Source of the DNA: an uncultured virus (IMG/VR IMGVR_UViG_3300035208_006940)
Lineage: Duplodnaviria > Heunggongvirae > Uroviricota > Caudoviricetes
Reading direction: 5' to 3' (one strand)
DNA length: 20,000 nt
Virus record (IMG/VR): IMGVR_UViG_3300035208_006940
Shown piece after piece: positions 1 to 20,000 of the stretch; within the stretch, counting starts at the first letter, position 1, and every line of letters begins with the position of its first letter. The notes under the pieces were generated by a model, which ran no database searches, was not told where the DNA came from, and saw nothing but the letters and a program-made list of their open reading frames with translations. Both the position numbers and the translations under genes were made by a program.

Positions 1-2
1 AC

Positions 3-413
3 ACGTTCAACCTGCTCGCACAGCTGCAGGCCTGCCAGCCGGACAAGATTCAGGCGATGGTCCACATCCGTCGCCCGAACAAGCGGACCGAGGCTGGGAT
101 GGCGGCCGCCCGACCGCAGGATGAGCCCTGGCTGACACTTCACGGACCGTTGCCCAACGACGCCACGCCGCCGCGGTGGGTGACCAGCAAAAGCGGAGAG
201 TTCGTGTGCGTGCCGCTGTTCCCCTATAAGCTCAAGTCGAGCACAGGTGAGACGCTGGTGCAGTTCGGGGCACAGGCGGGCGCATCGCTTGCGCAGTTAG
301 TACCCAAGGAGCGGAAGATCCGCAAGCTGTTCATTGCGGTAGGCAATGTTTTTCAACGGCAGGACCAGCCGGGCTACGAGGTGTGGCTTGGCGTGGCCGC
401 CGAAATCGAGTGA
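3..413 (+). CDS. hypothetical protein, 5'-truncated by the window edge
   Basis: Frame is open from position 3 (TFNLLAQLQACQPDKIQAMVHIRR...) to TGA at 411-413; GC3-rich codons; next gene follows closely. Confidence 0.75.
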   Translation, partial: TFNLLAQLQACQPDKIQAMVHIRRPNKRTEAGMAAARPQDEPWLTLHGPLPNDATPPRWVTSKSGEFVCVPLFPYKLKSSTGETLVQFGAQAGASLAQLVPKERKIRKLFIAVGNVFQRQDQPGYEVWLGVAAEIE

Positions 414-424
414 AAGGACACACC

Positions 425-1326
425 ATGTCGACGGCAGCGGCGATGACGGAAGCGATGGCGGGGATTCCTGGCGGGATTGCCTACGAACAAGCGGCGGCAG
501 GCCTGCGGCAGATGTTCGGCCGTTGGCATGTGGCGGAGGGCGGGTTCCAGCAGATCTCGGGGCTGATGGAGGGCAAACAGGAGGGCCCGATCATCTCTTG
601 GCCGTCAGGGCATCTTGACGAGGATGGCAAACTGCTCATGACCGAGCTGGACGTGGAAGCCCTCCTGAAGAGTTTGGCGACAGAGGACCAGCGAAACGGA
701 TTTCTCGGGCCCCTGAGTAACTTTGTAGCAGGGGAGACGGAAAAATGGCTGGCAGGTCTCTTGAAGTACGCGATGATCGCGGCAATGCACACGAACCCCG
801 AACTGCTGCCGCGGCTCCTGCAGGAGCTGAAGTTGACGCTGGGGTCATCCCGGGGGCAGGCCCCGAGCTGAGTGTTCTGTCCCACCATGACGGTTACCGC
901 GTCGAGGCGGACAGCATTCTCAAGGTGGGCGGGCGGGAGCTGCAGATCACGCTGGTGTTCCTTGCGGGAAATTCCGCACGTAAGGAATATCTTGTCTGGC
1001 AACACCTGGACTCGCGGCGAGCCCGCGGACAGTGGCGGCAACAACAGCTGCTCTGGGAGGCTCTTTGCCGCTATATGAACAGTGGCGGATCGCTGACAGC
1101 ATTGTCCGCAATGCTGGCGGCGAAGTCGCCCGAGTTTCCCGCAGTCAGTCCACCGCCGGGCTTCTTCTTGCTGAGCACGACGTTCACGGCGGACGAGATG
1201 TTCAAGCACGCGCAGCACATCTTCGCCAATCCCGACAACGGCGTGGCGCTGGTGGTCGCAGAAGACGACTTTGCCGAGATTGTTCTGCTGGAGGACGTGT
1301 TGGACGAAGACCAGAGAGAGGGTTGA
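425..1326 (+). CDS. hypothetical protein, apparently split by a frameshift at GGGG 841-844 (ORFs 425-871 and ~838-1326)
   Basis: AAAGGA RBS before ATG 425. The downstream ORF ending at 1326 has no good start of its own. Adding one G at 841-844 gives a continuous ...LKLTLGVIPGAGPELSVLSHH... reading. Confidence 0.6.
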
Positions 1327-1328
1327 CC

Positions 1329-2201
1329 ATGCCCAGGCCGATGAGCGTAACGACTGTGCTCCGGCTGAAGGAGCATATTCAAAACGACCCGGAGATTGTG
1401 GCTTACATCGGAGTGTCTTTGGAAGGCGACGATTTCACGGAGTTTGCCACAGCGATTCACGAGCGACTGCCCTCCTCCGTCCCCTTTCCACCGGTCTATG
1501 AGTCCCTGGCCTACCTGGCGGGCAGACCGATCACCGCTCTCGAACTGGATGCGGCGGTCTGGCGACTGGCGGGCAACCTGCAACAGTTGCGACGGCACCA
1601 CCCGGTTCATGCGTGGAATGGGCAGAGCGAAGAGGAGTGGGTCCCGTTCCAGGTCCTGGCGGTTCAGCTTCAGGCGACTCGCCGTGGCGACCTGGCCGGA
1701 GAGTTCTACTGCCAAGCTTTGGCTGGGTCTCCCTGCCCTATGATCCTGCGGAAGTTCTGGACGCGGAAGTTCTGCGCGTTCTTCGGCCGTCACCTGGGCT
1801 TCACGTCGTACCGCCGCGATCATCCTTTTCGGGACATCGGGGAGTATGTGAACCTCCGGTTCAGCGGGCTGATCGACCCCTCGCTGTGCGGACAGATGCC
1901 CGACTTCGAGAAACTGGACGTAACGGCGACGCAACTCACCTGGAACCGTCGCTACCTCGCGATGCGTTCACGCAAGGGTCACTTTCGGTGCCCACTGGAC
2001 TACCCGCTGGCACACCCCTGCTACCTGTGCCCACAGGGACTGGACAGCTGCCCGGCGGCTACACACGAGCTGACGTTTCGGGAGGATTATTGCAGCGGGT
2101 GCGACAGCCAGAGCTACTACGATCCGCTGTTTCCGCAGCGGACGGTTTGCGTGAACTGTCATCAACATGAACTGATCCGCCAGCGAAAGGCGGGGGAGTG
2201 A
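1329..2201 (+). CDS. hypothetical protein with Cys/His-rich (putative Zn-binding) C-terminus
   Basis: GAGAGGG RBS, ATG 1329, 290 aa; C-terminal CPLDY..HPCYLC..SCPAATH..CSGC..CVNC. Confidence 0.8.
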   Translation: MPRPMSVTTVLRLKEHIQNDPEIVAYIGVSLEGDDFTEFATAIHERLPSSVPFPPVYESLAYLAGRPITALELDAAVWRLAGNLQQLRRHHPVHAWNGQSEEEWVPFQVLAVQLQATRRGDLAGEFYCQALAGSPCPMILRKFWTRKFCAFFGRHLGFTSYRRDHPFRDIGEYVNLRFSGLIDPSLCGQMPDFEKLDVTATQLTWNRRYLAMRSRKGHFRCPLDYPLAHPCYLCPQGLDSCPAATHELTFREDYCSGCDSQSYYDPLFPQRTVCVNCHQHELIRQRKAGE

Positions 2202-2204
2202 ACA

Positions 2205-2988
2205 ATGAGCCAAGGCACAGCGTTGTTGCAGTTTCGACTGAGTACCAATCGCGAGGCCGGTTCCGAGACGCAAGCCACCTGGAACGAGGCGGTGACGTTG
2301 ATCGGGCAGGCCCTCAAGAAGGCCCAGGTGACCGGCCATTACCTGATTAGACCCACACGGCAGATCGCATGGGGCAAGGGAAGGTCGTTGGGAGAGATCC
2401 GTGTTGTGCGACAGGATCGCAACTCGATCCTGCTGTACGTCAAGTCAGGTAGGTCGGGAAAATGAACACAGCTGGGAGTACGCGCTGATGTGCCCCAGTG
2501 ACAGCATAGACGGCGTGATGGAGTCGTTGACCGGGCTGCTGGGAAAGCTTGTCCCCGAGGCCACGCCGGTGCCTGAGACGCCGGTGTCGGTCAGCGACGT
2601 AATCGCGCCGAGCGGTGCAGAGGTGGCCGCCCTCAAGACCAACGGGAAGGCGGCCAAGCCCGCCGTGCCTCCGGTGCCCGCCGAAGAGGACCCAGCCACG
2701 GACATGTCTTTGGGTGACATCGTCACTCGCTTCCGTTCGCTGGAAGAGGCTGCCAAGCGTATTCGCGGGAGACGCTTGGCTATCAAGGCCGTACAGGAGG
2801 AGAGGAAGGCGCTGCAGAAGCAAATCGCGCAGTTGCAGCTCAAGCTGGACCAGGTCGACGAAAAGGAGCTGCAGCTGATCTCACAGGACGACGCCGACAC
2901 CGAGGCCAAGACGGCGATGGAGGCCATGAAAGCCCTACGCGGGTTTTTCACGGGGATGTCCGCCGAATTGGATCCGCAGTCGCCCTAG
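2205..2988 (+). CDS. hypothetical coiled-coil protein, apparently split by a frameshift at AAAA 2459-2462 (ORFs 2205-2465 and ~2461-2988)
   Basis: GGGGAG RBS, ATG 2205. Removing one A from GGGAAAATGA gives ...YVKSGRSGNEHSWEYALMCP.... C-terminal heptad-rich segment EERKALQKQIAQLQLKLDQVDEKELQL. Confidence 0.6.
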
Positions 2989-3038
2989 CATGGACATGGC
3001 CCAGTAGTCATCATTTTCAACCCACAAGGAGAGGAATC

Positions 3039-3608
3039 ATGGCGAGTGTTTGTAGTCGTTGTGGTCGTCGTGGTCCTCTGGCCAAGGATTCGGCAACGTC
3101 GACAGGGTCATCGTCGTGGTGCCGTCGTTGCAAACGAGAAGCGGTTTCGAGCTGGGCCAAATCACCGCGTGGGCGGGCAGTTCGTGCGTGGCTGTCGCTG
3201 GCCATGCGGGCTGGCAATAGGAACGGGAAAGCGCCAGCCTATGCCACAGTCGAGGTGCGAATGACTCGCGAAGAGTTTCTTGCGTGGGCTATTCCGGCTC
3301 ACACGAGGTGGATGTGTCGACATCCGGGTGAATGCCCCTCTGTCGATCGTAAGAATCCTGAAGGGCATTATGAGATTGGAAATCTTCAAATCTTGTCGCA
3401 ACCTGCCAACAGTGCCAAACACCGAGAGGATAAGAATCGTCGGGCACCTCGCGGCAAGGCGTGGTGTAGTGGGTTCTGTAAGCAGTATTTGCCTGTAGCC
3501 TGTTTCAACAAAAATCGGTCAACCGCGAACGGGCTTCAGCCCGTCTGCAGAACATGTTCCAAGGAGTTTGGTACAAGATGGAGAAGAAAAGCAAAGCTTC
3601 GCAAGTAA
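3039..3608 (+). CDS. HNH-type (homing) endonuclease with flanking Zn-ribbon motifs
   Basis: AGGAGAGG RBS; PSVDRKNPEGHYEIGNLQILSQPANSAK matches the SIDRIDN..GY...N-type HNH core; CxxC motifs at both ends; visibly more A/T-ending codons than neighbours. Confidence 0.75.
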   Translation: MASVCSRCGRRGPLAKDSATSTGSSSWCRRCKREAVSSWAKSPRGRAVRAWLSLAMRAGNRNGKAPAYATVEVRMTREEFLAWAIPAHTRWMCRHPGECPSVDRKNPEGHYEIGNLQILSQPANSAKHREDKNRRAPRGKAWCSGFCKQYLPVACFNKNRSTANGLQPVCRTCSKEFGTRWRRKAKLRK

Positions 3609-4729
3609 GGACGTTCCCACCGCTATACAAAACCACGGCGACGGGAAAGATTCAACGATGGCAGATCACCGTACGGCCAAACCAGGACGGAAGTGCGGAC
3701 ATTACTGTGTCGCAGGGCCAGGTAGATGGTGCCCAGCAACTGTACCGAGAAACCATCACCGAGGGAAAAAACACAGGAAGGGCCAACGCCACCACACCTC
3801 TGGAGCAAGCGGTTCTGGAGGCAACGGCGGAGTGGGAGAAAAAGCAATCACGGAAGCATTACGGTCTGGATGCTCAGGGCACCGAGTCGGCGGAGAAGCG
3901 GGCGCTGGCCCCGATGCTGGCCCTGCCGTATCCCAAGCAGTTCAAGAAGGTGGACTGGTCCCATGCCTTCGCCCAGCCCAAGTACGACGGCTTTCGCTGC
4001 ATCGCTCGCTGCGATGGCACGGGCAAGAACAAGAAGGTCTCGCTTGCCTCGCGCGAGGGCAAGCCGTTCATTCCCATCGGGCACATCGAAGAGGGGTTGT
4101 TGTCGCTGATGCGTGACGGGGATGTGGTGGATGGCGAGCTGTACATCCACGGCAAGCCGCTCAACACGATCAGCTCCTACGCCAAGCGAGTCCAGGAAGG
4201 CACGGAGCTGTTGCAGTACCATCTGTACGACTCGCCGTCCGATGACGAGTTCGAGAAGCGGTACGCGGCCCTGACGCGGATGTTTCGAGGCAAGTCCGAG
4301 TTCGGGCCGTTGCACCTGGTCGACACGGCCAAGGTCGGCAACGAAGAGGAGTTGATGCGATTCCAGGGCGAGTGCATCGAACTGGGATACGAGGGAGCCA
4401 TGCTGCGGCACGGCGAAGCGGAGTACGAGGCGGGCAAGCGTTCTTCCAGCCTGCTCAAGGTGAAGACGTTCGTGGATGCGGAGTTTGCCATCGTCGGGGT
4501 CAAGGAAGGCCGGGGCACACACAAGGGGATGGCGATCTTCACCTGCATCACCGGAGACGGGTTCGAGTTCGAGGTGACTGCTCCTGGCACGCACGACGAG
4601 AAGAAGGCCGCGTGGGACGACCGCGGGACGTACCTGGGCAAGATGCTCACTGTGAAGTTCCAGTACATGACCAAGACCGAGTCGCCGGTGCCGTTCTTGC
4701 CGGTGGCCAAGGGGATCAAGGGGGACTGA
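3578..4729 (+). CDS. lig: ATP-dependent DNA ligase (phage type) with N-terminal WGR-like extension
   Basis: Motif I QPKYDGFRC (KxDG), motif III VVDGELY, IIIa YHLYD, IV YEGAMLR, V LLKVK, C-terminal OB-fold (GKMLTVKFQ); AAGGAG RBS at 3561-3566. Confidence 0.95.
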   Translation: MEKKSKASQVRTFPPLYKTTATGKIQRWQITVRPNQDGSADITVSQGQVDGAQQLYRETITEGKNTGRANATTPLEQAVLEATAEWEKKQSRKHYGLDAQGTESAEKRALAPMLALPYPKQFKKVDWSHAFAQPKYDGFRCIARCDGTGKNKKVSLASREGKPFIPIGHIEEGLLSLMRDGDVVDGELYIHGKPLNTISSYAKRVQEGTELLQYHLYDSPSDDEFEKRYAALTRMFRGKSEFGPLHLVDTAKVGNEEELMRFQGECIELGYEGAMLRHGEAEYEAGKRSSSLLKVKTFVDAEFAIVGVKEGRGTHKGMAIFTCITGDGFEFEVTAPGTHDEKKAAWDDRGTYLGKMLTVKFQYMTKTESPVPFLPVAKGIKGD

Positions 4730-5728
4730 ATGGGGACGCGCAAGCACACCGAGGAGTCGACCTTGTCCGTTAAGCTACGGGTCTACGTGGCAGGCAAGAT
4801 CACCAAGGGTGATTGGAGAGACCGGTTGATAGGACATCGTCCGAAGTTTGACCTATGTGGCGCGGGGTTGAGCGCTTCAAACAGCTGCATGACGAGCGAG
4901 GAGGATTATGCAGAATGGCCCGAGGTACCGCTCACCCCAGATGTTCTCGGAGTCGCGGGCGTTATCTATACAGGTCCCTATTTCCTCTCCGACGACCACG
5001 GCTGTTTCCATGGTCCTAGCTCACACGGTTGTTTGCCGCTGGACCACTGCGAGGATGATCGTGTGAGAATTCGTTGCGAGGATGGCCGAAAAAAGGCGCT
5101 TCGTCACTACCGCGATCTTGTGGTGGTGAGGTGCTTGGAAGCCATCTCCGCAGCGGATCTGTTGTATGCGTGGGTAGAGAATCCCACGTGTTTCGGCACA
5201 ATGGCCGAGATTGGCTTTGCGCGTGGTGCAGGCAAAGCTGTTTTCATCGCGTCGCCGGGGGCAGGATGGAACTACTGGGAAGATTTGTGGTTTGTCAGTC
5301 ACCTGGCGTGCGAAGGTGGCTGGTACGACGACCCGGTGGATGGCCTGCGCGCTGCTGTACTGTGGTGGCAGCGATCTGGATGGATTTCCCAACAGGCCGC
5401 GTTGCCTCTTGACCCGGTGGAGTCTTCTGTACTGGCTGTGCGTAAAACCACTGCTCGCGCTGGTCCTTACAGCGTCGAAGAGCTGAAGGAGGTCTACAAG
5501 AAGGACCGGGCCAAGTATTTTGCAACCGAGCACTGGCAGGCCGTACGCAACGCAAGGATACGAATTGCCAAAAATCGCTGCGAGAAATGCCGGAAGTACC
5601 TTGCTCGGGGCTTCTGGATACACCACCTCAACTACGAGCGGATTGGGTGCGAGGTGGATGACGATGTTCGAGCCTGGTGCAAGGAGTGCCACGAGAAAGA
5701 GCACGGTGTTCCTCCAGGGGAGCGTTAA
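4730..5728 (+). CDS. nucleoside 2-deoxyribosyltransferase-like domain fused to a C-terminal HNH domain
   Basis: N-terminal RVYVAG ... ADLLYAW...FGTMAEIGFARGAGKAVFI (NDT/TIR-like fold signature); C-terminal RCEKC...HHLNYERIGCE..DDVRAWCKECHEKEH (HNH). Confidence 0.7.
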   Translation: MGTRKHTEESTLSVKLRVYVAGKITKGDWRDRLIGHRPKFDLCGAGLSASNSCMTSEEDYAEWPEVPLTPDVLGVAGVIYTGPYFLSDDHGCFHGPSSHGCLPLDHCEDDRVRIRCEDGRKKALRHYRDLVVVRCLEAISAADLLYAWVENPTCFGTMAEIGFARGAGKAVFIASPGAGWNYWEDLWFVSHLACEGGWYDDPVDGLRAAVLWWQRSGWISQQAALPLDPVESSVLAVRKTTARAGPYSVEELKEVYKKDRAKYFATEHWQAVRNARIRIAKNRCEKCRKYLARGFWIHHLNYERIGCEVDDDVRAWCKECHEKEHGVPPGER

Positions 5729-5731
5729 AGC

Positions 5732-6205
5732 ATGCCGCGATACCGAGTGCTGACAACAAACGCGATGGTCACGGCGCTTTTCGCGGTCCGAGATTATTGT
5801 GACGACCTAACAGATCAGCCGTGGATCACTGTTGAGAAACTGCTGACAAGAGCGTTACAGCTGGTCGACAAAGATCAGCGACGGGCCGAGAACTCAACCA
5901 AGTTCGATGGAGCTTACTATGATCCGGCGATTGACGATGATCGGCTCGATCGACAGATCGGGCGTGTGTTCGCTGTCATGGCGGATGGTCGCTGGCATCG
6001 ACTTTCTGGGATTGCTGCTGCGACCGGCGATTCAGAGCCTTCCGTGAGCGCCCAGCTGCGACATTTGCGAAAGGCAAAGCACGGCAGCTGGATCATCGAT
6101 GTGAAGAGGGTCAACGGTCCGGGTGGTTTATTTGCTTATCGTATGCGGAACCCGGACGGTACACGACTTCCGCCTGTACAGCCGCTACGTAGCGAAAGAA
6201 GCTGA
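5732..6205 (+). CDS. winged helix-turn-helix DNA-binding protein
   Basis: C-terminal half RVFAVMADGRWHRLSGIAAATGDSEPSVSAQLRHLRK..HGSWIIDVKR resembles a phage wHTH. Confidence 0.65.
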   Translation: MPRYRVLTTNAMVTALFAVRDYCDDLTDQPWITVEKLLTRALQLVDKDQRRAENSTKFDGAYYDPAIDDDRLDRQIGRVFAVMADGRWHRLSGIAAATGDSEPSVSAQLRHLRKAKHGSWIIDVKRVNGPGGLFAYRMRNPDGTRLPPVQPLRSERS

Positions 6206-6280
6206 GTCGCTTCTGCGACAACGAGTGAACTGGAAAACAGAAGTTCGGCTGATCTCACTCAAAACAAAGGAAAATTTTCC

Positions 6281-7003
6281 ATGGCCAAGAAAGCCAAAGC
6301 TGTTCGTACCCGTCGCGTCTCCGAGTCCACCGCGATTGCCGTCCCCCCCAGACCGCAGTTGGTGCTGGACGCCCAGCAGGTCAAGCTCGACATCCACGTT
6401 GACATGGACCGCATCGAGTCGCTGGCCCGCAACGAGATCTCCGCGCCGCTGGAGGCCGAGCGGAGCAAAGTCATCCGCCAGCTGGACGAGGCCCGCGCCG
6501 TGCACAAGGACCTGGAGGCCCAGCTCAAGCTGTGCGCTGTGGCACTGGGACAGACCGTGAATCAGGCCCAGGCGCAGCTGGCCGCCGACACGATGGCCGC
6601 GTTCAGCGGCAAGGTGTTCAAGGTCAAGTCCGACGAGGGCGTGTGCGACGTGGACAAGCAGACCGTGACCGTCACGGTCCGCGTGGGCTACAAGTCGCAG
6701 TACTACGACAACAAGTTCGAGGGCGTGCTCTCCCATGAGGAGACGCTGCCGTTCACCACCAAGATGCGCGACCTGCTGGACCAGCTCGTGGCTCAGAGTG
6801 CCACGATCCGGGGCATCCAGACCCGCCTGGACACCATCGGCCAGGCACTGTCCGAGGTGCCGCGCTTCGTCGCCAAGGCCGGTGACGCGTTGACCCGCAA
6901 CTACCTCGAAGGCGGCTTGCAGACCGGCGACGATGTGCTCTCGGCCATCGAGATGGTCAAGGCCTCGGTCACCGACCGTCTTCAACTGACTTGCGAGAAG
7001 TAG
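6281..7003 (+). CDS. hypothetical coiled-coil protein, probably highly expressed
   Basis: AAAGGA RBS in an A-rich leader; very strong C/G third-position bias; 240 aa. Confidence 0.85.
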   Translation: MAKKAKAVRTRRVSESTAIAVPPRPQLVLDAQQVKLDIHVDMDRIESLARNEISAPLEAERSKVIRQLDEARAVHKDLEAQLKLCAVALGQTVNQAQAQLAADTMAAFSGKVFKVKSDEGVCDVDKQTVTVTVRVGYKSQYYDNKFEGVLSHEETLPFTTKMRDLLDQLVAQSATIRGIQTRLDTIGQALSEVPRFVAKAGDALTRNYLEGGLQTGDDVLSAIEMVKASVTDRLQLTCEK

Positions 7004-7008
7004 GCAAC

Positions 7009-8172
7009 ATGGAACTCAAGGGATCGAAACTAGCGGTCCCGCCCGAGCGCACCCCCGATTCTCAACAGGTCGGGGGTGCGCTCTTTCGTGGCGCAAGTGA
7101 AGACCGCTTCAACATTCCGGCACGTTACGAGATCGTGCCGATTTCGCAGATGGAGGCCTTGCTGCGGAGCAACGGCGTGCTCGGTACGGACAACGACCTG
7201 ATCCAGCGACAGCTGGAACAGCGTCACCCGTCCCCCACGCCGTTGGCCAGCTACCTCTACTACTACGATGGCGAGGTTCCCATCGACGCGCAAACGCTGG
7301 AACGCCAGCGAGCCCGCAACCCGCATCGCCGCTATCATCGTCGGTACGGCAGTGGCGAGGAGTCCACGGTAGAGTTCGAGGGCTGGTTGTTGTTCGAGCA
7401 GCTGTACACCGAGAACGTCAGCCCCGACACGATCATGCAGCTGACACAGGAGTACGGGGCGTTGCTGATCCCGCAGGATCACGTGGCCCGCCTGGGCGAC
7501 ACGGAGCGACTGCGGTCACTGGGCTTCGTGGTGGTGAACCGCCGCTGGGACTTGGCCCAGATCAACTTCAATCCCCAGCGAACCAAGCTGGATGGCTATC
7601 GCAAGGCCGTCAAGGAGTACACGCGGCGACAGCAGAAAATCGATGATCACGTGATCGCCGCCTTCTACTACTGTCTGTCGCCTCAGCGGCACCGCAGGTC
7701 GCGTGTGTTCGACAATGTCCAAGTGCACGAGAACGAGCGAGCGGGTCCGGCCGATGTCAAGGAACTGGCAGAGCTGACGCGTAAGCTATGGCCCAAGGAC
7801 TACGGTTGGTGGCGAGAGGACCTCGCCTCTTACTACTATTGTCCGACCCGCTCAAGCCGAGCGAGCCTCACGTTCGTGGAGGCGATCAAGCAGTGCTTGC
7901 CGCTGCTGCACGCGGAAGAGGCCAAGCTTGTCAAGGAGTGGACGAAGGAGGATGGTGAAGTCATGAAGGGTGGGCTCAAGGATGACGCGCGTCGGTGGCT
8001 GTGCAAGTTCATCCGGGCCGAAGCGAAGGCACTCGGTTTCAAGATCCCGCCCAAGCCACGGCCGCCCAAGAAAACCAAGAAACGGAGGAAGCATGCTCAG
8101 AACAGTCGGCGAACTGCGGGAAGTAATGCGAAGCTGCCTGGACACGAAGCAGCTGGTGCTGGTGGTCGATGA
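7009..8172 (+). CDS. hypothetical protein with basic C-terminal tail
   Basis: Long ORF (~387 aa), ATG 6 nt after the upstream stop; codon usage consistent with neighbours. Confidence 0.8.
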   Translation: MELKGSKLAVPPERTPDSQQVGGALFRGASEDRFNIPARYEIVPISQMEALLRSNGVLGTDNDLIQRQLEQRHPSPTPLASYLYYYDGEVPIDAQTLERQRARNPHRRYHRRYGSGEESTVEFEGWLLFEQLYTENVSPDTIMQLTQEYGALLIPQDHVARLGDTERLRSLGFVVVNRRWDLAQINFNPQRTKLDGYRKAVKEYTRRQQKIDDHVIAAFYYCLSPQRHRRSRVFDNVQVHENERAGPADVKELAELTRKLWPKDYGWWREDLASYYYCPTRSSRASLTFVEAIKQCLPLLHAEEAKLVKEWTKEDGEVMKGGLKDDARRWLCKFIRAEAKALGFKIPPKPRPPKKTKKRRKHAQNSRRTAGSNAKLPGHEAAGAGGR

Positions 8173-8692
8173 TCCTCGCGGGGTCTTCATGGCGGAGACG
8201 TTCATCGAGTGCAAGCAGGACGACGCCGCATTGCTGCGGCTTGCGCAGGTCGACGGCCGTGAGCCGGACGGGCTCAAGAAGAAGCCCGTGCCCGCGCGAC
8301 GGATCGGCACGTGCTGCATGATCTTCTGCTGCAACTGCGTGCTGCTGGGTTGGCATAAGCAGCGGCAGGGCTGGGAGTTTCCCGGTGGCGCGTTGGAGGG
8401 CGACGAGGAGGTGACCACGACGATTCGTCGTGAAGTGCAGGAGGAGACCAGTATCGAGCTTCCTCCCGCCCTCTCTTTCGAGGGTTACGACGACAGTCAG
8501 CCGGGCTGGCTGAACATGATGTTTTCGTCACGGCTGGGGTCGTTCATCGATGTCGGGGTGTTCGAGCACAACGCGCACCGTGAGTGGCAGTGGTTCCCCT
8601 GTGCCCGCTTGCCTCGTCCGCTGAACATCATTGCCGAGTCGGTCGTCAAGACCGGCGTGTTCTCACGGGCATCGCTCAAACAAAGGGAGTGA
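8093..8692 (+). CDS. Nudix hydrolase
   Basis: GGAGG RBS before ATG 8093; Nudix box WEFPGGALEGDEEVTTTIRREVQEETSI. Confidence 0.9.
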   Translation: MLRTVGELREVMRSCLDTKQLVLVVDDPRGVFMAETFIECKQDDAALLRLAQVDGREPDGLKKKPVPARRIGTCCMIFCCNCVLLGWHKQRQGWEFPGGALEGDEEVTTTIRREVQEETSIELPPALSFEGYDDSQPGWLNMMFSSRLGSFIDVGVFEHNAHREWQWFPCARLPRPLNIIAESVVKTGVFSRASLKQRE

Positions 8693-8695
8693 GTG

Positions 8696-8842
8696 ATGCT
8701 TTCCGCGGCACTTCCCATTCCCATTCCACGAGCGACCTACCCGGAGTGGTTCCTGACCGTAGCCAGTCTGGCCACCGTCGCGGCGTGGGTGGTGATCGCG
8801 ATGGTATTCATAGCCGTGTTTGTAGGAAAGGACGGTGAGTAG
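8696..8842 (+). CDS. small single-pass membrane protein (48 aa, not in the ORF track)
   Basis: AGGGAG RBS; MLSAALPIPIPRATYPEWFLTVASLATVAAWVVIAMVFIAVFVGKDGE*; exactly fills the gap between neighbours. Confidence 0.7.
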   Translation: MLSAALPIPIPRATYPEWFLTVASLATVAAWVVIAMVFIAVFVGKDGE

Positions 8843-9067
8843 ATGAGCGACAAAACGAAGGCGGTAGCGGTTCTGCTGGTACTGGTCGCCGGGGTGTTCT
8901 TTGTCATCGGATACGTTGCAAATAACGTGGAAAGCGAGGTGCAACTGAAGGCCGACGCAGTAAGCCACGGATACGCAGATTACGTTCTGGACAGTTACGA
9001 TGGTCGCATCAAGTTTCGGTGGAAGGCTGAGCGAGGCGTCGGCCGGGTCGACCCTGACCTCAAGTAG
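8843..9067 (+). CDS. small membrane-anchored protein
   Basis: N-terminal hydrophobic helix AVAVLLVLVAGVFFVIGYVA; AAGGA RBS. Confidence 0.75.
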   Translation: MSDKTKAVAVLLVLVAGVFFVIGYVANNVESEVQLKADAVSHGYADYVLDSYDGRIKFRWKAERGVGRVDPDLK

Positions 9068-9084
9068 GGAAAGGACGGAGAGTG

Positions 9085-9282
9085 ATGGACTTCATGACTG
9101 TAGTGTGGATCGGTTTTGGGGCATTTGCGTGCATTGGTGCGTTCTGTAGCGGGCACGAGCTTGGGGAAATCCACGCCCGCGAGCGAGTTCAGCGTGAGGC
9201 AGCCGCTGCTGTCGCAGGTCGGTGGGTACAAGGCAAAGACGGGCCGGAGTTCGAGTGGACGGGAAGAAAGGACGGCGAGTGA
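9085..9282 (+). CDS. small membrane-anchored protein, possible paralogue of 8843-9067
   Basis: N-terminal hydrophobic helix; GGAG RBS; shared TM..E..A..G..DG..F.W pattern. Confidence 0.7.
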   Translation: MDFMTVVWIGFGAFACIGAFCSGHELGEIHARERVQREAAAAVAGRWVQGKDGPEFEWTGRKDGE

Positions 9283-9617
9283 TGGCGAAGAAGCCGGTTA
9301 GAAAGAAGCCCAAGAGGGTCGTGCACACGCACCTCATCCGTTGCGAGGAGTGCGAGGCCTGTAGGATCACCCTGGAGCAACTGGAGCTACGCTGCCAGGC
9401 GAAGATCAACATTCGGCAGTGGAACACAGTACTGCTGCAAAACCCTTGTCGCGAGTGGGACAAGCCATTGCTTCGTGCCCTGTTCAAGGTCATCCTACAG
9501 GCCAACTGCGACGTACGACCGTCCAAGTCTGTGTTACGAGCGTTCGCCGAGAAACACGGGTTGGAGGACATGCTCCCCACAGTAGCCTCCGAGGAGAAAG
9601 ATGGAGATCAAGACTAA
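9282..9617 (+). CDS. hypothetical basic protein with CxxCxxC motif
   Basis: TGATG stop/start overlap; MAKKPVRKKPK..HLIRCEECEAC. Confidence 0.75.
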   Translation: MAKKPVRKKPKRVVHTHLIRCEECEACRITLEQLELRCQAKINIRQWNTVLLQNPCREWDKPLLRALFKVILQANCDVRPSKSVLRAFAEKHGLEDMLPTVASEEKDGDQD

Positions 9618-9921
9618 GTTCGCCCCGGGCGACTGGATCTTCGTGGTGTCGCTCCAGGGCGATGGCGCGGCAGTGCCCAGGGACTCGACTTTCGCAATTC
9701 ACGGGCCTTACGAGGTCAAGGAAGTCCAAATCAAACGGGGCGATGAAAACTACGTTCGCTACTTGAACTGGGGCAGCGGCTGCTACCCCGAGTCGCGGGC
9801 GTTTGCCTCACCCGCGGAGGCCGCAGCAGGCCTGATGCGGCTACTTGCCGAGTGCCGTAACCCGGCCTACGACATGTTCATCAAGGCAGGTGTCAACTTC
9901 TCCAATTACGCGGAGGCGTGA
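9601..9921 (+). CDS. hypothetical protein
   Basis: GAGGAG RBS; MEIKTKFAPGDWIF start typical of small phage beta-barrel proteins. Confidence 0.8.
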   Translation: MEIKTKFAPGDWIFVVSLQGDGAAVPRDSTFAIHGPYEVKEVQIKRGDENYVRYLNWGSGCYPESRAFASPAEAAAGLMRLLAECRNPAYDMFIKAGVNFSNYAEA

Positions 9922-9925
9922 GCAC

Positions 9926-10758
9926 GTGAGCAAGAAACGACCCCTGAGTCCTAAGGCTGCCAAGGATCGGCAGCACTTCTTCCAGGGCAAGGCAGCCCAG
10001 CTGAAGATCAGGCGACTGGAGCAGGAGATCGATGGCTGGAGGGCCCACTACCTTTCCAAGGAGAAAGAGTACAAGGACGCGCTGACGCATCCGTGGCGGA
10101 TGGAGACGCTCCTGCAATCATGGACGCACGAACTGAACCGCTACGGGATCGGCCTTGAGGTCGTCAACGAGCACGTGGCGTTCACTCGGGGAGCATTGCG
10201 GGTCACGCTGCGGATCGAGTCTGTGGTCAAGTACGGGCTGCTGACGATCATTCGCATGTTTGACCATGTGCCCCGACCAGCGGAGGCCGCGGGGTTGATC
10301 CGCAATCACATCAACGGGAAGGACCCCGCTACTATCTGCTGGAGTGCAAGGAGTACGTGGAGCTGTGCAGGGTTGCTCTGCCCCGCGCGTGGATCCAGAC
10401 GATCCGTGACGACCAGACGCCGCCGGTCAGCCGCGATGACCTGCTGCGAAAACACGCGGGATTCCCCTATCGTGTGGGACGGGGATGCCCCGTGGGGTAC
10501 GTGGTCGTTTACATCAAGGACGGCTGGGTGTGGGCCGGTGCCTCCATGCAGCATCCCCGCGACCAGTTCAATCGTTGGATCGGTCAGGCGGAGGCGTTCC
10601 GGTCGGCAATCGAGATCATCCGCGTGGATGATCCGAAGTACGTCGTGCCGTCGACTGCCGACTTGCTCAAGTTCCCCGCAGACTCGCGTCGGGCCGTGCA
10701 GTACATCATCCAGCAAGTGCGTGCGAGGCTTGCGAAGACCGCGGCGGTCGCGGAGTAG
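9926..10758 (+). CDS. hypothetical protein, apparently split by a frameshift at CCCC 10324-10327
   Basis: GGAGG RBS, GTG 9926 (MSKKRPLSPK...). After NGKDP this frame becomes low-quality sequence, while the -1 frame reads PRYYLLECKEYVELCR... to TAG 10758. One extra C joins them. Confidence 0.6.
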
Positions 10759-10766
10759 GAGCCACG

Positions 10767-11201
10767 ATGACGGCGTTTACAAAGACTCTATCTCTGACAC
10801 GCGACGAAGCCACGGGAATGCTCAAGTTCCTGGGCGACACCAGCGTGTCCTTTTCTATCCTGTACACCTCGGGCAGGTACATCCTGAACTACGGAGACTC
10901 TTCCGAGGAGGCGGTGAACATCGCGTACAGGAAGTCGCGGTTCGGTCCAGAGCAGGCCGAGACCGACAAGTCTTTGGACCGCGTGCTGCCCACGGTCCCC
11001 GAGAGCGTCTCCGACGCGTTGTTCGAGATTGCCCAGGCGATCAAGGGCGCCGGAGTGGCGTTCAAGGGGCTGGAGGACATCGCGGCGCAGATGGGTAATC
11101 TTTCCGACTCGTTCGACAGCCTGGCGAAGGCTGTCGCACCCAAGCCGCCCAAGAAAGGATTCCGCCGGACCGAGTCAGGCTGGCGGAAGGATCGCAAATG
11201 A
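10767..11201 (+). CDS. hypothetical protein
   Basis: AGGAG RBS, 144 aa, ATGA overlap with the next gene. Confidence 0.8.
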   Translation: MTAFTKTLSLTRDEATGMLKFLGDTSVSFSILYTSGRYILNYGDSSEEAVNIAYRKSRFGPEQAETDKSLDRVLPTVPESVSDALFEIAQAIKGAGVAFKGLEDIAAQMGNLSDSFDSLAKAVAPKPPKKGFRRTESGWRKDRK

Positions 11202-11392
11202 GCACAGCAGGCAAGTCGAGGGATGTAGGCGATCCGGTTCAGTACGTCGCCTACGTACTGGAGGGCGTTCCCCAGATTCGCACGGCGACGCTCGTGAGCG
11301 AGGGGACGCATCAGCTCTGCCTGGCGAGAGACGGACGAGTGTTTTTCATATCTGTGGGGGCACTGGAAAAACAAGATCCGGGGAAGAAATAA
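11198..11392 (+). CDS. hypothetical protein
   Basis: AAGGA RBS; ATGA and TAATG overlaps with both neighbours. Confidence 0.65.
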   Translation: MSTAGKSRDVGDPVQYVAYVLEGVPQIRTATLVSEGTHQLCLARDGRVFFISVGALEKQDPGKK

Positions 11393-11700
11393 TGCAAAGC
11401 ATGCCTCACCCCAAACTGCCCGGCGTGTTCGTTACGAGCCCGATCTACATTGCACCCGCCTCCGAGTTCCTCAAGATGGCCCGCTGTGCTCATCAGTGGC
11501 CAGAGGGCCTGCCGGACAACATGGAGGAGGTGCCCGGCGGATATTTGTCGGGCTACCAGAAGTGCGCTTGCTGCGGGGCTTCCCGTGGCATCTACAAGAA
11601 ACAGGAGCCACCGGCCGACGCCGGGGCATTGTCGGAAAACAGCACGGAGGCTACCATAGACCCCTTAGGCCAGCAGAACAAAGGCACGGAAGAAACATGA
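11392..11700 (+). CDS. hypothetical Zn-ribbon protein
   Basis: TAATG overlap; CAHQW...QKCACCG motif. Confidence 0.65.
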   Translation: MQSMPHPKLPGVFVTSPIYIAPASEFLKMARCAHQWPEGLPDNMEEVPGGYLSGYQKCACCGASRGIYKKQEPPADAGALSENSTEATIDPLGQQNKGTEET

Positions 11701-12329
11701 GCGAGGAAAAGGTACTGGTCATTCCCCGGTCGATCATGGAGATTGTCCTCGGTCCGTTCGAGGGTTTCCGCAACCACATCGACCCCACGATGCAAGTTGC
11801 CCTCACTGCGTACGGTAACGCCCGGTTCGTCCTTCGCGACGAAGCCGAGAAGAACAGGATGCTCAAGCAGCTGATCCCCTACGTGATCTTCGAGCATCGC
11901 GAAGACGGTGGCCCGCCGTGGCTCTACAACTACCGCCGCACCAGCAACCAGGGCGAGTCCCGGCTGCACGGCAAGCGGAGCATCGGAGTCGGCGGGCACA
12001 TCAACCCGTGTGACCTTGATGGCGGCGCGGGCCTATACCAAGCAGGCTTGTTCCGCGAACTGCGGGAGGAGCTGTGCTTGCCGGACGGCGAGCTGGAGTC
12101 CGTGCCCTTGGTCGGGGTTATCAACTACGAGAGCGACGAGGTGGGCAGGGTGCATCTGGGACTGGTGCACCGGGTGTGCGTCCGGCACCAGTCGGCCGTG
12201 GTGCCGCGGGAGCCGGAGAACATCACCCAGACAGGATTCAATCCGGCCACCGAGCTGCTGGCCCACATATCCGAGTTCGAGACCTGGTCCCAGGAGTGCC
12301 TGAAGGCGCTGTACGGCACGAAGCCCTAG
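11697..12329 (+). CDS. Nudix-family phosphoesterase (COG4112-like)
   Basis: KQLIPY, GESRLHGKRSIGVGGHIN, RELREEL, VGRVHLG and FETWS motifs. Confidence 0.85.
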   Translation: MSEEKVLVIPRSIMEIVLGPFEGFRNHIDPTMQVALTAYGNARFVLRDEAEKNRMLKQLIPYVIFEHREDGGPPWLYNYRRTSNQGESRLHGKRSIGVGGHINPCDLDGGAGLYQAGLFRELREELCLPDGELESVPLVGVINYESDEVGRVHLGLVHRVCVRHQSAVVPREPENITQTGFNPATELLAHISEFETWSQECLKALYGTKP

Positions 12330-12357
12330 CAGTCGACGTCGAGTCAAGGAGGACGCA

Positions 12358-12891
12358 ATGCGTGATCGAAGCATGCTTCAGCTGCGGAAGCGAGGCTCCA
12401 CAGACCCCATGTACGCTCCTGCCCGCGATGTTACCTACCTGTTCCCCGAGGTGGTCAAGGCAGTGGCGGGAATGCTGGAAGACGAGAAGGAGCCGGACAT
12501 CCATGACTGGCTCAAGGACAAGGGGGTGACGATGGACATGCTTGGGGACGCAGCGGGAGCGTTCTGTACGTTTATGAACCTTGCTCACGAAGACCCCAAG
12601 GAGAACATGGAGCGTGCGTTGGAGCGAGCGGGGTGGTTCAAGGTTCCTGCCCCGGCTCGCTTTGCGTACGTGTACTACCTCGGCACCTGCATGGCCGGGA
12701 CATTTTTCATGGGCATCCGGGATGTGATTCGGCTGGGCCAGCCCACGTTGGCCACCATTGAGCAGCTGGGGTGGGCTGCCAAACGGGCACGGCTGTACAC
12801 CCGCATGTCGCGGTGGCAGCGCTTCCTTTACCGTTGGTTTGAACCATGGCGCAAGAGCCGCTGGCGGAAACATCGGATCCGAGAGAGCTGA
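12358..12891 (+). CDS. hypothetical protein
   Basis: Perfect AAGGAGG RBS; 177 aa. Confidence 0.85.
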   Translation: MRDRSMLQLRKRGSTDPMYAPARDVTYLFPEVVKAVAGMLEDEKEPDIHDWLKDKGVTMDMLGDAAGAFCTFMNLAHEDPKENMERALERAGWFKVPAPARFAYVYYLGTCMAGTFFMGIRDVIRLGQPTLATIEQLGWAAKRARLYTRMSRWQRFLYRWFEPWRKSRWRKHRIRES

Positions 12892-12905
12892 GAAAGAGAA
12901 CGAAG

Positions 12906-13619
12906 ATGGCCCTGCAAAAGTGGAGTGCACACCTCAAGCGGCAGTTCGGTGACGCGATCCCTCGCGACTACTGCTGCTTCGACATGGAGACCAGCGGGCT
13001 CAAGATCGACTGGGATCTGCCGCTGGAGATTGGCCATGTCATCGTTCGCGATGCTCGGCCGGTGCACCAGGATGCTCACATTCTCAACTGGGCAGACCAC
13101 TCCTCGGTCCAGGTCGAGTGGCTGGAAGATCGGATGGCGCGATGTCGTGAGCAGATGGCGTCCAAGGGCCAGCACTATCGTTTCACGATTGACCTGCTGC
13201 GCAAGGAAGGGCAGCCCCCGGAGAAGATTCTGGAGTTCTACCGCAAATTGTTCTTGGCGAATCGCGAAGCGGGCGCCTTCTTCGTCGGACACAACGCCTG
13301 GAACTTCGACAGCGAGATGCTGTGTCATTGCTTCAATGAGTACCTGGGCCAGGAGTTCGAGTTCGAGTCCAGCGAACTGCTGGACACGGGTACGCTGGCC
13401 AAGGCGGTGCAGCTGGGCATCCTGCCCGACGCGGGCGAGACCATGAAAGCCTACGCTGTGCGGATCCGCGCCATCTGGGCCAAGGGCATTCGCTGGAACA
13501 TGGACTACTGCCTGACTGCCTACGGCCTTGTGGAGAAGCACGGCCTGGACCTGTCCAAGTGCCACACGGCGGGCTTCGACGCCTACGCCTGCCACCTCTT
13601 GTTTGAGGAGAACCGATGA
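12906..13619 (+). CDS. DEDDh 3'-5' exonuclease (DnaQ / Pol III epsilon-like)
   Basis: ExoI FDMETSG, ExoII VGHNAWNFDS, ExoIII HTAGFDA. Confidence 0.9.
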   Translation: MALQKWSAHLKRQFGDAIPRDYCCFDMETSGLKIDWDLPLEIGHVIVRDARPVHQDAHILNWADHSSVQVEWLEDRMARCREQMASKGQHYRFTIDLLRKEGQPPEKILEFYRKLFLANREAGAFFVGHNAWNFDSEMLCHCFNEYLGQEFEFESSELLDTGTLAKAVQLGILPDAGETMKAYAVRIRAIWAKGIRWNMDYCLTAYGLVEKHGLDLSKCHTAGFDAYACHLLFEENR

Positions 13620-14248
13620 AAGGGCCAGAGCACCTGGCGATCGACCCCGGCGACCAGGAATCGGGATGGGTGCGGTTCAGACTTGCACCGAAGAAACCGG
13701 GGGGCATTGAGATCCTGGCAGCGGGGATCACCGAGAACCGCACATTGCGTCTGGCGATGAAGGACATGCCCAAGCCGCTGCGAGGCACGCTGTCGATTGA
13801 GATGCCCAAGGCACAGGGAATGGCAGTGGCGAACGAGGTCTTCGCTACGTGCGTCGAGATCGGCCGTTTTCTGCAGACGTGGGGCGGGCTCAACTGGAGC
13901 TACATCTTCCGCGGACATGTGAAGCTGGCTATCTGCGGGGCCCCCAATGCCAAGGACCCCAACGTCCGCATGGCACTGATCGACGAGTTCGGGGGCGAGA
14001 AGGAAGCCATCGGCGGCAAGAAGTGCCCCAAGTGCAAGGGCAAGTGCTGGATCGGTCGCGATCATGATCCGTGCGAGGCGTGCGAGGACTCTCCTGGCTG
14101 GCAGTACCCGCCGGGGCCCCTCAAGGAGTTTCACGACGATATGTGGGCCGCGTTGGCAGTGGCCATCACTTGGGCGAAGGAGCAGCCCAAAACGCATTTT
14201 CTCTCCGCGTCCAACAAGACGTCGAAGCGGAAGAAATTACGCACGTAA
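13616..14248 (+). CDS. RuvC-like Holliday junction resolvase with Zn-finger insertion
   Basis: LAIDPG, LSIE, VKLAICG..NAKD and DDMWAALAVA RNase H-fold motifs; inserted CPKCKG...CEAC. Confidence 0.8.
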   Translation: MKGPEHLAIDPGDQESGWVRFRLAPKKPGGIEILAAGITENRTLRLAMKDMPKPLRGTLSIEMPKAQGMAVANEVFATCVEIGRFLQTWGGLNWSYIFRGHVKLAICGAPNAKDPNVRMALIDEFGGEKEAIGGKKCPKCKGKCWIGRDHDPCEACEDSPGWQYPPGPLKEFHDDMWAALAVAITWAKEQPKTHFLSASNKTSKRKKLRT

Positions 14249-14256
14249 GGAATATC

Positions 14257-14826
14257 TTGAGCCTCCGTGATGAACTTCAACGCACCGTGTGCGATTGTGC
14301 CCGGTGCGTCGCTTGTTGTCGGGCCAAGCCGGGCGTGCTGGGGGTCGGTGATCTCAACCTGATTCTCAAGCAGTACGCTGTCAAAGAGATTGGGCTGACG
14401 CCCGGTCGCGTGACCAACGAGTGGATTCTGGGCCACTTCGAGGCCTCCGAAGGTGCCGTGGCCGCACGCAAGACGCGCCATGGAATCGACTATCTACGTA
14501 TCCCGACCATCGTGCCGCGACTGACGGACACTGGCTGCGTGTTTCTCCGGGACAACCGTTGCCTGGTGCACGACGTGGCTCCGATGGGGTGTGCCTTTCT
14601 CGATTTGCATATCCCCCATGATGAAGGTCGACGGATCTCCACGTTGATCCACCGCGATATTCTGGCGAACCCGGACGTGGAGCAACAGGTCTACCGGGGA
14701 ACGTGGTTGTACTTACACCAGCATGGTCGCAATGCCCGGCCGCTCCGGGAACGCCAGGACCACCTGGACGAGCTGCTGCACATGCTGGACCAGGAAGAGG
14801 CTAATTCGGGGTCGTCGCGACCCTGA
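14257..14826 (+). CDS. YkgJ/FliB-like Cys-cluster (Zn/Fe-S) protein
   Basis: TAAGGA RBS with TTG 14257; CDCARCVACC ... GCVFLRDNRCLVHDVAPMGC pattern. Confidence 0.8.
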   Translation: MSLRDELQRTVCDCARCVACCRAKPGVLGVGDLNLILKQYAVKEIGLTPGRVTNEWILGHFEASEGAVAARKTRHGIDYLRIPTIVPRLTDTGCVFLRDNRCLVHDVAPMGCAFLDLHIPHDEGRRISTLIHRDILANPDVEQQVYRGTWLYLHQHGRNARPLRERQDHLDELLHMLDQEEANSGSSRP

Positions 14827-14863
14827 GCCGTTGTCACCCTGTTTCATTGGAAGGAGTTCTGCT

Positions 14864-14968
14864 ATGGGTCGTGTCGATCCCGATTCCACCCCCGTCACCC
14901 CTGCCGCGGTCGAAGAAGTCAAGCAGGCCGAGACGGAATCGCCCAAGGAAGAGCCGAAGGCGGAGTAG
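14864..14968 (+). CDS. small acidic peptide (34 aa)
   Basis: AAGGAG RBS 7 nt before ATG; MGRVDPDSTPVTPAAVEEVKQAETESPKEEPKAE*. Confidence 0.5.
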   Translation: MGRVDPDSTPVTPAAVEEVKQAETESPKEEPKAE

Positions 14969-14984
14969 CGTCGACTGAGCGCTC

Positions 14985-15060
14985 GTGCGGCGGCGCGGTA
15001 CACGGGATGGTGCCAGTACTCCCACTCCGTTTAGCTGATGAGGCGACCGCGTCGCCGCAC
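14985..15060 (+). other. structured intergenic element (15-bp stem enclosing a 46-nt branched loop)
   Basis: GTGCGGCGGCGCGGT (14985-14999) pairs with ACCGCGTCGCCGCAC (15046-15060), one G-U pair. Confidence 0.55.
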
Positions 15061-15098
15061 TGGTTTTGCAATCTCTCACTCTCAAGAAAGGCATATCC

Positions 15099-15800
15099 AT
15101 GAACTTCCCCAGCTTCGATAAGGTCGGTGAAAAACTCGTCAACCGTTTCTTCCGCCGCGTGGATGAGGTCGTGTGGGACCTCATGTCCGGCCGCGTCGGC
15201 GTCCGTACTAGCGACAACGAGATCGCCACGCTGGACGGCGAAGGCGACGCAGCCGAGGTGGTGATCAACCCCTTCGGCGAGTTCGGCGTGCCCGTCCCCG
15301 CGTTCGCCCAGTCGGTGCCCGTCACCGACATCAAGCAGGGCGACTTGATTTACAACGCCAAGAAGGTGCTGGGCTGGGTCATCGGCACACCCAACTTCGA
15401 CGCCACCGGCAAGAAGAAGATCACCCGTACGTTCAAGCTCCTGAAGCCGGACGGCACACGCGGCGAGTGGAGCCCGGCCAAGCTCAGCAGCATGGGCCTG
15501 GACCTCTCGGGTGCGATGGTCCTCCGCAGCTTGATCAACATGCTCCCCGGCTCCGGTCTGGGTGGGTTGCAGGGCATGCTGATGCCGATGCTGATGATGG
15601 GTGGGGATCTGGGCGACATGGAGCAAATCATGCCCATGATGCTCATGAGCCAGATGGGCATGATGGGCGGCGCGGGTGGTGCGGCCGCTGCGAACCCGAT
15701 GGCTGGGATGTTCCAGATGATGATGTTCAGCAAGATGATGAGCGGCAAGAGCGGTTCGTCAGCCAAGCCGGGCACCAGCTCCAACTTCTTCGACCGCTAG
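15099..15800 (+). CDS. hypothetical protein with Met/Gly-rich low-complexity C-terminus
   Basis: AAAGG RBS, ATG 15099; strong codon bias; GMLMPMLMMGG...MFQMMMFSKMM tail. Confidence 0.85.
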   Translation: MNFPSFDKVGEKLVNRFFRRVDEVVWDLMSGRVGVRTSDNEIATLDGEGDAAEVVINPFGEFGVPVPAFAQSVPVTDIKQGDLIYNAKKVLGWVIGTPNFDATGKKKITRTFKLLKPDGTRGEWSPAKLSSMGLDLSGAMVLRSLINMLPGSGLGGLQGMLMPMLMMGGDLGDMEQIMPMMLMSQMGMMGGAGGAAAANPMAGMFQMMMFSKMMSGKSGSSAKPGTSSNFFDR

Positions 15801-15855
15801 TCGGACTCGCGGTCGGCGGGCACTGTTTCCAGTTTCGCAAGGAAAGGACCAATCA

Positions 15856-16752
15856 ATGGGTTACGGCAAGTATTCCGATACGGCCTACAGGGAGTTCGCT
15901 ACGAAGAGCGCAGCGACGCCACGTCACGAACTGTTTCATCGCGGGACCAAGGACGCTCCGGTCCGCAGCGGCCAGGAAGTCAACATCGAGAAAATCAAGT
16001 ACCGGGAGAGCCGCGACTCCGCGGACCATCCCTGCAGCACGCCACTGATGGTCGGCCTCGACGTCACCGGCTCGATGGGCATGATCCCCGAGTACATGGT
16101 CAAGGAGGGCTTGGGGCCGTTCGTGGGCCAGACGCTGCAACGGAAGCCGATCACCGATCCGCACTTGCTGTTCATGGCCATTGGTGACGCTACGCAGCGG
16201 GACGAGCAGCCGTTGCAGGCCACGCAGTTCGAGTCGGACAATTGCATCGTCGACCAGCTCACCGATCTCTACCTGGAGGGCGGTGGCGGCGGTAACCACT
16301 TCGAGTCGTACGACTTGGCGTGGGCCTTCGCGGCCTATCGCACGCGGACCGACGCGTGGGAGAAGCGGCAGGCCAAAGGCTACCTGTTCACCATCGGCGA
16401 CGAGTGCTTTCCGGGAGAGACGTCCGAGAGCTACCTGCGGAAGATCTTCGGTGCAGACTGCCCGCAATCGCCCTCCCCGGATTCGTTGCTGGCGGCGGCC
16501 CAGGAACGCTATCACGTGTTCCACGTGATCATTGCCGAGGGCAACTATTGCCGCGGCGACGGGCTGCAACGGGCGACCGCGAGCTGGCGGGAGAAGTTGC
16601 AGAAGCGGGCTCTGGTGATCGACAACTACCGGCGTACGGCTGAGCTGTTGGTCAGCGCCATGGCTGTCAACGAGGGGATGCCAGTCGGAGATGTGCTGGA
16701 CTGGTGGTCTCAGGACGTAGCCGGAGTCGTGGCCAAGGCCCTGGGAGCCTAG
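15856..16752 (+). CDS. von Willebrand factor A (VWA) domain protein
   Basis: MIDAS motif GLDVTGSMG; IGDA; LEGGGGGNHFESY; FTIGDE; AAAGGA RBS. Confidence 0.85.
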   Translation: MGYGKYSDTAYREFATKSAATPRHELFHRGTKDAPVRSGQEVNIEKIKYRESRDSADHPCSTPLMVGLDVTGSMGMIPEYMVKEGLGPFVGQTLQRKPITDPHLLFMAIGDATQRDEQPLQATQFESDNCIVDQLTDLYLEGGGGGNHFESYDLAWAFAAYRTRTDAWEKRQAKGYLFTIGDECFPGETSESYLRKIFGADCPQSPSPDSLLAAAQERYHVFHVIIAEGNYCRGDGLQRATASWREKLQKRALVIDNYRRTAELLVSAMAVNEGMPVGDVLDWWSQDVAGVVAKALGA

Positions 16753-16783
16753 CAAATCACTGGCCCGGATGGGCCAGGTAGCC

Positions 16784-16907
16784 AAGAAGCAGCGGCGTGT
16801 CGCGTCACGCGCTGAAGGTGGAGTAAGCCTGCAAGGCCCACTTAGGCAAGTGCCGAGCGAAAGCTTTTGTGCGCAATACGGCCGGTAGCCAATCCGGCCT
16901 GCTTCTT
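16784..16907 (+). ncRNA. candidate structured, tRNA-like ncRNA of unknown class
   Basis: 9-bp closing stem AAGAAGCAG/CTGCTTCTT stacked on a GCCGG-TAGCCAAT-CCGGC arm; internal hairpins GCGTG/CACGC, GGTGG/CCACT and AGC-GAAA-GCT; followed by a T-rich tract. Confidence 0.45.
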
Positions 16908-16927
16908 TTCCTTTCTTCGGAGATCAC

Positions 16928-17161
16928 ATGGCCAAGAAAAAACAGCAGAGGCAGGCGAAAGTCTGTCGCGGCATTCCTACCACAGTTCTCTACAGCGCCG
17001 AAGACTTGCGAACGGTCAAGATGGCAGCCCTCTCTGTCGGACTGCCCAAGCGAGAGTTTGTACGGCAGGAGTCGGTGAAGGCGGCGTTGAAGATAATGCA
17101 CTCGGCACTGCCGAAGATTCGGGCTAGTGCAGACAGAAAGAGCGAACCTTCTCGACCGTAG
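16928..17161 (+). CDS. ribbon-helix-helix-like DNA-binding protein
   Basis: GGAG RBS; PTTVLYSAEDLRTVKMAALSVGLPKREFVRQESVKAA fits the strand-helix-G-helix RHH pattern. Confidence 0.6.
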   Translation: MAKKKQQRQAKVCRGIPTTVLYSAEDLRTVKMAALSVGLPKREFVRQESVKAALKIMHSALPKIRASADRKSEPSRP

Positions 17162-17168
17162 TAGTGTC

Positions 17169-17197
17169 TTTACAGCGGGGAGGCTCTGTGCTACAAC
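17169..17197 (+). promoter_or_regulatory. sigma70-like promoter upstream of the Y RNA array
   Basis: -35 TTTACA (17169-17174), 17-nt spacer, extended TGn, -10 TACAAC (17192-17197); 22 nt upstream of unit 1. Confidence 0.55.
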
Positions 17198-17219
17198 ATC
17201 CTCCCGCACGAGACAATAC

Positions 17220-17346
17220 AGTCCTGTGGCGTACAGATCTCGGGTACTTCGTGAGAAGATGATTGGTTCGATTCCAGTTTCGCTGCCGCCTTCAACGGTG
17301 GCGAAGTGCAAGGAGCACACCCCGAGCCTGGCCTGTTCCCAGGACT
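17220..17346 (+). ncRNA. Y RNA-like unit 1 (degenerate permuted tRNA-like module)
   Basis: Closing stem AGTCCTG/CAGGACT; TGGCG, TACTTCG, GTTCC; T arm ATTGG-TTCGATT-CCAGT; closed acceptor-like hairpin TTCGCTGCCG/CGGTGGCGAA; mini D arm GTGC/GCAC. Confidence 0.75.
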
Positions 17347-17353
17347 TTGATAC

Positions 17354-17501
17354 ACGCGGCATGGCGTTAGGTGATACATACTTCGGTTAATCTTTGGGCC
17401 GTTGGTTCGAGTCCAACCTCCCCCGCTCAGTGATGTTCGGGGGAGTAGCTCAGTTGGCTAGAGCAAAAGACATGAAGTTTCACCGCCTGTTCCTGCCGCG
17501 T
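17354..17501 (+). ncRNA. Y RNA-like unit 2 (YrlA-type, permuted tRNA mimic)
   Basis: Closing stem ACGCGGCA/TGCCGCGT; T arm GTTGG-TTCGAGT-CCAAC precedes acceptor CTCCCCC/GGGGGAG and D arm TA-GCTC-AGTTGGCTA-GAGC; upstream of Ro60. Confidence 0.85.
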
Positions 17502-17507
17502 AACGTA

Positions 17508-17586
17508 CAAGCCCATGGCGTAGCAACTGGGGTACTTCGTCCTTCGGAGTCGATTCGTTCCCCGATCGCGATTGTTCCTGGGTTTG
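17508..17586 (+). ncRNA. Y RNA-like unit 3 (minimal, cUUCGg hairpin, no tRNA module)
   Basis: Closing stem CAAGCCCA/TGGGTTTG; TGGCG, TACTTCG, GTTCC; TCC-TTCG-GA tetraloop hairpin. Confidence 0.7.
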
Positions 17587-17591
17587 CAATA

Positions 17592-17739
17592 CAACTGCAT
17601 GGCGAAGAAGGAGCATACTTCGCAATGGGTGCCCGAGGCCGTTGGTTCAAATCCAACCTCCCCGACTTTTTTCTCCGGGGAGTAGCTCAGTCTGGCTAGA
17701 GCGCGGTAACAGTGGCCCCTTCGCAGGTTCCTGCAGTTG
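17592..17739 (+). ncRNA. Y RNA-like unit 4 (YrlA-type, permuted tRNA mimic)
   Basis: Closing stem CAACTGCA/TGCAGTTG; GGCGAAG matches the bacterial Y RNA GNCGAAN(0-1)G motif; T arm GTTGG-TTCAAAT-CCAAC, acceptor CTCCCCG/CGGGGAG, D arm GCTC-AGTCTGGCTA-GAGC. Confidence 0.85.
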
Positions 17740-17745
17740 ACAACA

Positions 17746-17843
17746 CAAGATCCGTGGCGTACGATTTCAGCGGTTACTTCGCAACCCTATCAGTCGCGTT
17801 TGCCCGTAAGGGCTAGCCGCAGTCGGTTTGTTCCCGGAGCTTG
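17746..17843 (+). ncRNA. Y RNA-like unit 5 (GNRA hairpin, no tRNA module)
   Basis: Closing stem CAAGATCCG/CGGAGCTTG (one mismatch); TGGCG, TACTTCG, GTTCC; inner stem GCGGTTA/TAGCCGC; GCCC-GTAA-GGGC hairpin. Confidence 0.7.
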
Positions 17844-18368
17844 CTTGTGGTTGATAGCACATCACAGCTGGCAACTCGCTTCGCTAGCAGGTATCGCATT
17901 GACTTGCAGACAGGCTGCTGGATCTGGAAAGGGAAGCGGGCAGGCAATGGATACGGAGAACTGCGGGAGGGCGGCCGCGGTACAAAACGTCATCTTGCCC
18001 ATCGTGTCTCTTGGCAGATTCATCGAGGTGCTATCTCGAAAGGCGTTCTGGTTTTGCACACCTGCGATAATCCGCCTTGCGTGAATCCTAATCACCTGTT
18101 CTTGGGTACGGTCGGCGACAACAGCCAGGACGCGATGAAAAAAGGACGATTAAGAGGATTGTTCGGCGTCGGTCCCGGTCGGAAGAGCCAGCCGTTGGTC
18201 ACGCGAGTGCCTCGGGGTGAGGCGCACTATAAGGCAAAATTGACGGAGGAACAGGTCAGAGAAATCCGCAGTGATTCGCGAACAGGTCGCCAAATCGCGG
18301 CAGATTACGGTATCAGCGATGTGTTGGTATCCCAGATCAAGAAACGCAAGGTGTGGAAGCACATTTAG
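17841..18368 (+). CDS. HNH homing endonuclease (HNH_3 type) with C-terminal HTH; start uncertain (TTG 17841 or GTG 17847)
   Basis: GCWIWKG..GYG..AHRVSW..VLHTCDNPPCVNPNHLFLGT..DN..D..KGR, then RGEAHYKAKLTEEQVREIR and an HTH. Confidence 0.9.
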   Translation: MLVVDSTSQLATRFASRYRIDLQTGCWIWKGKRAGNGYGELREGGRGTKRHLAHRVSWQIHRGAISKGVLVLHTCDNPPCVNPNHLFLGTVGDNSQDAMKKGRLRGLFGVGPGRKSQPLVTRVPRGEAHYKAKLTEEQVREIRSDSRTGRQIAADYGISDVLVSQIKKRKVWKHI

Positions 18369-18379
18369 GGAGGACTTTG

Positions 18380-19819
18380 ATGGCGCGCACGAATGTGAAG
18401 ACGACCAAGTCCCATGTTTACGAGGAAACGCGGCTGGCGGGCGGCTATGGCCCGCGTGCTGCCAAGCAGCCCGCCGAGCAACAGCTCCGTCGCGCAGTGA
18501 TGGCCTGCCTGTTGTGGGAGGACATCGCCTACGCCGACGGGGCGTCCGTGGCCGCCACGATCAAGCGGCTGGTGCCCGAGGTGGACCCGCTCGCCGTGAT
18601 GAAGATTGCGGTGGCAGCCCGGTGCGATCAGAAGCTGCGGCACGTGCCGCTGCTCATCTGCCGCGAGATGGCCCGGCTGGAAACGCACAAGTCGCTGGTG
18701 GCCGAGACGTTGGCCCAGGTCATTCGTCGGCCGGACGAGCTGTGTGAGTTCGTGAGCCTGTACTGGCAGGACAACGGGGGCAAGAAGGCTCTCTCGTCCC
18801 AGGTCAAGAAGGGCCTGGCCCGGGCGTTCCTGCGATTCGACGAGTACCAGTTGGGCAAGTGGAACCAGCAGGATCGCGAGATCAAGCTGCGCGATGTGTT
18901 GTTCCTCTGCCATGCGAAGCCCACCGGCCAGTTCCACACGGACCTGTGGAAGAAGCTGGTCGACGGCAAGCTGGCCGTCCCCGATACGTGGGAAGTTGGT
19001 CTGTCGGCTGCCAAGAGCGTGGCCGACAAGTGCGAGGTGTGGACGCGGCTGGTGGAGTCCGGCAAGCTTCCGGCGTTCGCTTTGATGAAGAACCTGCGGA
19101 ACATGCAGCAGGCGGCCGTGCCGCGCGCCACGATGCTCAAGGCGTTCAACGACTGTCGCCCGGACATGCTGCTGCCTATCGACTTCCTCAAGGCGGCCAA
19201 GTATGCTCCCGACTGGCAACGGGAGATCGAGAACGTGATGTATCGCTGCGCAGCCCAGTGGCCCAAGCTGCCTGGTTGGTCGATCTTCGTGGTCGACGTG
19301 TCAGGCTCCATGTCCAAGCCGTTGTCCAGCCGCAGTGAGTTCTCGCGGATGGAGGCGGCCACGGCCATGACGGTGCTGGCGGCCGAGATGTGCGAACAGG
19401 TCTCGATCTATGCCACGGCCGGGGATGACCCTTCGCGAAAGCACAAGACGGTCAAGGTCCCGGCGTACCGGGGCTTCGCCTTGTCCGAGCACATCAACAA
19501 TTTCGACTACCGCAAGCGCGGAACGCTGGGCGGCGGTGGGATCTTCACGCGACAGTGCTTGGAGTTCATCCGCAGCCAGGAGCACGAACAGCCCGACCGG
19601 ATCATCATCTTCAGCGACAGTGCTGACTGCGATTTCCCGGGCTCGGGCCAGCCCAAGCCGTTTGGCCAGCACAACTACATCGTGGACGTCTCGTGCGAAC
19701 AGCACGGAATCGCCTATGATGGGCTGTGGACGGCCGAGATCTCCGGGTGGTCCGAGCACTTCCTGCGATTCATTGCGCAGCTGGAAGGGCAGCAGGACCG
19801 CAACGAGAGCAACGAGTAA
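18380..19819 (+). CDS. rsr: Ro60-related TROVE domain RNA-binding protein with C-terminal VWA domain
   Basis: GGGAGG RBS; QLRRAVMACLLWED, KLRHVP, RPDEL, KKGLARAF.RFDEYQLGKW, KLRDVLFLCHAKP, PDTWEV.LS, ALMKNLRNM; VWA MIDAS VVDVSGSM. Confidence 0.93.
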   Translation: MARTNVKTTKSHVYEETRLAGGYGPRAAKQPAEQQLRRAVMACLLWEDIAYADGASVAATIKRLVPEVDPLAVMKIAVAARCDQKLRHVPLLICREMARLETHKSLVAETLAQVIRRPDELCEFVSLYWQDNGGKKALSSQVKKGLARAFLRFDEYQLGKWNQQDREIKLRDVLFLCHAKPTGQFHTDLWKKLVDGKLAVPDTWEVGLSAAKSVADKCEVWTRLVESGKLPAFALMKNLRNMQQAAVPRATMLKAFNDCRPDMLLPIDFLKAAKYAPDWQREIENVMYRCAAQWPKLPGWSIFVVDVSGSMSKPLSSRSEFSRMEAATAMTVLAAEMCEQVSIYATAGDDPSRKHKTVKVPAYRGFALSEHINNFDYRKRGTLGGGGIFTRQCLEFIRSQEHEQPDRIIIFSDSADCDFPGSGQPKPFGQHNYIVDVSCEQHGIAYDGLWTAEISGWSEHFLRFIAQLEGQQDRNESNE

Positions 19820-19842
19820 CCGCGTAGCCAAACGTGGACCGG

Positions 19843-19883
19843 GGCTCGGTGGATGAACGTCGTCCACCGAGCCACTTTCGTTT
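19843..19883 (+). terminator. putative intrinsic terminator / stabilising hairpin after the Ro60 gene
   Basis: 14-bp stem GGCTCGGTGGATGA/TCGTCCACCGAGCC followed by ACTTTCGTTT (interrupted U tract). Confidence 0.55.
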
Positions 19884-19900
19884 CCAAGGCAGGAGGCTGT

Positions 19901-20000
19901 ATGCGTTTCATCGGTGTGCACTCAATCCACAACAGCGGCGTGTGTTGCTTCAACGAAGACGGCGAGCTGACGTACTACTTGGAGCGTGAAAGAACGACTC
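19901..20000 (+). CDS. carbamoyltransferase (NodU/CmcH/TobZ family) N-terminus, 3'-truncated
   Basis: AGGAGG RBS; MRFIGVHSIHNSGVCCFNEDGELTYYLERERTT matches the family start (.GI...HD.......DG......EEER..R). Only 33 codons are visible. Confidence 0.65.
   Translation, partial: MRFIGVHSIHNSGVCCFNEDGELTYYLERERTT

Follow-up and report, generated by a model that had tools for sequence, protein, structure and literature searches.

The array and its neighbourhood

We have analysed a stretch of 20,000 nucleotides from an uncultured virus, hereafter the window, in which five Y-RNA genes lie in tandem on the plus strand, followed by an HNH homing-endonuclease gene and by a gene coding for a phage orthologue of Ro60/Rsr (Table 1). 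The last position of the array is 17843 and the first of rsr is 18353, on the same strand, an arrangement in agreement with that of YrlA genes, which are located on the same strand as, and less than 4 kb from, a TROVE gene. The Rsr protein, presumed to be the protein partner of the array, matches the phrog_850 RNA-binding proteins (E 3.6e-35) and has relatives in jumbo-phage contigs with 43-62% identity; PADLOC returned no match for Rsr or for seven neighbouring proteins. Syntenic arrays of four to five units are present upstream of rsr at two further loci, L008 and L002, whose Rsr proteins are 62% and 46% identical, respectively, and in which the HNH gene is missing at the corresponding place. 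Further arrays upstream of rsr occur in 13-14 metagenome loci, and in the cultured phages RHph_TM30 and KP13-26 unannotated arrays adjoin TROVE/Ro60-like genes. Identical DNA copies of the stretch occur in landfill and groundwater metagenomes, from which it may derive, and a 43.9-kb metagenome contig carries the same DNA; the other DNA contigs matched are short segments from tRNA-like parts of other organisms.

Table 1. Array, units, tRNA-like heads and downstream genes, with the observations on which each is based
Feature	Position	Strand	Basis
Five-unit tandem Y-RNA gene array	17220..17843 (624 nt)	+	Sequence and repeats read; terminal stem closed in the fold of every unit
Unit 1, Y RNA with degenerate tRNA-like head	17220..17346	+	Fold z = -2.74
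Unit 2, YrlA-type tRNA mimic, Asn-like loop	17355..17500	+	Rfam YrlA 38.6 bits; fold z = -3.92
Unit 2 tRNA-like head	17384..17470	+	Sequence read; all five stem pairs in trans
Unit 3, minimal Y RNA	17508..17586	+	Both motifs; fold z = -1.10
Unit 4, YrlA-type tRNA mimic, Pro-like loop and acceptor end	17592..17739	+	Rfam YrlA 28.7 bits
Unit 4 tRNA-like head	17616..17708	+	Composite 5-bp stem, 3 trans and 2 local pairs
Unit 5, Y RNA whose internal domain differs	17747..17843	+	Both motifs; fold z = -1.42
HNH homing-endonuclease gene between array and rsr	17841..18368	+	Pfam HNH_3, E 4.4e-9; PHROG endonuclease families
Phage Ro60/Rsr orthologue, TROVE and vWA	18353..19819	+	Pfam TROVE E 9.8e-14, VWA_2; phrog_850

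Four elements are common to the five units, namely a terminal stem, UGGCG(A/U)A(G) on the 5' side, UACUUCG, and GUUCC on the 3' side. The sequence of the terminal stem is specific to each unit, yet all are paired, as AGUCCUG/CAGGACU in unit 1, CGCGGCA/UGCCGCG in unit 2, CAAGCCCA/UGGGUUUG in unit 3, CAACUGCA/UGCAGUUG in unit 4, where 8/8 positions pair, and (C)AAGAUCCG/CGGAGCUUG in unit 5. The handle for Ro60 would be made up of the terminal stem, UGGCG(A/U)AG, which varies the published Ro60-contact motif GNCGAAN0-1G, another helix and the UACUUCG junction. Unit 3 consists of the handle and small hairpins with no tRNA-like head, while in unit 1 the head is composed of a T arm (17262-17278), a 9-bp closed hairpin and a short D-like hairpin, counterparts with the T arm alone being present in L008 and L002. 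The fold z-scores of units 3 to 5 are weak, ranging from -1.1 to -1.8. Reading frames over the array, 17394-17699 on the plus strand and others on the minus strand, were rejected as coding; the region is packed with covarying RNA helices, and the one minus-strand frame scanned, 16805-17362, has no family match.

The tRNA-like heads of units 2 and 4

The second and fourth units belong to the YrlA class of RNAs, circularly permuted tRNA mimics of a kind already known. Both have the YrlA order of T arm, acceptor-like stem-loop and D arm, and both carry the tRNA tertiary positions U8, A14, G15:C48, G18-G19 and T54-A58, the T loop being TTCRANT. The Rfam YrlA model (RF02553) scores unit 2 with an E value of 7.6e-7 and unit 4 with an E value of 5.7e-4, in both cases below the gathering score of 69, and relatives in phage contigs are likewise under this threshold at 32-42 bits; at gathering thresholds, Rfam yields zero matches across the window. 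The 5' motif of unit 4, GGCGAAG (17601-07), is an exact match to GNCGAAN0-1G as defined in PMC4201824, and GGCGUUAGG of unit 2 and GGCGUA(C/G) of units 1, 3 and 5 are one-base variants of it. A contiguous cloverleaf was not found, as ARAGORN detects 0 tRNA genes in the native window and the Rfam tRNA model (RF00005) reaches a score of 14.6 bits against a threshold of 29. A permuted tRNA-like domain is also a feature of two-piece tmRNA, and in unit 2 the T arm and acceptor are matched weakly by the cyanobacterial tmRNA model in cmscan (16.7 bits, threshold 70), but G3:U70 is absent, position 3:70 being G:C in both units, and the array units are without a tag reading frame.

In unit 2, the loop CGGUUAA (17384-90) holds GTT at 17386-17388 and AA at 17389-17390. 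TCTTT (17391-95, positions 39-43) pairs 5/5 with AAAGA (17466-70, positions 27-31), all five anticodon-stem pairs being made by the strand after the D arm and the loop being open on its 5' side; positions 32-33 are CG and U33 is missing. A 5-nt variable loop (17396-17400) and the T arm (17401-17417) are followed by the acceptor, CTCCCCC (17418-24)/GGGGGAG (17439-45) with a closing loop of 14 nt, and by the D arm (17448-64). Position 73 is a G at 17425, which the original prediction took for the discriminator, but this base can pair with C17438, the last base of the loop, and therefore probably extends the stem by an eighth pair instead of being a free discriminator. The re-permuted sequence is identical at 62/74 positions to tRNA-Asn of phage MIJ3. 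The body minus the anticodon arm is not Asn-like, the first Asn tRNA ranking 17th.

In unit 4, UACUUCGC (17616-23) precedes the loop AAUGGGU (17624-30), in which TGG occupies 17626-28 and G37 is at 17629; this loop is less tRNA-like, with A33 and U38 (positions 32-33 are AA). GCCCG (17631-35, positions 39-43) pairs at three positions with the CGG (C27 G28 G29, 17704-06) of CGGTA (17704-08), and the stem had been described as keeping just these three pairs. G17622 and C17623 of the conserved UACUUCGC, however, pair with C17632 and G17631 and add two local pairs, producing a 5-bp stem and a 7-nt loop. The T arm lies at 17641-57 and the D arm at 17685-17702, on either side of the acceptor CTCCCCG (17658-64)/CGGGGAG (17676-82), which has C1:G72, a closing loop of 11 nt and A at position 73 (17665) and shares pairs 2-7 with unit 2. 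Re-permuted unit 4 is identical to a real phage tRNA-Pro at 59/75 positions, and its best body-only match is also Pro. Sequence reading otherwise confirmed every count given in the original prediction for the features of the two units. The accompanying description of tRNAs opened in the anticodon loop is literally correct for unit 2 but not for unit 4 or the usual family member, in which the break falls inside the 5' strand of the stem.

Permuted tRNA genes, known from the red alga Cyanidioschyzon merolae and other organisms including an archaeon, give rise to working tRNAs through a circular intermediate. The topology is the same here, with the 3' half upstream of the 5' half and a short linker joining the acceptor ends, and in the re-permutation check that had been proposed ARAGORN accepts the re-permuted forms, and only these, as tRNA-Asn(gtt) and tRNA-Pro(tgg). 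Nevertheless, the chance that these are true permuted tRNA genes, with halves that are cut out and joined in the anticodon region to serve in translation, is almost negligible. The ends of both modules run on into the Ro60-type handle, which is common to headless units, dozens of loci display the same build beside rsr, neither loop is canonical with respect to U33 and, in unit 4, position 38, and relatives have ordinary tRNA-Asn and tRNA-Pro genes nearby. No bulge-helix-bulge motif or other splicing signal was noticed by eye, which leaves the earlier suggestion of processing and ligation into real tRNAs without support.

The anticodon-arm look-alike across the family

The family is defined as modules from phages and bacteria, at least 77 in number (47 viral and 30 bacterial among the matches listed). 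The search pattern required UACUUCG close to the T loop and the census is therefore biased; because the family sequences are related, p-values overstate the support. Among the matches listed, a 5-bp stem closing a 7-nt loop is present in 69/77 modules from phages and bacteria alike. Within these 69 modules, U33 is found in 59 and purine-37 in 68, compared with 196 and 201, respectively, of 203 real phage tRNAs, and A38 in 64. G37 accompanies G36 in 25/27 modules and is found in 3/42 modules lacking G36, again among the matches listed. The same 69 listed modules contain 30 different triplets, none of which is a stop anticodon.

The stem closing this loop is composite, the top pairs being derived from the strand after the D arm and the bottom pairs from the conserved UACUUCG motif. 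All 5/5 pairs form in 43/47 viral and 26/30 bacterial modules among the matches listed, as against 24.6 (maximum 29) with a swapped trans strand, 2.9 (maximum 9) with a shuffled arm and 2-3 when the register is slid by 2-3. In the commonest build, with two trans pairs, pair 28:42 forms in trans in 31/31 modules listed (U:A 14, G:C 7, C:G 9, U:G 1) and pair 31:39 forms locally in 31/31 (A:U 14, C:G 13, U:A 2, G:C 2). Taken in trans, the lower three stem pairs form poorly (22, 7 and 26 of 38 modules listed), the local part of the stem is 74.6% paired on a mixed alignment, and pair 29:41 is served equally in trans (26/38) and locally (24/38 modules listed). In the 38 aligned modules listed, pairing in the T, acceptor and D helices reaches 95-100%, 13/16 pairs of these helices have changed on both sides, and the observed helix covariation is reached by 0/500 shuffles. 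Unit 4 has the usual composite build and unit 2 is a variant with the loop open on the 5' side. These observations support the triplets of the two units being part of a true look-alike of an anticodon loop, and not of a random junction. Pairing of the GNCGAAG motif with UACUUCG in a hairpin was rejected, because the helix that uses the intervening bases covaries between units and UACUUCG is invariant with respect to the 5' motif.

An anticodon stem-loop obeying tRNA rules is absent from the published passages on this RNA class, and full-text literature searches recovered no paper on a mimic of the anticodon loop in YrlA or in the Y RNA arrays of phages. Rsr binds YrlA, and TruB and DusA modify it (PMC4201824); the Salmonella structure paper describes it as lacking 'the anticodon loop' (bioRxiv 10.1101/312249). 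The 'V arm' of Chen et al. 2014 is probably the hairpin described here, an equation made from the wording of that paper. Yrn1 of Deinococcus radiodurans is another Y RNA in which a T-arm look-alike occurs together with a potential 'anticodon arm' whose stem has 5 bp, but it has a 6-nt loop, another arm order and no variable region, and its origin is considered independent (PMC4201824). Ro60 of the Thermus phage phiLo binds two Y-like RNAs, Yrl1 and Yrl2, as well as host PNPase (PMC12135203). As in the window, these RNAs are encoded directly upstream of a phage Ro60 and have a CGAA-type motif in an internal bulge beside the 5'-3' stem; they differ in being two and not five, in that the passages on them describe no tRNA-like head or anticodon arm, and in that binding to Ro60 and PNPase is established there, whereas Ro60 is the presumed partner of the present array. 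YrlA of Salmonella Typhimurium and M. smegmatis resembles the array in being a same-strand neighbour of the Ro60/Rsr gene, in the 5' GNCGAA-type motif, in the arm order with a sealed acceptor-like stem, in the tRNA tertiary-pair positions and in the occurrence of several Y RNAs per locus. Here, in contrast, the handle has an extra helix and the UACUUCG junction, an anticodon-loop look-alike is present, closed in unit 4 and half-open in unit 2, and the genes are carried by a phage.

Identity elements and possible functions of the head

Y RNAs tether Ro60 to other proteins, and in published structures and models the tRNA-like head of the bacterial and phage forms has no anticodon loop. The anatomy, the covariation, the spread over phages and bacteria and the position beside rsr are observed directly here. 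We favour, as a reasonably probable interpretation, five Y-RNA genes of a large uncultured phage placed before its Ro60/Rsr gene, with units 2 and 4 carrying a tRNA-like head that includes a look-alike of the anticodon arm. The head is a permuted tRNA body of T arm, loop-sealed acceptor-like stem and D arm; in unit 4 and most relatives the strand leaving the D arm supplies the top pairs of the composite stem and the CG(N) of UACUUCGN the bottom pairs, so that the Ro60 handle branches from the 5' strand of the anticodon stem and leaves the closed 7-nt loop on display. As judged from the sequence, the array RNAs would be transcribed, cut into units and bound at the handle by phage Ro60, and the head may present its elbow, sealed acceptor and anticodon-like loop to tRNA-recognising proteins, candidate readers being modification enzymes, RNase P, anticodon nucleases, synthetases and repair ligases. 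It could either tether Ro60 and a partner nuclease to such proteins or titrate them, and a role of YrlA as a decoy has been proposed before (Hughes et al. 2020). If the loops of most family members obey anticodon rules and GUU-AA is constant across distant phages, there are fewer candidate partners; these would be readers of anticodon loops, such as the anticodon nucleases that act in defence against phages, modification enzymes of the TrmD and t6A types, and synthetases.

The original prediction held that the two modules retain anticodon and discriminator identity, Asn in unit 2 and Pro in unit 4. The GUU-AA loop of the unit 2 type is kept in 13/13 homologous arrays, and to that extent the claim stands. 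It fails for unit 4, whose orthologues (n=14) have the triplets UGG in 7, AAG in 4 and UAG in 3, with C1:G72 in 13/14 and C73 in 14/14 irrespective of triplet, which is the pattern that had been named as contrary to it. UGG-bearing orthologues of unit 4 have A37 in 6/7 cases, and the Pro identity set (NGG, G37, C1:G72, A73) is not kept together in homologues. Of the 13 unit 2 orthologues, 8 have G73 and 5 have U73, while real phage tRNA-Asn has G73 in 8/8; in the wider family, G73 occurs with GUU in 3/7 modules listed versus 5/36 with other triplets (p=0.11). C1:G72 is enriched with NGG (6/8 versus 19/61 with other triplets, p=0.023, modules listed), while A73 is not, the other five UGG modules listed having C, C, U, G and C; in real phage tRNA-Pro, A73 and C1:G72 are each present in 10/11. 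The Asn-type loop of unit 2 looks selected, whereas the Pro-type triplet of unit 4 seems to have been left over from an ancestor resembling tRNA-Pro and to be drifting.

Coincidence of the Asn and Pro triplets and end bases in an ordinary YrlA pair is very improbable. Base rates of G73 (8/43), A73 (13/43) and C1:G72 (17/43) in the viral/window modules listed imply a joint match of a few per cent, before allowing for the many types of match that could have been noticed, but in BLAST against 50,697 phage records the best match to a real tRNA is a tRNA-Asn gene for unit 2 and a tRNA-Pro gene for unit 4, the similarity includes the stem, the variable loop and the T loop, and GUU is kept in orthologues.

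A possible, if rather unlikely, account is that the units are Ro60-bound Y RNAs in which the loop, 1:72 and 73 are leftovers of tRNA descent or recombination and the triplet is unread, the ancestor being tRNA-Pro-like and unit 2 having acquired an Asn-like arm. The drift of the unit 4 triplets is consistent with such an origin, as are the location of arrays inside tRNA gene clusters, the presence of Leu- and Ser-type triplets on bodies whose variable loops have 5 nt, in contrast to those of real class II tRNAs, the finding that Pro is the best body match for many modules with other triplets, and the distribution of C1:G72, near-exclusive to tRNA-Pro among real phage tRNAs and common in modules with any triplet. 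Against it, loop size, U33, purine-37, A38 and the G36-G37 link are held over at least 58 loci with fully diverged acceptor stems; these rules, together with the invariance of GUU-AA in the homologous arrays and the window and the occurrence of stop anticodons in 0/69 triplets among the matches listed, indicate ongoing constraint on the loop, at least as a shape.

The end bases bear on a further reading, in which RNase P cuts the closing loop of the acceptor at position 1, trimming of the 3' side to 73 and CCA addition follow, and the resulting Ro60-bound two-piece mimics are recognised, and perhaps charged, by AsnRS and ProRS. YrlA of M. smegmatis, with a 7-bp stem, is cleaved by RNase P in vivo and CCA is then added (PMC4201824). 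Units 2 and 4 have 7-bp acceptor stems and long closing loops, these acceptors differ only at 1:72 and 73, toward real tRNA-Asn and tRNA-Pro, and a gene of the CCA-adding family is present in 2/5 related records. The proposed concordance check was borne out in part, there being a weak family-wide excess of discriminators matching the anticodon (29/68 versus 21.5 shuffled, p=0.02, in listed modules of related sequence; 12/20 versus 9.45, p=0.08, in those listed with acceptor loops of at least 10 nt), but unit 4 orthologues are not concordant. Most family members listed, however, have closing loops of 6 nt or less (median 6 nt), and in 23/31 viral/window modules listed with loops of at least 5 nt the final base of the loop is paired with position 73. 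Most acceptor stems, being sealed by short loops, have no true discriminator, and the 'discriminator' bases most likely belong to a stem or loop and have no part in identity. The uniform C73 of unit 4 orthologues and mixed G73 and U73 of unit 2 orthologues, the open loop of unit 2 without U33, A33 in unit 4 and the lack of an encoded CCA also argue against chargeable mimics, which we consider highly unlikely. The top body-only match is of the cognate isotype in 6/44 modules versus 2.6 shuffled (p=0.034), a weak excess obtained with a reference that may include Y modules, and the cognate isotype is among the top five in 12/44 versus 9.8 (p=0.23).

A broader proposal, distinctly unlikely in our estimation, is that YrlA-type Y RNAs of phages and bacteria are complete tRNA mimics in which the 'anticodon' is a specificity element, forming a Ro60-bound isoacceptor panel with Asn and Pro types here and Thr, Leu, Gln, Met and others elsewhere. 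Such a panel might act as a decoy or sensor of anticodon-directed host nucleases, or might guide Ro60 with nuclease or ligase partners to matching damaged tRNAs, and RNase P would open the long-acceptor-loop units 2 and 4 to give two-piece molecules with real discriminators.

Triplets match a real tRNA gene of the same locus in 5/19 cases versus 2.1 shuffled (p=0.026). This was not taken as a finding because two of the five are ARAGORN calls on Y modules themselves, leaving 3/17. ARAGORN mis-called two Y modules as tRNAs.

The permuted tRNA build of units 2 and 4

The array of five units upstream of rsr, the gene of the phage Ro60 orthologue, is of a known kind, a phage Ro60 with YrlA-type Y RNAs, and its anatomy, its covariation and its genomic linkage to rsr are directly observed. 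It varies from that kind in having an anticodon-arm look-alike, undescribed in the available passages of published work on YrlA and phage Y RNAs. Units 2 and 4 share the architecture of YrlA (T arm, sealed acceptor-like stem, D arm) and add the look-alike; in its available text, the Salmonella structure paper presents YrlA without an anticodon loop (bioRxiv 10.1101/312249).

All base and coordinate counts of the original prediction for these two units were correct when the sequence was re-read. ARAGORN detects no tRNA in the native window, and Rfam gives no match in it at gathering thresholds; with the thresholds relaxed, both units are matched by the YrlA model, unit 2 at 38.6 bits (E 7.6e-7) and unit 4 at 28.7 bits (E 5.7e-4), below the Rfam cut-off of 69. 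When the module halves were re-joined in a script, ARAGORN recognised unit 2 as tRNA-Asn(gtt) and unit 4 as tRNA-Pro(tgg). Together, the YrlA-model matches and the acceptance of the re-joined halves indicate that the predicted permuted-tRNA topology is real, and it corresponds to the published YrlA architecture.

Relatives were collected by an Rsr protein search (33 viral-contig and 17 metagenome loci, one of the 17 being the same DNA as the window) and by a DNA pattern joining UACUUCG to the T loop (at least 120 viral and at least 121 bacterial-genome stretches). From the matches listed, 116 non-redundant permuted modules were parsed in viral DNA and 54 in bacterial assemblies, a UACUUCG-type motif lying 15-19 nt 5' of the T stem in 47/116 and 30/54, respectively. 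ARAGORN accepts 69 of these 116 listed modules when re-joined with the downstream strand as the 5' side of the stem and 79 with the upstream strand.

The composite anticodon stem and its loop

Among the matches listed, a full 5-bp stem closing a 7-nt loop lies exactly 4-5 nt 5' of the T stem in 43/47 viral and 26/30 bacterial modules. Two strands make up the 5' side of this composite anticodon-like stem: the one leaving the D arm contributes 27:43 and 28:42 in trans, and the CGN of UACUUCGN contributes 29:41, 30:40 and 31:39 locally. In this topology the handle, the Ro60-side part, branches off the 5' strand of the stem. Swapping the trans strand between modules left a mean of 24.6 full stems (maximum 29, 500 trials), shuffling the 17-nt arm left 2.9 (maximum 9), and register shifts of 2 or 3 left 2 or 3.

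Covariation is seen in both the trans and the local pairs. Among the matches listed, 31 viral modules share the commonest build; in these, 28:42 is paired in trans in 31/31 (U:A 14, G:C 7, C:G 9, U:G 1), the local alternative failing in 7, and 31:39 is paired locally in 31/31 (A:U 14, C:G 13, U:A 2, G:C 2), the trans alternative failing in 15. A MAFFT alignment of the complete viral modules (38 of 43, five with acceptor loops >15 nt being left out) has the two trans pairs 97.4% formed, both changed on both sides, and the three local pairs 74.6% formed, again among the matches listed; an all-trans alternative for the lower three pairs forms in 22/38, 7/38 and 26/38 of these listed modules.

Unit 4 follows the family build, with the change from trans to local pairing coming one pair lower: the trans pairs are C27-G43, G28-C42 and G29-C41, the local ones G17622-C40 and C17623-G39, and the loop they close is AAUGGGU. 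Unit 2 is one of the few modules with four or five trans pairs (6/69 among the matches listed); all 5/5 pairs of its stem are in trans and UACUUCG leads directly into the loop CGGUUAA, so that its loop is 5'-open and lacks U33. The original description of both units as tRNAs opened in the anticodon loop thus holds for unit 2 but not for unit 4 or the family.

Among the matches listed, 69 modules from 58 loci were compared with 203 real phage tRNAs called by ARAGORN in the same loci. U33 is present in 59/69 modules versus 196/203 tRNAs, purine-37 in 68/69 versus 201/203 and A38 in 64/69 versus 149/203, and position 32 is G in 0/69 modules. G37 occurs in 25/27 of these listed modules after G36 and in 3/42 after another base 36; in the real phage tRNAs, 20/23 G37 come after G36. 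The 69 listed modules carry 30 different triplets, with no stop anticodon among them. On this comparison the anticodon-like loop obeys tRNA rules and, in our reading, is constrained as a shape.

Asn- and Pro-type identity

Among the real tRNAs of 50,697 phage records, unit 2 best matches tRNA-Asn genes, with a two-piece match of 90% to the tRNA-Asn of PA5oct-like Pseudomonas phages, and the 3' half of unit 4 best matches tRNA-Pro genes. Re-permuted unit 2 is identical at 62/74 positions to the MIJ3 tRNA-Asn, versus 48-53/74 for four other real tRNAs and 59/74 for unit 4, and re-permuted unit 4 at 59/75 and 57/75 to two phage tRNA-Pro genes, versus 44-52 for others, values biased upward because the comparators were chosen as best matches. 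The likeness of unit 2 to tRNA-Asn spans the stem (AAAGA/UCUUU versus AAUGA/UCAUU), variable loop, T loop and G73, and that of unit 4 to tRNA-Pro the acceptor stem and A73. Among real phage tRNAs, G73 is present in 8/8 tRNA-Asn, and A73 and C1:G72 are each present in 10/11 tRNA-Pro. Without the anticodon arm, the body of unit 2 is nearest to real tRNAs for Thr, Trp, Ala and Pro, Asn ranking 17th, and that of unit 4 is nearest to Pro. The acceptor stems of the two units are identical at pairs 2-7 and differ only at 1:72 and 73. In our reading, the module scaffold looks tRNA-Pro-like in origin. Modules with Leu- or Ser-type triplets have short variable loops and so are not class II tRNA copies.

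The prediction that units 2 and 4 retain specific anticodon and discriminator identities was half right. Anticodon-loop mimicry is borne out, and the Asn-type loop GUU-AA is specifically conserved, being kept in 13/13 orthologous units from 13 loci. Discriminator identity does not appear to hold: position 73 of these units is G eight times and U five times. Pro identity does not survive in the unit-4 orthologues (14 metagenome loci, several near-identical), whose triplet drifts between UGG (7, six followed by A37), AAG (4) and UAG (3) while C73 is constant (14/14) and C1:G72 is found in 13/14. Among the matches listed, position 73 is the commonest cognate discriminator in 29/68 modules versus 21.5 when shuffled (p=0.021), or 12/20 versus 9.45 (p=0.08) with closing loops ≥10 nt, and C1:G72 accompanies NGG triplets in 6/8 versus 19/61 otherwise (p=0.023). 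The acceptor-closing loop has a median of 6 nt and is ≤4 nt in 19/69 listed modules; in 23/31 listed viral or window modules with loops ≥5 nt, unit 2 included, the final base of the loop is able to pair with position 73.

In the available text of the sources, Rsr binds YrlA, which TruB and DusA modify (PMC4201824), a Ro60-like phage protein counters Ppl defence, and YrlA was suggested as a competitive inhibitor of anticodon nuclease (Hughes et al. 2020). The Ro60 of Thermus phage phiLo, as described there, binds host PNPase as well as two Y-like RNAs encoded upstream of it (PMC12135203), a layout like that of the window, with two RNAs versus five units. We propose that one transcript would yield five RNAs, each loaded on the phage Ro60, and that the unit 2 and unit 4 heads would offer a tRNA-reading protein a tRNA-shaped surface, anticodon-like loop included, either tethering Ro60 and a partner nuclease to that protein or titrating it.

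The array, its surroundings and its relatives

Each unit has a terminal stem whose sequence differs from the others, together with 5' UGGCG(A/U)A(G), a second helix, the UACUUCG heptamer and 3' GUUCC. Folded singly, the terminal stem closes in 5/5, with z-scores of -2.7, -3.9, -1.1, -1.8 and -1.4 for units 1-5. GGCGAAG of unit 4 is an exact instance of GNCGAAN0-1G, proposed as the Ro60 contact by Chen et al. 2014 (PMC4201824).

Features of the array and of the window
Feature	Position	Strand	Description
Match to phiKZ-like internal head proteins	2401-2988		weak, E 5.4e-4, below cut-off
Terminator-like hairpin and T run	16880-16909		upstream of array
77-aa ORF	16928-17161		between terminator-like hairpin and array; no family match
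GC-rich hairpin	~17175-17207		immediately 5' of unit 1
Five head-to-tail units	17220-17843	+ (strand of rsr)	upstream of rsr
Unit 1 terminal stem			AGUCCUG/CAGGACU
Unit 2 terminal stem			CGCGGCA/UGCCGCG
Unit 3 terminal stem			CAAGCCCA/UGGGUUUG
Unit 4 terminal stem			CAACUGCA/UGCAGUUG
Unit 5 terminal stem			AAGAUCCG/CGGAGCUU
Sigma-70-like promoter match	17737-17765		TTGACA-17 nt-TACGAT, 10/12; spans unit 4 end and unit 5 start
HNH (HNH_3) homing-endonuclease gene	17841-18368		separates array from rsr, few-bp overlap with each
Ro60/Rsr orthologue	18353-19819	+	TROVE+vWA protein
GC-rich hairpin	~19841-19873		downstream of rsr
ORF	from 19901		downstream of rsr; first 33 codons only, cut by window end; no Pfam match in these

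The HNH gene looks like a recent insertion because the related arrays of L008 and L002, two loci with Rsr relatives, directly adjoin rsr with no HNH gene between; genes 3' of rsr are not conserved in either. The promoter-like match, the one site found in the search versus 0.6 expected, could drive unit 5, the HNH gene and rsr, or be due to chance, and the features at 16880-17215 may mark where transcription of the array begins. The window is DNA from an uncultured phage, and its other genes include ones for HNH endonucleases, a NUDIX hydrolase and a DNA ligase. The sole cultured relative by DNA is a Brevundimonas jumbo phage, matched weakly, and the phiKZ-like head-protein match, with Rsr relatives on 300-470-kb contigs, hints that the window derives from a jumbo phage. 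An RtcB gene is found in 3/5 related records (3/3 of the jumbo contigs that are near-complete), and 2/5 have a gene of the CCA-adding family; both lie far from rsr.

ARAGORN calls of tRNA-Thr(tgt) at L074 883-951 and tRNA-Leu(tag) at L144 287-366, two related loci, overlap native-order Y-RNA modules; Y RNAs may thus account for some of the "tRNA genes" annotated next to the Ro60 genes of phages. In L002 (1-9407), ordinary tRNA-Asn(gtt), tRNA-Pro(tgg), tRNA-Leu(tag) and tRNA-Cys(gca) lie <4 kb from Y-RNA units whose loops read GUU and UAG, the first unit giving a GCA reading without a clean stem. This first tRNA-like unit of L002-type arrays (L002 3300-3450; matching units in L289-L303) has a different D arm, GUCUAGUGGUCUAGGAU, which we take to be tRNA-Glu-like; its loop region ends CAUA(A), with 3/5 pairs and no clean composite stem.

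The cultured phages RHph_TM30 (Rhizobium) and KP13-26 (Klebsiella) have a window-like layout, unannotated, inside tRNA clusters. In KP13-26 (OP617743.1; L161 1266-3400), a Ro60-like 476-aa "hypothetical protein" carries DUF2828 and DUF7788 and weakly matches the Ro60 vWA domain, and an unannotated 700-nt gap 3' of it holds YrlA-like T-arm/acceptor/D-arm modules, all of this amid the tRNA cluster. The unannotated 1.2-kb gap 5' of the TROVE gene in RHph_TM30 (MN988521.1; L162 2556-3743) contains about eight units, each beginning GUUGCGA(A/C/U), and in the unit at ~3260-3350 the D arm, loop and T arm follow one another as in an ordinary tRNA, with no permutation.
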